This document shows positions 1-64,000 of a DNA stretch of 64,000 nt, piece after piece. The notes below the pieces were generated by a model that was not told where the DNA came from, did not search any database, and was given only the letters and a program-made list of their open reading frames with translations. A program made the position numbers and the translations under genes. The DNA lies in assembly GCA_027046625.1 (NCBI GenBank), contig JALTXX010000016.1:32001-96000 (forward strand). The letters are read 5' to 3'. Every line of letters starts with the position of its first letter. Position 1 is the first letter of the stretch. The stretch comes from Candidatus Micrarchaeota archaeon. Lineage in GTDB: Archaea; Iainarchaeota; Iainarchaeia; JAADDC01.

Positions 1-108
1 TATTTGGCTTTTGGTGGCACCAGGCTGGACAATAAACACTATGGTATTCTGGGTATTGATGAGGTGAACAGCCTTTTCTGATATGAGAGGGTATAGTATA
101 ACCGTCAT
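1..108 (-). CDS. rpl23: 50S ribosomal protein L23 (uL23), partial; runs off the window start
   Basis: Manual translation MTVILYPLISEKAVHLINTQNTIVFIVQPGATKSQI; ATGA overlap with the rpl4 stop; follows L3-L4 as in the S10 operon. Confidence 0.92.
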   Translation of the reverse strand, partial: MTVILYPLISEKAVHLINTQNTIVFIVQPGATKSQI

Positions 109-908
109 GCCATATCACCCATCTTTTCTATGGCTGATTTGCTCCATATTACCAGCCTTCCAGGGTGAGCGCCAGGCGCGAGATCCTCCGCATTGAGGTT
201 TCTTATCTCCTTTACATCCACTCCCGGAAGATTCCTTGCAGCTCTGTAAACAGGAGAAGGTTCCGCTACCACGATAAGGACACTCTTTGGAACCTTCTTG
301 GCTCTTCCTCTTCGCTTTCCCTTTCCTGCCCTTCTTCTTGTCCCCTCCATGGCTCTTTCCACATCTTTCCATACCCCAAGCTTTTGAAATACTTCCTTTA
401 ACTCCTTGGTGGTTTTAACATCCTCTATTCCATCTACGATGAGCGGAATGTGTTTAACATCTTCTATTCTATGGCCTCTTAGTTCTACGTATTCCTTTAT
501 TGCGGTAGCAGCTATTGCACTAAGAAGTGCTTTTTTCTTCTCCTTTTTGTTTATCTTCTGCCTCCATACCTTTTCTACCTTTGGCGGATGAGCCCTAGGA
601 CCTCCAACAGCCTGGGGTACATTAGCAACCCTTCCAAACAGAATCTCTCCCCTTTCCTTGGTTCTTGGAAGTCTAGCCCTCCCCACATTTATGGTTCTTC
701 TAAACTCCGGCAGCCTTCGCATACCTATATACTCTGCTGTAAACAACCTTCCAGCCATCTCCATACTTCCGTATGGTTGTCTTCTGGCTGATTGTATGGC
801 AAATACAGCCCTTTTAATGAGATCCTCCCTGACCTTTTCCGTGAAGGGTGATGGGAGCTCTATCTCCCCTACTATAATACCATCCGTGGAGTAGACAGGT
901 GCCTTCAT
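105..908 (-). CDS. rpl4: 50S ribosomal protein L4 (uL4), archaeal type
   Basis: GRARLPR, VPQAVGGPRAHPPK, RAGKGKRRGR and LAPGAHPGRL motifs. Confidence 0.97.
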   Translation of the reverse strand: MKAPVYSTDGIIVGEIELPSPFTEKVREDLIKRAVFAIQSARRQPYGSMEMAGRLFTAEYIGMRRLPEFRRTINVGRARLPRTKERGEILFGRVANVPQAVGGPRAHPPKVEKVWRQKINKKEKKKALLSAIAATAIKEYVELRGHRIEDVKHIPLIVDGIEDVKTTKELKEVFQKLGVWKDVERAMEGTRRRAGKGKRRGRAKKVPKSVLIVVAEPSPVYRAARNLPGVDVKEIRNLNAEDLAPGAHPGRLVIWSKSAIEKMGDMA

Positions 909-1870
909 GCCAGCTCACCCACCTTTACGCCACCAACCGATAGTGTAGTTCTGGGTGGTCTAATGGCCTTTCTAAGGGCTATGATCCTCTTTGAAGGGCC
1001 AGGAATGGAACCTTTCACTACAATATAATCAGAGGTTACAATGCCATAGTGTTTAAAGCCTGACTTGGGGGTAATAGGCTGCTCTTTTCCATTACCTATG
1101 AGAAAGATATACTTGTTATACTCAGTTCTTGTGTGGAAGCCCATCTGCCCTGGTCTTGGAACGGTCCACATTACCTTTGCAGGGTGCCATGGACCTATAG
1201 AGCCCACACCTCTCTTTGTTTTCTCTTTTTTATGCCCAAACTCAAACACGCCAAACCTTTTTACAACACCTTGGAACCCCTTACCCTTTGTAACCGCCTT
1301 TACGTCTATGTACTCTCCTGCAGAGAATACTGAAGAGATGGGAATCTCTTTGCCCAGCACCTCTTTCCCGTACTCTATAGCCCTTTCTACAGGGCCACCT
1401 ATTGCTATTTCTCCTATATCAGGGGTCTTCTTAAGCCCTATTAGCCAAGGCTGTGTGGATATGAGCAATCTAACCGCCTTTATACCATTCAGGCTTTCCG
1501 GCCATGTGTGATCTACTTTTTCTGGTGGTGTGATCCTTCTTTCCATATATTTTGGAAGCTTCTCCGCCCAGATCTCTGTGATAGTGTATAACCTCCCTCC
1601 ATTGTCTCCATAGAATCTTACACCATAAACAAAGAGGGGCGGCGTTTCTATTACTGTGGCGGCAGAGAAGACCTCTTTTCCAGAGGTTGGGGTCCTCTTC
1701 CTAGCATCTGTATAGAAAAGGTGTATCATGCCAGCTTTATAACCATAAAAGCCTAACGGCCTTGTTTCATTGGAAGAAGGCCAGCTTCTAAACCTTGGAA
1801 CGATTCTCTTTGCTCTCTTTCTTGGATAAAATGCAAGGGACCCCCTTCTGGGAGCTGTCCTTCTAGGCAT
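905..1870 (-). CDS. rpl3: 50S ribosomal protein L3 (uL3)
   Basis: PRRGSLAFYPRKRA, GYKAGM, TKGKGFQGVVKRFG and GQMGFHTRTEYNK motifs. Confidence 0.98.
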   Translation of the reverse strand: MPRRTAPRRGSLAFYPRKRAKRIVPRFRSWPSSNETRPLGFYGYKAGMIHLFYTDARKRTPTSGKEVFSAATVIETPPLFVYGVRFYGDNGGRLYTITEIWAEKLPKYMERRITPPEKVDHTWPESLNGIKAVRLLISTQPWLIGLKKTPDIGEIAIGGPVERAIEYGKEVLGKEIPISSVFSAGEYIDVKAVTKGKGFQGVVKRFGVFEFGHKKEKTKRGVGSIGPWHPAKVMWTVPRPGQMGFHTRTEYNKYIFLIGNGKEQPITPKSGFKHYGIVTSDYIVVKGSIPGPSKRIIALRKAIRPPRTTLSVGGVKVGELA

Positions 1871-1874
1871 AGAG

Positions 1875-1893
1875 TATCACCTGCCGGGTGATA
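1875..1893 (-). promoter_or_regulatory. 5'-UTR hairpin that sequesters the rpl3 Shine-Dalgarno sequence
   Basis: Minus strand TATCACC-CGGCA-GGTGATA forms a 7-bp stem whose 3' arm is the GGTGAT SD, ending 4 nt before the ATG. Confidence 0.5.
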
Positions 1894-1940
1894 TGAGAGA
1901 ACAGGAGGGGTTATAAACCTTAAAGACCCTTCCATATAGC

Positions 1941-2585
1941 ATGCTGGAGGATGTGTTGATATGGCTTCAGCAGGCTCTCATGCTGGGAGGGTTAGCACTT
2001 ATCATTACAGCCATAGGTTATGCAGTAGCTATTTTTGTGGAAGGTCTGGTGGGAAGGGCTTACAGATATTTGGGAATAAAGGAGTACATGGAGGCATCCG
2101 GATTTGAGAGAGCTATTGCCGGGATAGAATTTGAGCTTGTCATTAAGGAGTTAATAAAGTGGTGGGTATTCCTAGTATTCATCATACAGGCGGCTTCCAC
2201 TCTTGGTTTGATGGAAATAGTAAGATTCTTTTCTATTATAATGGGAGGCTATACATCTCTAACCCTGGCCATTATATACCTCTCGGGTGGTGCAATTCTA
2301 GCCCATTACCTTTACAGAAGGCTTGAGGAGGCCGGTGTGGTTGGAGGTAGACTTACCGCAAGGGTGGTAAAGTGGGTGGTCATATACATCTCCCTTGTTA
2401 CAGCATTCAGACTTGTGGGATTCAGCGGTATAGAATTCCTTAACAGGATAGTGGAACTCCTCATTACAGCCTTTGTGATAGCCTTTGGACTGGGGATGGG
2501 TATTGCCTTTGGATTGGGAGGTCAGGATACCGCTAAAAAGCTTATTGAAAAGTATAAATCCTCCCTTGAGAAGGTATTAGAATGA
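1941..2585 (+). CDS. Multi-TM membrane protein resembling the MscS N-terminal 'conserved TM helix' (CmpX-like) family
   Basis: About 5 TM helices; C-terminal GLGMGIAFGLGGQD..K motif typical of the family. Confidence 0.65.
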   Translation: MLEDVLIWLQQALMLGGLALIITAIGYAVAIFVEGLVGRAYRYLGIKEYMEASGFERAIAGIEFELVIKELIKWWVFLVFIIQAASTLGLMEIVRFFSIIMGGYTSLTLAIIYLSGGAILAHYLYRRLEEAGVVGGRLTARVVKWVVIYISLVTAFRLVGFSGIEFLNRIVELLITAFVIAFGLGMGIAFGLGGQDTAKKLIEKYKSSLEKVLE

Positions 2586-3037
2586 TCCTAGACGCCTCTT
2601 TCTTCATAAATGGAAGATACTCCCTTGTAAAAGGGGTTACCACTTCTAAAGTGGTGGAGGAGTTGAAAACTTCATCCTATGAGATATTCCTGTCCTCTGA
2701 TGTGAGAATAGAGGAACCATCACCCTGTTATGTATCCCTTGTCAGGAAAAAACTGAGAGAAATAGGGGAAAGGAAGCTTTCGGAGGCCGATATATCGGTA
2801 CTTGCGCTTTCTCTCCAGAGGAAAGAGCCCCTTGTAACGGATGACTATAATCTGCAGAATGTAGCCTTATTATTGGGCATAGAGGTTTACGACACTGGTA
2901 TGGGGAGAGTGAGGAGTATCAGGGTATATGAAAGGAAATGCCCAGTTTGTGGAAAGAGAACAGAGAAAGAAATATGTACATCCTGTGGAACAAAAACAAA
3001 AGTTAATGCTATTCCAGCTGGGAAAGGTGGGAAATAA
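2582..3037 (+). CDS. nob1: Nob1-like PIN endonuclease with Zn ribbon
   Basis: ILDAS, LSEADISVLAL and TDDYNLQNVA PIN motifs; CPVC...CTSC. Confidence 0.88.
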   Translation: MILDASFFINGRYSLVKGVTTSKVVEELKTSSYEIFLSSDVRIEEPSPCYVSLVRKKLREIGERKLSEADISVLALSLQRKEPLVTDDYNLQNVALLLGIEVYDTGMGRVRSIRVYERKCPVCGKRTEKEICTSCGTKTKVNAIPAGKGGK

Positions 3038-3686
3038 TCTTTACAATAAGGTTTTTTATCCTCTCTCTGAAGAAGTACAGTGCCAGCAATACAAGGAATA
3101 AGGCAATCCATTCCATCTGGAAGGATAGCATGTACTTTGAGATGGAAGGAACTGTATAAAGTTGGGGGTAGCGATATACCAACCTAAAAGGCTCCCCTGA
3201 TTGTAGGGGACCCCTCCATACAATATAATTCTCTCCCATCTCTTGAGGCTCGGGGGAAACACTCTCTATGTAACCTTTGGGAACTTCTATCTTGATGGAC
3301 ATCTTTCCGGGAAGTACTATTAGACCTCCTGATAGTGGAAGCTTAAAGCTATCAAAAAGGAAGGTTTTCCACAATATCTCATTCCTTATTTCTCTTGCAT
3401 TGCAGGTATAGTTTACAACGATGGATGGGGCGATCTCCCTCACGATGGACAGGGAAACCCTTTTTGCTTCGCATAGGAAGGTATCGAGCATTTCTATTTC
3501 ATACTTCCACAGGGAATACCTAAAGCCTATCTCAGAGGCTATTCTTCCAAGATTCTGCTCTAAATCCGAGGAAAAGTAGTAGGTTTGTTGCACCTTTAGG
3601 ATAGGACCCTCTGCAACTGCATAAACATCTATCTGAAGTGGTTGTATGGCTCCGTATGCAAGGGGGATGAGGAGGAGCCAAAGCAT
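3009..3686 (-). CDS. Hypothetical exported protein with C-terminal TM anchor
   Basis: N-terminal signal peptide MLWLLLIPLAYG; C-terminal hydrophobic helix plus basic tail. Confidence 0.7.
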   Translation of the reverse strand: MLWLLLIPLAYGAIQPLQIDVYAVAEGPILKVQQTYYFSSDLEQNLGRIASEIGFRYSLWKYEIEMLDTFLCEAKRVSLSIVREIAPSIVVNYTCNAREIRNEILWKTFLFDSFKLPLSGGLIVLPGKMSIKIEVPKGYIESVSPEPQEMGENYIVWRGPLQSGEPFRLVYRYPQLYTVPSISKYMLSFQMEWIALFLVLLALYFFRERIKNLIVKIISHLSQLE

Positions 3687-3708
3687 GTATAACTATAGAT
3701 CTGGTAAC

Positions 3709-4605
3709 TTATAACTCTACGGTCATAAGATCTTCCGCCACCTCTACATAAGGGAAAACTTCTTTCGCCTCCTCTAGGAGAGGAGTGGGATCTCTGTAAC
3801 GAGGAGAGATATGATAAAGGAATAGTTTCTTTGCACCTATCTTTTTTGCCACCTCGGCAGCCTGTCTTGCGGTGGAATGTTTTACCTCCTCTGCTTTTTC
3901 CCTTTCTCCTTCCCCAAAGGCACTATCATGGATGAGATAGTCTACAGGAGGTATATAGGTGGGTGCGGTATCCACGAAATAGCCTATAGATCTACCCTTT
4001 ACAAGGGTAGTATACTCCTCGGGAGAGAGCTCTATACCATTCCAGGTGACTGTCTCTCCAGCCTTTAACCTTCTGTATATTCTCCAATCATTTACACCTA
4101 CCTTTTCTAGCTTATCTTTTAGCAGCTTCCTCCTGTCTTTCTCCCTGAATATATATCCAAAGGTCTCTGTTGTATGGTCAAGCCTCACGGCTTCTATGTG
4201 GAACTCCCTCCCCTCAAATATGGTGCCTTCCCTTACAGGGATCCACGCAATGGGGAAAAGGGGAAAGAGGGGGATTGCATGTACTAACCATCTCACCCTT
4301 CTAAGGGCTGTTGGGGGGAGAAAAATGTAGAGAGGTTTCCTTCGGTTGTTTAACAACATGGTGTTTATAATGCCAGGCAGCCCAAATACATGATCTCCAT
4401 GGAGATGGGTAATGAATATGGCGTCTATGGAGGTGGGAGATATGCCTGCAAGTGTTAGCTGCCTCTGTGTGCCCTCTCCACAATCAAACAAAATACTATA
4501 CCCGTTGTAGGATATGTGGACGGCTGGGAGACCCCTTTCCTTGGTAGGTACAGATGCAGATGTCCCAAGGAAGGTTAGCCTTATGGGCTGCATAGAAATA
4601 CCCAC
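3709..4605 (-). CDS. rnz: Ribonuclease Z (tRNA 3' endonuclease)
   Basis: FLGTSASVPTKER, DCGEGTQRQ, THLHGDH, HST and HISPRY motifs; true start may be Met at 4593. Confidence 0.95.
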   Translation of the reverse strand: MGISMQPIRLTFLGTSASVPTKERGLPAVHISYNGYSILFDCGEGTQRQLTLAGISPTSIDAIFITHLHGDHVFGLPGIINTMLLNNRRKPLYIFLPPTALRRVRWLVHAIPLFPLFPIAWIPVREGTIFEGREFHIEAVRLDHTTETFGYIFREKDRRKLLKDKLEKVGVNDWRIYRRLKAGETVTWNGIELSPEEYTTLVKGRSIGYFVDTAPTYIPPVDYLIHDSAFGEGEREKAEEVKHSTARQAAEVAKKIGAKKLFLYHISPRYRDPTPLLEEAKEVFPYVEVAEDLMTVEL

Positions 4606-5492
4606 CTCGTAAGGGAAGAGTGTACCCTTCTCCTTAACTGTTTAACGATGGTAAATCCACTCTTCTCAATGAGGGCAGATCCATCAAAGGGAAGCACAAT
4701 AACAAGGGATTTTCTCACTATGTTGTGGGCCCTCTTCAGGAATCTATAGTAAAGATCCCTCCCCCTTAGGGTGGAGGATCTGCCGTAGGGAGGGTCTGTA
4801 ACTATGATGTCAACCTCTTCCTCCACCTTTAGGGCATCCCCTCTATAAACATCGCCCCTTATCCTGTAGTATTCCAAATTTCTCTTACACCCCTCCACCA
4901 TATCCTCCCTTATGTCAACTCCTATAACCTTTGCCCTTATCAGTCCAGCCTCTATCAGTATGCCACCAGCTCCACAGAAGGGGTCTAATACCGTATCTCC
5001 TCTCATTACCCCTGCTGCATTTACTAACAGTCTAGCATCTCTCGCATTCATAGATGAGGGATGGAAGAATGGCCTGTTTCTTGCATCTCGAGAGGAGAAA
5101 TCTTTACCCTTTATTATCTTTGCATGAGAGAGTACGTGGTATTTATCCCCCTTGTGTACGTATATGACGTTTTTAGGATGTTCTAGGTCAACCTTTCCAT
5201 CTAACCACCAGCCTACCTTCTCAGTAATGACCCCTCTAACTGCAAACGGACTCTTTAACACCCATCTCCTGAGACTCACTATCTTCTCTGGTATTTCTCC
5301 TTCTCTTCTAAAGGAGAACTCATATCTTCCCACAACCTTTGCAAAGGCAAGCTGATAGAACCTATCGTGGTAACGGGAGACGTAGAGATTTTTATCCAAT
5401 CTTTTGAACTTAGCTCCCAGTGCTCTTGAAATGCCCGTTATCTCCATAAGAAGCTCCCCTTTTAGTCCCCCGTCTACAATGCCTACCTTCAC
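4581..5492 (-). CDS. trm11: tRNA (guanine-10-N2) methyltransferase (Trm11/TrmG10 family)
   Basis: RPFFHPSSM, LDPFCGAGGILIEA and TDPPYG motifs; start moved to GTG at 5492 because the ORF-track extension overlaps lonB. Confidence 0.85.
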   Translation of the reverse strand: MKVGIVDGGLKGELLMEITGISRALGAKFKRLDKNLYVSRYHDRFYQLAFAKVVGRYEFSFRREGEIPEKIVSLRRWVLKSPFAVRGVITEKVGWWLDGKVDLEHPKNVIYVHKGDKYHVLSHAKIIKGKDFSSRDARNRPFFHPSSMNARDARLLVNAAGVMRGDTVLDPFCGAGGILIEAGLIRAKVIGVDIREDMVEGCKRNLEYYRIRGDVYRGDALKVEEEVDIIVTDPPYGRSSTLRGRDLYYRFLKRAHNIVRKSLVIVLPFDGSALIEKSGFTIVKQLRRRVHSSLTRWVFLCSP

Positions 5493-5525
5493 GTTTTTAA
5501 CAGCATTGTAACAACTTAAACACGT

Positions 5526-7400
5526 ATGGATTTCCGTACCACAGAAGAGATACCTGTACCTGAAAGGCTTATAGACCAGGTTATAGGACAGGAAAGGGCT
5601 GTATCTACTGTAAAACGTGCGGTTAAGCAGAGAAGGCATGTTATGTTGGTTGGTCCCCCCGGCACAGGTAAGTCTATGCTTGCCAGAGCGGTGGCAGAAC
5701 TCCTGCCGGCTAAGGATCTGGAAGATATTCTTGTGTACCCCAACTTCAAGGATGAAAATACTCCACTCATAAGAACCGTTCCTGCAGGGCAGGGAAAGCT
5801 CATTGTGGAAAGGGAACGTATGGAGGCAATAAGAAGAGCTCAGCGAACTGCTTTGTTGTTTCTAATTCTTCCGCTACTGTTTGGTACATTTTTAACCTAT
5901 TTGTGGTACACAAAGGCCATCTCAGATATTGTGTATGTAGGATTTCTGGTTACTATTACTATACTTACTGGTATTTCCATGTTTGCCATGAATACAAGGT
6001 TTAATCCAGAGAATGAGGTACCAAAGCTCCTGGTAGACAATAGTGAGAGAAAAACAGCACCTTTCATAGATGCCACAGGCGCGAGGGCTGGTGCCATGTT
6101 GGGAGACGTAAGACATGACCCTTTCCAGAGTGGTGGTTTAGGAACCCCTGCGCATTTGAGGGTGGAGCCAGGAGCTATTCACAGAGCTCATAAGGGTGTT
6201 TTGTTCATAGATGAGATAGGAACGTTACCATATTACATCCAGCAAGAACTACTTACAGCCATACAGGAGAAAAAATATCCTATAAAAGGGCAAAGTGAAC
6301 GCTCTGCAGGCGCTATGGTAAAAACAGAGCCTGTACCATGTGATTTTGTGCTTATAGTGGCGGGAAACGTAGAAGATATAAGGAGGATGCACCCCGCTCT
6401 TAGATCAAGAATAAAGGGGTATGGATATGAAGTTTACCTCAACGAATATATGGATGACAATGAGGAAAATAGATACAAACTAGCTCAGTTTGTGGCCCAA
6501 GAGGTAAAAAAGGATGGCAAAATCCCCCACTTTACCAGGGAGGCCGTTGAAATAATCATTAGAGAGGCAAGACGCATGTCCGGTAAGAAGGGAAAGCTAA
6601 CCCTTAGATTGAGGGAATTGGGAGGCATTGTGAGAGCTGCAGGGGATATAGCCAAGGAGAAAGGTCATAAGTATGTACTACCCGAGGATGTGGAGGAAGC
6701 CATATCCATTGCAAAACCTTTGGAGGATCAGATTGCAGAGCGTATAGCGGAGAATCAGAGGGAATATTCCGTAATACTAACGGAAGGCTATGTGGTGGGG
6801 AGAGTAAACGGACTTGCAGTTTTGGGTAACTCTAACAAGGGAGTAGTTATACCCATAGAGGCGGAGGTGGCACCGGCCCAATCCAGAGAGGGCGGTAGAA
6901 TTATTGCAACAGGGGGCCTTATGAGAATAGCAAAGGAAGCTGTTTCCAACGTATCAGCCATTGTAAAGAAGGTAACCAGCAAGGATCTGAAGGATTATGA
7001 CATACATGTGCAATTTTTACAGACATACCACGGAGTGGAGGGAGACTCTGCGTCCGTTTCCGTGGCAACCGCTATCATATCAGCCCTCGAAGGAATTCCC
7101 GTAGATCAGTCAGTAGCAATGACAGGATCCCTCTCTGTGAGGGGCGAAGTGCTACCTGTAGGAGGTGTATCTGCAAAAATAATGGCCGCATACGAGGCAG
7201 GCATAAGGAAAGTAATAGTGCCCTATGCAAATAGGGGAGATATAAACCTCCCGGAAGAGGTGAGAGACAGAGTGGAGATTATATACGTCAAGAGAATAGA
7301 CGAGGTACTCAGGTATGCATTGAAGAGGGATAATAGGCTGGAAAAGATACTTGATGCTCTATCCTCACTCTTTACCTCTGTTGCACCTTCTCCGGGCTGA
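5526..7400 (+). CDS. lonB: ATP-dependent protease LonB, membrane-anchored
   Basis: Walker A GPPGTGKS, two TM helices inserted in the AAA domain, GDSAS catalytic Ser, PVGGVSAK Lys. Confidence 0.97.
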   Translation: MDFRTTEEIPVPERLIDQVIGQERAVSTVKRAVKQRRHVMLVGPPGTGKSMLARAVAELLPAKDLEDILVYPNFKDENTPLIRTVPAGQGKLIVERERMEAIRRAQRTALLFLILPLLFGTFLTYLWYTKAISDIVYVGFLVTITILTGISMFAMNTRFNPENEVPKLLVDNSERKTAPFIDATGARAGAMLGDVRHDPFQSGGLGTPAHLRVEPGAIHRAHKGVLFIDEIGTLPYYIQQELLTAIQEKKYPIKGQSERSAGAMVKTEPVPCDFVLIVAGNVEDIRRMHPALRSRIKGYGYEVYLNEYMDDNEENRYKLAQFVAQEVKKDGKIPHFTREAVEIIIREARRMSGKKGKLTLRLRELGGIVRAAGDIAKEKGHKYVLPEDVEEAISIAKPLEDQIAERIAENQREYSVILTEGYVVGRVNGLAVLGNSNKGVVIPIEAEVAPAQSREGGRIIATGGLMRIAKEAVSNVSAIVKKVTSKDLKDYDIHVQFLQTYHGVEGDSASVSVATAIISALEGIPVDQSVAMTGSLSVRGEVLPVGGVSAKIMAAYEAGIRKVIVPYANRGDINLPEEVRDRVEIIYVKRIDEVLRYALKRDNRLEKILDALSSLFTSVAPSPG

Positions 7401-8505
7401 TGATGAAACCAATGGGGGACTGGGGTTTTAGGAGCTCCCTAAGGTATGAGGTGGCATACGTGCCGGCCGGCAAGAAAAAAGAAACGGTGTTGCCCTCTAC
7501 CCTTAGGTGTTTGGGGTACTCTATAGTGTTTCTCTCTTCCCCATAGGTGGAAAATCGTTTCCATCGTTTGAAGTGCTCCTTTGTGATGCCATCCTCATCC
7601 AGTAGCTCCTTTTCCACCCCAGAAGGAAACACCTTGTAGCCAGGGACGATAAGGGTATCCTCGTTTGAGATGGAAAGAGCCTTGTTGAATATATAGGATT
7701 GGTATGCGTGAATAAAGAGGGAAATAAGATTAGGAGGGAGGGATAGAAGAGCAGACTTGAAATCCTTGCCCTTTGAAAGTTCAGACAGTATGCTTCTCTC
7801 CTTTCTCAGATTATGAGGAAAGTACCGGAGAGCCTCCTTAATATTCCACTCTTTCTCCAACCTCCTTCTGGCTTCCTGGGTTTCTGGTGGCTCCCATGGG
7901 GATGTGGCTGTTAGATACACCCTTACCGCCTCCTCAAAGTCCTCAAGGAGGATATACTTTCCAACTCTGTGGGACACAAACCTATAAGAGCCAAACCTCT
8001 GATGGCCAAAGTAGTTTAGAAACTTTTCGGGTACCCACTCAAGATTGCATCCGTATATTCTTACCCTAAACCAGTTTCCCTTTAGCTGACCTCTTCTAAG
8101 CTTTCTTCTCATATAAATGGGTGTGTGGAAAGCCACATCCTTAATATTCAAAGATCTGATATCCCCCCATTTTACCTTCCAGAGGCTTATCCATTGAGCG
8201 GTGAGTGCAAATTTATCCTTTGTTCCCGCAAAGGATATTCTGCTCCGAGAAATATGAAGTTCTCTTGCGATCTTCCTTATAATATCGTTGGTGTCCCAGT
8301 CCCTTTTTTCCATTACCACATAAAGATACTCCCCTTCTCCCTCTGGCTTCATGGGAGCTTTCTGATTGTTTAAGATGCGTATGGAAGCCTTTCCCAAAGG
8401 ACCTTCTTCTTCTACCACAAAATCCTCAGGCTCTCTTCTTGTATAGCCCCTACATTCTTCCCTGTAGAGATACCGTTCTATACCTATCTCTCTTTCCCAC
8501 TCCAT
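7372..8505 (-). CDS. truD: tRNA pseudouridine(13) synthase TruD
   Basis: PEDFVVEE, AGTKDK.A.TAQ, NYFGHQRFG and GTYATSYLRE motifs; start set at MEWERE. Confidence 0.93.
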   Translation of the reverse strand: MEWEREIGIERYLYREECRGYTRREPEDFVVEEEGPLGKASIRILNNQKAPMKPEGEGEYLYVVMEKRDWDTNDIIRKIARELHISRSRISFAGTKDKFALTAQWISLWKVKWGDIRSLNIKDVAFHTPIYMRRKLRRGQLKGNWFRVRIYGCNLEWVPEKFLNYFGHQRFGSYRFVSHRVGKYILLEDFEEAVRVYLTATSPWEPPETQEARRRLEKEWNIKEALRYFPHNLRKERSILSELSKGKDFKSALLSLPPNLISLFIHAYQSYIFNKALSISNEDTLIVPGYKVFPSGVEKELLDEDGITKEHFKRWKRFSTYGEERNTIEYPKHLRVEGNTVSFFLPAGTYATSYLRELLKPQSPIGFIISPEKVQQR

Positions 8506-10043
8506 ACTCTCACCAGATACACACCCACACCCATTGCAAGTAGTATGAGGAAGATGGAGAGTGGTTGTAGAAGGATGGTGGTGCCTATACTTGCCCATAG
8601 GGAGAGAATAAGGACTAAAATGAGAAGGGATAGAAGAGCAGACTTGTAGGAAGTGTCTTTGTATTTCATGTATCGCATTCTGAACTCAAGAAATCTTGAG
8701 ATGCGCTCTCTTATTTCGAGTAGTAGTTTTGATATAGGGTAAAGAAGTAGCACAAGCATTATGAGGGAAAGTACCTTGTTATCCTTCTCTATTGACCAGA
8801 AGAATAGGTAGATGATGGCTATAAGAGCCAATATATATGGTATTGTGCTCTTTCCCTCCCTTGGGATATATAAGGGCACATAGGGAGTGTCTGGAAGAGG
8901 AAGATACTTTCTGAACACCTTTACAACGGTGACTTCTTTCTTCCACAAGATGTTTGAAAGGATGTTTGTAATTACAATAGCCACAAACACAGCTCCCATG
9001 ATCTCCTCAGAACGAGGAATGCCTACACTTGCTGCAACTGCTGCAAAGAACAGCGAAAACTCACCTAGGGGAAGATCTAACATAAAGAAGCGAGCAGCAG
9101 ACCTAATGGAATTACCCAGAAGCGGCATTACCGAAGAGGCAGAAAGTACAGCAACTAGCTGAGCTATAGACAGTAATAAACCCAGTAGGATACTTTCAAA
9201 GGTGAAAAGTGGGGAATATAGAAAGCCTATAGATGTGAAGAACACTATTACAAAGAGTCGTTTGAGGGGTTCTAAGTCTCTCTCTATACGGGGAACAGCT
9301 GTAAGCTCTGATATGGACATGCCTGCAAAAAACGCACCAAGGGTTGGTGGTATCCCAAGGAGAGAGAATCCATAGGAAAACACTACCAATGCCCCCACGG
9401 AGAATACTACTAATGTCTCTGGCTTAATATACCTGCCAGCAAGATGAAATAACAGGCGGGATATGTATATACCCACTGTAAGGAGGAGAATTAACACCAT
9501 TGATGTATGGAGTACCGCTGTAAGGATATCCTCACCTCTGCTGAGTAACAGGGTAATAAAGATAACGGAGAAAATGTCCTCCAATATAAGCATTGATAGC
9601 GCAGTTCTAGCCTCCACAGAGTGCTGCATACGCCTCTCTAGGATGGTGTTCGAGATGATTCCTGTGGAACTCACGGCTGTGGCCGCCCCTGCAACTATGG
9701 ATGTTTCCATAGGAAACCCAAGAAGGGTAGCTCCTATAAACCCAAGAAGAAAACCCACACCACTTTTTATAGGTGATAATACAATAGCTTGTACACCAAA
9801 TTGAAGGAATTTTCTGACATTAAACTCCATACCTATGTAAAATAGCAACATTGCGATGCCAAGTTCTGCAAACAGGGATATAAGTTCCCTCCCCTCCGGA
9901 TACATCATGCCCAGGAAGTACCCTGCGGATGCGTATCCCAATACACCTGGCAGCCCCACTCTCTCAAAAAGAGATCCTAAGATTACCGCAACAAATACCA
10001 CTATACCCAGCTGGAGTAGTAACGTATTTTCTGGAGTAGCCAC
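8484..10043 (-). CDS. Cation:proton antiporter (CPA2/KefB-like) with extra C-terminal TM helices
   Basis: ELGIAMLLFYIGMEF, SSTGII, LILEDI, LGAFFAG and GEFSL motifs. Confidence 0.88.
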   Translation of the reverse strand: MATPENTLLLQLGIVVFVAVILGSLFERVGLPGVLGYASAGYFLGMMYPEGRELISLFAELGIAMLLFYIGMEFNVRKFLQFGVQAIVLSPIKSGVGFLLGFIGATLLGFPMETSIVAGAATAVSSTGIISNTILERRMQHSVEARTALSMLILEDIFSVIFITLLLSRGEDILTAVLHTSMVLILLLTVGIYISRLLFHLAGRYIKPETLVVFSVGALVVFSYGFSLLGIPPTLGAFFAGMSISELTAVPRIERDLEPLKRLFVIVFFTSIGFLYSPLFTFESILLGLLLSIAQLVAVLSASSVMPLLGNSIRSAARFFMLDLPLGEFSLFFAAVAASVGIPRSEEIMGAVFVAIVITNILSNILWKKEVTVVKVFRKYLPLPDTPYVPLYIPREGKSTIPYILALIAIIYLFFWSIEKDNKVLSLIMLVLLLYPISKLLLEIRERISRFLEFRMRYMKYKDTSYKSALLSLLILVLILSLWASIGTTILLQPLSIFLILLAMGVGVYLVRVWSGKER

Positions 10044-10633
10044 TATATGATGGGATTTAGAGACTTTAAGAGGTTTTCATAGAAGCGTTGAAGCCTTTGC
10101 TGATTTTTTACCATTTTCCAATTAGCGATGTTTACCATCTTTGAAAGAGTGGCATCCTCCAGAACTCTTTCCCCCTCCCAAACTACAGGAACCGCCATGT
10201 ATTCTATGTTTCTAAGCTCTATGTGGTAAATGCCCTCTCTGAAACTCTGAACACCAGCCACCTTAATTCCCGACTCTCGTGCAATGGAGAGAATGCGCTT
10301 GGCAGATTCGAGATCCTTTGAAGCTAGATGAAGGATGAAGGGTTCGACCTTAAACCACAAAAACATACCCTCGAAGGAGGATACCTTATCCAAGACCTCC
10401 TCTACCATTACGGGTCTGTGCCACTTCCCCACAAATGAGGACGGCTCTTTTCTCTCATACAAGTCGGTAGCTAGTAATACTACCCTTCCTGAGCAAGAAG
10501 AGGTGGTAACAAACTCTTCTTTGTTGTTTATAACATTTAAAACAGGTATAATAGGTACGTCTACAGCCTCTTCCTTCAAAGCCTCTTCCAGTTTTCTCAA
10601 ATGCTTTCTCCGATAGGTTTTCCAAATATCCAT
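10043..10633 (-). CDS. taw3: tRNA wyosine-derivative methyltransferase Taw3/Tyw3
   Basis: VD.PI, TTSSCSGRV, KWH and EPFILH motifs; start set at MDIWKT. Confidence 0.9.
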   Translation of the reverse strand: MDIWKTYRRKHLRKLEEALKEEAVDVPIIPVLNVINNKEEFVTTSSCSGRVVLLATDLYERKEPSSFVGKWHRPVMVEEVLDKVSSFEGMFLWFKVEPFILHLASKDLESAKRILSIARESGIKVAGVQSFREGIYHIELRNIEYMAVPVVWEGERVLEDATLSKMVNIANWKMVKNQQRLQRFYENLLKSLNPII

Positions 10634-10682
10634 GAAAGAAGAGGCTCCATGCATTTTAAATCTTCGTGTATCATTTTTTCCC

Positions 10683-10982
10683 ATGGGAAAGGTTACCTAT
10701 GTAACGTGCATATACTGTGGAAGGAGGGTTCCCCGAGATTCTGCTGTACCTGTTTACAAAACCCCATCCTGGTTGTCAGCTCTTGACAACACCCAAGAGA
10801 TCACCTTTGTGGGTTGGGGAGCGGAGAAGGTCTATGTTTGTATTTCCTGTGCCAAACATAGAGGAATATCATTTGAGGGATGGAGGGTAAAGATAGTAAG
10901 GGAGGACAGAAAGGTTAGAGAGCAGAAAAGAAAGAAGGCTTTGGGAAAGAAAAAGAAATCAGCTAACTCTGTAAAGAATTAG
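10683..10982 (+). CDS. rps26e: 30S ribosomal protein S26e (eS26)-like Zn-finger protein
   Basis: VTCIYCGRRVPRDSA and YVCISCAKHRGI match the eS26 pattern C-x2-C-GRxVPRDKA...YCVSCAxHxxI; basic tail. Confidence 0.8.
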   Translation: MGKVTYVTCIYCGRRVPRDSAVPVYKTPSWLSALDNTQEITFVGWGAEKVYVCISCAKHRGISFEGWRVKIVREDRKVREQKRKKALGKKKKSANSVKN

Positions 10983-13319
10983 ATAACCAGTAGGAGACAC
11001 ATACACAGGTTTCACTCTTTCGTTCCCTCCCTTCCATAGAAGGAACATAAAGCTCCGATTCATCTTTTCTGTGACCAATACTAGCCTGTCCTCTATTTTG
11101 TATACGCCGTATCCCTTGAATTTGGGCAGCTCCTCAAAGGGTAGGGGTGCAAGAAATACAGAGGGAGCCCTTTCTATAATGTTTTTCTCCACAAAAATGG
11201 GGTTGATAGGATCGCCGCAGTTGTAGTAGTTATCATACAAGCCTGTGACGGGTTTGCAGGGCTGTGTTATGTAGAAGAGATAGTCGGGCGCAAGCTGGGA
11301 AGCAGCCCTAAATCCATAGGCATAGAGAAGGAATGCGTTGTATCCATAGATGTAATCTCTACTCCAAAGTATATAGTCATAGTTCTTTTCCTGTACCCTC
11401 CTTATCCCCTCCTCCCATGGGGACAAGAAAGTTTCTGCAACATACTGGTTAGCCTTGAACACGACATTTGTGTTATCTGTTGCAAGGTATCTCTCTGTGA
11501 AGAAGGCCAGCCAGTGCCCTAAACCCCACCAGTTAAATATGGCAGCATTCTTTTCTGTGTTCTTCTCTATAAACTCAAAGGTAGCCAAATAGTCAGGCCC
11601 CCTCATCCAGAACGTGTCTGAAGTGATAGGTGCAATAGTGAGGGCCTCTGCAGCCTCCTCCGGATAAAGGAGGGTAGGAACTCTACCAACTGTGTGGAAT
11701 ATGCCTGTTGCAAGGAGTGCAAACACTATTATAATATAAATAGTAAGGATCCATTCCTTCTTTCCTCTGTTCCAGAGATCTGCCAGCACAAGACCGGCTA
11801 CCAATCCCAGAGGAGCGCCAAAATAGTAGTTTGTCTTTAGTTTTATCCATGCAAGGTAGAGAGTGAGTCCGAATACGGCCAGAATAATAAGATATTCTGG
11901 TCTCCTTTTGTATATAAGGAAGGGAACAGCAAAGAGGGTAAATACTGCCAGAATAGAAAACTTAGGGGACCAGAAGAAGTACCCATATCTTTCCTCCACT
12001 ACTGTTGCACCAATAACGCCATACCTTTGCTCTAATAGGGGTACATTTCCTCCAAGGAAGTCTTCTATCCAGTTGTAACCGTTGTAGAAGACGGACAGTA
12101 ACCCCACCAAAAGCACAAGAACCGTTCCCCCGAGGAGATAGATCCACTCTCTTCTATCGTACCTTTTTGGAACCACAGTTGTTGCGGCGAATGATCCAAT
12201 CACCTGTGCAACAAATACCACAATTATACTGCCGAATATCATCTGATAAAGATCTACACCTGGGATGTTTCCTCCTACCTCTTTATACGCCTCTCCATAT
12301 CCAATTATCCTTTCCCTTCCATCCTCCAGTGTTACTGTCATTTTGAACCCAGCGGTTGCACTTACCATGTAAAAGGGTATGGCAAGGAGGAGAGATGCCA
12401 AAGAGAAGTAAAACCACTTCTTTTCCTTTGTTATAAGGTGTAGTGTCAAAAAGTATGCCATGAGACCCATCAGTACAGGAATGAGGGGATGGGTTCCCAG
12501 TACAAGGAGGGTGGCAGCTCCCACGCTATTTATATCTGTTGATAAGGTACCCACACTCTCAAGAGTGTTCACCGCTGTTCCTATGGCTAGTGAACGGAAT
12601 AGTAGCCACACAACAATGGCTCCTATCGCTGTAAGGATAGCCCCTATGGTGGGTGTGATGGGAAATCTACTACCTATCTGAAGCGCTATCTCTCTTGCAA
12701 TGAATAGACCTATTGAGAGTAGAAGGGTATAGACTACTAGTTCGTAGGCCTTCCAGGCCACTGCAACCCCTAACCACGATATGGAAGACAGTAGAAGGAA
12801 CTTCCAATCTCTTCTCCTGACACCTTCCACAAATAGGAACACTCCAAGTAAAAATAGAGCCAATCCTACTGCATCATCCTCATAAAAGCCCGCCATACTT
12901 CTATACACATACCCCGGGTTTGTGGCAGCCAACGTCCCGGAGAGTATACCTGCAAGGGGTCCACCAACGTAGAATGCAAGCAAAGCCATGGACAAGCTTC
13001 CGATTACACCAAAGAAGGTGGATAAATCCTTCAGCGCGATAAACCACTGTTCCCTATTGTACTCTTCACCAAATCGTATCTTGTAATACCATGCTGGTAG
13101 GTAGAAGGATAACTCCTTTGGAATAGGAGGGTGTTCAAAATTGTAAGAGTATAAAGGATCCCTTTCTGGTAATTCTCCATTGAGTAGCACATACTTTCCA
13201 TGGCGTGCAAACCAATAGGAATCTATACCAAAGATATTTTCCCAGTGATACAGAAAGGCTCTTGCACCTATTGCCATAAGGGATACCACTAGGACGAGGA
13301 TAACAAGGTCCCTCTTCAC
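10959..13319 (-). CDS. aglB: STT3/AglB-family oligosaccharyltransferase with variant WWGLG motif
   Basis: GIDSYWFAR, RSMAGFYEDD, TVVEE and NWWGLGHW motifs; many TM helices followed by an external domain. Confidence 0.8.
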   Translation of the reverse strand: MKRDLVILVLVVSLMAIGARAFLYHWENIFGIDSYWFARHGKYVLLNGELPERDPLYSYNFEHPPIPKELSFYLPAWYYKIRFGEEYNREQWFIALKDLSTFFGVIGSLSMALLAFYVGGPLAGILSGTLAATNPGYVYRSMAGFYEDDAVGLALFLLGVFLFVEGVRRRDWKFLLLSSISWLGVAVAWKAYELVVYTLLLSIGLFIAREIALQIGSRFPITPTIGAILTAIGAIVVWLLFRSLAIGTAVNTLESVGTLSTDINSVGAATLLVLGTHPLIPVLMGLMAYFLTLHLITKEKKWFYFSLASLLLAIPFYMVSATAGFKMTVTLEDGRERIIGYGEAYKEVGGNIPGVDLYQMIFGSIIVVFVAQVIGSFAATTVVPKRYDRREWIYLLGGTVLVLLVGLLSVFYNGYNWIEDFLGGNVPLLEQRYGVIGATVVEERYGYFFWSPKFSILAVFTLFAVPFLIYKRRPEYLIILAVFGLTLYLAWIKLKTNYYFGAPLGLVAGLVLADLWNRGKKEWILTIYIIIVFALLATGIFHTVGRVPTLLYPEEAAEALTIAPITSDTFWMRGPDYLATFEFIEKNTEKNAAIFNWWGLGHWLAFFTERYLATDNTNVVFKANQYVAETFLSPWEEGIRRVQEKNYDYILWSRDYIYGYNAFLLYAYGFRAASQLAPDYLFYITQPCKPVTGLYDNYYNCGDPINPIFVEKNIIERAPSVFLAPLPFEELPKFKGYGVYKIEDRLVLVTEKMNRSFMFLLWKGGNERVKPVYVSPTGYLILYRVS

Positions 13320-13364
13320 CTCAATATTAGGCTTGGGATGATGTTAAAAGGGTTGTGTAGTGAA

Positions 13365-13439
<75 letters not shown>

Positions 13440-13440
13440 T

Positions 13441-13507
13441 CCATATGGGGGTTTAGACTCTATCACCCCATGCTGGTGGGACCTTTTGATCCCTATCTAC
13501 CATATGC
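13441..13507 (-). ncRNA. Candidate non-canonical dual-guide (C/D-like) RNA directly 5' of tRNA-Val
   Basis: Contains GGTAGATAGGGA and GTCTAAACCC, antisense to conserved 23S segments (E. coli about 2609-2620 and 2581-2590); closed by a CATATGG/CCATATG stem. Confidence 0.55.
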
Positions 13508-13546
13508 TGAAGGTAAGGTTAAAAAGTAGGCCTCCCAATTTATGAG

Positions 13547-14140
13547 GTGTTTATCGTAATAGAGGGAATAGACGGCTCCGGTAAAACCACACAGGCCCAG
13601 CTTCTTTATGCCTATCTTCTTAAAAAGGGCTATAAGGTTCACCTGACAGCAGAGCCCAGCCCCCACGTTACTGGAAATGCACTAAAACTTCTTTTAAGAA
13701 GCAAAGAAAAACTGCCAAAAGGAGTTTTGCTCCTTTCCTTCTTGGCAGACAGAATAACTCACACGGAGAATACCATTAAGCCCCTTTTGAAGGAAGGATA
13801 CATTGTAATATCGGATAGATACCATCCATCTACCCTTGCGTACCAACGGGTAGAGGGATTTGAAGAGAGAGATATAAACACAGTACTAAAGGTGCTAGGC
13901 GCATCCCTTCCCATTCCGGATGTGGTGATTTACATAGATGTATCCCCTGAAGTGGCCATGGAGAGGATGCGAAGAAGGAGTAGCAGGGCAATATATGAGG
14001 AACTAGAATTCCTTAGACAGGTTAGGGAGCGATACCTTTCTATGAAGGATATAGTGGTAGTTAATGGAGAAAGAGACCCTATAACTATCCATAAGGAAGT
14101 GGTAAGCATCGTAGAGAAGTTGTTATCCTCCGATAGGTGA
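13547..14140 (+). CDS. tmk: Thymidylate kinase
   Basis: IEGIDGSGKTTQ, EP, ADR..H and DRY..S.LAYQ motifs. Confidence 0.95.
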   Translation: MFIVIEGIDGSGKTTQAQLLYAYLLKKGYKVHLTAEPSPHVTGNALKLLLRSKEKLPKGVLLLSFLADRITHTENTIKPLLKEGYIVISDRYHPSTLAYQRVEGFEERDINTVLKVLGASLPIPDVVIYIDVSPEVAMERMRRRSSRAIYEELEFLRQVRERYLSMKDIVVVNGERDPITIHKEVVSIVEKLLSSDR

Positions 14141-14647
14141 AACCCTTACCTTGTAGTGACCCGGCATCTTCATGGCGGCCCTTCGCATAGCCTCTCTCAC
14201 AACATTCTCATACCTTTTATAACTTACTACCTCAAACATGATCTTCCCTGGGTAAACCTGTGCTGCCCTCCCTATAGGTTTTCCAAAGGCCATTCTCATA
14301 CCTTTCTGTAATCTATCAGCTCCAGCACCCGTTATTTGCTTGTTCTCTCTTAGAACATGGTGAGGATATGCCCTCACCCTTATGAAGAAGTTTTTGGGTA
14401 TCTTTTTCTCCAAATATTTAATTATGGATAACCTTGCAGCCTCTATGGCATTATCCCTTACCTGAACAGCATCCTGGGCTATGAGAGTATAGACAGTGTC
14501 AAAATCCTCCTTCATCTCCCCTTGCACGAACTTTCTTATCTTTGGAACAGGATTTGCACCAATGTAATTCTTCTCTGGCACTTTTACTGCTACTCTTGTA
14601 TAGGGTCTCTCTATCTCTCTGTAGCATCGCGCAGGTCTCAGTCCCAT
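14123..14647 (-). CDS. rpl10e: 50S ribosomal protein L10e (uL16)
   Basis: RPARCYR, YPHHVLRENK and GADRLQKGMRMAFGKP motifs. Confidence 0.97.
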   Translation of the reverse strand: MGLRPARCYREIERPYTRVAVKVPEKNYIGANPVPKIRKFVQGEMKEDFDTVYTLIAQDAVQVRDNAIEAARLSIIKYLEKKIPKNFFIRVRAYPHHVLRENKQITGAGADRLQKGMRMAFGKPIGRAAQVYPGKIMFEVVSYKRYENVVREAMRRAAMKMPGHYKVRVSPIGG

Positions 14648-14727
14648 GCCACTATGATGGAATGTGAGATTTAAAAAGTGCTCGGCCTTAGCAACGCTTA
14701 AATATGCAGAGTACCTAACTCAACATA

Positions 14728-16020
14728 ATGAGAGCCATCCTTCTGCTCCTTCTTTTGCCCTTCGCCTTTTCCAAGGTTGGTATATATGCAAAAGATTTTT
14801 CCGTAACTTGTTATAGATATAGCGACGATGTAAGATCTCTAAATCCAGAAACGCCGAATATTTTGGTGTCCTATCTGAGAGATGGAGGATTTGATGTGGA
14901 GCTCTTCTACTCTACGGAGGATATTGGAAAGTATGACGGAATAATAGTACTTGGATGTACATCTATGGATCCAAAGGATGTAGAGAGATTTCTATCCTTT
15001 GAAGGAAGGTTGGTGGTGGATGCTAGGGATGACAATCCTCTTTCTTCTGCGCTAGGTGTAAAGAGGAAGAGTTATCCCCTTGAGGGGACGGATACAAGCT
15101 CCTTCAGAGACGTATATGTGAACATTACAAATGGGATCCTTCTAAAGCACGTTATAAAGGGAGGCCCGCTTGTAGGGTATGAAAGGATGTATTATGTTGG
15201 CAATCCCATATTCCTTCCTTCAAGATTTAAAAGCGGGTTCTTGACCCCAACGGGAGAGGATGTGTTAGGAATAGACGATAACGTGGTGGTGACAGGATGT
15301 TTTTACTGTTCAGACCCGCTTCTGCTATATAACTTGGTGGACTGGGTAGAGGACGGGAAGATAGACTTCCCCAGCTTTTACATTGAGAGGGAGATAACCC
15401 CCTCCTTGGTGAGGGTAGGGGGTACCTTTGTGGACATTGTAAGGGTTAGGTCTCCCAAGGAGATGGAAGTGAGGGGAGAATACATATACGGTGAGGGCGG
15501 CGGGCAGTTCTGCAACTTTACACCCATAAATACAGAGTTTTCCGGTCCGGAAATAACAGGAAGAGAGTACGAAGTAGAAGCAAGGTTTATTTACAGGCCG
15601 GAAGAGCCCGTGTACTGCTATCTTCCTCCTGTAGTACTTGATCTTCTATGGAAAGCTTATAAGAGAACCGTAATACTTGATGCTATACCTGTAACAGTAT
15701 CTTCTACTACTGTAGCGTTACCAGAAAGACCCCTAGACTGGATATACGTTTTGATTCCTCTAATTCTACTTATACTACTCTCTCCCTTCCTCTATAAACA
15801 GCTAAAAATAAGGAGGCTAAAGAAGCGATGGATTCAGTTAAAGAGGCTTATAGACAAGACAAACCAGCGTTATATGGCAAGGAAGATATCTAAAGAGGTG
15901 TATGAAGAGCTTATAACGGAGTATACGAAGGAGCTTCAGCTTGTTGAAGGAGCGCTCACCGAGCTTGGCGTAGATATAACCACCCTAGAACGATCACACC
16001 GCCCACAAGGAGAACGATAA
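14728..16020 (+). CDS. Hypothetical exported, C-terminally membrane-anchored protein
   Basis: Signal peptide; TM helix WIYVLIPLILLILL; cytoplasmic coiled tail (YMARKISKEVYEEL). Confidence 0.75.
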   Translation: MRAILLLLLLPFAFSKVGIYAKDFSVTCYRYSDDVRSLNPETPNILVSYLRDGGFDVELFYSTEDIGKYDGIIVLGCTSMDPKDVERFLSFEGRLVVDARDDNPLSSALGVKRKSYPLEGTDTSSFRDVYVNITNGILLKHVIKGGPLVGYERMYYVGNPIFLPSRFKSGFLTPTGEDVLGIDDNVVVTGCFYCSDPLLLYNLVDWVEDGKIDFPSFYIEREITPSLVRVGGTFVDIVRVRSPKEMEVRGEYIYGEGGGQFCNFTPINTEFSGPEITGREYEVEARFIYRPEEPVYCYLPPVVLDLLWKAYKRTVILDAIPVTVSSTTVALPERPLDWIYVLIPLILLILLSPFLYKQLKIRRLKKRWIQLKRLIDKTNQRYMARKISKEVYEELITEYTKELQLVEGALTELGVDITTLERSHRPQGER

Positions 16021-16846
16021 AGTATAGCGGGATACCCTCTTCACTTCCATATACTGTGGTGCTTGATTTTGTAGAACACTCCCCAGATCTTACCTCTACT
16101 GTGATCTCCACAGGGAAGGATTCCACCCTTGATATTATTTCAAACAGTTTGGAATCCTTGGTGTATCGCACCTCCACGTTGTTACCATTTAGTGTAGCCA
16201 CAACGTTGGAGGGGACGACCCTTTTACCATCTAGGAGCACCTCAAAGGTGTGTATTATGTATGTATCTCCTCCTTCCCTTAGCTGCTTGGTGGAAAGGTG
16301 GTTGATCTCCAGATTGCAGGATGAGAGTTTTACTATGGGAGAAGAGAGGGATGGGGAGCCCCTTCTTACCCTATAGCTGAGATAACCTCTCCCGTCCTTT
16401 ACAGTAACAAACCATGCAACGGTAGGATCAAACTCCAATACCATTTTATCCTCCGAGAGTATCTCGTCCGCATCCTCTACCATCTCCTTGGGAAACTCCT
16501 CTATCACAAGGTAATTTCCATCCTCCCCCTCTATAGTAATGGATACGCTTTTTCCATTGATTGTCTTTGACCAGTTATTCCCCTTGATGACATCGTAATC
16601 TACTGTTACAAGCTTGTTATCCAGGGAAGTAAACACAACCCTAAGCTTATCTCCTGCATCAATATCTGCACAACACACATACTTCCCATTTTTGTATTCA
16701 CAGGTTGCCAGTGCGGTGCTATCATCTGACATGAAAGTGGCGTAATTCTTTACATTTGGGAGTCTATCTACGCAGATTGTGTTTGCGAATGATGTGGTAG
16801 ACAGTACGAGCAGGAACACCAGTGGATAAAGCAATGGACGCCACAT
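15956..16846 (-). CDS. Hypothetical exported protein with C-terminal TM anchor
   Basis: Signal peptide MWRPLLYPLVFLLVLSTTSFA, beta-rich body, C-terminal TM; its 5' end overlaps the upstream HTH gene by 83 nt. Confidence 0.65.
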   Translation of the reverse strand: MWRPLLYPLVFLLVLSTTSFANTICVDRLPNVKNYATFMSDDSTALATCEYKNGKYVCCADIDAGDKLRVVFTSLDNKLVTVDYDVIKGNNWSKTINGKSVSITIEGEDGNYLVIEEFPKEMVEDADEILSEDKMVLEFDPTVAWFVTVKDGRGYLSYRVRRGSPSLSSPIVKLSSCNLEINHLSTKQLREGGDTYIIHTFEVLLDGKRVVPSNVVATLNGNNVEVRYTKDSKLFEIISRVESFPVEITVEVRSGECSTKSSTTVYGSEEGIPLYFIVLLVGGVIVLGWLYLRQAR

Positions 16847-17111
16847 CTTCTCCAGAAACATATTTGTGCAGGATGATTTTAATGGTTTCCTCAGAATGCT
16901 TTGGAGGTCTTCCCCTCCCCCTCCCGCTCTCCACCACCCTGATGCCCACACTTTCCAAAGCCCTTATTACGGAGGGATCGGATATATGTTTAATACTCTT
17001 TGGAACTACTATGCGCTTTAAGGAGGGCATGCGAAGCAGTATGTTTGTTACAAGCTTTTTGGAAAGCCGAATGGATATGTAAACACTATCATCGTCCTTT
17101 AATTTTTCCAC
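16764..17111 (-). CDS. Small DNA-binding protein (DUF1699-like domain plus resolvase-type HTH)
   Basis: GRGRGRPPK linker followed by HTH (VASIALSTGVPARTVYHII); start uncertain (GTG at 17111 or upstream). Confidence 0.65.
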   Translation of the reverse strand: MEKLKDDDSVYISIRLSKKLVTNILLRMPSLKRIVVPKSIKHISDPSVIRALESVGIRVVESGRGRGRPPKHSEETIKIILHKYVSGEDVASIALSTGVPARTVYHIIRKHNLRR

Positions 17112-17112
17112 A

Positions 17113-18120
17113 TCACTTATTCTTCTCACTTTTTGCATTTTTCAATGCCTCCAAGAACCTTTCAGCTTTGCTCCCCCCTTTACACATATCCTTCAAGAGG
17201 GAGTGTGCAAGATCCCTTGTGTATAGAGAACGTCCCAATCCCTCAATCTTTTTTAACGTGCTTAGGATACGTTCTCTTTTGCATTCATCATCCCTAATAT
17301 AGGATTCTATCTGGTCTACTGATGTGACACCTCTCAAGGGCCTTTTTGGATAGTAGGGAGGGAAGTACGTGAAGTATTTAACAAGAAACCGGGATATTTC
17401 CCTAGCTACCCTATCTGATAGAATATGGTACGCCCTGAACCTCTTGCTCCTAACCTCCTTTAGTACGGCGGGATCTATTTCTCCCTCCTTTGTAAGAAAT
17501 CCTTCCTCCTCTAACCTTTGTAAAAGCATCCACATGATTTCTTCGTTTCTATATATGTTGTCAATGCCAAAGGAGAGTACAATGTTTACGTATCTCTGGG
17601 CCCTCTCCGATAACGTGGGTAGCTTAACCTCTTCAAGGGACTTTGCCAGACCTATATATGTAACTATGAGGTGAGTTGATCTAGGTAGCTTCTTTTTGTG
17701 CATAAAATCTGTAAACACCATGAAAGCGGCACCATTCTTTACAACCTTCATATAGGAGCCATCGTAGGGCAGAAATGGGATGTAATCCGTTAATATGTTA
17801 TCTTCTAGGGAGTATAGAGCCAGTTTGTTGGCATGATAAGCTACTGTAGCCCTCTCGAGGGTCCACTTCTTGATATTTATAGAGTATATATATCTTTTCA
17901 ACGCATTTATAGCCTCGAAGAGTTCCTCATCTTCCAGTTCTTCCATACCAGGAAGGAGCTTCCTAAGAGAAAGAGCAGGTGTGCGAAAGCCTTGCCTATG
18001 CATCTCTGATATGAACTCTTTGAGCCTTTTTACCCTTTTTCTTAGCGTGTTTACATCCCTTGTCTCATCATAGGCATCAAGCTCTTCATTTACCTGTGCT
18101 ACAAGTTCTCCCACGTCCAC
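17113..18120 (-). CDS. Hypothetical protein (possibly DUF530-like) downstream of topoisomerase VI
   Basis: 335-aa ORF with normal codon usage; GFRTP and LPYDGSY segments; family assignment is from memory only. Confidence 0.55.
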   Translation of the reverse strand: MDVGELVAQVNEELDAYDETRDVNTLRKRVKRLKEFISEMHRQGFRTPALSLRKLLPGMEELEDEELFEAINALKRYIYSINIKKWTLERATVAYHANKLALYSLEDNILTDYIPFLPYDGSYMKVVKNGAAFMVFTDFMHKKKLPRSTHLIVTYIGLAKSLEEVKLPTLSERAQRYVNIVLSFGIDNIYRNEEIMWMLLQRLEEEGFLTKEGEIDPAVLKEVRSKRFRAYHILSDRVAREISRFLVKYFTYFPPYYPKRPLRGVTSVDQIESYIRDDECKRERILSTLKKIEGLGRSLYTRDLAHSLLKDMCKGGSKAERFLEALKNAKSEKNK

Positions 18121-18163
18121 ATTACTATGGTACTACGCTGCTAATATAAGCATATCTGAAAAA

Positions 18164-19312
18164 TTATGGCAAAAAGGCCTTGGCCTCCAGCTTGGCAGGC
18201 ACATAATCCTTTGATATGAATCTCCAGTGTTTTGAGGCAGCAGCCTCAATTTCCATCTTGAACTGCTCTTTCTCTAGTAGTTCAAACTCTCTTTGCCATT
18301 CCTTCTTCTTAAACCATGGATAATTTTTCAGCTCGTTAACCCTCTTTATATCCCACTCCTTTAGTTTTATCTTCACTGTGGGCGGAAACTTGAACTCGTG
18401 GTAATCTGAGATGGTTAGACCCAGGAACCTGGCTGCAGGGGTTGCGAGTTGGGGAGAAAGGTAAGATAGGTTTATGGAGCCCTGTTTGTATACGGAATAT
18501 ATGTACCACCCAGCAGGATCTGCATCTGTGAGTACATACACAGGCAACTTAAATTCGTAGTGCAGTCTGTGAACTAACCTTCTTGTGGCCCTGTCTGCCT
18601 GGCCTCCGCCTGTTATAATGATGGCATTGTACTCATCCCAGAACCTATCCTCATGGAATCTTACCCAAGACGCAAACTTCTCAATAACTAGCACAAACTC
18701 TGCCTCTACCTTTTTTATGTGGACCCTTTCTGGCTCTACAATGGGAGGTATGGCCCAGCCCCCCATACCTAACATGGTTCCATCCACCTCTGTGACCCTA
18801 TGTTTTCCATCGGGGGACGGGACCCTCTCTTCTATCTCTATGGGGCCTGCTAGATGCCCCTTCCCTCCCTGGGACATGATGTGAAACTCCTCTCTTATGA
18901 CGTTTAGCATGGTTTCAAGGTCTTCTATAGCCTTGTCACTTTCCCTCTGCTCATCTACGAGGTTCTCCCTTGTGCCTGGAATAGTAAACTTTACTGTGTA
19001 GTAGAGATCTCTCAAGCTTGATGTAATACCCTCCTCTACAAGTTCCTTTATTCTGCTTGCCACCCATACAGTTTGGAGGAAGCGCTTTGCATGTGCTATA
19101 TTCAAGAAGTATCTTCTAGAAAGCTTTTCTCCCATAAGGATTACACCCTTTTCCTCGTCCCATATAACATTTGAGAGTGTTCTTGTTGGTAGCTCTATGT
19201 AAAGATCCTTCTCTTTCTCTGCTTTTTCTAGTATAGACTCTGCCCACTCCTTTAATCGCTTCAAAACCTCCTTATCCTTCCTTCTAATCTCCTCAATAAT
19301 CTTCTCGTTCAT
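18164..19312 (-). CDS. top6A: DNA topoisomerase VI subunit A
   Basis: SLRDLYY catalytic Tyr; EK, GGGQADRATR and DADPAG TOPRIM motifs. Confidence 0.97.
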   Translation of the reverse strand: MNEKIIEEIRRKDKEVLKRLKEWAESILEKAEKEKDLYIELPTRTLSNVIWDEEKGVILMGEKLSRRYFLNIAHAKRFLQTVWVASRIKELVEEGITSSLRDLYYTVKFTIPGTRENLVDEQRESDKAIEDLETMLNVIREEFHIMSQGGKGHLAGPIEIEERVPSPDGKHRVTEVDGTMLGMGGWAIPPIVEPERVHIKKVEAEFVLVIEKFASWVRFHEDRFWDEYNAIIITGGGQADRATRRLVHRLHYEFKLPVYVLTDADPAGWYIYSVYKQGSINLSYLSPQLATPAARFLGLTISDYHEFKFPPTVKIKLKEWDIKRVNELKNYPWFKKKEWQREFELLEKEQFKMEIEAAASKHWRFISKDYVPAKLEAKAFLP

Positions 19313-20988
19313 GCACTCTCAACCTCCAGTTTCTTCATAAGCTCCTCTAGTCTCTTGTATCTCTCTTCTAGGAGGGATTTTAGAGTACTTTCTACCACTT
19401 TTTCATCCTTTCCTGTTAGGGTAGCCAGACCTTTGGATAAAAATGGTAGATAATGTTCTAAGATCTTCTTCTTTTGCATAAGCTCATTGATGCTGTGTAC
19501 TTTTGATGTATACTCCTTTAGCTTTCTTCCAGCCTCCATAAGGGCCTGCCTTATCTCGTTGTACACCTCCGGTACATCTGCTATGGCCTGTTTTCCTGCT
19601 GTGGTATAAGGTATGTGGGTTGATGAGATGTTTACCATGATAACTACAGGGGCATTGAAGACATCCACGCCGTATCTGTTCCAATCAATACTTTTTACCG
19701 CTTCTGTAATGGCACACCCCCCGCTATCAAATAGGAGCGGCACCCTGTTGGCAAACCTCATAAGTTCAAAGTTTTCAATCTTTCCTCCAACTGCTATTCC
19801 AACCTCTACCTGGAAGGGGATACCTCCGTAGTATACTTTTGGCTTTCTCTCTACCACAGACACAAACGATGGTTTTAGGTTTGCCTTTAGGGAAGTTTTG
19901 ATGCGTTCCTTCCCAATGGGTATGAGTACATCTGTGCTAGGACCTCTTATTTTTACCTCTTTTAGAATATTAAGTAGATTCTTAGCCTTCTCTTCATCTA
20001 TCTCCTTACCTAAAACCTTTTTGAGCATTTCAATACCTTCTTTTTCATCAAAATCTCTCTTCTTTTCTGCCATTGTTCTTAGCAGCCTAAAGAGCATTAC
20101 GATCCTTTCTGCCTCCTCCCATGTTAGTTCTTGAGGAGGTTTGTTTAGCTCTCTAGGGAGAATATGCAACATAGATATGATAGCTTTGCTACCTATGCCG
20201 TGAAGATGAGAGGTGATCATGCGAGCTACTGTTTTGCTCTTTGCTATCCTGCTAAGGGAGAAAATGTCATCTGTTGTGATACCAAATGGATGAGGCTTTG
20301 CCTCTATACCTATCTTTACAGGTTCGAAGGTACTTCTCTCAAAGGTGGTAATCTTTCCGTCGGGCTCTGTAAATCTTATAGTGACATGGGGGTTGGCCAA
20401 AGCTGTCCTTCTGAGATACTCATATACGGAGTATTTTCCTCTGTTGTATTCCACCTCCTTTAGCTCTACGATTACCTCTGTACCTCTGAAATCCCCTGGA
20501 TAGTGCCTTTTAGACTTTACATCAGGCTCGTTCTTTGTTACATCTACCATTACCTCCATTTCCCATACCGTTCCATCCCCTGTAGAGGTGATAATCTTCA
20601 CTGGCTTACCTGTGGTAATCTGGGAAAATAGTGTTACACCTGCAGCCCCGATACCTTGTTGACCCCTAGTCTGTATCATTCTATGGAACTTTGTGCCGGC
20701 GAGAAGTTTTCCAAACACCCTTGGAGCTATGTGGGGAGGAATACCAGGGCCATTATCCTTTACCGTTAGCCTATAATGCTCATCTCCCAACCTTTCCAGC
20801 GAAACAGATATATCCGGCAGTATACCAACCTCTTCACATGCATCCAATGAGTTGGTTACAAGTTCATGAACTGCGGTAGTAAGTGATCGTACCTTTCCTG
20901 AGTAGCCTAGCATGTGTTTGTTTTTCTTGAAAAACTCTGCCACAGAGTGCTCCTTAAACTCTTTGAATATGTCTGTGCCCTCAGGCAT
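19309..20988 (-). CDS. top6B: DNA topoisomerase VI subunit B
   Basis: HELVTNSLDA, DNGPGI and RGQQGIG GHKL motifs; RFANRVPLL. Confidence 0.97.
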   Translation of the reverse strand: MPEGTDIFKEFKEHSVAEFFKKNKHMLGYSGKVRSLTTAVHELVTNSLDACEEVGILPDISVSLERLGDEHYRLTVKDNGPGIPPHIAPRVFGKLLAGTKFHRMIQTRGQQGIGAAGVTLFSQITTGKPVKIITSTGDGTVWEMEVMVDVTKNEPDVKSKRHYPGDFRGTEVIVELKEVEYNRGKYSVYEYLRRTALANPHVTIRFTEPDGKITTFERSTFEPVKIGIEAKPHPFGITTDDIFSLSRIAKSKTVARMITSHLHGIGSKAIISMLHILPRELNKPPQELTWEEAERIVMLFRLLRTMAEKKRDFDEKEGIEMLKKVLGKEIDEEKAKNLLNILKEVKIRGPSTDVLIPIGKERIKTSLKANLKPSFVSVVERKPKVYYGGIPFQVEVGIAVGGKIENFELMRFANRVPLLFDSGGCAITEAVKSIDWNRYGVDVFNAPVVIMVNISSTHIPYTTAGKQAIADVPEVYNEIRQALMEAGRKLKEYTSKVHSINELMQKKKILEHYLPFLSKGLATLTGKDEKVVESTLKSLLEERYKRLEELMKKLEVESA

Positions 20989-21018
20989 GGATCATCTCTC
21001 TTATTTGAAGAGAAATTA

Positions 21019-21630
21019 TTAAATATCCCCTCTCTCTTCCTTTTCCCATATGCCAAACTTGCTATATATTTTTTCCATGGTTTCTCTCCTCTTTTCATTC
21101 TCCAACTCCCTGAATACCACCGTATGAGGACTCCCATCAACTATCAGCCTATTTATAGCTCTCTTTGCAAGCTCTATAGCTTCAAAGGTGCCTATGATAG
21201 ATACTGTGTTACCATATATCCTTATGTTTGTATCTGTAAGCTCCTCTAACCTCTTTCTTGCCGAGCCCTTGCTACCTATGAGACGGGCTCTCTGCCGGGG
21301 GATGGCATGCCTCCCCAGCACCTCCTTCAGGTTGATAATCTCAAGGTATACATCGTCCCTGAAGAGGTTGAGGGCCGTGTCTGGGTCAAAGCCTCTGCCT
21401 ATTGCCTTCACAACCCTAACAGCGTTCAGAAAATTTATAGGATCGGTTCCTTTCCCGCCCTTTACTGTTACTTCCCCACTCTTGGAATCTATCCGTATTC
21501 TTACATCTGCAAGATTCTCTATTCTTTTCTTAACCTTCCCTTTTTTACCTATTAATACTCCTATTCTTTCCCTTGGAATTCTCACAGATTCTTCCATTCC
21601 CTCTTCTCCATACATGAAGTCTTCCTCCAC
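21019..21630 (-). CDS. KH-domain ribosome biogenesis protein (Pno1/Dim2)
   Basis: Two KH GxxG loops (IGKKG, IGSKG); KAIGRGF. Confidence 0.92.
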   Translation of the reverse strand: MEEDFMYGEEGMEESVRIPRERIGVLIGKKGKVKKRIENLADVRIRIDSKSGEVTVKGGKGTDPINFLNAVRVVKAIGRGFDPDTALNLFRDDVYLEIINLKEVLGRHAIPRQRARLIGSKGSARKRLEELTDTNIRIYGNTVSIIGTFEAIELAKRAINRLIVDGSPHTVVFRELENEKRRETMEKIYSKFGIWEKEERGDI

Positions 21631-21683
21631 AAACTATCCAATGTATGCATCACTTTTTTAACCCACCCATCCCTATTACATTC

Positions 21684-23984
21684 ATGTCCTATTCCATTAT
21701 TTCACCCCTCCTCATTATCCTCATCGTAGTAGCCTCCTCCCTCTTCCTCTACAACACCGTCATCTCCTCTCTCCAACCCATCCAGTCCACTCCTTCCTTC
21801 GTTCCACTAATCATCGAAGAATACAAACAGGAGGGCAACCTTCTCACCCTCTACATCAGAAACCCCTCAAACACCTCAGCCTCCCTCCCCTACATCCTCG
21901 TCAAAACAGAAGAAGGGATAACAAAGATTGACCTCAACGCCACCATCCCCCCAAACTCCTCCCAGCCCATCACGGTAGAGCTCCCCTCCACTACATCCCA
22001 AGAGATAGAGGTATCCCTTGGAGGAAGCACCTCCTACCAGGTCCAGATAGAGCCTACAACTTCACTGTCAGCTCTATTCTGCCCTATCCTACCTCCAGAC
22101 TGCACAGACCCCAACTCTCCCTGTGCAGGCACCGGCTGTTTAGCCTCGTATCCAAAGATCTTAGGAACTTATACATTTCCTACTAATGTTGCGCACGATA
22201 TGGCTCTTCATCCAGAAAGAAACCTGGCCTTCGTAGTCAACGGATATTCAGGCCTCCTCACCATCAACTACACAAATCCTTCCTCCCCAACATTAGAAGG
22301 AAACTATGACACCCCAGGCTATGCCCAGAGTGTAGCCCTTGATACCCAGAAGAACTTGGCCTTTGTAGCAGATAGATCATCAGGCCTCCTCATAATAAAT
22401 TACGCTATTCCATCTTCTCTTACCTTAGAAGGTAATTACAATACTTCTGGCGACGCTCTAGGAGTAGCCCTCCTCCCAGAAAAGAACCTCGCCTTCGTAG
22501 CCGACGGACTTTCAGGCCTCCTCATCATAAATTATACCAACCCCGCTAACCCTGTATTAGAAGGCAACTACAACACTCCAGGAACAGCTATCTCTGTGGC
22601 TCTCGATCCCGAAAAAAACCTTGCCTTTGTAATCGATGGCAATTTACAAATTGTTGACTACACCAACCCATCATCTCCAACCCTGGTAGGAAGCTATGCC
22701 ACCCCAGATAATGCATTTTCGGCTGCCTTACTTCCCGGGATGAATATAGCTTTTGTGGTGGTTGGTTACTCCGGTATTCTTATTATCGATTACACAGACC
22801 CCACAAACCCCACTTTAATTTCTGAGCATAACACTTTAAGCCCAGCGATTGATGTGGTTCTATCTCCAGAGAGTAACACCGCGTTTGTAGGCACCTACGA
22901 CTCTGTCATTGTTATAGATTATACAGATCCGGCAAATCCTGTAGTAGAGAAGAATTTCTTTATTAGTATAAATTACTCCATAGCCTTTTCTTCAGACAGG
23001 AACCTTTTATTTACGGGCTCATTCCATCAGATTAACATCATTGATTACTCGCAGCCTGACACTGCCCCATCGCTCCTTACTAACTACCCTATAAGCATAA
23101 TAACAAGGGGTACGGCAGTAGGAGTCATCCTCCTATCAGAGAAAAACCTTGCCTTTGTAGCCGACAGGGACTCAAACTATGTCCTCATCATAAACTACAC
23201 CGATCCTACAACCCCTATTTTAGAAGGCAACTACAACACTCCAGGAACAGCTATCTCTGTGGCTCTCGATCCCGAAAAAAACCTCGCCTTTGTAATCGAT
23301 GGCAATTTACAAATTGTTGACTACACCAACCCATCATCTCCAACCCTGGTAGGAAGCTATGCCACCCCAGGATATGCCCAGAGTGTAGCCCTTGATACCC
23401 AGAAGAACTTGGCCTTCGTGGCGGATAGTACCGCAGGTCTTCTAATAATCAGCTATACAGATCCTACCAGCCCTACTCTGGTAGGAAGCTATAGCGTACC
23501 ATACTATGCTGCTGGTGTTGCTCTCCTCCCAGAAAAGAACTTGGCCTTCGTAGCCGACGGACCTTCAGGCCTCCTCATCATAAATTATACCAACCCCGCT
23601 AACCCTGTATTAGAAGGCAACTACAACACTCCAGGATATGCTGAAGACGTAGCCATAGATATAGAAAGAAATCTGGCCTTTGTAGCAGACAATGAAGCAG
23701 GTGTTCAAATAATAGACTATACTATCTCCTCCTCCCCAGTAATAGCAGGATCCTACGACACCCCGGGCTACGTATTCAATGTAGCCCTCCTCCCAGAAAA
23801 GAACTTGGCCTTCGTAGCCGACGGACCTTCAGGCCTCCTCATCATCAACTACACTAACCCATCATCTCCAACCCTAGTAGCAAGATCGTATCCAGCGTCA
23901 ACAGATGTAGCATTGGATGGAAACCTGTTGTTTGTTGCTGGAGGAAACCTTTACGTTCTAAACATCTGCAACTGTTTGACTTAA
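21684..23984 (+). CDS. Pilin-like N-terminus fused to an LVIVD-repeat beta-propeller; candidate adhesin
   Basis: MSYSIISPLLIILIVV N-terminus, pilin-like strands LIIEEY...LYIRNPS, Cys linker, then many ~42-45 aa repeats (NLAFVADG.SGLLIINYTNP..P.L.G.Y.TPG). Confidence 0.82.
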   Translation: MSYSIISPLLIILIVVASSLFLYNTVISSLQPIQSTPSFVPLIIEEYKQEGNLLTLYIRNPSNTSASLPYILVKTEEGITKIDLNATIPPNSSQPITVELPSTTSQEIEVSLGGSTSYQVQIEPTTSLSALFCPILPPDCTDPNSPCAGTGCLASYPKILGTYTFPTNVAHDMALHPERNLAFVVNGYSGLLTINYTNPSSPTLEGNYDTPGYAQSVALDTQKNLAFVADRSSGLLIINYAIPSSLTLEGNYNTSGDALGVALLPEKNLAFVADGLSGLLIINYTNPANPVLEGNYNTPGTAISVALDPEKNLAFVIDGNLQIVDYTNPSSPTLVGSYATPDNAFSAALLPGMNIAFVVVGYSGILIIDYTDPTNPTLISEHNTLSPAIDVVLSPESNTAFVGTYDSVIVIDYTDPANPVVEKNFFISINYSIAFSSDRNLLFTGSFHQINIIDYSQPDTAPSLLTNYPISIITRGTAVGVILLSEKNLAFVADRDSNYVLIINYTDPTTPILEGNYNTPGTAISVALDPEKNLAFVIDGNLQIVDYTNPSSPTLVGSYATPGYAQSVALDTQKNLAFVADSTAGLLIISYTDPTSPTLVGSYSVPYYAAGVALLPEKNLAFVADGPSGLLIINYTNPANPVLEGNYNTPGYAEDVAIDIERNLAFVADNEAGVQIIDYTISSSPVIAGSYDTPGYVFNVALLPEKNLAFVADGPSGLLIINYTNPSSPTLVARSYPASTDVALDGNLLFVAGGNLYVLNICNCLT
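22557..22707 (+). repeat. Intragenic direct repeat, copy 1 (151 bp; copy 2 at 23220-23370)
   Basis: TTAGAAGGCAACTACAAC...GCCACCCCAG recurs 663 bp downstream; one mismatch seen. Confidence 0.9.
23220..23370 (+). repeat. Intragenic direct repeat, copy 2
   Basis: Near-identical to 22557-22707. Confidence 0.9.
23523..23636 (+). repeat. Intragenic direct repeat (114 bp) of 22470-22583
   Basis: CTCCTCCCAGAAAAGAAC...CAACACTCCAGGA with few mismatches; offset 1053 bp. Confidence 0.88.
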
Positions 23985-24931
23985 TGCTTTTTTAGCTTTA
24001 GGATGAGGGAGTGGTATTTGTATGTTTTGTCCAGCATTTCAAGGTATCTTTGAAGAATCGCTGCCATGGCCCTTCTCTTCGTGTTTTTGTCCCTTATCTT
24101 TTCAAGAGTGGATTCCATAAACTCTGAGAGAGCTGGGGTGGAGAAAAGATGCCATAAAATCTCAACCTTATCCTCAATGTTTTTATCAGGCCTGAATCTG
24201 CCCTCAATAGTGTCTTTAACAGCCTTCTTCAGCTCCTCCTCTATGGATTCCCTGTATTTGTGTGGAGTGTAGGGAGCTTCCTCGCAGCGACCTTCCTCTC
24301 TGCACTCCTTTATCATGCGTTCAAATTCCTCTCTCCCCTCAAAGAAGGCTAGAGGTTTGTTCTTTGGTGCTACCTGGGGCAGCATGTAGCCCTCCTCCTT
24401 AGTGAGGGGCATGTAATTCCACACCACCTCTATGGGGGTGTTGTACTTCTCTTCTATTTCTCTGACGATGCGGGCCACCTTTTCAGAATCCTTTAGGTTG
24501 TCCACCACAATGAGCAGATCAAGATCATCTACCATGCCTATATCAGGAACGTCTCTCATTTTCACGGGAACCCCATACATATTCATGGTAAGGGTACCCC
24601 CTCTAACTGCAAATACCTTTAGATTCTTTCCCAACGCCTTTTTTACTTTGTTGTAAACCTCTATGGCAGTTTTTAGATGTTTCTTGTAAAGATCTGCGTA
24701 CACGGTAGCCCCTTCCTTTACAATATCCCCTTTCAGATTCTTCATGACGGCGTCTTTCTTTGCAGCCGTTCTAATGGGGTATCCCTTCCTGAGCTCCTGC
24801 TCTCCTTTCTTATTTATGTAGTAATATCCATGACCTATATTTTCTAGTTCTTTCCAGAATTCCTCAAATATGAAGGGTTTACCTCTTTCTCTCAATCTTT
24901 TGGCAGCCTTCTCCCACGGATGTATCTCCAT
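23981..24931 (-). CDS. Hypothetical protein with a pol-beta-like nucleotidyltransferase motif
   Basis: FAVRGGT...DDLDLLIVV and IEVV resemble the hG[GS]...DhD motif; the rest is unrecognised. Confidence 0.5.
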   Translation of the reverse strand: MEIHPWEKAAKRLRERGKPFIFEEFWKELENIGHGYYYINKKGEQELRKGYPIRTAAKKDAVMKNLKGDIVKEGATVYADLYKKHLKTAIEVYNKVKKALGKNLKVFAVRGGTLTMNMYGVPVKMRDVPDIGMVDDLDLLIVVDNLKDSEKVARIVREIEEKYNTPIEVVWNYMPLTKEEGYMLPQVAPKNKPLAFFEGREEFERMIKECREEGRCEEAPYTPHKYRESIEEELKKAVKDTIEGRFRPDKNIEDKVEILWHLFSTPALSEFMESTLEKIRDKNTKRRAMAAILQRYLEMLDKTYKYHSLILKLKKH

Positions 24932-24980
24932 GTTTCTACAATGTCATGGATCTTTAAATGCTCTTGCCATAACTTTCTTT

Positions 24981-25064
24981 GCCGGGGTGGCCGAGCGGTC
25001 CAAGGCGCCGGACTCGAGATCCGGTGGGATCACTCCCGCGCGGGTTCAAATCCCGCCCCCGGCG
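24981..25064 (+). tRNA. tRNA-Ser (anticodon CGA)
   Basis: GCCGGGG/CCCCGGC acceptor stem; CCGGA-CT-CGA-GA-TCCGG anticodon arm; long variable arm GGGA-TCAC-TCCC; G discriminator. Confidence 0.96.
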
Positions 25065-25067
25065 CTG

Positions 25068-25136
25068 TTAAGCTTCCACAGTATCACATACTCTTATCCC
25101 CTTCCCTATAAGACAGATCTTCATCTCCAACGCTTC
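25068..25136 (-). pseudogene. 3' relic of a third pilin-lectin paralog
   Basis: Translates EALEMKICLIGKGIRVCDTVEA*, matching the C-termini KLKICLIGEGVNVCDTVKV* and DVRVCLVGKGLRVCDTTAT*. Confidence 0.85.
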
Positions 25137-25335
25137 GCTCTTTGATTTTTTCCCACTTCAGGGTATTTACTCTACCAGATAGGACCTCTCTTAGGCGCTC
25201 CTCGAGTTCTTTCCCACGGGTTTCTTCCTCTTTCTCAAATAGCAGGTCTACAAAAGTGTTGAATATTTCTTCCAAGTTAGTAATTCGTGTCTCCAGTTAC
25301 TCGATCCTCTTCTCTAACGTGGTAGCCTTCTCCAT
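25137..25335 (-). pseudogene. Small antitoxin-like gene with internal stop, fused out of frame to the pilin relic
   Basis: MEKATTLEKRIE*LETRITNLEEIF...EERLREVLSGRVNTLKWEKIKE with TAA at 25299-25297; the coiled coil and 'G....WE.IK' end resemble archaeal RelB-type antitoxins. Confidence 0.5.
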
Positions 25336-25401
25336 GTTAAGAACTTACCCTATTCTACATTTAAACCTCTTCTATCACAGCCGAAATCTTGGTGGAGAAT
25401 G

Positions 25402-26268
25402 TCAAGTGGCAGTAGTATCACAAACTCTTAGCCCCTTCCCTACAAGACACACCCTAACATCAATGAACTGAAAACCTGTTTTGGAGGGAATCGCCTGAAG
25501 TGTACAACTTGCACTCCCGCCTGGGGAAACAGGAAGGATAGTATCGCATTTTACAACCGGTATGTAGAGGGACCGTACAGTACCTCCTATGTTTACATCA
25601 ACCCTGATTGGTTCTCCAATCCTCTTTGAGGCAACTGTATAACCAGATAATGTCTCTATCCTAAGCGTTAAACTTCCAAGGATCAAATTCCTTGTAGAAG
25701 AATGATTAGACACAGTAAACCCAATTCCGATCTTCTCACATATGAAGGGAAGAGGTACGGACCCATTTCTATCATCCCATCCCGTGGATGTTATGACGGC
25801 AACATCCTCCCCGTTAGCATCATCTGGCTTGCCACCCATCCAAAAATCACCCACTATAGGATCTCCCGTAATGTACTTCCACCCACCATCTGGCTCTGAA
25901 GATTCAGGGGATTGGTACACCCCTATGTATGCTGCACTCCACCCCTTAGAGCTAACAATATTTTTCAGCACATTGTTTTGACCATCCGTTCTGGGAGTGG
26001 CAAGAAACATACCCCTCTCTTTACAGTAATTAAATGCATCTACCCAGTTCATGGGGGTAGAAACAGGCAGGTAATAGTGCAAATAATAGCTAGCAATTCC
26101 TGGTGGACCTACCTCTTTATAGGCTTCAAGCGACACCCCTATGGGAGAGGTATCCTCAGCTGTAGTCTGCTCAGAAAGTTTTGCCACACCCATGTATATG
26201 ATTATCCCAAGTGCCAGTACTGTAGCTATGAGGAGGAGTGTTGCCACAATGGGTGAGATGCCTCTCAT
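25402..26268 (-). CDS. Type IV pilin-like protein with inserted C-type lectin domain (paralog 2)
   Basis: Class III signal MRG|ISPIVATLLLIA; CTLD motifs NWVDAFNYC, FLA, AYIGV, FW..GKPDD, EDVA, WDD, PFICEK. Confidence 0.88.
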   Translation of the reverse strand: MRGISPIVATLLLIATVLALGIIIYMGVAKLSEQTTAEDTSPIGVSLEAYKEVGPPGIASYYLHYYLPVSTPMNWVDAFNYCKERGMFLATPRTDGQNNVLKNIVSSKGWSAAYIGVYQSPESSEPDGGWKYITGDPIVGDFWMGGKPDDANGEDVAVITSTGWDDRNGSVPLPFICEKIGIGFTVSNHSSTRNLILGSLTLRIETLSGYTVASKRIGEPIRVDVNIGGTVRSLYIPVVKCDTILPVSPGGSASCTLQAIPSKTGFQFIDVRVCLVGKGLRVCDTTAT

Positions 26269-26326
26269 CCTAACGAAAAAAAAACGATGAATAAATACCT
26301 TTCGGCCAGAGGTCGTTATGTATAAT
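26241..26326 (-). promoter_or_regulatory. Duplicated promoter and 5' end of the pilin-lectin gene, copy A
   Basis: 45 bp identical to 27941-27985; BRE/TATA CGAAAGGTATTTATT; T9 tract between TATA and ATG; shared upstream 12-mer ATTATACATAAC. Confidence 0.85.
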
Positions 26327-26360
26327 AACCCCTTATATACATCCCCTCCCATTTAATAGC

Positions 26361-26684
26361 ATGGAACCCCTTTCCACCATTAAGCGAATAATAGAGGAGG
26401 AAGCCTCCCGCCTCAACATAAAAATAGAGAGGATTATCCTCTTTGGAAGCAGAGCAAAGGGAACAGAGAGAAAGGATAGTGACTATGACATTCTAGTAAT
26501 TACTCAGCATCCTGTAAGCAGACACCTTATGTATAAATTCCACTCTAACATTAGAATAAGGTTGTACAAACTTCTGGGGAGAGAGGTGGATATTATCGTT
26601 GTAGATAGGGACTGGTTTAAGCGGAGGAGTAGATTATGGGGAAGCGTGGAATACGCAGCGGCAAGGGAAGGAATGGTGGTGTGA
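26361..26684 (+). CDS. Minimal nucleotidyltransferase (MNT) antitoxin
   Basis: ILFGSRAKG...DSDYDILV and VDII motifs. Confidence 0.92.
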   Translation: MEPLSTIKRIIEEEASRLNIKIERIILFGSRAKGTERKDSDYDILVITQHPVSRHLMYKFHSNIRIRLYKLLGREVDIIVVDRDWFKRRSRLWGSVEYAAAREGMVV

Positions 26685-27064
26685 GTATTGTATGTGAGTG
26701 GTTGGAAAGAGCTAATAGAGACCTGAAAGCGTCTAAGTTACTCCTAGAGGAAGGATTATACGAGGAGTCAACCTTTCATTCCCAACAGGCTGTAGAAAAA
26801 GCCCTGAAGGCACTCCTTTTGGCTGTAAGGATCTTACCGCCAAGGACCCATAGCATAGAGCGGTTGTTGAGTATGCTAGAGGAGAAGATTGATGTTTCTT
26901 GGGCGTATGAGATGCACTTGCCAGCACTAACCTACTATGCCATAGAGGTGAGATACCCGTCCCCTCCTGTATCTGAGGAGGAGGCAATAGATATGCTAGA
27001 TATAGCAAGAAAAGCGATTGAAAGGGTGAAACTAATCTTGAAAGAGAAGAAAATACAATGCTAG
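26681..27064 (+). CDS. HEPN-domain protein, partner of the MNT
   Basis: WLERA.RDL, FHSQQAVEKALKALL, RTHSI and RYP motifs; GTGA overlap with the MNT stop. Confidence 0.92.
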   Translation: MSIVCEWLERANRDLKASKLLLEEGLYEESTFHSQQAVEKALKALLLAVRILPPRTHSIERLLSMLEEKIDVSWAYEMHLPALTYYAIEVRYPSPPVSEEEAIDMLDIARKAIERVKLILKEKKIQC

Positions 27065-27066
27065 AT

Positions 27067-27948
27067 CTATACCTTCACCGTATCACACACATTTACCCCT
27101 TCTCCAATAAGGCAAATCTTCAACTTGGATACCTCATAATCTACCTCCTTTAGAGGAAACGCCCAGAGAGAGCACGAGGCACTTACATTGGGTGGCACAT
27201 CCCATCTATCACATTTTAGGCGGGGAACGCTAACCCCTCCTACTCTTGTATTATTTATGTCCACAGAAAACCAGCTGAGGGAGTCTGTCTTCACCGCTGC
27301 TAGCAGTCTATTGTTTAGTGCGTCATACACATGAACACTTACATTGGTGAGATTCAGAATGCCTTCAGAGGATACATTGGTAACCGTGAATCCAATCATA
27401 ATCTTTTCACACACAAAGGGAAATAACTCCGCTCCGCTATAGTCATGAAGACCATCTGACCTTATAGCCGCCACATCTTCAGCTGTGTTATCATCTGGCT
27501 GCCCACTTGCCCAGAATCCTTCCCCTATCAATCCCATTGCATCCCCCGTAACATAGTACCATCCCTTGTCTGGCTCAGAAGACCCAGGACTCTGGAATAC
27601 ACCCACCCATGCGGCTGTCCACCCCTTGGCTGCAAGGATATGCTTTATCTTATCGAGCTGCAGAAGGGACTTTGGAGCTGCAAGAAACATCCCCCTCTCC
27701 TTACAATAGTTAAACGCTCCTATCCAGTTCATTCCCGTAGAAACAGGCACATAGTACCTGAAGTAGCCAATGGATGCCCCTCGTGGTGGATAATCTAGGT
27801 ATGCCTCCATCACAACAGAGTATATCTGCCCCTGCTGGCCAGAGGTACCCTCCACCATCTGAGAAACACCCATATAGAGCAATGCTCCAATAGCAACAAC
27901 GATAGCAATCAACAGCACCGTTGCCACGATGGGTGAGATACCTCTCAT
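27067..27948 (-). CDS. Type IV pilin-like protein with inserted C-type lectin domain (paralog 1)
   Basis: Class III signal MRG|ISPIVATVLLIAIVVA; CTLD motifs NWIGAFNYC, AWVGV, FW..GQPDD, EDVA, LHD, PFVCEK. Confidence 0.9.
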   Translation of the reverse strand: MRGISPIVATVLLIAIVVAIGALLYMGVSQMVEGTSGQQGQIYSVVMEAYLDYPPRGASIGYFRYYVPVSTGMNWIGAFNYCKERGMFLAAPKSLLQLDKIKHILAAKGWTAAWVGVFQSPGSSEPDKGWYYVTGDAMGLIGEGFWASGQPDDNTAEDVAAIRSDGLHDYSGAELFPFVCEKIMIGFTVTNVSSEGILNLTNVSVHVYDALNNRLLAAVKTDSLSWFSVDINNTRVGGVSVPRLKCDRWDVPPNVSASCSLWAFPLKEVDYEVSKLKICLIGEGVNVCDTVKV

Positions 27949-28006
27949 CCTAACGAAAAAAAAACGATGAATAAATACCTTTCGGTTGGGAATTGTTATG
28001 TATAAT
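27921..28006 (-). promoter_or_regulatory. Duplicated promoter and 5' end of the pilin-lectin gene, copy B
   Basis: Direct repeat of 26241-26326 at an offset of 1680 bp. Confidence 0.85.
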
Positions 28007-28009
28007 TAT

Positions 28010-28762
28010 CTATCTTAGGGCTTCCCAGAGGATTTCGTCGTGAGAATACACCTGTATTCCCTTTTCCGTAATAGCTAGAGGATGCACTCTGTTTGAATGT
28101 CTTGTACCTCTCATCTTTCGTATAAAGATTGCCCTGTGGGGCGGTATAAAGTATAGCCTTATCACACCATCTGCTACAAACTCCTCCACTCCAAAGGTGG
28201 AGAACTTCATCCTATCATCCGGAGCTCCTGCTGTAAGAACGGTGGTTACTCCCAACTCCTTTAGCTTATCCAGCAGATAGTACAAGTAAAAATCTACGGA
28301 AGAGGGATCATATGCCCATATACCCTTTGTACTATCTCCTGCAAGTGGAACAGCCCCCAAATATTTTACCAACGCAGTCAGAGAGTCTATGGCAACTCTA
28401 AAGGCTTCAATCTTTGTTACCAGACTTACAATTTCATCCACTTCTTTTCTCCAGTTTTCTCTAAACTGGCGAGGGGAGGATACCCTTACTCTGAAGATCT
28501 TCATGGCATTGGCAACAGAAGTATAATCCCACTTGAAGTTCTGCAGGTTCCACGTGATGTTGGAGGCTGGCTCCTCCAGCGTTATAAACACACCGGGCTC
28601 TTGATAGAGGGACGCTCCTGCGTAGATATATTGCAGTGCAAAGATAGTTTTACCTGTACCCGGACCGCCAACCACCAGAATATTGGAGTTGCGGGGGAAC
28701 CCCCCAGATATGAGGTCATCCAAACCTGGGATGCCTGTCTGTACTCTCTCCACGCTATCCAT
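28010..28762 (-). CDS. KaiC/RAD55-like single-domain ATPase
   Basis: TGIPGLD, GGPGTGKT, ITLEE, IDS, EFVADGVI and KMRGT.H motifs. Confidence 0.92.
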   Translation of the reverse strand: MDSVERVQTGIPGLDDLISGGFPRNSNILVVGGPGTGKTIFALQYIYAGASLYQEPGVFITLEEPASNITWNLQNFKWDYTSVANAMKIFRVRVSSPRQFRENWRKEVDEIVSLVTKIEAFRVAIDSLTALVKYLGAVPLAGDSTKGIWAYDPSSVDFYLYYLLDKLKELGVTTVLTAGAPDDRMKFSTFGVEEFVADGVIRLYFIPPHRAIFIRKMRGTRHSNRVHPLAITEKGIQVYSHDEILWEALR

Positions 28763-28804
28763 TATAGGGAGGAGGTTTATATAGGTTGGTGTAATTAGTC
28801 TTGA

Positions 28805-29461
28805 GTGGAAGAGGGTAAAATTGTGGAACTGGTAAGGGTGCCAGAGTGGAAGAGTATGTTGTATGAATTGGTGGATAAAGGGGAAATTGACCCCTGGAAT
28901 GTAGACATTGTAAGGCTAACAAGCATATTCATAGAGGAAATCAGACAAATGAAGTCAAAAGATCTTTATATACCCGCTAATGTGGTACTAGCAGCTTCCA
29001 TCCTCTTATACCTTAAGTCCTCCATACTGAGGGAAGAAAAAGAGGAGAGAGATACGGAGGTAGTGGAAGATATAGTGCTTCCAGAACCAGAAGATGTACC
29101 CCCTCCGACAGAGGAGGTGGTGGCTCCCCTGAGGCTAACGAGGCGAAAGGTATCCCTGGAGGAGCTCATGAATGTTATGGAGAAACTCATGAAGAAAACT
29201 CCCAAAAAGGAGCCCTATAAACCCCCTGAGGTGGAGGAGGTATTTGCCCTACCTGATGAGGGCGAGGAGGTAGATCTTTACATAGAAGAAGTTTATAGGA
29301 AGGTAAGGAACGCAGAAGTTGTGTATCTGAGAGAGTTATACAATGATACAGAGGAGTTTGTGAGGGTACTATTGGCATTGCTCTACCTTGCGACGGAGGG
29401 AAAGGTAGAACTCATCCAGGAGGAGATTTTTGGGGAGGTACTGGTAAAGGTGGTATCATGA
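28805..29461 (+). CDS. scpA: Segregation and condensation protein A (kleisin)
   Basis: IDPWNVDIV, AASILL..KS and LALLYL...GKV.L.QEE.FGE motifs. Confidence 0.92.
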   Translation: MEEGKIVELVRVPEWKSMLYELVDKGEIDPWNVDIVRLTSIFIEEIRQMKSKDLYIPANVVLAASILLYLKSSILREEKEERDTEVVEDIVLPEPEDVPPPTEEVVAPLRLTRRKVSLEELMNVMEKLMKKTPKKEPYKPPEVEEVFALPDEGEEVDLYIEEVYRKVRNAEVVYLRELYNDTEEFVRVLLALLYLATEGKVELIQEEIFGEVLVKVVS

Positions 29462-29886
29462 TAAATGAGCTGGAAGCTATCCTATTTATCTCTCCTCGTC
29501 CCTTAACCATAAAGGAGCTATCTCAGATGTTAGACACCACCCCACACGAGATAGAAGAACTCTTAAAGGAGTTGGAAAAGAGGTATGCCCCTACTTCCAT
29601 AGAGATAAAGAAATATGGTGATGGTATAAGGATGGAGCTAAAGAAGGAGTACGCACACTTTGTAAACAAATTCAACCTCCTCCCCGAGTTCAGCAAGGGA
29701 GAGCTGAAGGCTATCGCGCTTCTCATGAAGGAAGGAGAAGTATCCATGTCTAAGCTGAGGAAAGTATACAAAAATGCAAAGGAGTTGGTGGAAAAGCTTA
29801 GAAATTATGGGTTTGTGGTGATGAAAAGGGAAGGGAGGTATATAAAGATCCGTAAAACGAAAATCATGGACACCTACTTCAAATGA
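29458..29886 (+). CDS. scpB: Segregation and condensation protein B
   Basis: LEAILF...RPLT..EL winged helix; coupled to scpA. Confidence 0.82.
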   Translation: MINELEAILFISPRPLTIKELSQMLDTTPHEIEELLKELEKRYAPTSIEIKKYGDGIRMELKKEYAHFVNKFNLLPEFSKGELKAIALLMKEGEVSMSKLRKVYKNAKELVEKLRNYGFVVMKREGRYIKIRKTKIMDTYFK

Positions 29887-30278
29887 ATGTGCTGCTCTCC
29901 CTGCCCTTCACCTTTCTTTAGAACGATTTCCAATATTCCATTCCTCTCTTCTACACTCTCCGGTGATGGAAGAACAGTGGATGGTAGCTTGATATATCTC
30001 TCCCCCTTTGGAGTTTCTACAAGAATGTGATCCGTTCTTATGGAAATTTTGCCTTTCTTAATGTTTCTCCTGTCCACCGTTACCACAATCTCATTTCCAG
30101 CATCCACAACCTCGTATGGTACATATATCTTTCTCTTCCTTGGTTTTATGGGGTCAATATGCACATTCCCCTCGGGATCTATGCTGATCTTTACTCCTAC
30201 AGCTCCAGAACTGAAGGCGCTCATCATCCTGTTAAACACGCTGTAGAAGTACTTTTCCAGATCTTCATCCCTGTCCAT
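29874..30278 (-). CDS. Small heat-shock protein (Hsp20-like)
   Basis: IKLP...RNGILEIVLKK alpha-crystallin C-terminus with terminal IxL motif. Confidence 0.75.
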   Translation of the reverse strand: MDRDEDLEKYFYSVFNRMMSAFSSGAVGVKISIDPEGNVHIDPIKPRKRKIYVPYEVVDAGNEIVVTVDRRNIKKGKISIRTDHILVETPKGERYIKLPSTVLPSPESVEERNGILEIVLKKGEGQGEQHIHLK

Positions 30279-30311
30279 CGATACTAAATAGAACGAAGCA
30301 TTTAAAACCAT

Positions 30312-30971
30312 CTATGGGAGAAAGTCCTCAAGGGAGGACTGGGAAAGCTTTTTATTTATTGTTCTAATTGTTTTCCAGCTTCTTCTCACAAAGGTAGGCA
30401 CCCTCCCCATATCCTTTATCCACCGCTCCACGAAGGAAACTGTTTCACTATCGTGAGGGTAGCCGGATCCCACCCTTCCGTATACAGCCTCGATTCCCCT
30501 GATAATCCTGTCTCTTACCACCTTTGCTACTATAGAAGCAGCTGACACCACCGGATATATCCTATCAGCCCTGTGGGACGCTACAACATTCTTTCCGGTT
30601 TTCTCCCTTAGCATCTTTTCGAACCTGTTCGTATCCACATCGGGTGCGTCTACGTATATAATATCCGCTTTCGAGCGGGAGATAAGCCCAGACATAACCT
30701 CCATTTCAAGCCTATTTAAACCTCTAACACTTACGTATTCATCTATTACAAAGGGTTCTACCCTTTCCACTAACACTCTCTTCGAAATGTCAAGAATTTG
30801 GTTGTAAAGCTCCTCTCTCTCCTTGTGATCTAAAAGCTTAGAGTCTTTTACCCCGATCTCCTTCAAAAGATTTTCATCCTCCACCTCAACTAGCGCCACA
30901 ACGAGAGGCCCTACGAGGGGTCCTCTTCCAGCCTCATCTACCCCTGCAATCACATAGGAATAATGGAGCAT
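30312..30971 (-). CDS. rnhB: Ribonuclease HII
   Basis: GVDEAGRGP, DSK, AASIVAKV.RD and GSGYP motifs; C-terminal PIP box QSSLEDF. Confidence 0.96.
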   Translation of the reverse strand: MLHYSYVIAGVDEAGRGPLVGPLVVALVEVEDENLLKEIGVKDSKLLDHKEREELYNQILDISKRVLVERVEPFVIDEYVSVRGLNRLEMEVMSGLISRSKADIIYVDAPDVDTNRFEKMLREKTGKNVVASHRADRIYPVVSAASIVAKVVRDRIIRGIEAVYGRVGSGYPHDSETVSFVERWIKDMGRVPTFVRRSWKTIRTINKKLSQSSLEDFLP

Positions 30972-31006
30972 GTATTTTAAACAACAATACATACTCTTTT
31001 CTATAC

Positions 31007-31459
31007 ATGGAAAACATCCCACACTTTTGCCTAAAGGGCATAGACGAAGAGGGAAGAGAAATAGAGCTATGTGACAAGGATCTAAAGGGGTGGAGCGTAA
31101 TATACTTTTACCCCAAGGACAATACACAGGGATGCACCATAGAGGCAAAGGAGTTTTCTTCCCTGAGGGAAGAGTTTGACAGATTAGGAGTTAGAATTAT
31201 AGGAATAAGCAAGGATAGTGTGGAAAGCCACAAAAAATTCAGGGAAAAGCATAATCTTAGAATTGTGCTGCTGTCCGATCCCTCTACGGAAGTTATAAGA
31301 AAGTTTGGAGCATGGGGTAAGAGGTTTGGAAGAGAGACTACCATCCGTTCCACCTTTATTGTGGATCCAGAGGGTAACATTAGGTGGAAGAAGATTGGCG
31401 TAAAAGCAAAAGGACACGCAAAGGAGGTACTGGACATTCTAAGGGAGTTGATAAGATGA
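31007..31459 (+). CDS. bcp: Peroxiredoxin, BCP family
   Basis: YFYPKDNTQGCTIEA and RSTFIVD motifs. Confidence 0.93.
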   Translation: MENIPHFCLKGIDEEGREIELCDKDLKGWSVIYFYPKDNTQGCTIEAKEFSSLREEFDRLGVRIIGISKDSVESHKKFREKHNLRIVLLSDPSTEVIRKFGAWGKRFGRETTIRSTFIVDPEGNIRWKKIGVKAKGHAKEVLDILRELIR

Positions 31460-31617
31460 TACTCCACTGCAGGAAGTGTGGACTACATTATAGAAGCATC
31501 TTGTGGACCATTCTTTGCAACGTGTGGTGCACTTTCCACACTAGCTGCAACCTTAAAATAATACAACACTCAATTGAATACAGTGAAAAAGGTCCCAATC
31601 ATTGGAGGATTGGGTAG
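31456..31617 (+). CDS. Small Cys/His-rich hypothetical protein
   Basis: ATGA-coupled to bcp; MILHCRKCGLHY...CNVWCTFHTSC. Confidence 0.4.
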   Translation: MILHCRKCGLHYRSILWTILCNVWCTFHTSCNLKIIQHSIEYSEKGPNHWRIG

Positions 31618-31819
31618 CACAGCTTTTGGGACGATAACAGCCTTATCTCCATCGTTTTGCTGCAATCCCATAGTTTTATCTCTGTTAGGAGCTAATGCAA
31701 TCACGCTAGCCTCTATTCTAAAACCTTTGGTGCCATTTTGGCCAACATTTGTTTTGTTAGGTGTTCTTTTGGTGGGATATGGGATCTGGAAGGGAAGAGA
31801 GAAGAAGTGTAAGTGCTAA
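31574..31819 (+). CDS. Small membrane protein with CC motif (MerT/MerF-like metal transporter candidate)
   Basis: SFCCNPIVLSLLG, two or three TM segments, C-terminal CKC. Confidence 0.55.
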   Translation: MNTVKKVPIIGGLGSTAFGTITALSPSFCCNPIVLSLLGANAITLASILKPLVPFWPTFVLLGVLLVGYGIWKGREKKCKC

Positions 31820-31854
31820 TACCTTTTAGAACCTTATGGGGAACAACTCTCAAC

Positions 31855-32112
31855 ATGAGAGGTGTGGTGGTATCCTACAGGAGGGGCAGACACACAACGA
31901 GAACCAACCAAGTAATCATTGAGATACCCGGTGTGAAGAATAGAAAGGAAGCCTCCAAATTTATAGGAAAGAAGGTAGAGTGGGTAACACCTGGTGGCAG
32001 AAAACTAAAAGGAGTGATCACCTCTCCACATGGCAACAGGGGCAGAGTAAGAGCCCGATTCACAAAGGGAGTGCCTGGTCAGATATTGGGTGAAAAGGTA
32101 GATATACTATGA
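31855..32112 (+). CDS. rpl35ae: 50S ribosomal protein L35Ae (eL33)
   Basis: GVVVSYRRG and HGNRGRVRARF..GVPGQ motifs. Confidence 0.95.
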   Translation: MRGVVVSYRRGRHTTRTNQVIIEIPGVKNRKEASKFIGKKVEWVTPGGRKLKGVITSPHGNRGRVRARFTKGVPGQILGEKVDIL

Positions 32113-33086
32113 TAAAAGAGGGAAAGGCAACTATCCTTACAGATAACACTTTCTACAACCCACATGCCAGAGTTCCAAGGGATATATCTGTGTTATTCCT
32201 TTCCGTTATGGAAGTGAGGCACGTATTGGATGCTATGGCAGCCACTGGTATTAGAGGGATTAGATACGCTCTAGAAGCTAGAAAGGAGGTTACCTTCAAC
32301 GATATAGATCCCCATGCTGTGAACACCATAAGGAAAAACCTTGAGCTGAACGGTGTTTCAGGAGAGGTATTAAATGAGGATGTTAACCTTCTCCTCTATG
32401 AGAAGAAGTTTCAGGCCATAGATCTGGACCCATTTGGTAGTCCAGCCCCATTTCTACATTCTCTTTCCCGCTCCATAACCCATAAAGGTGTTATCATGGT
32501 AACAGCAACAGACACCGCTCCCCTATCTGGAAGTTCTCCCCTTTCTTCAAGGAAGAAATACCACACTGTTACCAAAAAGGTTGAGTGGTACAGGGAGCTT
32601 GCCATACGGGTGCTTATAGGATATATACAACACTCTCTATCCCTCTATGAGAAAACATTTGAGCCTATGGTTAGCTTCTTCTACAAACACCATGTAAGGG
32701 TAATGGGAACGGTAAGAAGAACACCCTCCCTTGTGACGAGAAACGCAAAACTAATAAGTCTGTACAACGGTATTGGACCGATTTGGATGGGTCCTATAAA
32801 GAATAATACTATTGTGGAACGAATGTTGAAGAATGCTACAGAGTATATCGTCCCAGAAAGTATAAAGCTCCTTAAAACGCTGTATCAGGAGATAGATACA
32901 ATAGGCTATTACAACCTTCATACCCTCTCGAGCACCCTCTCCATCTCACCACCTCCCTTGGAGGAGGTACTGGAGCTTCTAAGGAAGAAAGGCTTTGAGG
33001 CCTCCCGATCCCACGCTGAACCCCTTGGCATAAAAACAGATGCACCCATAGAAGAAGTGAAGGAGGTGTTACTACGTCTCTCCTGA
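32109..33086 (+). CDS. trm1: tRNA (guanine-26-N2) dimethyltransferase
   Basis: FYNP...RD, ATGIRGIRYA, IDLDPFGSP, TATD and GIKTDAP motifs. Confidence 0.95.
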   Translation: MIKEGKATILTDNTFYNPHARVPRDISVLFLSVMEVRHVLDAMAATGIRGIRYALEARKEVTFNDIDPHAVNTIRKNLELNGVSGEVLNEDVNLLLYEKKFQAIDLDPFGSPAPFLHSLSRSITHKGVIMVTATDTAPLSGSSPLSSRKKYHTVTKKVEWYRELAIRVLIGYIQHSLSLYEKTFEPMVSFFYKHHVRVMGTVRRTPSLVTRNAKLISLYNGIGPIWMGPIKNNTIVERMLKNATEYIVPESIKLLKTLYQEIDTIGYYNLHTLSSTLSISPPPLEEVLELLRKKGFEASRSHAEPLGIKTDAPIEEVKEVLLRLS

Positions 33087-33109
33087 AGCATGAGACGAAG
33101 AGATACGCA

Positions 33110-33637
33110 TTGAAACGCTTTCTTATGGTATTCTTCATTGTACTGCTCTACTTTCTTTATGTATCGTTCCACTTTGGGTGGAAATATGGTATTGTTATAA
33201 CCCTTCTTACTTGGAGCTTCTTTGTTTTATGCACCCCTATAGCGGATGCCGGCCTACTTCTTGATTTTCCCCTGAGAGTGTTGTTAGGCATAAGAATGAT
33301 AAAAAGCGAGATGGCCGTGTGGGCCTTCGCTATCACACTGAACATCTTCTTTCTAACCTTTAACCCTGAGGTGTACAATACCACGGTTCTCCTTCAACTC
33401 TTCTACCACATTCTCACAACCCCCTCCTACTGGATTATTATCGTTCTTTCAGCCATAGGGACTTTCCTTTCCATACACTTTGGTGACGAGCTGCTTGACG
33501 TTATCTTCCACAGGGATAGGATAAAGTACTTCACACACAAGGAGCTCTATGAGCTCATTGTATTCCTAACAATTATTCTTCTTGTGATTGCACTTTACGA
33601 GATGGTTCTTGATCAGCTTGGTATAAGGATTCTATAA
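33110..33637 (+). CDS. Hypothetical multi-TM membrane protein
   Basis: About 5 TM helices with TWSFFVLCTPIADAG segment; start uncertain. Confidence 0.7.
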   Translation: MKRFLMVFFIVLLYFLYVSFHFGWKYGIVITLLTWSFFVLCTPIADAGLLLDFPLRVLLGIRMIKSEMAVWAFAITLNIFFLTFNPEVYNTTVLLQLFYHILTTPSYWIIIVLSAIGTFLSIHFGDELLDVIFHRDRIKYFTHKELYELIVFLTIILLVIALYEMVLDQLGIRIL

Positions 33638-34034
33638 CCTTTACCCATTCCCTAATCTTGTTCACATCCCTGCTCCTCTTCGAGAACCTGCTCCTATCAA
33701 AGTCTATAAACACGATCTTCCCCCTCCAGATCCCGATGTGTCTCTCTGGATGTCTAAGCTCTCTATGTTCTATTCCAATGCTTGATAGTTGTTTCACAGC
33801 CCTTATAATATCGGGTACAAGCCTTAGCTTACACTCAGGGGGGAGTTCATGAAGAAGTGTTACTCTTGGCCTAATAAGGAAAAAAGGAATCCATAGATGA
33901 GGTACAGAGAGACCATGAAGAAAGGCCCTCCATCCTATTAAAAATTCCTTGAATCCCCTCTTCACATTCCAGGAAAACTTTATCACTACTGGGCCAACAA
34001 AGGTAACGTTCCTCGCATTTCTCTTTATGAGCAA
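33573..34034 (-). CDS. Minimal protein-kinase-like protein (RIO/COG2112-like)
   Basis: VVIK, GIEHREL..P.RHI and FIDF motifs. Confidence 0.6.
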   Translation of the reverse strand: MLIKRNARNVTFVGPVVIKFSWNVKRGFKEFLIGWRAFLHGLSVPHLWIPFFLIRPRVTLLHELPPECKLRLVPDIIRAVKQLSSIGIEHRELRHPERHIGIWRGKIVFIDFDRSRFSKRSRDVNKIREWVKVIESLYQADQEPSRKVQSQEE

Positions 34035-34036
34035 AG

Positions 34037-34111
34037 GGTCGGGGCCGGGATTTGAACCCGGGTCTCGGGATCCACAGTCCCACGTGCTAGCCAGGCTACA
34101 CCACCCCGACC
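34037..34111 (-). tRNA. tRNA-His (anticodon GTG) with encoded G-1
   Basis: G-GTCGGGG/CCCCGAC-C acceptor; TGGGA-CT-GTG-GA-TCCCG anticodon arm. Confidence 0.96.
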
Positions 34112-34139
34112 GCCCATGCTTAGATGGTAGGATAAAGTA

Positions 34140-35072
34140 TTAAACCTCTATCCTCTTCACGGGTACCATCTTACCTACATTAAACCCGTGTATGGTTACC
34201 TTTCCGAGCTTTTTCACCTTTCCCCTTATCTCCTTTATAGCATGCCTTATCTCCTTGTCATCGGTGCCTGTAACCACAAGATGATAAGTGTAAGGTATGC
34301 TAGTCCTTTCTAGCAATTCTAGCACCCTTTTATGGCTTTTTATCTTTTCGTCCATCCGCTTGTGAAACTTCTCGTAACTTTCTCCCAGAGACTTTATCTC
34401 ATAGATATTAAGTCTATCTCCCACAAATATGGTATCAAACTCAGAGTTTACCATCTTTCCATCCTCTGTTTGAGGCCTATGGATTAGCACATTTCTGAGC
34501 GGATACCCGCCCCCGTACATGCTATTGTGCATGAGCGCGTATATACTACCTAGTGTTTCGTGGACAGAGTTAGATGCGAGATGGGGGTGCTGGAGGATTA
34601 CTTCCCTGTGTTTCTCTATGAGTTTTACATCTTGATCATTAAAAATAAAGAAAGAGAGGGGTATCGGCTTCCTCTTAATAGTATAGACGTTTTTGTTACC
34701 CTCCATTTTATAGTTTAGGTGCGGTATGTGTACGCAAAAGGTGGGAGCACCCCTCCTCACTATGGAGGCCAGGTAACACATCTTAATCCTTTCCGGTGGT
34801 TTCTCTGACACTTCGTGTGTCTTTTGGTTAAAATATGACATAAATCTAAGGGGGTGAAGTATGCCCCATCCTGTAGCATCTTCTTTCAACGCTCTTTTGG
34901 CTTCATCCTTGTATAGTTGAACATATACTATGTATGTGTTGTTTTTTCTGTTTGCATGGGCAGCAGCAACATCTAAGTATTGTGTTAACTGTCTAGCATC
35001 TTTCTTAACAGCACGAAAAATATTCTTTGCATAGGCTGACACCTTATACAATCGGAAGGATACACCCACCAT
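34140..35072 (-). CDS. Hypothetical protein with a C-terminal PD-(D/E)xK nuclease-like motif
   Basis: SEFDTIFV...IYEIKS. Confidence 0.5.
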   Translation of the reverse strand: MVGVSFRLYKVSAYAKNIFRAVKKDARQLTQYLDVAAAHANRKNNTYIVYVQLYKDEAKRALKEDATGWGILHPLRFMSYFNQKTHEVSEKPPERIKMCYLASIVRRGAPTFCVHIPHLNYKMEGNKNVYTIKRKPIPLSFFIFNDQDVKLIEKHREVILQHPHLASNSVHETLGSIYALMHNSMYGGGYPLRNVLIHRPQTEDGKMVNSEFDTIFVGDRLNIYEIKSLGESYEKFHKRMDEKIKSHKRVLELLERTSIPYTYHLVVTGTDDKEIRHAIKEIRGKVKKLGKVTIHGFNVGKMVPVKRIEV

Positions 35073-35106
35073 ATACTAATAAAGGGTTGGTTTCTAAAAC
35101 CCTCCT

Positions 35107-35763
35107 ATGAGGGTAGACCTCCACACGCATACGTGGTACTCTCCCGACGGCGTGATGAGTCCACGCACCCTAACCCTTCTTTCTAAGAAGAAAGGAATAG
35201 ATGTGATAGCTATTACAGACCATAACAGACTTACAAGGGTGAAAGATTTGCCTATCCCTGTAATATGGGGAGAGGAGGTATACACAGAGAAAGGAGAAAT
35301 ATTGGCCCTCTTTATAGAGGAGGAAATACCCCCCTCTCTGTCTCCAGAAGAAACCATAGATAGGATTAGGGAGCAGGGTGGTATATACATCATACCGCAT
35401 CCATTTGATAGGTTTAGGAAGAAATCCGCCCTGCTTTTACATGATTTTATACCACCAAAGGATGCAATCATAGAGGTTTTGAATGCGAGGTATGTGGAAA
35501 CCTCCTTCTACGAGGAAGCCCTCTCCTATGCAAGAGGAAAGTTTCCCATTACTGCCTCTTCTGATGCCCACACTCCTATCGAGGTAGGGAGGGCGTGGAC
35601 AGAGGTGCCACCTTTCGATGATCTTGAGGAGCTGAAGAGGCTTTTAATAAAGGGAAAGGGCATACCAAAGGGATCCTTTTCTCCACGATGGGTGCATGTC
35701 ACCGTACCTTTCATAAGGTTCCTTCACTCTGTGGGGGTGCTTCCCCTTGAAAGAGATGTTTGA
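35107..35763 (+). CDS. PHP-domain phosphoesterase
   Basis: DLHTHT..SPDG, ITDHN, HP and SDAH motifs. Confidence 0.92.
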   Translation: MRVDLHTHTWYSPDGVMSPRTLTLLSKKKGIDVIAITDHNRLTRVKDLPIPVIWGEEVYTEKGEILALFIEEEIPPSLSPEETIDRIREQGGIYIIPHPFDRFRKKSALLLHDFIPPKDAIIEVLNARYVETSFYEEALSYARGKFPITASSDAHTPIEVGRAWTEVPPFDDLEELKRLLIKGKGIPKGSFSPRWVHVTVPFIRFLHSVGVLPLERDV

Positions 35764-36559
35764 AGAAAAGATAAGGATGTTTATGCGAAGCCAGCACATG
35801 TACAAACCAGGAGATAAAATACTAGCAGGAATCTCCGGAGGGAAGGATAGTCTAATGCTGGGATTAGTGATGAAGTACATAGTTGAAAGGGATGATGTAG
35901 AAGCGGAGTTTCTGCACATAAACTTTGGCCAGCCAGGCTCTGAGCTGGTGGAAGCGTATGTAAAGAGATTCTCAAAGGATTTGGGTATTAAACTACATGT
36001 ATATAGGTTTAAGGAGGATTGGGGCGTTGGGTTCCCTGAGATAGCAACCGTATTGAGGAAAAATGCATGCTCCCTTTGTTCTCAGATGCTTAGGTACTAT
36101 CTACTCTACTTTGGAAGGGATTACGATGTTGTTGCTACTGCACACAACCTTGACGACATCGTTTCCTTTCTTTTGTACAACGCAGCCACAGGAAATACAT
36201 CCTATTCTTCTTCCCTGAAACCTGTGTTGGATACCATAATTGGTGTAAAAAAGGTGAAGCCTTTCTACTACGTTCCAGAGGAGCGGTTAGCAGATGAAGC
36301 AAAGAAAAGGGGTATCACTCCTGTTCCCACGGGCTGTCCCTCAGAGGATGAAGCCCCTACAGTAAGGATAAGAAGATTTCTAAAGGAAATGGAAAGAGAG
36401 GTTCCGGGGTTCAGAAAGAATCTGCTTAGAACTCTTATAAGAATAGGAACACCAACAGATTCAGCACCTAATAAATGTGAAAGATGTGGCATGCCTTCCT
36501 ATGGAAGGATATGCTCCGTGTGCAGGATGAGGGATCGCATTAAAAAGATTGTTTCTTAA
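35756..36559 (+). CDS. TtuA/TtcA/Ncs6-family tRNA thiolation PP-loop ATPase
   Basis: SGGKDS, CSLC and TAHNLDD motifs; C-terminal CERC...CSVC. Confidence 0.88.
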   Translation: MFEEKIRMFMRSQHMYKPGDKILAGISGGKDSLMLGLVMKYIVERDDVEAEFLHINFGQPGSELVEAYVKRFSKDLGIKLHVYRFKEDWGVGFPEIATVLRKNACSLCSQMLRYYLLYFGRDYDVVATAHNLDDIVSFLLYNAATGNTSYSSSLKPVLDTIIGVKKVKPFYYVPEERLADEAKKRGITPVPTGCPSEDEAPTVRIRRFLKEMEREVPGFRKNLLRTLIRIGTPTDSAPNKCERCGMPSYGRICSVCRMRDRIKKIVS

Positions 36560-36569
36560 CATTGTTAAC

Positions 36570-37136
36570 ATGAAGCGCGTCGAACTGCCCCCACTTCCAT
36601 ATGACTACAATGCGCTAGAGCCTGTTATCTCCGAGGAGATTATGCGTTTGCATCATGACAAGCACCATGCCTCTTATGTGAAGGGTGCCAACGAAGCTAT
36701 GGAGAAACTAAAAAACGGCGAAGGAGACCTGCGAGCAGTTTTAAGGGACTTAACCTTCCACATGAACGGACACGTGCTACACACCATTTTCTGGCACAAC
36801 ATGAGACCCCCAGAAGAGGACAATGAACCAAATGGGGAGCTAATGGATGTGATAGAAAGGAACTTTGGTAGCTTTCAGCGCTTCAAAGAATTATTTACCA
36901 GGGCTGCAGTCGGAGTGGAAGGATCTGGCTGGGCGGTACTTGCAGCCAATAAAGACGATTTGTACGTATACCAAGTGGAAAAGCACAACTTAATGCACAT
37001 AGCAGGCTTCAAACCACTATTAGTGATAGATGTGTGGGAGCACGCCTACTACCTAGACTACAGAAATGATAGAAAGAGCTACGTTGAACGCTGGTGGCAA
37101 GTGGTCAACTGGGATGATGTAGAGCGCAGACTCTGA
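36570..37136 (+). CDS. sod: Fe/Mn superoxide dismutase
   Basis: LPYDYNALEP, HHDKHH..YV and DVWEHAYY motifs. Confidence 0.97.
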   Translation: MKRVELPPLPYDYNALEPVISEEIMRLHHDKHHASYVKGANEAMEKLKNGEGDLRAVLRDLTFHMNGHVLHTIFWHNMRPPEEDNEPNGELMDVIERNFGSFQRFKELFTRAAVGVEGSGWAVLAANKDDLYVYQVEKHNLMHIAGFKPLLVIDVWEHAYYLDYRNDRKSYVERWWQVVNWDDVERRL

Positions 37137-37170
37137 TTGCCTTTCTCTTCTTTTATATTCATATATTTTT
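37137..37170 (+). terminator. T-rich archaeal terminator-like tract after sod
   Basis: CTTTCTCTTCTTTT...ATATTTTT between sod and the convergent tRNA. Confidence 0.45.
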
Positions 37171-37182
37171 ACCTAACAAGAG

Positions 37183-37257
37183 CGGACCCGGGGGGATTTG
37201 AACCCCCGACCTTCGGCTTAGGAGGCCGACGCCCTATCCAGGCTGGGCTACGGGTCC
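37183..37257 (-). tRNA. tRNA-Arg (anticodon CCT)
   Basis: GGACCCG/CGGGTCC acceptor; TCGGC-CT-CCT-AA-GCCGA anticodon arm. Confidence 0.96.
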
Positions 37258-37290
37258 ACTAATCCATTCTATGAGATAGATTTGTTTAAA

Positions 37291-37755
37291 TCACTTCTTA
37301 GGGAGGGATCCGCTTACTATTGCGTAGGCTTCTGCATAGTCTACTTTCAACCCTAGCCTTCTAAGGGCTCTTCTCATAGTATACGCCTTTAATAGGGCTT
37401 TAAGTGCCTCCTTTTCCTTTTTTGTGACATCCAATCCCTCCACCATTTTGCCTATAATCCTTGAAGCCTTTGTGTTGACAGTTTTTATAGCATTGGCAAT
37501 GTTTTCGGGTGTGGCCTTTCCTGTAACCTCCTCAATGACGCTATTTAATTCTCCCATGTCAAAAACCTCACCCAGATAGTGTTCTATTCTTCCCCCCACA
37601 GAGTACTCTATTCCAGATAGAAAAATTAGAATGTTCAGAGGTGTCTGCTCCCGTGGCTTGAGCTTTTTTACTACAATCCAATCATTATCCTTGGCTATAA
37701 ATTGGATGGTGTCTTCCATGTGTACACTAAACCCCATAACATTTATCAATTTCAC
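37291..37755 (-). CDS. Hypothetical protein
   Basis: 154-aa ORF filling the gap between tRNA-Arg and the TrmB gene. Confidence 0.6.
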   Translation of the reverse strand: MKLINVMGFSVHMEDTIQFIAKDNDWIVVKKLKPREQTPLNILIFLSGIEYSVGGRIEHYLGEVFDMGELNSVIEEVTGKATPENIANAIKTVNTKASRIIGKMVEGLDVTKKEKEALKALLKAYTMRRALRRLGLKVDYAEAYAIVSGSLPKK

Positions 37756-37768
37756 ATCAGTTTAATTT

Positions 37769-38398
37769 GTGGAAAGAGAGGCACTAGAAACACTGAGGCT
37801 AGCAGGATTCAATGAATATGAGTCAAGGGTACTCTTTGCACTCCTTAAGCTGGGAGAAGCGGATGTAAAAACCATAACCACATATTCAGGCGTACCTCGT
37901 ACAAAAACTTATGAAGTGCTAAGAGGATTGGTTAGGAAAGGGTTTGTAACCGAGCTTTCCACCCAGCCTATTAGGTTTTCCATCCCGGATCCTGATGGAT
38001 TCATAGAGAGGCTAAAACAGGAAAAGAGAAGGGAGGTGGAGAAGCTTCTGAGAGAGTTAACCAACCTTAAGGAGCTTTTACCTGTTTTGGTGGAAGGTTC
38101 GAAGCAGGATGAAAATTACGTTATGAAGTTGGGAAACCCTCAGGATATTATAAAGGTGGTTGAAAAGACAGAACATCCTAGAATAGTGGTGTACACAAGG
38201 AGAAGTGAAGAATTCCTGAAGGGATTGGGCGATGAAGAGATTCAAGGCCCTATAGATATGATACTCACTCCAAGTGAATTGTTTCTACCACTTTCTCCTA
38301 TAGGGGAGCCAAGAAGAGAATATGTAGTAGTGGTTTTTACCAACCCCTACATTATGGAGATGGCAAAACGGTGGGTAGATGAAGTACTATCCAAATGA
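37769..38398 (+). CDS. TrmB-family transcriptional regulator
   Basis: GFNEYESRV...SGVPRTKTYEVL..L..KG winged HTH. Confidence 0.9.
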   Translation: MEREALETLRLAGFNEYESRVLFALLKLGEADVKTITTYSGVPRTKTYEVLRGLVRKGFVTELSTQPIRFSIPDPDGFIERLKQEKRREVEKLLRELTNLKELLPVLVEGSKQDENYVMKLGNPQDIIKVVEKTEHPRIVVYTRRSEEFLKGLGDEEIQGPIDMILTPSELFLPLSPIGEPRREYVVVVFTNPYIMEMAKRWVDEVLSK

Positions 38399-39325
38399 TA
38401 GCCTTATAATCTCCTCTAGGGCCCTGTCAATGTGTTTTTGTTGTGACAGAGTGGAAACAAATGCGTGGGGAGTTAAAACCCCCAGCTCTGACACAATACC
38501 AGTAATATACCTTGGAGGCGTTACATCAAATGCAGGATTCCTTATCTTTGCTCCTGGCAGTTCCTTGGGATCAATCACTTCCTTGGGATCCCGCTCCTCA
38601 ATAGGTTCCTTATATCCTAGAATGGTAGCGGGATCGAACTTGTAGGTAGACGCTGCCACATAGTAGGGTACACCCATCTCCCTTGCAGAAACAGCCATCA
38701 GAGCGGTACCTATCTTGTTTATAACCCTTCCATCCGCTGTAATAACATCCGCTCCTGTCATATAAAGATCCACATCCTTCATGAAGTAGTGTGCAGCGCC
38801 ATCCACTATATACATAACATCCACACCCATCCCCAACAACTCCTTTGCTGTAATCTTTCCTTGGTAGCGTGGACGTGTCTCTGTTACGATAACAGTAAAC
38901 TTTTTCTCCTTTGAAGCTTCCTCAAACACCCTCATGAGAGTAGAGGAATGGCAGTGGGTAATAACAGTGTATCCATCCTCTATGAGACGGGCTCCAATTC
39001 TTCCAATTGCAGCATCAACCTCTTTCATATGTTCAGCATAATTTTCAAGGGAACGCTTCAGCTGTCTTATCCTCTCGGGTGGTGGTAGGTCCTTCCCTTT
39101 TCTGAGCTCCCTCAGCACAAATGCCATAGCATCTCTAAGAGCCGGTTCTGTTGGTCTTGTTTTTACCAACACCTTTACAGCATCCACTACCTCCTTTTCC
39201 ACATCCTTCGGTTCATCAAGAAGAAGGGCATAGATGGCGGCCACCGCCCTTTCTGCTATACGTTTAGCTCCTTGAATTTTTAGTTCCTTGATTTGTTTTG
39301 CTGTTTCCTCCACTACAGGATGCAT
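38387..39325 (-). CDS. Ribose-1,5-bisphosphate isomerase (eIF-2B alpha/beta/delta family)
   Basis: IQGA..IA, RPTEP, THCHSS (catalytic Cys), ETRP, GAD...NKIGT and NPAFDVTP motifs. Confidence 0.85.
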   Translation of the reverse strand: MHPVVEETAKQIKELKIQGAKRIAERAVAAIYALLLDEPKDVEKEVVDAVKVLVKTRPTEPALRDAMAFVLRELRKGKDLPPPERIRQLKRSLENYAEHMKEVDAAIGRIGARLIEDGYTVITHCHSSTLMRVFEEASKEKKFTVIVTETRPRYQGKITAKELLGMGVDVMYIVDGAAHYFMKDVDLYMTGADVITADGRVINKIGTALMAVSAREMGVPYYVAASTYKFDPATILGYKEPIEERDPKEVIDPKELPGAKIRNPAFDVTPPRYITGIVSELGVLTPHAFVSTLSQQKHIDRALEEIIRLSFG

Positions 39326-39371
39326 GGTGTAATAAGGGTTAGGGTTATATTAAGCTAATCCTTCTTTTTAC

Positions 39372-39668
39372 GTGGGACTGAGCAAGAGGCAGCGCATTAT
39401 AGAGGTGTTATTAGAAGCAGAATACCCCCTCTCTGTGGATGAAATAGCATACCGAGCTGGCATGGATAGTAAGGATGTGGCATCCCACCTAGATAGAATA
39501 GCAGAAGCTATGAGAGGGAAGGGATATATCATGGAAATAGAACCTGCGAGATGCAAAAAATGTGGTTACGAGTTTGAACCATCCCTAAGGATTCCTAGTA
39601 AGTGCCCCAGATGCCACTCCCAGTGGCTGAGTCCTCCAAGGTTTAGGCTGGTAAAAGCTGGGAAATGA
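39372..39668 (+). CDS. HTH plus Zn-ribbon transcriptional regulator (COG3357-like)
   Basis: PARCKKCGYEF...PSKCPRCHSQW..PPRF. Confidence 0.88.
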   Translation: MGLSKRQRIIEVLLEAEYPLSVDEIAYRAGMDSKDVASHLDRIAEAMRGKGYIMEIEPARCKKCGYEFEPSLRIPSKCPRCHSQWLSPPRFRLVKAGK

Positions 39669-40737
39669 GGATGAGGAGGAATATAAGAAGGGTTAGATAG
39701 GGAAGGGGATGCTTTCTTCCATGGATTTTTATCATAAGATAGGAGGGTAGTATCCCTCCCACGAACAATAGCCCTAAAGATCCAAAAAGAAGGGATTCAT
39801 AGAATCTCAAATGGAGTAAAAACATTAGAAGTGGGGGCAGCACAACGATTATCCAACCTGCAAACCGTCTCCTGATATATTCGGTGACCATGTCCACCGC
39901 CCCCAATGCCACCCCGATAAAGGATGTTAGCATGGTGAGGAGGGGAATAATATATGCCAGCGGTGCATAGAAAGGACCTAATACATTCACCAGTCCAAAT
40001 ATGGATATTTCTGGCGTTTCCTCTCTTAGAGTACCTATTACTGCAAGGGAGAACAGGATATATAGAAGGGTTGTAATTACAAAGGAGTGCATAATAGCCT
40101 TAGCTACTAGCTTTCTATCCTTCAGGATAGACACCGCTTCTGGGATAACCAGGTGCATGTAAAATGCAAATACTGAGATGGAAATGGCCGTAAACAACTC
40201 TTTGTATCTCTCGTTGAGAGGGACGTGGTAGGGGATGATGTAAGGGATTAGCCATAATACAGTAAGGAGGAACAACAATCCCATAAGGGTAACAGCCCCA
40301 AACTCCACCGTAGAGGATAGCCTTAACCCCATTAGCACTACAAAAGATAGTATACCCCACACAATAACACCACTAATGGTAGGATCTACACCAAGCAGAT
40401 GTTCTATGGACTGAGAGATTCCGTAAGTGTATGCACTCAACGCCCCATAAACAGAAAAGAGAAGGAGGATGGTAAAGAGAATGCTTCCCTTCTTTCCAAG
40501 GTGATGTTCAAACAACTCGAAAAGATGGAACCGGGGATTGGTTCTATATATTGCATCGAGAAGAAAAAGGGCTGTCAACCCCATAAGAATACCTGCAAGC
40601 GCAATGGCTATACTCCCCCAAAAGAATCCAAGCCCCTTTATTGCATAGGGAAGTCCGAGCACACCTGCGCCAATCTGTGTACCTACAAGCAGAGATACAG
40701 CCCTAAGATAGTCCCTCACCCTATGATGATGGAGCAA
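39643..40737 (-). CDS. Amino acid permease (HAAAP/aromatic family)
   Basis: GTQIGAGVLGLPY and TSFIG motifs; about 11 TM helices. Confidence 0.88.
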   Translation of the reverse strand: MLHHHRVRDYLRAVSLLVGTQIGAGVLGLPYAIKGLGFFWGSIAIALAGILMGLTALFLLDAIYRTNPRFHLFELFEHHLGKKGSILFTILLLFSVYGALSAYTYGISQSIEHLLGVDPTISGVIVWGILSFVVLMGLRLSSTVEFGAVTLMGLLFLLTVLWLIPYIIPYHVPLNERYKELFTAISISVFAFYMHLVIPEAVSILKDRKLVAKAIMHSFVITTLLYILFSLAVIGTLREETPEISIFGLVNVLGPFYAPLAYIIPLLTMLTSFIGVALGAVDMVTEYIRRRFAGWIIVVLPPLLMFLLHLRFYESLLFGSLGLLFVGGILPSYLMIKIHGRKHPLPYLTLLIFLLILISQLLPA

Positions 40738-40739
40738 AC

Positions 40740-41444
40740 CTATCTTATACGTGACGGATGAGTAAACACCTTAAGCCCATCAAGATCCAGCTGAAAGAGA
40801 GTGATACCCAATTCTTCTCCAACGGATGCTGCAAGATCCGTAATGCCCTTTGTGGTTCCTAGCAAGGGTATACCTAGATAGGAGGCTCTTATAACAGTCT
40901 CAGGCCTTATAATGGAAGAAGATACGAGGAAGGCATTCTTCAAGTCAAACCTATCCTTTAGCGCTCTTCCTACGGCCTTGTAAAAGGCATTTTCATCCTC
41001 TATATCAGAAGCTGTAAAAATGTACCCATTTATATCGGAAAGTAGATAGGATGGGAGTTCAAAGAAGGTATCCCCAGCCAGTGTAAGTTTCTCCATAAGT
41101 TTTTCTTCGTCAACAAAGAACGAGCCATTGACTCTGGGGATGTTTATGGTCTCAAGAGGTTCCACACCTCTTTCCCTAAGGTATTCCATGCGAAACTCGA
41201 AGTCTGGCGTGACCTCCACTTCAATGATGTCATCTCTTATGTTTATACGCTCAATGCTGTCAGGATCTTCCACGTAAGCATTAGAGACAAGCCTTCCCAT
41301 TACATACTCCTTTAGAAGAGAAGGTGTTAGTAACACATCAAATGAGAGGACGTTGTTTACATTTATGGTGTAGTATTGTGTTCTTATGGCAGGTATCCAG
41401 CGTTTTCCCTCCCTTGTATAGGCTATAACAGATGTTTTCTCCAT
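40740..41444 (-). CDS. FdhD-like protein, divergent
   Basis: TP..L.E..MG.L, DI...NA.YKAVG, T.LA...GEELGITL and FTHP.RI segments; lacks the CGxC and GRHN motifs. Confidence 0.7.
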   Translation of the reverse strand: MEKTSVIAYTREGKRWIPAIRTQYYTINVNNVLSFDVLLTPSLLKEYVMGRLVSNAYVEDPDSIERINIRDDIIEVEVTPDFEFRMEYLRERGVEPLETINIPRVNGSFFVDEEKLMEKLTLAGDTFFELPSYLLSDINGYIFTASDIEDENAFYKAVGRALKDRFDLKNAFLVSSSIIRPETVIRASYLGIPLLGTTKGITDLAASVGEELGITLFQLDLDGLKVFTHPSRIR

Positions 41445-41541
41445 GTTCCCTCGCCCCCTAAGAGGATGGGAGGGTTAGGTATTTAAGGGTGGGAAGTTCA
41501 GATGTTTAACGAATACATAACATGTGGTTAGAGGTGTTAGC

Positions 41542-42141
41542 ATGAGGGTGTTATCATTCTCTGATTTGCACAATGATGTAGAAAGATTTATGCTGCTTAT
41601 GGAGAGCAACGCAGATCTGTACATTGGTGCCGGAGACCTAGTATCCGGGAATAGAGACCTTCTAAACACCATGCTAAGAGAGGTTGGCAATAAACCCTTC
41701 CTAATGGTGCCAGGAAACAACGAACTCCCCTCCTGGATTCCTGCACACTATAACCTCCATGGGAAGATGGTAGAGATGGAAGGGATACGCTTTGGAGGGC
41801 TTGGAGGATCCCCCATAACACCCTTTGAAACTATCTTTGAATGGGAAGAGGACTATGCCTTCAAGGTTTTAGAGGAGATGGGTTATGTGGATGTACTAGT
41901 CTCACATACTCCTCCATGGGGTTCAAAGCTATCTCTCACAAGGATGGGCAAGGATATAGGAAGCGAGGCAGTAAGGTGGTACGTGGACGAGTTTCGTCCG
42001 CGTGTAGTAATAGCGGGCCACGTACATGAACGTGCAGGTATGGAAGATAGAATGGGGAGAACGTTGATGTTCAACCCAGGAAGGATAGGAGCTATTCTTT
42101 CCATTAATCCAGACGGATCATCACATATTTCCTGGTTATAG
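41542..42141 (+). CDS. Calcineurin-like metallophosphoesterase
   Basis: SDLH, GD, PGNNE, HTPP, GHVHE and NPG motifs. Confidence 0.9.
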   Translation: MRVLSFSDLHNDVERFMLLMESNADLYIGAGDLVSGNRDLLNTMLREVGNKPFLMVPGNNELPSWIPAHYNLHGKMVEMEGIRFGGLGGSPITPFETIFEWEEDYAFKVLEEMGYVDVLVSHTPPWGSKLSLTRMGKDIGSEAVRWYVDEFRPRVVIAGHVHERAGMEDRMGRTLMFNPGRIGAILSINPDGSSHISWL

Positions 42142-42754
42142 GCTTCCCATCCTTCTCTCCAACGTGAGAAAAGGAGAATTTCACCTCATCTGCCAATGAT
42201 TTGAACCTTTTCCCTACCCTATCGGCCACCTTCTTTGACCCAATGTAGATATCTATACCCCCCTTCACCTGTTTCTCCCCTGTTATAAAAGCCTTTGGAT
42301 CCTTCTCCCTTTCAATTACATTTAAAACTTTCCTGTACAACTCTCTCCACCTGTTTCCCCTTAGCTGTATAACAGCTTCATAGTATCCCCCATACCTTCT
42401 TGCACAGTAGGGACATTGTTCATATTTCTTCTTTAGCTTAAGGGTCTCCGTGTGCTGAAACCCTCTCCCTTGAAGGGATGCATAAACAAGGAAGTGATCC
42501 TCTTCTTCCTTTATGGAAAGGTTTAGCTGAGCCACATCAATGTCTGGATGAACTTTTAGATGTCTCCTTACCCAGGAGAGTATCTTAGGCAGGCTGAACT
42601 CCTCCCACCTACCAACATATATTCTACCACAGGTGGGACACACCTTTAGCTCATTCTTAAAGGAAAGGGCACTATATTCTTTGAAAAAACAGGACGGACA
42701 CAACCCCCTTATGGTTACGGAGGTTTCCCTTCCGCACACAGGGCAGAGTGGCAT
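42104..42754 (-). CDS. nmd3: NMD3-family large-subunit maturation protein
   Basis: Multiple CxxC; GYYEAVIQLR and GIDIYIGS motifs. Confidence 0.9.
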   Translation of the reverse strand: MPLCPVCGRETSVTIRGLCPSCFFKEYSALSFKNELKVCPTCGRIYVGRWEEFSLPKILSWVRRHLKVHPDIDVAQLNLSIKEEEDHFLVYASLQGRGFQHTETLKLKKKYEQCPYCARRYGGYYEAVIQLRGNRWRELYRKVLNVIEREKDPKAFITGEKQVKGGIDIYIGSKKVADRVGKRFKSLADEVKFSFSHVGEKDGKPITRKYVMIRLD

Positions 42755-42786
42755 GGATTAAATATTGTTGGGGAAAGATTATATGG

Positions 42787-42840
42787 GCGATGATGAAAAC
42801 GGGTGAAACTGTACCATGATGATACCACTCTGTACTGAGC
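42787..42840 (+). ncRNA. Box C/D guide sRNA; predicted 23S targets equivalent to E. coli positions 2557 and 2454
   Basis: ATGATGA - AAACGGGTGAAA - CTGT - acc - ATGATGA - TACCACTCTGTA - CTGA with GC/GC ends; the 12-nt guides are antisense to UUCACCCGUU and ACAGAGUGGUA. Confidence 0.82.
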
Positions 42841-43286
42841 ACATCCCATGTTGGATTATTGCCTCTATCTTACCAGGACTAGAAAATAGGATTGGAATAC
42901 CCCTAGCTATAATAGGTGGCATACCTATTCACCTTGCAGTTATCCTTTCTTCTCTCCTTTCTGCAATGGCAGGTATTGCTACATTCTACATACTCAAAGT
43001 TCTTGAGGAATTGGGGTTGGCAAGACTGTTACCCATCCACTGGGTGAGGAAACGTTTTGAACCCTATAGGAGGTACGGAAAATTAGCACTGCCACTCTTT
43101 GTGGCCGTTCCTCTACCCGGCAGCGGAGCCTATACAGGAGCTCTGGCAGCATTTCTGGTGGGATTGAATGAAAGAGAAACAGCTGCTGGCCTGTTGTTAG
43201 GAACGCTACTGGCTGGTATTATTGTGGGTGCTCTGGCGGGGGGACTAACGGCTCTAGTTGCCTTGCAAAGCTTACCCTCTCCATGA
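42816..43286 (+). CDS. Small multidrug export-family membrane protein (COG2426-like)
   Basis: LPGLE.R.GIP and LFVAVPLPGSGAYTGAL motifs. Confidence 0.85.
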   Translation: MMIPLCTEHIPCWIIASILPGLENRIGIPLAIIGGIPIHLAVILSSLLSAMAGIATFYILKVLEELGLARLLPIHWVRKRFEPYRRYGKLALPLFVAVPLPGSGAYTGALAAFLVGLNERETAAGLLLGTLLAGIIVGALAGGLTALVALQSLPSP

Positions 43287-43863
43287 AGGGAGCAGGATCC
43301 CTTATCAACCCGGGAAGGTATGCATAGTGCATGGGAATGGCTATCGTTGGTTGTATGGTGTGTGCAGCCTCTGCTGCCTCAATAGGATCCATTGTATAGG
43401 TTCCCCCTATAGGAAGTAGTGCAACGGTTACCTTCCCCCTAAGGGAAGACATCTCCGGTATATGGTCTGTATCTCCTGCATGGTATATGGTGACCCTTCC
43501 TAACCTAATGAGATAACCTACATAGTTTTTCTCCCTTGGGTGGTAGGGCTTGTTTATGTTGTAGGCTGGAACAGCCTCTATTCCTATGCCTTTCCACTCA
43601 ACCACACCACCGGGTCTTACAAAGATACCATCTACCTTCCCTTTGCACGCCTCGCTGGCCACTAAGTGTGTATCATCCCTTTTTATCATGGAAATGACCC
43701 TTTCATCACAATGGTCAAAGTGGTCATGAGTAATAAGGATAAGGTCAGCTCTTTTTGGCTGTTCTTCCATGATGTAGGGGTCTATATAGATGGTAAGATC
43801 CTTGTAGCTAATTCTAAAGGTTGCATGACCTATCCACTCAATGTTAACGCCTTCTATCTCCAT
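43219..43863 (-). CDS. Metallo-beta-lactamase-fold hydrolase
   Basis: GHA, IDP, THDHFDH, YHAGDT and PMHY motifs. Confidence 0.92.
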   Translation of the reverse strand: MEIEGVNIEWIGHATFRISYKDLTIYIDPYIMEEQPKRADLILITHDHFDHCDERVISMIKRDDTHLVASEACKGKVDGIFVRPGGVVEWKGIGIEAVPAYNINKPYHPREKNYVGYLIRLGRVTIYHAGDTDHIPEMSSLRGKVTVALLPIGGTYTMDPIEAAEAAHTIQPTIAIPMHYAYLPGLIRDPAPFMERVSFARQLEPLVPPPEHPQ

Positions 43864-43868
43864 GGTAT

Positions 43869-43926
43869 CACCTCAGCCGGTTCGCAGCTCATCATCACAT
43901 CAGCGGTTGTTCACCTCATCCCCATT
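43869..43926 (-). ncRNA. Box C/D guide sRNA; predicted guide for 23S Um2552 (A-loop)
   Basis: GGGATGA - GGTGAACAACCG - CTGA - t - GTGATGA - TGAGCTGCGAACCGG - CTGA; the D' guide pairs with GGUUGUUCACC and the N+5 rule lands on U2552. Confidence 0.85.
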
Positions 43927-43976
43927 CTAATGATTGCTGCAAGTTACTAAAAAGGTTCTTTGCTATATTTGGAGGT

Positions 43977-45077
43977 ATGGACATAGACCTTCTCAAAAGG
44001 CTGGTAGCCCTAGATACTTCCCAGGGAAAAAACAGAGAAAAAGCAGTAAACATTATCAAAGAAGCTGCAGAGGAAAGAGGTCTGAAACCAAGGGTTGTAG
44101 AGGACGAAAAGGGTATTTTAAACGTGGTTGTAGAGGGTGAGGGGAGGGGAAAGAAGGTATTATTTATCACACATTATGATGTGGTGCCTCCTGGTGATGG
44201 GTGGACTAGAGATCCCTTCTCCCCTTATGTGGAGGGAGATAGATTGTATGGGAGGGGCGCGGCAGATGATAAATCTGCCATTGTGGCAGTACTGGATGCC
44301 ATGGCAGAGGTGGAATCCCCTTCTGTAAAACCCATCCTTGTGGTTGCGGGTGCTGAGGAAACAGGAGAATCAGAACCCTTTATGAGATCCTTAGAAGGAG
44401 ATGTAGCCATTGTGGTGGATGCCTCTCCCCTTCCAACCATAGGAGCGTCCGGAGTGAATAAATGGACTGTGATAGTGAAAGGGAAGCAGGCCCATTCTGG
44501 ATATCCATTCCTAGGAAAGAATGCTCTGTATGATGCAGCAAAGATAGTGTCTTTCGTAGAGTCCTTTCACTCCTTTGCGGAACACTTTCTAAGAGATAAA
44601 TACCCTGCAGTAGAGCATTATGACAGGATACCGGTACGTGCGGCGGCTACTGTAATTAAAGGAGGTTATGCATGGAATGTTATACCCCAGGAGGTTAGTA
44701 TTGAGATTTCCATAAGAACTACTCCCTCTTGGAACCATGTGGGAGAGCAGTTCACTCAAATGCTGAGGGAGTTTTGTGATAGGGAAGGTATAGAGTGCGA
44801 TATAAGGGAGGATATTTATATAAACGCTTGGATAAGTGAGGGGGAGCATGTAGAAAATTTTATGAGGATCTACGAAGAGGTAACAGGCAAAAGAATAGAG
44901 CCTGCCATTGAGCTGGGAGGTACGGATGGAGTACACTTTGTGGACAGAATGGGAGTGGTACAGTTTGGCCCCATGCGGCCAGAAAACAATATCCACGGAC
45001 CAGACGAGTTTGTGTATTTGAAGGATGTGGAGATGGTAAAGAATGTGGTAAAAGGGGTAATAGAGAAGGGTGTTTAA
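43977..45077 (+). CDS. M20-family metallopeptidase (ArgE/DapE-like)
   Basis: HYDVVP, GRGAADDK, EE, GGTD and HGPDE motifs. Confidence 0.92.
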   Translation: MDIDLLKRLVALDTSQGKNREKAVNIIKEAAEERGLKPRVVEDEKGILNVVVEGEGRGKKVLFITHYDVVPPGDGWTRDPFSPYVEGDRLYGRGAADDKSAIVAVLDAMAEVESPSVKPILVVAGAEETGESEPFMRSLEGDVAIVVDASPLPTIGASGVNKWTVIVKGKQAHSGYPFLGKNALYDAAKIVSFVESFHSFAEHFLRDKYPAVEHYDRIPVRAAATVIKGGYAWNVIPQEVSIEISIRTTPSWNHVGEQFTQMLREFCDREGIECDIREDIYINAWISEGEHVENFMRIYEEVTGKRIEPAIELGGTDGVHFVDRMGVVQFGPMRPENNIHGPDEFVYLKDVEMVKNVVKGVIEKGV

Positions 45078-45616
45078 CCCCCGTAAACCCTAATATATAT
45101 TACTCTTACAGCGTTCCTGTTCTCTATGTTGTTGTCCAGGTCCAAGTTTTGCAGTTCTATGGTGTTGGAGGTAGAAACATTGGTAAAGTACAGATTTCTC
45201 ACTCCACCGTTACCGATTCCTATAGGTTCCGGCACTAGTATAACACTTTTCCTTAGTAGGGCTGCCATCTCTGGGCTGCTCTCTTCAACCTGCTTTAGAA
45301 ACTGGTCTATGGCTGGTGTAATGCCAAAGTCTCCACTCTCTGGGAGTGTTCCGTTTACCTTCACTAGCAATGGGAGGGATCTATCTCCTCCTCCCTCGGT
45401 TATGAGACTTAGTTCTACCCTCACTTTTTCTGGAACTTTTTCCAGCTCGAAACTAAATCTTTTTACCTCTCCTGGATTTATGAGAACGTCTTTAGCAACC
45501 TCTATATAGGATGGTTTTTCCTCTGCCTCTTGTTTGGGTTGTTGTGGTGTTGAAAACAGCTGAACTGCCAGAAATGCCACCACCAGGAGTAGCACTACTG
45601 CTATGACAACTCTCAT
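45074..45616 (-). CDS. Hypothetical membrane-anchored or secreted protein
   Basis: N-terminal hydrophobic helix; beta-rich body. Confidence 0.7.
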   Translation of the reverse strand: MRVVIAVVLLLVVAFLAVQLFSTPQQPKQEAEEKPSYIEVAKDVLINPGEVKRFSFELEKVPEKVRVELSLITEGGGDRSLPLLVKVNGTLPESGDFGITPAIDQFLKQVEESSPEMAALLRKSVILVPEPIGIGNGGVRNLYFTNVSTSNTIELQNLDLDNNIENRNAVRVIYIRVYGG

Positions 45617-45657
45617 GATAAAGGATAGGATGAGGTGTTATTTAATGTTAACGATTG

Positions 45658-46350
45658 TTAATCTACCGTAAAGTATATGGCTTTCTTCCCCTTCCCTTTG
45701 TTTTCCTTCTTCAGAAACACGATCTTCCCAATTTCTCCCGTCCTCTTTACGTGAGGTCCCCCGTCAGCCTGTATATCAACACCCGGAATCTCCACAATTC
45801 TCCATTGTTTTATATTAGGAGGCATCCTTCCCGCAAGCTTTACAATCCCTTCAATTTTCAGGGCCTCCTCCCTAGGCAGCCAGTACACCTTTACGGGTAA
45901 ATCCTCTTCCACCACCCGTTGAGCATTCTCAAATACATCTTTTATCATCTCATCCGTGAGTGTGTCCACATTGTACATTTCTTTTGCCTTTTCTGAGGTA
46001 ATATGACCACCGGTAACCAATGCTCCGTACAGTTTATACATGAAGGCCGATATAATGTGAGATGCGGTGTGTAATCTCATCTGGCGGTACCTATTATCCC
46101 AGTCTAAAATACCTCTTACCTCCTCCCCAACCTGAGGTGTACCATCCACTAGGTGGATGATTTTACCCTCTTCCTTCCTTACACCTAGTACTTTGTACTC
46201 ATCTCTTCCTATTAGCACACCTCTATCGCCTTCTAATCCTCCGCTTCTTGGAAAGAAGGCAGTTCTATCTAAAACTACCCCATTCTCTGTTACGTACACC
46301 ACCTTAGCTTTAAACTCTTTTATATAAGGGTCTTCAAGGTATAGTTCCAC
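45658..46350 (-). CDS. alaX: Alanyl-tRNA editing protein AlaX-M
   Basis: LDRTAFFP..GG..GD.G, HTASH and DGGPHV motifs. Confidence 0.92.
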   Translation of the reverse strand: MELYLEDPYIKEFKAKVVYVTENGVVLDRTAFFPRSGGLEGDRGVLIGRDEYKVLGVRKEEGKIIHLVDGTPQVGEEVRGILDWDNRYRQMRLHTASHIISAFMYKLYGALVTGGHITSEKAKEMYNVDTLTDEMIKDVFENAQRVVEEDLPVKVYWLPREEALKIEGIVKLAGRMPPNIKQWRIVEIPGVDIQADGGPHVKRTGEIGKIVFLKKENKGKGKKAIYFTVD

Positions 46351-46355
46351 GCCGA

Positions 46356-47315
46356 TTGTTTTGCATAAAAATGTTTATAGGCATAGTTCTTGATGTGAAG
46401 GAGCTCCTCAAACGCTTTCAAACTAAGGAATATGGAAATGTATACCACATTATCTACAAGGACGAAGAGGTGGATAAGTGGCTACCCCATCTAGAAAATC
46501 AGCTGAACTTCCCTATAAAGGGATATAAAATAGAAAAAGGCCCTAATCCAAGGCTTTTCCTTGTCAAAGAATCCAAAAACGACGGAAAGAAGCTATGGTC
46601 AAGTGGAGTGATGCTAGAACTAAAGGATGATAATGTAAATACGTATGTTTTTTCCGAGTTTGCACATATCTATCCTACCAACAGGCTTCCCCTATCCTTG
46701 AAGTATATCAGATCTCAGGCCCCCTCCTTCAAGATAGATGTGTGGCATTCTGAGGCGCCGGCGGTGGAAGGGAGAGTTCTTCTAAAGGTAGAATCGCCTT
46801 CACATCTTCATAGTGCCCTTGAAAGAGTTGAAGAGGTAAAGGATCAGCTTGTTGCTCTTACATCTCTTGATAGAAAGGGATTGGAGAGTAGTGTGGTACA
46901 TGGAGCAAGAAATGTAAAAGATTTGTTGGACAGACTTTCCCATATTGAAATAAAAAGAGCACTAGTTGTTGGAAAGGAGGAAGAACCCTCTATTGACATA
47001 GACTATGTACCTATCAGTAAAGAATTGGAGGAGGAAATGCAGAGGATTGCACGGCAAGAGGGACTGAAAAACCCTCAGATAAGGGTTGTAAAGATACCAT
47101 GGACAAATACCATATATGCAGAGGCCAGGGAGAAGTTTGGAGATCATATAAGGATGGTACGGATAGATAGTAAGGGAAGGCTACTGAGAGGTATAGAGGT
47201 TGAAGGATATGACAATATTCCCTCTGACGTAGAAAGTATAAGGTTAAACAGGCGCCTGCAAATATTCTCTCCTGTCTACCCCTTTGAAGAGTTGCTGGCA
47301 AAGGTGAGGAAATGA
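46356..47315 (+). CDS. Hypothetical protein
   Basis: 319-aa ORF, ATGA-coupled to the AGOG gene; no motif recognised; start uncertain. Confidence 0.65.
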   Translation: MFCIKMFIGIVLDVKELLKRFQTKEYGNVYHIIYKDEEVDKWLPHLENQLNFPIKGYKIEKGPNPRLFLVKESKNDGKKLWSSGVMLELKDDNVNTYVFSEFAHIYPTNRLPLSLKYIRSQAPSFKIDVWHSEAPAVEGRVLLKVESPSHLHSALERVEEVKDQLVALTSLDRKGLESSVVHGARNVKDLLDRLSHIEIKRALVVGKEEEPSIDIDYVPISKELEEEMQRIARQEGLKNPQIRVVKIPWTNTIYAEAREKFGDHIRMVRIDSKGRLLRGIEVEGYDNIPSDVESIRLNRRLQIFSPVYPFEELLAKVRK

Positions 47316-48052
47316 ACATAGAAGACATAATAAGAAGTGTGGGTGTGGAGGGAGCAAGGTGGCTGGAAGAGAATGTAGACGAGCAGTACAAAGCATTGCA
47401 ATATCTGAGTGATCATGAAAGGTTTCTGGAGCTTGTAACAGCGGCGGCCTTTATCTCCTTTCAATTATCTGGTAGTGCAGAGGATTGGTGGTGGGAGTTC
47501 GCCCGCTGGTTTAAGGGAAGGAGTGTTAGAGATATATACGAGGCTTTTAGGATATTTCTACCCTTATCAAAGAATAATAGCAGGCTGTTGGATGTTAAGC
47601 TAAAACGATTAAAGCTATTTGTTGAGTTTCTAAATAAGCGTCCTCTTGAAACCTATAGAAGCGACTTTCTAGCTCTCTATAACGATATAATGTCATTTTT
47701 TGGCTATAGAAAACCCATGAAAACAGTTAGCTTTAGCGTGAAAATGTATGGTTATGCATGGAGGATATGGAATGGCTTTGCTCCATACCCTATGGAGATC
47801 CCCATCCCCCTCGATAGAAGAATAGAGCATATATCACGGCTTTTGGGTATGAGGGACCCCATAAGGGAATGGTACCTTGCCTCAAGGAGAACAGGAGTTC
47901 CCCCGCTACACCTAGACACTATCCTGTGGGTACCCTTCTACAAACCTGCAAAAAATCAAGTAATAGCAAAGTTTCCAGAAATGAAGCCTATTTATGAGTT
48001 ATTGGAGGAGGAACCGCCTCCAAAACGTGCTGCCAATCTCCTTGAGTCTTAG
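47312..48052 (+). CDS. Archaeal 8-oxoguanine N-glycosylase/lyase (AGOG)
   Basis: SFQLSG..E.WW.EF, KTV.F.VKM.GY, IPIP.D.R and PPLHLD..LW motifs. Confidence 0.9.
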   Translation: MNIEDIIRSVGVEGARWLEENVDEQYKALQYLSDHERFLELVTAAAFISFQLSGSAEDWWWEFARWFKGRSVRDIYEAFRIFLPLSKNNSRLLDVKLKRLKLFVEFLNKRPLETYRSDFLALYNDIMSFFGYRKPMKTVSFSVKMYGYAWRIWNGFAPYPMEIPIPLDRRIEHISRLLGMRDPIREWYLASRRTGVPPLHLDTILWVPFYKPAKNQVIAKFPEMKPIYELLEEEPPPKRAANLLES

Positions 48053-48826
48053 GCCAAGATGAGTAGGCGGAGGAGAGGCTGCCCCTATAAGTATATCTTC
48101 ATCCCTTAGAATAAAGCCTACCTTTGTATACTCCTCCAATGCATGAGAAAGCAGCTTAAGCTCCTCATCCTCATGGGAAAGGAACACAGCTCTCCCTCCA
48201 AAGTAGATACCCTCACTATCCACAGATACCTTTAACCCTACTATATCTACGCACCTCCGTACACTAGAAACTAATGCAGAGCCGAAGAGTGAATCCTTTT
48301 CCCAGTTGGGCACTATAAAATGGGGAGTGGGATTGCCCAACAGGAAAATAACCATACCACATTCTTTCCCTATAATTTCGACATGTTTTCTCCCCCTCTC
48401 AGTTGGTGCGTCTGGAAACAATGCAGTATCTCCCCTAAAGAGGGTTACCCCCTTTACTTCTATGAGGGTATTACCAACTTTGAAGTCTATACGATGGCGA
48501 TCTACTTTAATCTCTTGCTCAGAGTGTGAAAGAAGAGAGGAAACTATGTAATTATGGAACCCACTATTAATGAGTATCCATCCATACCCCTCCCTCCACC
48601 CTGCTACCACTTCATATTTGTATTTGCCACTATTCTTTTCCCTCAGAAGAAGAGAAGTTCCTGGCTTCAGGATTTCGCTAAGTCTTCCTGTTTCCCTCAG
48701 GTGTGCAAAGGTTTCCCTTCCGCGAAAGAGGATTTTAACTACAAATCTGTTTACCCTCTCCAGAAATACACCCCTGTCTGTTTCTAGAGGAAGTATAATC
48801 TTTCCTACCCTGGGAAACCTAAACAC
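47999..48826 (-). CDS. sfsA: SfsA-family nuclease-like protein
   Basis: R.NRF, H...TGR..E, RIDF, IEVKGVTL and FPDAPT.RG.KH motifs. Confidence 0.9.
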   Translation of the reverse strand: MFRFPRVGKIILPLETDRGVFLERVNRFVVKILFRGRETFAHLRETGRLSEILKPGTSLLLREKNSGKYKYEVVAGWREGYGWILINSGFHNYIVSSLLSHSEQEIKVDRHRIDFKVGNTLIEVKGVTLFRGDTALFPDAPTERGRKHVEIIGKECGMVIFLLGNPTPHFIVPNWEKDSLFGSALVSSVRRCVDIVGLKVSVDSEGIYFGGRAVFLSHEDEELKLLSHALEEYTKVGFILRDEDILIGAASPPPTHLGLRLKEIGSTFWRRFLLQ

Positions 48827-48879
48827 CTAAAGAGTGGAGGTGCATAGCTTTAAAGTTTCCTTGCCTACACTTGAAGGGA

Positions 48880-48954
48880 GGACCCGTAGCCCAGCCTGGA
48901 TAGGGCGTCGGCCTTCTAAGCCGAAGGTCGGGGGTTCAAATCCCCCCGGGTCCG
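48880..48954 (+). tRNA. tRNA-Arg (anticodon TCT)
   Basis: GGACCCG/CGGGTCC acceptor; TCGGC-CT-TCT-AA-GCCGA anticodon arm. Confidence 0.96.
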
Positions 48955-48957
48955 CTA

Positions 48958-50472
48958 CTACTCTAGTAGTTTCTTAAGCTCTGGAAACATCTCCACAACG
49001 AGCTCTACCTCTTTCTCTGGTGCCATGGCAGGGAATAGGATAACCTCCTTGAGGCTTTCTGTATTAGCTACAAGCATAAATAACCTAGACAGCCCTATAC
49101 CTATCCCTCCTGTGGGAGGCATGCCATACTCCAACGCCCTTACAAAGTCCCTATCCATGGGCATATACTCCAGTCCCTCCTTTTTTATCTGCTTCCTCAG
49201 TTCTTCCTCCTCTCTGAATCTTTCGTACTGCTCTACAGGATTGTTTAGCTCTGTATATGCGTTGGCAAACTCCACACCCCTTATAAACAGCTCAAACCTT
49301 TCCACATACCTTGGATCCTCGCTCCTCTTTGCAAGAGGCGAAATATCAACAGGATAGTGGGTTACAAAGGTGGGATCTGTAAGATGGGGCGCTACATAGT
49401 GATCAAACAGCTTTTCTACAGCCTCTCCATACCTTACTACATCATACCCCAGTTTCTGCGCCTCCTTAACTACCTTTTCCTCCTCCATACTATCCACATC
49501 AGGACCTCCATATTCTGCTATCGCATCCACCATCTTTACCCTCTTCCAGGGCTTCCTAAAATCTATGGTAGTGTTTCCCCATTCCACTGTAAGATCCCCT
49601 TTGGTATCTTTTATGATGGTTGTGATGTAATCCTCTGCCAAATCCATCATATCTCTATAATCTGCGTATGCCCAGTAAGCCTCTATCTGGTAGAACTCTG
49701 GATTGTGTGTAGCATCGACGTCTTCATTTCTAAAGTTTACTGAAACCTCGTAAACCTTCTCAAAACCCCCAACAATAAGCCTCTTTAGGTAGAGTTCAGG
49801 GGAGATGCGGAGGTACATGGGAGTGTCCAAGAAGTGGTGATATGTCTTGAAGGGTCGTGCAAAGGCACCACCATAAACAGGTTGTAATATGGGTGTAAGT
49901 ACCTCTATAAATCCCCTTTCGTTGAAAAACTCCCTAGTTTTATGGAGAATCTTATGTATTAGCACGAAGTTTTTCCTTACCCCTTCGTTTAGAATGAGAT
50001 CAACATACCTTTCCCTGTATCTCCTTTCCACATCCTTTAGACCGAACCATTCGTCTGGAAGAGGTCTTAAAGCCTTAGAAAGGATACGTAGCTCCCTTGC
50101 AAGGATGCTGATCTCTCCCCTCTTTGTTCTTATTACCCTTCCCTCCGCTCCGACGATGTCTCCCCTGTCAAGGTGAGAGATGAGGGAAAAGTTTTCTGTT
50201 ACGTCCGACCTTGCTACTACCTGGATGTTCCCCTTTTCGTCCCTCACATCAAGGAATGCTATCTTACCATGCTCCCTCATGGACATAATCCTTCCGGCTA
50301 CTCTTTGTATATCCTCCGTCTCTTCCCCATTGGAAAGAAAGGAATACCTCTCCTTTATGTCCGATGAGAAGGCGGTCTTTTCGTATCTTTTCTCCTTAAA
50401 AGGGTTTATACCCTTTGAGAGGAGGGAAAGTAGCTTTCTAACCCTTTCTGCGGCCAGATCCTTGAGTGCCAT
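48958..50472 (-). CDS. lysS: Lysine--tRNA ligase, class II
   Basis: OB fold (AGRIMS.R.HGK), RYRERYVDL, FRNE..D.THNPEF and EYGMPPTGGIGIG motifs; start set at MALKDL. Confidence 0.96.
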   Translation of the reverse strand: MALKDLAAERVRKLLSLLSKGINPFKEKRYEKTAFSSDIKERYSFLSNGEETEDIQRVAGRIMSMREHGKIAFLDVRDEKGNIQVVARSDVTENFSLISHLDRGDIVGAEGRVIRTKRGEISILARELRILSKALRPLPDEWFGLKDVERRYRERYVDLILNEGVRKNFVLIHKILHKTREFFNERGFIEVLTPILQPVYGGAFARPFKTYHHFLDTPMYLRISPELYLKRLIVGGFEKVYEVSVNFRNEDVDATHNPEFYQIEAYWAYADYRDMMDLAEDYITTIIKDTKGDLTVEWGNTTIDFRKPWKRVKMVDAIAEYGGPDVDSMEEEKVVKEAQKLGYDVVRYGEAVEKLFDHYVAPHLTDPTFVTHYPVDISPLAKRSEDPRYVERFELFIRGVEFANAYTELNNPVEQYERFREEEELRKQIKKEGLEYMPMDRDFVRALEYGMPPTGGIGIGLSRLFMLVANTESLKEVILFPAMAPEKEVELVVEMFPELKKLLE

Positions 50473-50521
50473 AGAAGGATGATGCCCCATGGTATTTAAA
50501 ACGGTACATCCAAATTCTTCT

Positions 50522-52159
50522 GTGGAGCTGGAGGAGCTCATATATAAGTACGCTCTCAAAAATGCGGTGGAGCATGGAGGAAGGGCAGATGAGGGAGCTG
50601 TAATAGGAAAGGTGGTAGCAGAGGCTCCCGAGGTGCGCAAACACATAAAAAATATTCTTCCTCTTGTGAGGGATATAGTTTCTAGGGTAAACAGCATGAG
50701 TATAGAGGAGCAAAAGAAGGAATTATCACGTTTCCACTTTGAAGAACCAAAGAAGGAGGAAAAGGAAGATCTACCCCCACTGGAAGGCAAACTCCCCCCA
50801 GTACTAAGATTTGCCCCAGAACCAGGAGGATTTATACACATAGGAAACCTTAGAGCAGCTATAGTAAACCATCTATATGCAGAAAAGTACAAAGGAACCT
50901 TCATTTTACGCTACGATGACACAAATCCCCGCAATGTAAAACTTGTTTACTATGATGCCATAAAAGAGGACCTGGAAGCTCTTGGTATAAAGATACATAG
51001 AATAGTTTACCAGTCTGACAGGATTGATGTGTATCTGGAATATTTGAAGAAGCTACTGGAAGATGGGCATGCGTATGCATCTTTCGAGCAAAATATATCA
51101 GAGAAAAGGAAGGATGGCGTTCCATTTGAAGGAAGGGATAGAGCTCCTGAGGAAAACCTTGAAATAATGGATAAAATACTGGAAGGAGAGTATAGAGAGG
51201 GTGAGGTAGCCTTTTTCCTAAAAACAGACCCCTCTCACCCCAATCCTGTGCTGAGGGATCCAGGCATTTTTAGAATAGTGGATGCCCCCCATCCAAGAAC
51301 GGGCTGGAAGTACCGTCTATACCCCACCTACAATTTTGCATCTGCCATAGATGATGGAACCCTTGGGGTAACCCATGTTTTTAGAGGAAAGGACCATGAA
51401 AACAACGGAAAGGTACAGAGAACTATCCAGGAGATACTATCCCTTGAAATTCCCTATACAGTGGCGTTTGGGAGGTTAAATGTTGATGAGGGAGAGTTCC
51501 TTGTAGGTTTGAGCAAGCGAAGGATAAGGCAGGCCCTAAAGGATGGAATTATAGATGGATGGGATCATCCAGGCCTTTTAACCGTTAGATCTCTCCTGGA
51601 AAGAGGTATTCTTCCCCAATCCTTTATGGAATTTTACCGGTTAATTGGTATAAAAAAGACCGACATCCTTCTGAAGATGGATAACATCTATTCCATAAAC
51701 AGAAAATTCTTAGACAAGAAGGCAAGAAGGGTTTTCTTCCTTGAAGAACCATACGAGATAGTGCTTGATGCACCAGAGAGGGAAGTGAGCATCCCCTGGC
51801 ATCCGGACATAGATATGGGAAACCGTGTGTACAAGGTGAATAAACGAATATTCATCGATAAAAAGGATGTTAAGGAAAGAGTGCGCCTAAAATATCTCTT
51901 CAATATAGAAATAGAGAAGAACAGGGGACGATACATAGGTGACGATCCCTCTCTCACACCTCGCATCCACTGGATACCCGATATAGAACCCATAGAGGGA
52001 ACAGTCCTCTTTCCCTCGGGGAAAAGGGTAGATGGATTGTTGGAGTTCTGGGCTCAAACCCTGAAGGAGGGGGAGATAGTGCAGCTTGACAGGCTGTACT
52101 TTGTGAGGGTGAAGAGGAACAACGGGGAAAAGGTATTAATGTACTATACCCATAAATGA
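50522..52159 (+). CDS. gltX: Glutamate--tRNA ligase, archaeal type
   Basis: YALKNA..H.G, RFAPEP.G..HIGN, DDTNP, LSKR and GWD.P motifs; start set at GTG 50522. Confidence 0.95.
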   Translation: MELEELIYKYALKNAVEHGGRADEGAVIGKVVAEAPEVRKHIKNILPLVRDIVSRVNSMSIEEQKKELSRFHFEEPKKEEKEDLPPLEGKLPPVLRFAPEPGGFIHIGNLRAAIVNHLYAEKYKGTFILRYDDTNPRNVKLVYYDAIKEDLEALGIKIHRIVYQSDRIDVYLEYLKKLLEDGHAYASFEQNISEKRKDGVPFEGRDRAPEENLEIMDKILEGEYREGEVAFFLKTDPSHPNPVLRDPGIFRIVDAPHPRTGWKYRLYPTYNFASAIDDGTLGVTHVFRGKDHENNGKVQRTIQEILSLEIPYTVAFGRLNVDEGEFLVGLSKRRIRQALKDGIIDGWDHPGLLTVRSLLERGILPQSFMEFYRLIGIKKTDILLKMDNIYSINRKFLDKKARRVFFLEEPYEIVLDAPEREVSIPWHPDIDMGNRVYKVNKRIFIDKKDVKERVRLKYLFNIEIEKNRGRYIGDDPSLTPRIHWIPDIEPIEGTVLFPSGKRVDGLLEFWAQTLKEGEIVQLDRLYFVRVKRNNGEKVLMYYTHK

Positions 52160-52163
52160 TAAT

Positions 52164-53087
52164 ATGGAACTGAAGAGAGATATCGTACTTCTTATCCTAT
52201 CCCTTCCGATTCTGCTTCTATCCTTCTTCCTTTCCTATTCTTCCCCCCTACCACTCGAACTATTCCTCCGTCTTGACACTCTTCTCTCTCCATCCATATG
52301 GCTTCATCTCATCCTCGTCATTTCTCTTACCCTCATAGGAGGCTACATTCTAACCTATATAAGGGACAAGCGTCTCCTCTACGGAGCCTGGCTGCTCCTC
52401 ATATCTGTATCTCTTATAACACTCCTTCCCTCTGACGATATAGATAACCTTGCCTACACTTCTATTCTTATAACATCTGTGCTCGCAGCCGGCAGAGAAC
52501 CAAAAGGAATATTAGATATTTGGAGCCGGCTGCGAGCAGAAAAAAGTTTCTCTACCATCGTGCTAATTGTTTTGTTATTGTGGGTGGTTCTTCCTAATAA
52601 GGGGTTTTATAACAACATGGTTATAGATTCCACTTTGGATGTGGTTAACAGCTTTTCTTTAACCCCAGAGAATACCAAGAATATAATATCTTCCATTATT
52701 TCTACTGAGCTAACAGAGGAGGACAGGCGATTAATAAGAGAGTACGTCCAGTCTTTGCCTGAGTGGAATTATCTAACCCCGGAACAGCGTGACGAGTTCA
52801 TTTCCCGCCTTGAAAGAGAGCTTGTAAACCAGAAGAAGCTTATAAAGGAGTCCATAGAACGGTCTTTGAACCTTAGTAACGTGAAATTGGATAAGGAAAC
52901 CCTTCTCTCCATTGTTTCATCCTCCCCTCAACTAAGGAGTGTCTTCGAATCCCTCTACATATTCCTTCTCCTTGTAGCTTTGGCCACCTTTTCCATCGCA
53001 TCAGAAGTGGCCTCTCTCATTTCCTTCCTTCTCATAGTGATCCCAGAATATCTTAGGATTAGAAAGGCTCACTCCTCCTCCACATAG
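52164..53087 (+). CDS. Hypothetical membrane protein
   Basis: Five N-terminal TM helices, a soluble helical loop and a C-terminal TM. Confidence 0.7.
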   Translation: MELKRDIVLLILSLPILLLSFFLSYSSPLPLELFLRLDTLLSPSIWLHLILVISLTLIGGYILTYIRDKRLLYGAWLLLISVSLITLLPSDDIDNLAYTSILITSVLAAGREPKGILDIWSRLRAEKSFSTIVLIVLLLWVVLPNKGFYNNMVIDSTLDVVNSFSLTPENTKNIISSIISTELTEEDRRLIREYVQSLPEWNYLTPEQRDEFISRLERELVNQKKLIKESIERSLNLSNVKLDKETLLSIVSSSPQLRSVFESLYIFLLLVALATFSIASEVASLISFLLIVIPEYLRIRKAHSSST

Positions 53088-53851
53088 ATGTTGTTCCCCA
53101 CAACTTTTATCTCTCTGAAGTTACCATTCACTTCTACAAGTACTTCCCAACCGCCTTCCTCTGGTTTTACATAGCGTATGTTTACCTCCCCTAGTTGGCT
53201 TCTAACCAGGTTTGCTATATCATCCACGGGATTTGTTGGTTCCCCAGTAACAGATCCGTTTAGATCTCCTATATAATAATTGCTGAGCAGCTGATATGCA
53301 AACGTGGAATGGGGTTTCCCTACAAATGCAGCGGTAGCATCCTTCCCACAGTAGGGTAGAATAGCATCTTTCCCTCCTGGATGATAGTTAATGTATGAGG
53401 TTACGTCGTATACCTTTCCTTCTACTATGATCCAGCAATCGTTTTCGCTGTTGTGTTTAGCTATCTCCTCAGGAGTAAGAGATCCAGCTTCAGAAGGGCT
53501 GGAGGCAGCCCTTAACGAAGATGCTGGCACTGTAGGAGCCGCTGGGGAGAAGTAGAGGATGAAAAAGCCCAGATAAAGCAGGGTATATATTACTGTAAAA
53601 GGTAGAATGAACCTTTCCAACTTTCTTTTCTTTAACATTAGGTGTATTCCTCCAAGGGAATGAACAAATGCTACTATTGCAAGTATGGGAGTTATAGTTA
53701 TGTGAAAGTTTCTTGCAAGAATGGATACTTCCCCTCCTTTTAGACTCAGAGCTCCAGAATAAAGTGTAAGTATGAGAATTAGCCCAACTATTACGCCGCT
53801 AATTTCCACAGTCTTATAAAGTAGTAAGGACATACCGAGAAATAGTTCCAC
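53069..53851 (-). CDS. Membrane protein with a cytochrome b5-like heme-binding domain
   Basis: [32 protein letters not shown] and HS motifs; three TM helices with His residues upstream. Confidence 0.88.
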
Positions 53852-53874
53852 AAATTCTTAAAGAAGTTTTAGCA

Positions 53875-55085
53875 TTGGTTAACCCTGTGAACGCCATACA
53901 GGCCCACCGCCTCCACAGGGGAAAGATTGCCATATCACCCAAGGTACAAATAGAGGGAAAATTACATATCTGGTACACGCCGGGTGTTGCAGAGGTAAGT
54001 AAACATATATATTCCAATCCAGACGATAGCTTTGAGCTGACGTGGAGAGGCAACACAGTTGCTGTAATATCTGATGGCACCCGAGTGTTGGGGTTGGGTA
54101 ATATAGGCCCTGAAGCTGCTCTGCCGGTAATGGAAGGCAAAGCACACTTTTGTTCAAGCATTTCGGAGGAGTGGATGCAGTACCCCTGGTGCTAAACGAG
54201 AGGGATGAAGAAAAATTGTTTCACATCATTTCTTCCCTTGCTCCTTCCTTTGGTGGTATAAATCTTGAGGACATAGAAACACCCAAGTGTTTCCACCTTC
54301 TTGACAAGCTAAGAGAATCCCTCCCCATCCCTGTTTTTCATGACGACCAGCAAGGCACAGCCACCGTAGTGTTGGGTGCACTCATAAACGCCACTAAACT
54401 TGTAGGTAAGGATATATACTCTTCAAAGATAGTGCTGTATGGTGCGGGAGCTGCAAACAGAGGACTATACAAGCTCCTTCTGGCCTTTGGGGTAAAGAAA
54501 GAGAACATTGTAGTGATTGACTCAAAGGGTGTAATAAGTATGGAGAGGGATGATGTTAGGGGGACCTACAAGGAGGAGATGATCCATCCCAGTATTACAT
54601 CCTTAGAAGAAGCATTCTCTGGTGCTGACATCCTTGTAGCAGCTTCAAAACCAACCCCCGGTATTATCTCAGAGAAATATCTTCTAAAGATGGACAATCC
54701 CATTATCTTCTCCCTCGCAAATCCCACTCCAGAGGTGGATATAGAAACTGCTAGAAGAGTAGGAGCTTCGGTGTATGCTACGGGGAGAAGCGACCTCCCC
54801 AACCAGGTAAACAATGTGCTGGCATTTCCTGCCATCTTTAGGGGTATTCTAACGGTAAGAGCCAAAAGCATCCCAGACGAAATACTAATAGAAGCCGCAA
54901 GGAGCATTGCCTCCTACTCTGAGAGATACCTTCCAAGCAGGATTGTAGCCCCTGCTGAGGATAAAGAACTTTATCTACACGAATCTATTTCTGTGGCTAA
55001 AAGGGCAATGGAGTTAGGCATAGCTCGGAGAAAATTATCCTCCTCGGAGTTAGAAGAGGAAATAAGAAGGTACCTGGGGTTGTAG
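53875..55085 (+). pseudogene. NAD(P)-dependent malic enzyme split by a frameshift
   Basis: ORF1 has [18 protein letters not shown] and VMEGKA; ORF2 has [26 protein letters not shown] and NQVNN; extra CA at 54145-54146. Confidence 0.88.
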
Positions 55086-55086
55086 C

Positions 55087-55854
55087 ATGGATTCAACATT
55101 ATTTTTCCTTCTGTCTGTATATTTAGGTAACCCACCAGTTTGGCATTACCAGCTGCAGAGTTATACATGCCCCCTTTCTCCCCTCCCACACAAGGTGGTG
55201 GATTTGGACGAATATTCGTGTGATATGAGAGGAATAACACTTGCATACATATCTATTGGTGAGGCAGAAGACTACAGGAAATATTGGACCTCTCTTCCAA
55301 AGGATATCATTGTAGAGGAGAATCCAGAGTGGAAAGGCAATTATACTGTTCGTTTCTGGGATGATAGGTGGAAAAAGGTTGTGTTTTCTCGCGTTCAAAA
55401 GGCCATAGATAGGGGTTTTTCTGGAGTGTATCTGGATAAGGTGGATGTGTATGAGGAGATTGGCGAAGCAGAAAGGATGGTGGTGCTTATATGCCAGATA
55501 TCAAATTTTGCAAAGTCAAAACGTCCAGATTTTCTAGTCTTTGTGCAGAATGGACTTGATTTATACCCAAAGATAAGGAACTGTATTGATGGTATAGGAA
55601 AGGAAGATACCTGGTTCTTTGATGATGAAGAAATTGATGCTAATACTTCCATTCTTAGAATGGCCAAGAGAGATGACAAGATAGTGATGTTGGTAGACTA
55701 CCCCACACTTCCTCACAACCAGATCAAATTCTATCGAAGGTGTATAGGAGAAGGCTTTCTTTGCACGGTTAGTAACAGAGAACTAAACCTTCCACACCCT
55801 CTTTATCCACTCCTATGGCATCCTAAACAGTTAAAAACACTTTACACCCCATGA
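55087..55854 (+). CDS. GH114-like (MJ1477/TM1410 family) putative glycoside hydrolase
   Basis: W.YQLQ, YISIGEAEDYR.YW, W.GNY, GF.GVYLD.VD, QNG and KED motifs. Confidence 0.85.
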   Translation: MDSTLFFLLSVYLGNPPVWHYQLQSYTCPLSPLPHKVVDLDEYSCDMRGITLAYISIGEAEDYRKYWTSLPKDIIVEENPEWKGNYTVRFWDDRWKKVVFSRVQKAIDRGFSGVYLDKVDVYEEIGEAERMVVLICQISNFAKSKRPDFLVFVQNGLDLYPKIRNCIDGIGKEDTWFFDDEEIDANTSILRMAKRDDKIVMLVDYPTLPHNQIKFYRRCIGEGFLCTVSNRELNLPHPLYPLLWHPKQLKTLYTP

Positions 55855-55862
55855 GATGTGGG

Positions 55863-55938
<76 letters not shown>

Positions 55939-55955
55939 TTGTCGAACCTTACTTC

Positions 55956-56072
55956 GTTGATTACCGCACATAGCCACAACACATAAAAACCACCATACCT
56001 ATCATCCCCACCATGACAGACTACGACCCAAACGACCCATCCAACCAGGACAACTACGGCCACGGGGATTGA
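55956..56072 (+). pseudogene. Degraded subtilase (S8)-like gene fragment
   Basis: Single frame VDYRT*PQHIKTTIPIIPTMTDYDPNDPSNQDNYGHGD*, resembling DTGVDY...D.NGHGT. Confidence 0.5.
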
Positions 56073-56096
56073 TTTCTTCCCTTTCTTTTTTGTATG

Positions 56097-59000
56097 TTAA
56101 ATAGCTCCTTGAGGACTCTCAACTGTGATCTCTCTTTCGGCTTTTAAAGTATTTCCTTTGTCATCTATTATGGTGCATTGAATTTTATATATACCTGGCT
56201 CTTTTGGAGTGAATGTTATATTTGGAGGTGTATTAAAGCTCTTGCTTGTGAGCAGCAATTCACATACACCATCTTCACGGTATGTTCCTTCCGCCTCTTT
56301 ACAGGTTTGTAAGTCTAAAAGTTCTATCTTACGAATTTCAATAGTACCGTTTGTTACAGGAGCGCCGTACTCGCAAGATATACTAACTTTATCTCCAACG
56401 TATATGCCATCTCTTTTGGATAGTCTTATTTTGGGTTTGCTTAAGGTCTGTTGTGTACCAGACTGTTCAATCTGGGTTCTTTCAGCAATGTTTGTAATTT
56501 CGCCCCCTTGAGCAGACGGTTCTTGTGCCGCCACAACGTTTATGGTTGCTGAAATGGTTTTGCCATCCCATGAGCATTTGGCAGTATATGTGCCAGCAGA
56601 GCTGAAGCTATAGCTAAGGCTGCTTGCTCCCTCTGTTGATGTAATACTTTGATTGTTCTGTAGTATTTCTATGTTTTTGGCTCCCACACACTTAATTTCT
56701 ATTGCTGTACCTGCCTTTGTCTGTACCTCGTACTCATCCGAGGCGGTGAGAACCTGCTCCTGTCCATCCCAGGAAAGTTTCATCGTGGGTTCAGCCACCC
56801 CTGGTGAAACTTCCTGAACGGGGGCAAGGAATAGATACCTCCTCCCCTTTTCTGAGTAATCCTTTATCTTATCATATAGAACACCCCACCATCTTTCTAT
56901 GGCTGTACACGTGACATCAGGGACGAGGTTTCCAGCGTTATTTGGTGTATAATCCAGACACAAGCGTGGCTTGTCCGGAAGTGTTATAATGGCTGTTTTA
57001 CCGTCTCCAGCTATTTCTATCTTGTTATCTTTACACGTAACAGATATACCTGTATCAGTCTCAAATCGCTGGCTGCCATTATTGCACACATCGTCATAGG
57101 CAGGGAAAAGGTAATCTGATTGAGACAATGTGGCGTTGTTCTTGATGTGATCATAGGCTGTGGCTACTATATCGTACACCTGATTACCAAATGTTTTGTA
57201 CCCCTTTATCCTGAGCGATTCTCCCCTCTTTTCAAAGGCGCTTAAATCCAAAAAGTATCCATCCGCCGGATTTGCTGTAACAGCTAAGGTGTTATCCCCA
57301 ACCTTAAGTGATATTTGTTTGTTGTTTGTAGGACAGTAAATCTCCAAGCCTATTAGCTTGTCAACCTCAACTGTAAACGCTTTATCCATGATTTTATCTT
57401 CCCACTTTACAACACATTCGTTGGGATTGATTCCAACATTCCCAAACTTCAAAATGTAGTGTTTGTCGTTTCTGCTAATGTGAAAGACCACCTTTTCCCT
57501 TAGACTGTTTAGTACATCGTCGATGTTTGGTTCTCCCTTGCAGATATTTGTAAGCACCACCTTAGGATCTGATATGTACACTCCTTGCAACGCACTTATC
57601 TTAACAGCCTTTTCTGTATCTGGTTCTACCCTCTCTATACAAACCTTGAGGAGCTTCTCCTTCTCTAGAGGAGCCTCCGCAAGTGTTATATTAAATGTTT
57701 TGAGTTGTATCATCAAATCCTTGCTTATATCAACGTCTGTCATATAAAGTTCGATTTTACCCTCTTCTGGGATTATTTCAATCCTATTATCCAACTTGGC
57801 TCCTGGAACCTCTATCATAATTGGTAGATCTAGTATGTATGTGGGAGAAATACTTAGTACCACTTTTAGTTTGTCTTCCTTTGCCTCTATACTGTCTGTT
57901 TTTATGCTGATATTTGGAGAGGATATCTTCACCCTTTTGCTCGTCTCAAAGAGGGTGGTAGACCCGTACTTTACCCTAACTGTTACATCGATGGACTGGG
58001 TCTTTATAGAGCCTTCCTCTGCTACAGGAACAAACCTATATATGCTGCAACCATCCTTTTCGCCCATTTCTTTTATCATCTCAACCCTTATATCACCAGC
58101 ATCAGGAATTACTTCTACTGATAGCTTAGGAGGTACGCAAACATTAAGCTGGTTTGTATTGGTGGTTATTTCCACCGCGTCCTTCACATTGTACTTTCTG
58201 TAGGTTCTTTCCCATCCTTTGTAGAATGGCGCCTCTACAGAGATTTTGAGGGAGGAGCAACCCCTTAAATCCAAGGAAAAGTTAACCTTTCTGCCTTCCT
58301 TCTCCTCATTTGCGCACCCAGATACCTTTACAATAGGTGTGATACCTTCTTCTACCCCCTTTACCTCAATGTTAACCGTTGTGTCTCCAGTAGGCAAAAA
58401 CCTGCCCTCAATGTTGGGGTTAATGTCTACAACAGGGGAAAGTGTTTTTAGATCCGCAACTACACCGAAGGATCCAACGTCAAGGGTATCCCAACGCTTA
58501 TCTTTTTCTCCTTTCACCTTTAGGAGGAATGCAACCTCATCTCCCTCTTCAATGATGCTCCTTAGCTTCTTTATGAGAGAAGCACTGCTTATTATATTGC
58601 CTTTATTTATTCTTCCACTCATTAACTCTACACTGCCTTTGCCTCCTTGGGCAATGAGCTTGAACTCTCCAGCTGCGGGGGCAAATCCTTCTTTCCTAAG
58701 GAGGAGGGCTAGATCAACCTTGTACCTTTCTATATCCCAGATATCTATTACATCAACTGTCTCATCTTTGTAGAACAACCCAAAAGAATAGCATATTCTT
58801 CCATCTTCTGTGCATTTGAGCTCCTCCCCCACTGGGAATAGGTATCTTTTATCGCCAACGGACAAAGATACAAAGAAGGCATCCTCCTTTACGCGGAATT
58901 TTATGTACATCGTCTTCACGGCTGGTCCATCTTTGAGAGAAAATGCAACCCCATCCTCTGATACCTCCCCGCTTGGGAAGGACGATATCGCCTTTGCATT

Positions 59001-60854
59001 CTCTAAACCAATGAAAAATTGTGCCTCTTTCTCATACCCTACCCTTATTACTGCCCAGTATTCCTCTCCCTCTTTTAAGGAACCTACAGGAGATCCATCC
59101 TTTTTGATCTCTACCAGCTCTATTCCTTCCTTAAATTCTAGCTCCAAGGTAATGTCTTCCGCACCATTTGGAGGGACTGTTACAGCCTCAAAGTAATACT
59201 TTTTACCTTCGTACTCCACTATTGGTATTATTTCCACATTCCCAGGTACCTCCACAGCAGTAGGACCAAGGAAGGAGGACTCTCCCTCCCATATCACCTT
59301 ACCTCTATACAGTATGGACACCTTTGCCTCTACCGGGATGTTATCCCTTGTTACAGTTATGTTTAGTGTGCCTTTGTTGGGAACAAAGGTAACAGTGATC
59401 TCTTTCTCTTTCTTTTCCCCTACCTCTATTACGTTTTCGTATAGTACCGATCCCTTATACTCCACAACTACATCATACTCCCCCACGGGAACAGATTTTA
59501 TTATAGCTATGCCATCAGCGTTCGTTTTTGCCTCTAAGCCAAGATACTGCTCTCCCTTTGTAAGATAAACAATAGCATTTCTTATGGGTGTGCCATCAAA
59601 CAGCCTCACTGCAACCTTTACATCCCCACTTTTAACCACCTTCTTCAAGGTAACGGTTTTATCTCCCTCCGCAACACAGAACTCCACCTTTTTGGGAGTG
59701 TACTCCTCCTTTGTAATGTTGAGAACCCCGCATCCTGTGAGGGAAAGGGTGAAGGTTGCAACCCCATCCTCTGTACTTTTTGAAAGCTTCACGCTATCCA
59801 GCTCAAGTCTCACGTTGGCTCCACTAAGAGGGTTTCCTTCCTCATCCTTCACATAAACCTTAAAACTGTATTCTATGGTAGGGATCTCCACCGATATATT
59901 CCACTCGTTGCTATTCTTTTTTACTTCAAAGATGGAACCATCTTTTACTTCCACGGCAGAAAGCTTGCCCTCCCAGAATATTTCCGCAGAGAATACCTTA
60001 TACTTTCCTGGAGGAAGTCTTATCTTTTTTATACCACCATTTACTACCACTTTTATGCCGTTTCCAGGAGAAGACACAAGTCCGATGGTTACTATACCAT
60101 TGAGCAATTCTCCCTCTCCAGTATAAAGTCTTATGGTAACAGGAATCTCCTCTGCCTCAACTCCCTTTAGAGAGGAGGACGGCTTTTCAAATCTAAGCAC
60201 CACAGAGGAGGGTAACTTCTCAAAGGAGTAGGAAGCAACCTTATTTCCAAGGGTTTTGTGCATCGCCTTAAAGGTTATCCTATCTCCCTTACCAGCTTTT
60301 ATACACTCCTCCTTTGTGGGGGAGAAACAAAGATTGAAGGAGCTTCCATCCTGGGAGAATACCTCATTTCCATTTACTAGTACCTTTAAGGTTGCCTTGA
60401 TAGGTGTTCCGGCGCTTAGATCCCTTATTAGCACCTCTACGGTCTTTTCCTCAGGTTTTAGAACAATGGCGAACCCACCATCCACCTCATCTAACCTAAC
60501 GGCCTTGTACCCCTCCAACTCCACCTTTAGTATTCTTGCCTCTTCAGGAAGCGTCACTCTGCCATCCTCTGCAAGGAACTCCAGCCTTTCTCCGTCCACC
60601 TCTGCGATGACCCTTACGTTGGAGAGTGGCTTGCCTTCTGTGTCTACAAAACTATATACTACATACTTTGGTGCAAAGAATGCCTGAAATATGCCAGCTG
60701 AAATCAAAAGAACAAGTATACCACTTACCAGATAAAAGGTGTTTATCCCTCTTGCCTCTAGTGGTCCAATAATTTTGTCCATAGGGATGCCAAGCTCTAC
60801 CAGCCTATCGAGAAACCCGTAATACATATCTTCAAGCCTTTCTAATATACTCAT
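56097..60854 (-). CDS. Giant membrane-anchored surface protein with tandem Ig/carboxypeptidase-regulatory-like beta-sandwich domains
   Basis: About 1585 aa from MSILERLED; single N-terminal TM; repeats such as VKDEEGNPLSGANV and TNADGIA...VPVGEY; Cys-paired C-terminal modules. Confidence 0.85.
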   Translation of the reverse strand: MSILERLEDMYYGFLDRLVELGIPMDKIIGPLEARGINTFYLVSGILVLLISAGIFQAFFAPKYVVYSFVDTEGKPLSNVRVIAEVDGERLEFLAEDGRVTLPEEARILKVELEGYKAVRLDEVDGGFAIVLKPEEKTVEVLIRDLSAGTPIKATLKVLVNGNEVFSQDGSSFNLCFSPTKEECIKAGKGDRITFKAMHKTLGNKVASYSFEKLPSSVVLRFEKPSSSLKGVEAEEIPVTIRLYTGEGELLNGIVTIGLVSSPGNGIKVVVNGGIKKIRLPPGKYKVFSAEIFWEGKLSAVEVKDGSIFEVKKNSNEWNISVEIPTIEYSFKVYVKDEEGNPLSGANVRLELDSVKLSKSTEDGVATFTLSLTGCGVLNITKEEYTPKKVEFCVAEGDKTVTLKKVVKSGDVKVAVRLFDGTPIRNAIVYLTKGEQYLGLEAKTNADGIAIIKSVPVGEYDVVVEYKGSVLYENVIEVGEKKEKEITVTFVPNKGTLNITVTRDNIPVEAKVSILYRGKVIWEGESSFLGPTAVEVPGNVEIIPIVEYEGKKYYFEAVTVPPNGAEDITLELEFKEGIELVEIKKDGSPVGSLKEGEEYWAVIRVGYEKEAQFFIGLENAKAISSFPSGEVSEDGVAFSLKDGPAVKTMYIKFRVKEDAFFVSLSVGDKRYLFPVGEELKCTEDGRICYSFGLFYKDETVDVIDIWDIERYKVDLALLLRKEGFAPAAGEFKLIAQGGKGSVELMSGRINKGNIISSASLIKKLRSIIEEGDEVAFLLKVKGEKDKRWDTLDVGSFGVVADLKTLSPVVDINPNIEGRFLPTGDTTVNIEVKGVEEGITPIVKVSGCANEEKEGRKVNFSLDLRGCSSLKISVEAPFYKGWERTYRKYNVKDAVEITTNTNQLNVCVPPKLSVEVIPDAGDIRVEMIKEMGEKDGCSIYRFVPVAEEGSIKTQSIDVTVRVKYGSTTLFETSKRVKISSPNISIKTDSIEAKEDKLKVVLSISPTYILDLPIMIEVPGAKLDNRIEIIPEEGKIELYMTDVDISKDLMIQLKTFNITLAEAPLEKEKLLKVCIERVEPDTEKAVKISALQGVYISDPKVVLTNICKGEPNIDDVLNSLREKVVFHISRNDKHYILKFGNVGINPNECVVKWEDKIMDKAFTVEVDKLIGLEIYCPTNNKQISLKVGDNTLAVTANPADGYFLDLSAFEKRGESLRIKGYKTFGNQVYDIVATAYDHIKNNATLSQSDYLFPAYDDVCNNGSQRFETDTGISVTCKDNKIEIAGDGKTAIITLPDKPRLCLDYTPNNAGNLVPDVTCTAIERWWGVLYDKIKDYSEKGRRYLFLAPVQEVSPGVAEPTMKLSWDGQEQVLTASDEYEVQTKAGTAIEIKCVGAKNIEILQNNQSITSTEGASSLSYSFSSAGTYTAKCSWDGKTISATINVVAAQEPSAQGGEITNIAERTQIEQSGTQQTLSKPKIRLSKRDGIYVGDKVSISCEYGAPVTNGTIEIRKIELLDLQTCKEAEGTYREDGVCELLLTSKSFNTPPNITFTPKEPGIYKIQCTIIDDKGNTLKAEREITVESPQGAI

Positions 60855-60888
60855 CCGAATAAATATGTTGCCAGAATATAAAATACTT

Positions 60889-60941
60889 GCGATGATGAAT
60901 GATCGGGCAGACCGATGGATGAGGAGAGGAGGTGGCTGAGC
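60889..60941 (+). ncRNA. Box C/D guide sRNA overlapping the start of the geranylgeranyl reductase-family gene
   Basis: GCG-ATGATGA - ATGATCGGGCAGA - CCGA - TGGATGA - GGAGAGGAGGTGG - CTGA - GC; same ends as the 42787 sRNA. Confidence 0.72.
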
Positions 60942-61963
60942 TGATAACCATTGTTGGAGGTGCATTTGGAGCCTATCTTGGAAAGATGCTTTCCTCTGAG
61001 GGAGAAAAAGTGATTCTCTATGAAAAGCAAAGGAATAGACATGTTATATGTGGAGGACTGGTTAATAGAAAAAGTATCAGAAGATTTGGGCTAAAGAATT
61101 ACGTTATAAACTGGGTAGACGGTGCGATAGTAACTGCAGGAGAAGAGGAGCTTGAGATAAACAAGAAACGTGTTGCAGGAGTGTTAGATAGGGATGCTAT
61201 GTTTAGGGGAATCCTAGAGGAGGCGGAGGCAGCAGGGGTATCGGTTATGTATAAAACATGGAGAGGGGAGAGAGGTGGGGTGTTGGTAGGAGCAGATGGT
61301 GCCGCCTCCTCCTTGAGGAAAGAGGTTACAGATAGGAGGGTAAACTACATTCTTGCTGTTCAGGCAAGAACGGAGTATGACAGTGATAAGGTTAGGGTGG
61401 ACTTTGGCCCCTGGAGCCCTTCTTTCTTTGGGTGGATTATCCCTCTTGGGGATGGAACCTCCCATATAGGGGTTGGCATCCCTCCTTCCGAAGGAAGAGG
61501 ATGGAAAAAATACCTGAACATGTATGCGTCTTTTCTTCAGCTCTCATACTGGAACCCCGAGGCAAGGATCATCCCCATTTCCCCACCCCTTTGGACAGTC
61601 AAGAGGAGGAATGTATATCTCCTCGGAGACGCCGCAGTTCAAACAAAGGCCACAACGGGGGGAGGAATAACCTATGGATTGAGTGCAGCCCACCTTTTAG
61701 CACGAGATATACTCAATGGGGAAGACTACAACATCCTTCACAGGAGATATATCTATCCTCGCCTTCTCCTACACTGGTTCATACATAAGATCCTCTATTC
61801 CCTCCCTCTACCTCTTCTTTTGAGATGGATAAAGGAAAACTACCTAAGTGTTCTATCCACTGCTGACATGGACGACCCCTTCACCATAATGCATCCAAAA
61901 CTCCTCACATTCATCCCCCAAACCTTCTTTCACGCCTTGAATACTCTTCTAAGACCTTCCTAA
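60932..61963 (+). CDS. Geranylgeranyl reductase-family FAD oxidoreductase
   Basis: CGG, DR, VGADG..S..R, GWIIP and GDAA...K..TGGGI motifs. Confidence 0.85.
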   Translation: MAELITIVGGAFGAYLGKMLSSEGEKVILYEKQRNRHVICGGLVNRKSIRRFGLKNYVINWVDGAIVTAGEEELEINKKRVAGVLDRDAMFRGILEEAEAAGVSVMYKTWRGERGGVLVGADGAASSLRKEVTDRRVNYILAVQARTEYDSDKVRVDFGPWSPSFFGWIIPLGDGTSHIGVGIPPSEGRGWKKYLNMYASFLQLSYWNPEARIIPISPPLWTVKRRNVYLLGDAAVQTKATTGGGITYGLSAAHLLARDILNGEDYNILHRRYIYPRLLLHWFIHKILYSLPLPLLLRWIKENYLSVLSTADMDDPFTIMHPKLLTFIPQTFFHALNTLLRPS

Positions 61964-62567
61964 AATCATCTATTTCCATTTCTGGCCATAATTTTGGATA
62001 GAAAATGAGCTCTGCGTATGATGCCTGTAGAGGGATAAACCCACTCAACCTCATCTCACCCGAGGTTCTGAGTATAAGGTCAGGATCGGGAAACTCAGGC
62101 AGGTAAAACCCCCTCCTAAACTCCTCATAGTTGTTTCCCTTGAACATTTTAGCCGCTCTTACAACCTCTTCTGTGGGAGAATACCCTACAAGAAGCCCCA
62201 CAACAGGTTCATTACCTTCTGTAACTTCTTCCACCTTCCCCATAAGGGATTGTATATCCCTTGGAAGAAGATCCAATCTTCCTCCAAACCGTATAGCTAC
62301 ATCTTCTCCCCTTTCTACAACTTTCCTCAGTTCCCTTCTTAGGAGCCCAAAGAGCAGGTTTAGCTCTGCTTTGCTTCTGTTTTTCAGGTTTTCTAGGGAA
62401 AGTGTATAGAAGTAAACGTATTTTATGTTTGTTTCCTCCTTTAGGAATCTTATTGCCAGCTTAGCCTTTTCCACACCCTTAGAATAAGCCTCTGCCAAAC
62501 TTATACCAACCTTCTTGGCGTACCTCCTATTTCCATCTGGTATAATACCTACACAGAGGGGTTCCAC
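61911..62567 (-). CDS. uppS: cis-Prenyltransferase (undecaprenyl/dolichyl diphosphate synthase)
   Basis: IPDGNRRYA, LSLEN, RTSGE.RLS.F and RRFGG motifs. Confidence 0.94.
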   Translation of the reverse strand: MEPLCVGIIPDGNRRYAKKVGISLAEAYSKGVEKAKLAIRFLKEETNIKYVYFYTLSLENLKNRSKAELNLLFGLLRRELRKVVERGEDVAIRFGGRLDLLPRDIQSLMGKVEEVTEGNEPVVGLLVGYSPTEEVVRAAKMFKGNNYEEFRRGFYLPEFPDPDLILRTSGEMRLSGFIPLQASYAELIFYPKLWPEMEIDDFRKVLEEYSRRERRFGG

Positions 62568-62621
62568 GTTTCTCCTATTATGGGAAATGCCTATAAAGAA
62601 GGACCGCCATTATACCTCACG

Positions 62622-64000
62622 ATGGGCATAAGAAAATTGAAGCGCGCATTAAGGAAGGTGCGCCACATACTATACGAAGAGGAGCTGCCAGCCCCTCCAA
62701 GGGTTTCTCCCCCTCCAGCTATGGAAGAAGAGGAGCTGGAAGATACTATCCCGCCAGAAATAGAGGAGCCAACCCCTACTGTTCCCTCTGTAGAGGATAA
62801 TGAAGATATGGATGAGGATGTTTCCTCTCTCTTGGTAGAGGAGATAGTGCCTACCCTTGAAAATGTAAAGGATGTGGTGACTGAAATAGTATCCCTTCCT
62901 GAAGACCTTCCTACGGAGATGAGTGTGGAGTGGAAACCTCCATCCTTTTCCAACGTAAATGAAGTGTACCCTCTCATTCCTCCCCATGCAAAGGCCCATA
63001 TATTCTGGTCGGAGCAGGACAAGAAACTTCTCTACCATGTGGAAGAGCCAGTCTTAACCCTCAGGGAAAGGGAGGATCTGGAGCGCATCAAATCCCTCCT
63101 TACAGATTTGGTGGATATTGGTGTATTTGAGGTAAAGGATTCAACCAAGCTGGAAATGTACATCTCAAAGAAGTTTGATGAGGTTGTAAGAGATTATGGT
63201 TTTTCTTTCTCTACCTTGCAGTATGAAAAAATAAAGTATTACGTGCTTAGAGACTTTGTGGGTCTTGAAAGGATAGAACCTCTTATGAGAGATCCAAACT
63301 TGGAGGATATTTCCTGCATCGGTCCTGGAGTCCCAATCTATGTATATCATCGAAAGTACGGCTCTTTACAGACCAATGTGATGTTTAAGACTAACGAGGA
63401 ACTTAACAGATTCATTGTAAAGCTTGCCCAACTCGTGGGGAAGCATGTCTCTGTTAGCAAGCCCCTTCTCCAAGGAGCTCTACCTGATGGCAGCAGGGTA
63501 CAGGCTACCTACGTAGTTACAGGAGATATTTCTACCAAGGGATCCAACTTTACTATAAGAAAGTTCACAAAAGATCCGCTAACTGTTACCGATCTTGTAC
63601 AAAATGGTACCCTCACACCTCTCCTTGCAGCATACCTGTGGATAGCGGTTGAATACCGATCTTCCATGCTAGTAGCGGGAGGAACTGCCACTGGAAAAAC
63701 AACTATGCTAAATGTTATCTCCATGTTTATCCCACCTGAGGCAAAGGTAGTTTCTATAGAAGATACACCAGAGCTTAGACTACCCCATGAAAACTGGGTA
63801 CAAAAAATTGCAAGAGAGGATAGAGAGGAAGGTACAGTGGATCTGTTCGATCTACTTAAGGCGGCCCTCAGAGAGAGGCCAGAATACATTATAGTGGGTG
63901 AGGTGAGAGGAAGAGAGACCTACGTTCTATTCCAAGGTATGGCCACTGGACACCCGGGTTTTGCTACTATCCACGCTGAGAATATGAAAACTCTAGTGGA
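62622..64000 (+). CDS. Type IV pilus/archaellum assembly ATPase (PilB/ArlI-like), partial; runs off the window end
   Basis: Not in the ORF track. Manual reading from ATG 62622 gives an acidic Pro-rich N-terminus, EDISC, GSRVQA, FTIRKF, Walker A GGTATGKTT, IEDTPEL, ALRERPEYIIVGEVRG and ATGH...TIHA. Confidence 0.92.
   Translation, partial: MGIRKLKRALRKVRHILYEEELPAPPRVSPPPAMEEEELEDTIPPEIEEPTPTVPSVEDNEDMDEDVSSLLVEEIVPTLENVKDVVTEIVSLPEDLPTEMSVEWKPPSFSNVNEVYPLIPPHAKAHIFWSEQDKKLLYHVEEPVLTLREREDLERIKSLLTDLVDIGVFEVKDSTKLEMYISKKFDEVVRDYGFSFSTLQYEKIKYYVLRDFVGLERIEPLMRDPNLEDISCIGPGVPIYVYHRKYGSLQTNVMFKTNEELNRFIVKLAQLVGKHVSVSKPLLQGALPDGSRVQATYVVTGDISTKGSNFTIRKFTKDPLTVTDLVQNGTLTPLLAAYLWIAVEYRSSMLVAGGTATGKTTMLNVISMFIPPEAKVVSIEDTPELRLPHENWVQKIAREDREEGTVDLFDLLKAALRERPEYIIVGEVRGRETYVLFQGMATGHPGFATIHAENMKTLV

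Follow-up and report, generated by a model that had tools for sequence, protein, structure and literature searches.

Introduction

Contingency multigene families of surface adhesins, such as Neisseria Opa and pilE/pilS, combine a homogenised 5' end, repeat tracts at or before the leader and recombination between copies; in Vibrio superintegrons, toxin-antitoxin (TA) cassettes stabilise chromosomal cassette arrays. Streptococcus sanguinis PilC is a modular minor pilin that carries a lectin module, is located at the pilus tip and functions in adhesion (PMC9934059). Nanoarchaeota and other DPANN archaea have variable proteins of diversity-generating retroelements (DGRs), such as AvpA, with a C-type-lectin fold (PMC5006420; PMC7443923). 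In Sulfolobus, UpsA recognises S-layer glycans in species-specific cell pairing (PMC7064770), and the sugar-binding proteins of the Bas system, which carry class III signal peptides, bind free sugars and form a bindosome (PMC3047682). Pilin antigenic variation is the subject of PMC13321361.

Here we describe a locus, and the multigene family to which it belongs, in a vent archaeon with a 0.65 Mb genome. The family resembles PilC, as the cited source presents that protein, in joining a class III signal peptide and pilin helix to a glycan-binding-type module and an Ig-like/beta-sandwich module. PilC is bacterial, single-copy and encoded in a pil operon, whereas the family is archaeal and comprises 12 paralogues at dispersed sites, each under a promoter of its own; the PilC lectin is of concanavalin-A/galectin type and lies C-terminal to a complete pilin moiety, whereas the family lectin is a canonical C-type lectin between helix and beta-sandwich. 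With DGR proteins such as AvpA the family shares an occurrence in small archaea that are symbiotic (presumably so for the present one) and a C-type-lectin fold that scaffolds a variable ligand-binding surface thought to act in symbiont-host contact. In the accounts cited, DGR proteins belong to FGE/AvpA subclasses, whereas the family domain matches Pfam Lectin_C and animal collectins, and DGR variation involves a reverse transcriptase and template repeat, whereas the family consists of 12 germ-line paralogues in a 94%-complete genome in which no reverse transcriptase was found. Like Sulfolobus Ups pili and the bindosome, the family comprises archaeal class III signal-peptide proteins linked with sugar recognition (predicted for the family); in the sources cited, the Sulfolobus systems are described with neither a C-type lectin domain nor a large one-promoter family. 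The likeness to Neisseria Opa and pilE/pilS is that of a multigene family in which the 5' ends of the genes are homogenised and bear simple-sequence tracts, with recombination between copies; unlike in Neisseria, the tract here is a run of T ahead of the start codon, the host is archaeal and its transcripts are probably leaderless, and switching is only putative. The interleaving of TA modules with variable cassettes recalls Vibrio superintegrons, but the present arrays show neither an integron integrase, by ORF survey and Pfam scans of their neighbours, nor attC sites, and each cassette carries a promoter of its own.

Results and discussion

The window, which is the whole 64,000-nt stretch of DNA analysed, contains one of about seven loci over which the 12 full-length family genes are spread. 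The genome contains, in addition, one contig-end fragment and one relic, and the 12 full-length genes (~10 kb) make up ~1.6% of the 652-kb genome; ~1.7% of its genes belong to the family. The order at the studied locus, reading from tRNA-Ser(cga), is pilin relic, broken antitoxin-like gene, pilin-lectin 2, MNT-HEPN, pilin-lectin 1 and KaiC. An earlier note had listed these elements, and all are present at or near the positions that it gave; it had also treated them as a single-locus cassette system, and in that respect it is superseded by the finding of a genome-wide family of 12 genes. The array is anchored by tRNA-Ser(cga) (24981-25065, plus strand; ARAGORN). Pilin-lectin 2 (25402-26268, minus strand; 288 aa) starts at MRGISP and not at the upstream ATG at 26352. 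Pilin-lectin 1 (27067-27948, minus strand; 293 aa) has the same architecture and is 47% identical to pilin-lectin 2 over the full length. Between them lie a divergently oriented MntA-like antitoxin, an MNT nucleotidyltransferase (26361-26684, plus strand) with a GSx10DxD motif (NTP_transf_2, E 1.2e-12), and a HepT-like toxin, a HEPN protein (26636-27064, plus strand) with an R..H motif (RILPPRTH; HEPN, E 1e-30), the stop of which is 2 nt from the pilin-lectin 1 stop. Our best explanation of the findings, which we consider fairly probable, is that a lineage-specific family of many genes for modular type-IV-pilin-like surface lectins has one of its arrays in this interval.

Upstream of every copy of the family is a ~57-nt element that is near-invariant and includes a T6-T9 tract; a promoter common to the intact pilins of this locus had been proposed in the earlier note. 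The element of pilin-lectin 2 (26269-26325, minus strand) consists of TTATACATAAC, a 9-nt spacer, CCGAAAGGTATTTATTCATCG, T9 and CGTTAGG; the element of pilin-lectin 1 (27949-28005, minus strand; T9 at 27956-27964) begins 4 nt past the KaiC stop; and the two genes have in common an identical 44-nt block directly 5' of the ATG. The element is near-invariant even among paralogues with only 36-40% protein identity. Because this promoter block is present at 13 places in the genome, all of them ahead of family genes, we conclude that the locus pattern far exceeds chance. A promoter of this kind on every copy would allow the genes to be co-regulated or individually switched. The 5' ends bear tracts of simple sequence, T(n) in this genome and a frame-shifting (GA)n in a relative, which suggest phase variation.

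Each family protein has a three-residue leader and alpha-1 helix (MRG|ISPIVAT...), followed by a C-type lectin domain and a Cys-rich beta-sandwich. The hydrophobic helix is of the archaeal class III signal-peptide type: pilin-lectin 1 matches the TIGR02537 archaellin/pilin N-terminal domain with 28.5 bits against a cut-off of 20, pilin-lectin 2 scores 17.6 bits, under that cut-off, and the Pfam pilin model does not match family proteins. AlphaFold2 places the N-terminal helix at residues 6-32 in a full-length model with a mean pLDDT of only 72 (50-60 in the lectin loops); a model of the C-terminal domain has a pLDDT of 88. In a Foldseek comparison of the C-terminal domain, FlaG and FlaF of Sulfolobus acidocaldarius fill the first four rows, with a TMq of 0.62 in the best FlaG rows and of 0.52-0.56 in the remaining two, but at E values of only 0.03-0.06, such that the modelled beta-sandwich weakly resembles archaellin-type FlaG/FlaF domains. 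The lectin domain thus lies between the N-terminal helix and the C-terminal beta-sandwich, and not at the tip of the protein as had been supposed; that the proteins combine a pilin-type class III signal peptide with a true C-type lectin domain is borne out by TIGR02537 and Lectin_C.

The genome encodes two A24 prepilin peptidases, one of which would cut the leader, and has seven T2SSE and eight T2SSF matches above cut-off, so that one of several type IV filament machineries could handle the proteins. One T2SSE assembly ATPase lies in the window (62580-64000, plus strand, extending past the window end), with T2SSF platform genes next in the contig; the earlier note had this pilus ATPase at 62622, and the T2SSE-domain ORF is indeed there, with its first start codon at 62580. 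The genome also encodes a small, 145-aa UpsA/ArlF-like pilin with the same MRGISPIV start as the family, although a profile comparison of the family with this pilin was not significant. The family proteins would be displayed on the surface, most likely as bulky minor or tip subunits that co-assemble with the 145-aa pilin.

A class III signal peptide is no proof of incorporation into a filament, because the Sulfolobus sugar-binding proteins also carry one and form a bindosome (PMC3047682). By analogy with them, the signal peptide of the family could serve only for processing and surface anchoring, and the proteins, as bindosome-like or membrane-anchored lectins that form no filament, could coat the cell or a short pseudopilus and capture glycans or attach the cell. 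This reading is rather unlikely but has several points in its favour: the proteins, of ~290 aa and with a pair of globular domains, exceed the usual size of pilins, none is encoded in an operon with a T2SSE/T2SSF pair, and FlaG and FlaF, the best C-terminal structural matches, are periplasmic stator proteins and not filament subunits. Against it stand the small UpsA-like pilin with the identical N-terminus, the location at pilus tips of bacterial modular pilins with lectin modules as described in the source (PMC9934059), and the ORF survey, in which ABC transporter genes were beside none of the seven loci.

The assignment of the modular surface lectins to the C-type class rests on concordant profile and structure matches. 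Pfam Lectin_C matches pilin-lectin 2 with E 3.4e-11 and pilin-lectin 1 with E 1.3e-6; a family profile compared with PDB sequences retrieves collectin-11 (E 1.8e-12), then SP-D, DC-SIGN and MBP-A, and aligns family columns QPD..E..(L/W)xD with EPN..E..WND; and Foldseek yields a target-normalised TM-score (TMt) of up to 0.84 against DC-SIGNR, langerin and others. Cys82 and Cys180 are invariant across the family, as are six Cys in all and further scaffold residues. Sequence variation is concentrated in the sugar-binding loops: pairwise comparisons of the copies average 81% identity over helix alpha-1 but 34% over the long loop and 38% over beta3-beta4. Three of the 12 copies have QPD as the specificity tripeptide, KPD, QPS and EPT occur in two each, and QPE, EPS and EPN in one each; the sugar sites at the studied locus are KPD/WDD (pilin-lectin 2) and QPD/LHD (pilin-lectin 1). 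A fully canonical QPD and WND pair occurs in only one copy (C9 9183), and EPN paired with WND in none of the 12. In two copies the first Ca-ligand position is occupied by Lys, and the CTLD lacks its second disulfide, so that Ca-dependent sugar binding may be lost or altered in many members. Because the lectin scaffold is kept while the EPN/QPD and WND positions and nearby loops differ between paralogues, the family probably offers a germ-line repertoire of glycan specificities, in contrast to the DGRs of other DPANN archaea. The displayed lectins would bind glycans of the host cell envelope; the ectosymbiotic lifestyle that this presupposes we infer solely from the genome size of 652 kb. Twelve diverged lectin copies with one promoter, near tRNA-Leu or tRNA-Ser genes and TA pairs, look like a repertoire for host-cell glycan recognition.

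Alternatively, redundant duplicates could have diversified by relaxed drift without forming any repertoire of specificities, and the TA, tRNA and KaiC adjacencies could be accidents of a compact genome, a reading with which the many non-canonical sugar-site motifs agree. We regard it as improbable: all 12 reading frames are intact over ~290 codons, the scaffold residues and six Cys are invariant, the promoter is near-invariant on every copy, and a strongly reducing 652-kb genome would not retain 10 kb of junk. The adjacencies themselves bear on the same question. Genes often lie tight against tRNA 3' ends in this genome (14 of 44 tRNAs), convergent genes included, in accord with drift, and KaiC adjacency is not conserved. 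A family member nevertheless ends at the 3' end of four of the five tRNA-Leu genes (tag, gag, cag and caa), with its stop 0-6 nt away; four family members were thus observed among the 14 abutting genes, vs. ~0.24 expected. The arrays also contain one of the two ParE genes of the genome and all three of its HEPN genes. The occupancy of the tRNA-Leu genes and the location of the HEPN genes are improbable by chance. We conclude that only the enrichment on tRNA-Leu is special, and not abutment as such; the proposed anchoring on tRNA-Ser is correct for the relic, which adjoins tRNA-Ser(cga), but genome-wide the anchoring is mainly on tRNA-Leu. The unit of pilin plus TA module occurs twice at the studied locus, as first noted, and again in two other arrays; the MNT-HEPN and ParE/antitoxin modules between pilins would be either addictive elements that hold the array or fellow lodgers of a recombination-prone region.

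A reading of the arrays as cargo carried by integrative mobile elements or proviruses with tRNA 3' ends as their target, the lectins being receptor-binding or exclusion proteins and the TA modules maintenance systems, is highly improbable: the location at tRNA genes, the TA modules and the same site in relatives without an array would fit, but partial tRNA copies (att-type direct repeats) are absent at the far array ends, the ORF survey and Pfam scans of array neighbours revealed no integrase-like ORF, GC content equals that of the surroundings, one promoter is on all copies of a family that is monophyletic in the genome, and housekeeping genes, with no abutting tRNA, surround the two loci C11 10180 and C11 35562.

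The single-domain KaiC-like ATPase (28010-28762, minus strand; PF06745, E 6.9e-59) had been listed with the array in the earlier note. It lies within a block, KaiC-ScpA-ScpB-Hsp20-RNase HII, that is conserved in relatives and there is free of any pilin, so that its adjacency to the array is probably incidental and KaiC probably a neighbour only. No pilin-lectin array was found beside the KaiC orthologue in four same-genus and two sister-genus genomes, and the family was found in one of the five same-genus genomes searched. Because the comparison is with other species (KaiC 81-90% identical), variable content among these relatives is not strain-level turnover.

The modular surface-lectin family shows further signs of gain and loss. 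Directly after tRNA-Ser(cga), on the minus strand, is the relic (25068-25128) of a third pilin-lectin gene, of which the last ~19 codons (~60 nt) are left, ending in EALEMKICLIGKGIRVCDTVEA and a stop at 25068-25070, 3 nt from the tRNA 3' end, with blastn identities of 76-92% to the 3' ends of five paralogues. The antitoxin-like pseudogene (25084-25337, minus strand), the 3' end of which overlaps the relic, is interrupted by an in-frame TAA (25297-25299) and is of the Unstab_antitox/TIGR02574 type by two weak matches (PF09720, E 0.0025, under the Pfam cut-off; TIGR02574, E 0.0058); the array on contig C9 has an intact 70-aa member of the PF09720 family at the equivalent position (E 6e-6, over cut-off). 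Pilin-lectin 2 shows a mosaic nucleotide identity to C9 10851, which is 92-97% over the promoter and signal peptide, ~58% over the linker, 90-100% over the lectin and 67-97% over the C-terminal domain. Together with the absence of the array beside KaiC in relatives, these signs are evidence of gain and loss, in line with the proposal of expanding and contracting arrays. Repeated blocks of two kinds, the segment of promoter and signal peptide and the near-identical class II tRNA genes that arrays abut, would be the sites of homologous recombination through which the arrays grow, shrink and swap parts. The closest relative of each gene sits in a different array, the 12 copies are monophyletic against the G004 copies (support 99/98), and the full architecture occurs in only ~8 of 1.84 billion representative proteins.

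A pilin-lectin gene family with a common upstream element

The source genome (652,019 bp in 18 contigs, 94% complete, with the window inside contig C16) contains 12 full-length pilin-lectin genes, with 36-71% protein identity to pilin-lectin 1, plus a relic in the window and a fragment of 26 codons at the start of contig C1; because the fragment and a gene that runs off contig C12 share their 5' sequence and a T8 tract, the two are probably the same gene. Sequence and structure prediction give good support to a family of pilin-type lectins that has diversified and recombines, and to that extent the earlier note's interpretation stands; its proposals of KaiC as a dedicated regulator and of a lectin at the end of the protein are not borne out.

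Ahead of the family genes lies an element that consists of TTATACATAAC, a variable spacer of 9-10 nt, CCGAAA(G/A)GTATTTATTCATCG, a tract of six to nine T residues, CGTT(AGG) and the start codon. The element occurs 13 times in the genome, always before a family gene and nowhere else, which bears out, and extends to all copies, the earlier claim that each intact pilin carries its own copy of the same promoter. It is near-invariant even ahead of the two most divergent members, in contrast to the coding region, where nucleotide identity between pairs of copies averages 72% in the signal peptide and 46-58% in the other parts; pilin-lectins 1 and 2 have 44 identical bases in common upstream of the ATG. 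Tract length varies across the 13 copies (contig-end fragment included), being T6 in one, T7 in two, T8 in five and T9 in five, with T9 in both window copies.

TTATACATAAC is also the commonest 10-mer of the genome, with 38 occurrences versus about 1.2 expected by our arithmetic; 13 of the 38 lie in pilin-lectin promoters, and contig C18 (31 kb) accounts for 10, two of them forming an inverted pair at C18:29716/29747 (examples in the window are 27995-28005, 26315-26325 and 38809-38818). It stands upstream of genes for a T2SSE ATPase, a T2SSF protein, FtsZ and SufBD. Its interpretation as a pilus regulon motif is unsupported: of nine downstream ORFs scanned, taken from the 25 non-pilin sites, only two encode T2SSE or T2SSF, and the other seven correspond to FtsZ, SufBD, an Lhr helicase, a P-type ATPase fragment, a weak signal-peptide-peptidase match (E 8e-5, below the Pfam cut-off) and two unknowns.

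The window array and its counterparts

All elements listed for this locus in the earlier note are present, and the system extends further than it had recorded, to a genome-wide family. Directly after tRNA-Ser(cga) (24981-25065) lies the pilin relic (minus strand, stop codon at 25068-25070), which comprises the C-terminal ~19 codons of a family member and ends in EALEMKICLIGKGIRVCDTVEA. An antitoxin-like ORF follows (25084-25337, minus strand), with weak matches to Unstab_antitox and TIGR02574 (E 0.0025 and 0.0058, both below curated cut-offs); it is interrupted by an in-frame TAA at 25297-25299, and its 3' end crosses the relic in a different frame. Full-length pilin-lectin 2 (25402-26268, minus strand) and full-length pilin-lectin 1 (27067-27948, minus strand) are 47% identical and flank a plus-strand pair, MNT (26361-26684; NTP_transf_2, E 1.2e-12) and HEPN (26636-27064; HEPN, E 1e-30). 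A single-domain KaiC gene (28010-28762, minus strand) is followed, after 4 nt, by the upstream element of pilin-lectin 1.

The MNT and HEPN ORFs overlap at 26636-26684 and carry the motifs FGSRAKGTERKDSDYD and RILPPRTH, as in MntA/HepT (type VII) operons, for which the characteristic motifs are GSx10DxD in MNT and Rx4-6H in HEPN; the window MNT reaches 46 bits against the NCBIfam MntA model, whose cut-off is 60. All three HEPN genes of the genome adjoin a family member. The array on contig C9 reads tRNA-Leu(cag), pilin, MNT-HEPN, pilin, ParE plus Unstab_antitox, pilin, 489-aa ORF, tRNA-Ser(tga). The end of contig C7 and the start of contig C2 both fall inside an MNT gene, and the two contigs probably form a third array, with the order tRNA-Leu(gag), pilin, pilin, MNT-HEPN, pilin, unknown gene, tRNA-Leu(taa). 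The proposed recurrence of a pilin plus toxin-antitoxin unit is thus seen in the C9 array as well as in the probable C7/C2 array. By analogy with the C9 array, the window array formerly included a third pilin, and a ParE gene beside the now broken antitoxin; a deletion removed all of that pilin except its final ~19 codons. The toxin-antitoxin genes may stabilise the arrays.

Position of the arrays at tRNA genes

Among the 44 tRNA genes called by ARAGORN, four tRNA-Leu genes have a pilin-lectin gene converging on them, with distances from pilin-lectin stop to tRNA 3' end of 0 nt (tag), 0 nt (gag), 6 nt (cag) and 1 nt (caa). The four occupied genes are identical outside the anticodon arm, and the fifth tRNA-Leu gene (taa) is 1 kb from another family member. 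As a control we counted the tRNAs with a convergent ORF (80 aa or longer) that stops no more than 40 nt away, and found 14 of the 44, mostly with distances of 0-5 nt. Because abutment is this common, it is as such a habit of a compact genome, and we reject the idea that pilin/tRNA abutment is special per se. The unusual point is that four of the 14 abutting ORFs come from a family that makes up ~1.7% of genes, and that they occupy four of the five tRNA-Leu genes.

Integration of a mobile element at a tRNA is unsupported, since there is no partial, att-like tRNA copy at the array ends; ORF and Pfam surveys of the array neighbourhoods detected no integrase-like genes. One tRNA-Ser-like fragment of 25 nt lies on contig C8 (6211-6235), away from array ends. 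It is one of two exact or near-exact copies of tRNA-Ser/Leu 3' ends outside the ARAGORN calls, the other being C18:1194-1214 (19-21 nt); these could be intron-containing or split tRNAs, or remnants of old attachment sites. ARAGORN also calls a 91-nt tRNA of undetermined anticodon at C11:38953-39043.

Predicted protein architecture

The family N-terminus consists of MRG followed by ISPIVATVLLIAIVVAIGALLY, that is, a short charged leader with Gly at position -1 and then a hydrophobic helix, the arrangement of class III signal peptides. The segment MRGISPIVATVLLIAIVVAIGALLY matches TIGR02537, the archaellin/type IV pilin N-terminal model, with 28.5 bits for pilin-lectin 1 and 17.6 bits for pilin-lectin 2 (cut-off 20); no Pfam pilin family matches the window pilin-lectins at E of 0.1 or less. 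AlphaFold2 predicts a helix at residues 6-32. The C-terminal domain, comprising the last ~110 residues with four invariant Cys and an invariant N-x-S sequon, is predicted to be a beta-sandwich (pLDDT 88). Its four best PDB matches in Foldseek are FlaG and FlaF of the S. acidocaldarius archaellum, at E values of only 0.03-0.06 and with TMq 0.62 for the best FlaG matches and 0.52-0.56 for the other two. The lectin domain lies between the N-terminal helix and the sandwich. The predicted protein is accordingly a pilin-type helix with an inserted lectin and an archaellin-like sandwich, and the description of these pilins as lectin-tipped has to be given up.

Filament machinery is encoded in the same genome: two A24 prepilin peptidases, and seven T2SSE and eight T2SSF matches above cut-off. 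The cognate peptidase and ATPase/platform genes are thus present, none of them adjoining a pilin-lectin gene; the pilus ATPase noted near window position 62622 belongs to an ATPase/platform locus that starts at 62580. The pilin-lectins may be cleaved by a prepilin peptidase and built into a pilus. A 145-aa protein on contig C4 begins MRGISPIV and has a full-length UpsA match (E 7.8e-9, far below the equivalog cut-off) and an ArlF match; it is a plausible candidate for a major pilin with a compatible helix. A profile comparison (hhalign) between this protein and the pilin-lectin C-terminal domain was not significant. For 652 kb, seven T2SSE genes, several T2SSF loci and two prepilin peptidases are an unusually large investment in filaments.

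Variation at the sugar site of the lectin domain

Residues ~63-184 match Pfam Lectin_C (PF00059) with 44.3 and 29.6 bits in the two window proteins (cut-off 22.6). A profile of 11 paralogues compared with the PDB finds collectin-11 (E 1.8e-12) and also SP-D, DC-SIGN, MBP-A and langerin, and Foldseek finds the same set of structures (E ~1e-6, target-normalised TM-scores, TMt, up to 0.84). Sequence profile and predicted fold are thus both those of a CTLD. Of the two canonical disulfides, C1-C4 and C2-C3, one is represented by the invariant alpha1-beta5 pair Cys82/Cys180 and the second is missing; the cysteine of the 'EDC' position is replaced by Val, Ile or similar in 12 of 12 copies and retained in P0033, a distant protein of the same full architecture.

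The family columns 'W.sGQPDD..gEDv....G(L/W)xD....PFiCE' align with EPN..E..WND of collectin-11. In animal lectins, EPN at the first of these positions goes with mannose-type and QPD with galactose-type specificity. Across the 12 paralogues this tripeptide is QPD (three), KPD, QPS and EPT (two each), or QPE, EPS and EPN (one each), and the WND position reads LHD (four), WND (three), WDD (two), or LDD, VHD and WVD (one each); QPD is paired with WND only in the gene at C9 9183. At the Ca2+ site-2 columns the final Asp is invariant and the downstream Glu is kept in 10 of 12. Between pairs of paralogues, identity averages 81% in helix alpha-1 and 60-68% across the core strands, versus 38% (beta3-beta4), 34% (long loop) and 29% (helix alpha-2). 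Because the loops are so much less conserved than alpha-1 and the core strands, variation is concentrated where C-type lectins bind ligands. The pilin-lectins may bind glycans, and may serve in host recognition.

Probable exchange between arrays and possible switching

For each family member the closest relative is found in another array: pilin-lectin 1 (C16 59067) pairs with C2 503, pilin-lectin 2 (C16 57402) with C9 10851, and C9 12323 with C11 35562. Identity between pilin-lectin 2 and C9 10851 is 92-97% in the promoter and signal peptide, ~58% in the linker, 90-100% in the lectin and 67-97% in the C-terminal domain. Among the three arrays with MNT-HEPN, the MNT 5' end and the intergenic region are 95-100% identical, and the remainder of MNT-HEPN is 46-60% identical in protein. 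Such mosaic identities argue for either gene conversion between arrays or exchange. Cassettes would be shuffled from array to array by recombination at the homogenised promoter/signal-peptide block and at tRNA-Leu genes, which are near-identical.

The 5' tracts suggest that pilin-lectin expression may, in addition, be switched. The T6-T9 tract is flanked by a BRE/TATA-like block on one side and the ATG on the other, and in T9 copies the ATG is 21 nt after the TATA-like octamer TATTTATT, a spacing that in archaeal promoters fits a leaderless transcript; with a shorter T tract, transcription would begin within or beyond the start codon. The five copies in G004, a genome of the same genus (L036-L040), have a conserved 5' block with a (GA)n tract of 10-15 nt within the leader-peptide frame, preceding conserved RGVSPIVAT codons. 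Two of the five share the reading frame of an upstream ATG; the other three are shifted by 2 nt, equal to one GA unit, from the frame of the closest upstream ATG or GTG. Together the (GA)n and T6-T9 tracts form the signature of a contingency locus. We regard it as rather unlikely that slippage in the 5' tract switches each gene independently, such that a clonal symbiont population displays shifting subsets of lectins; if it did, archaea would gain one of their few documented examples of phase variation. Diversification by a diversity-generating retroelement is rejected, since the 94%-complete genome has no RVT_1 (reverse transcriptase) match; a repeat search of the locus gave no template repeat resembling the lectin loops.

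The KaiC neighbourhood in relatives

The KaiC-ScpA-ScpB-Hsp20-RNase HII side of the locus is kept in six relatives, four of the same genus (KaiC 81-90% identical) and two of the sister genus. On the other side of KaiC, in the 0.7-5 kb examinable, these six genomes have unrelated genes and no pilin-lectin, toxin-antitoxin or tRNA-Ser gene. Content next to KaiC differs between these genomes and the window, the kind of difference that the earlier note named as support for a variable cassette system. The same comparison speaks against the link drawn there to KaiC: the synteny block exists in six relatives without pilin-lectins, and a role for KaiC as dedicated regulator is unsupported. One study describes KaiC-family ATPases as frequent near archaeal pilus loci (PMC4858521).

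Only in G007, a sister-genus genome, does a class III signal-peptide protein stand beside KaiC among the six relatives. This 796-aa protein, encoded directly downstream of the KaiC orthologue (locus L033, contig C4 of that genome, 2484-4874, minus strand), begins MRGISAIVAE and has a TafC-family match below cut-off (E 1.4e-12).

Distribution of the family

With pilin-lectin 1 as query, full-length relatives appear in one of the five other genomes of the genus, G004 (five matches, 24-30% identity); the other four (78-83% complete) give only N-terminal matches, to small pilins. In a tree the 12 copies of the source genome form a clade versus the G004 copies (support 99/98), suggesting either lineage-specific expansions or copies evolving in concert. 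Among 1.84 billion representatives, a search with a profile finds the full architecture in ~8 clusters, namely those of the source genome itself, G004-like proteins and P0033, which retains EPN, WND and the second disulfide; the remaining strong matches have the lectin domain only, in long multi-CTLD proteins. A protein homologue search yielded 10 proteins with 44-100% identity to paralogues of the source genome; a few of them are encoded on contigs that differ in length from those of this assembly. A scan of a genome-contig collection gave only N-terminal matches (26-39 residues, three loci), and a metagenome-contig collection gave nothing with the protein profile or with a 27-nt promoter pattern. 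The stretch is present in Logan contigs of two runs from one hydrothermal-vent metagenome study, where contigs are fragmented across repeats; there is no RNA run among the runs that contain it.

A C-type lectin domain 30% identical to that of the family lies within a 1029-aa ORF of a same-order genome (G015:C49:8208-8480, locus L012). Its presence there indicates that the domain occurs in other surface-protein architectures of the group.

Relation to known systems

To our knowledge, host recognition and attachment by DPANN and other ultra-small symbionts are largely unexplained; the leads on symbiont-host contact come from type IV pili and from C-type-lectin-fold proteins diversified by retroelements. 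The predicted pilin-lectins unite both leads in one protein, a pilin-type anchor plus a collectin-like lectin. Their 12 domains, with differing residues at the EPN/QPD site, are concrete, clonable candidates for host-glycan recognition, and the family also offers a defined promoter element.

The family is related in kind to modular lectin pilins and to symbiont surface-variation systems. Published accounts describe bacterial modular pilins with lectin modules at pilus tips that bind host glycans (PMC9934059), recognition of S-layer glycans by Sulfolobus UpsA (PMC7064770), class III signal peptides on the sugar-binding proteins of the Sulfolobus bindosome (PMC3047682), and C-type-lectin-fold proteins varied by retroelements in DPANN archaea (PMC5006420, PMC7443923). 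Unlike the last of these, the diversity seen here is that of a promoter-unified multigene family that varies at sugar-specificity residues. Supplements aside, the literature searched describes no pilin of an archaeon that carries a canonical C-type lectin domain, nor a promoter-unified family of such genes; the supplements of PMC4858521 and PMC13705601 list pilin arCOGs, among which such proteins could figure.

Other genes near the arrays

At two loci, the gene immediately upstream of a pilin-lectin gene, in the same orientation, belongs to a two-member family (C2:1441-2394 and C4:30531-31304) whose members are 39% identical and have no Pfam match. In the window, a 316-aa ORF (23981-24931) has no family match. 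Just upstream of the window array, an LVIVD protein of 779 aa (21645-23984, plus strand) has nine repeats (PF08309, E 1.3e-51) and a hydrophobic, pilin-like N-terminus (...SIISPLLIILIVVASSLFLYN). That N-terminus recurs in two further ORFs, C11:37553-38902 and C11:7765-8994, and the three together look like a second family of surface proteins or adhesins.
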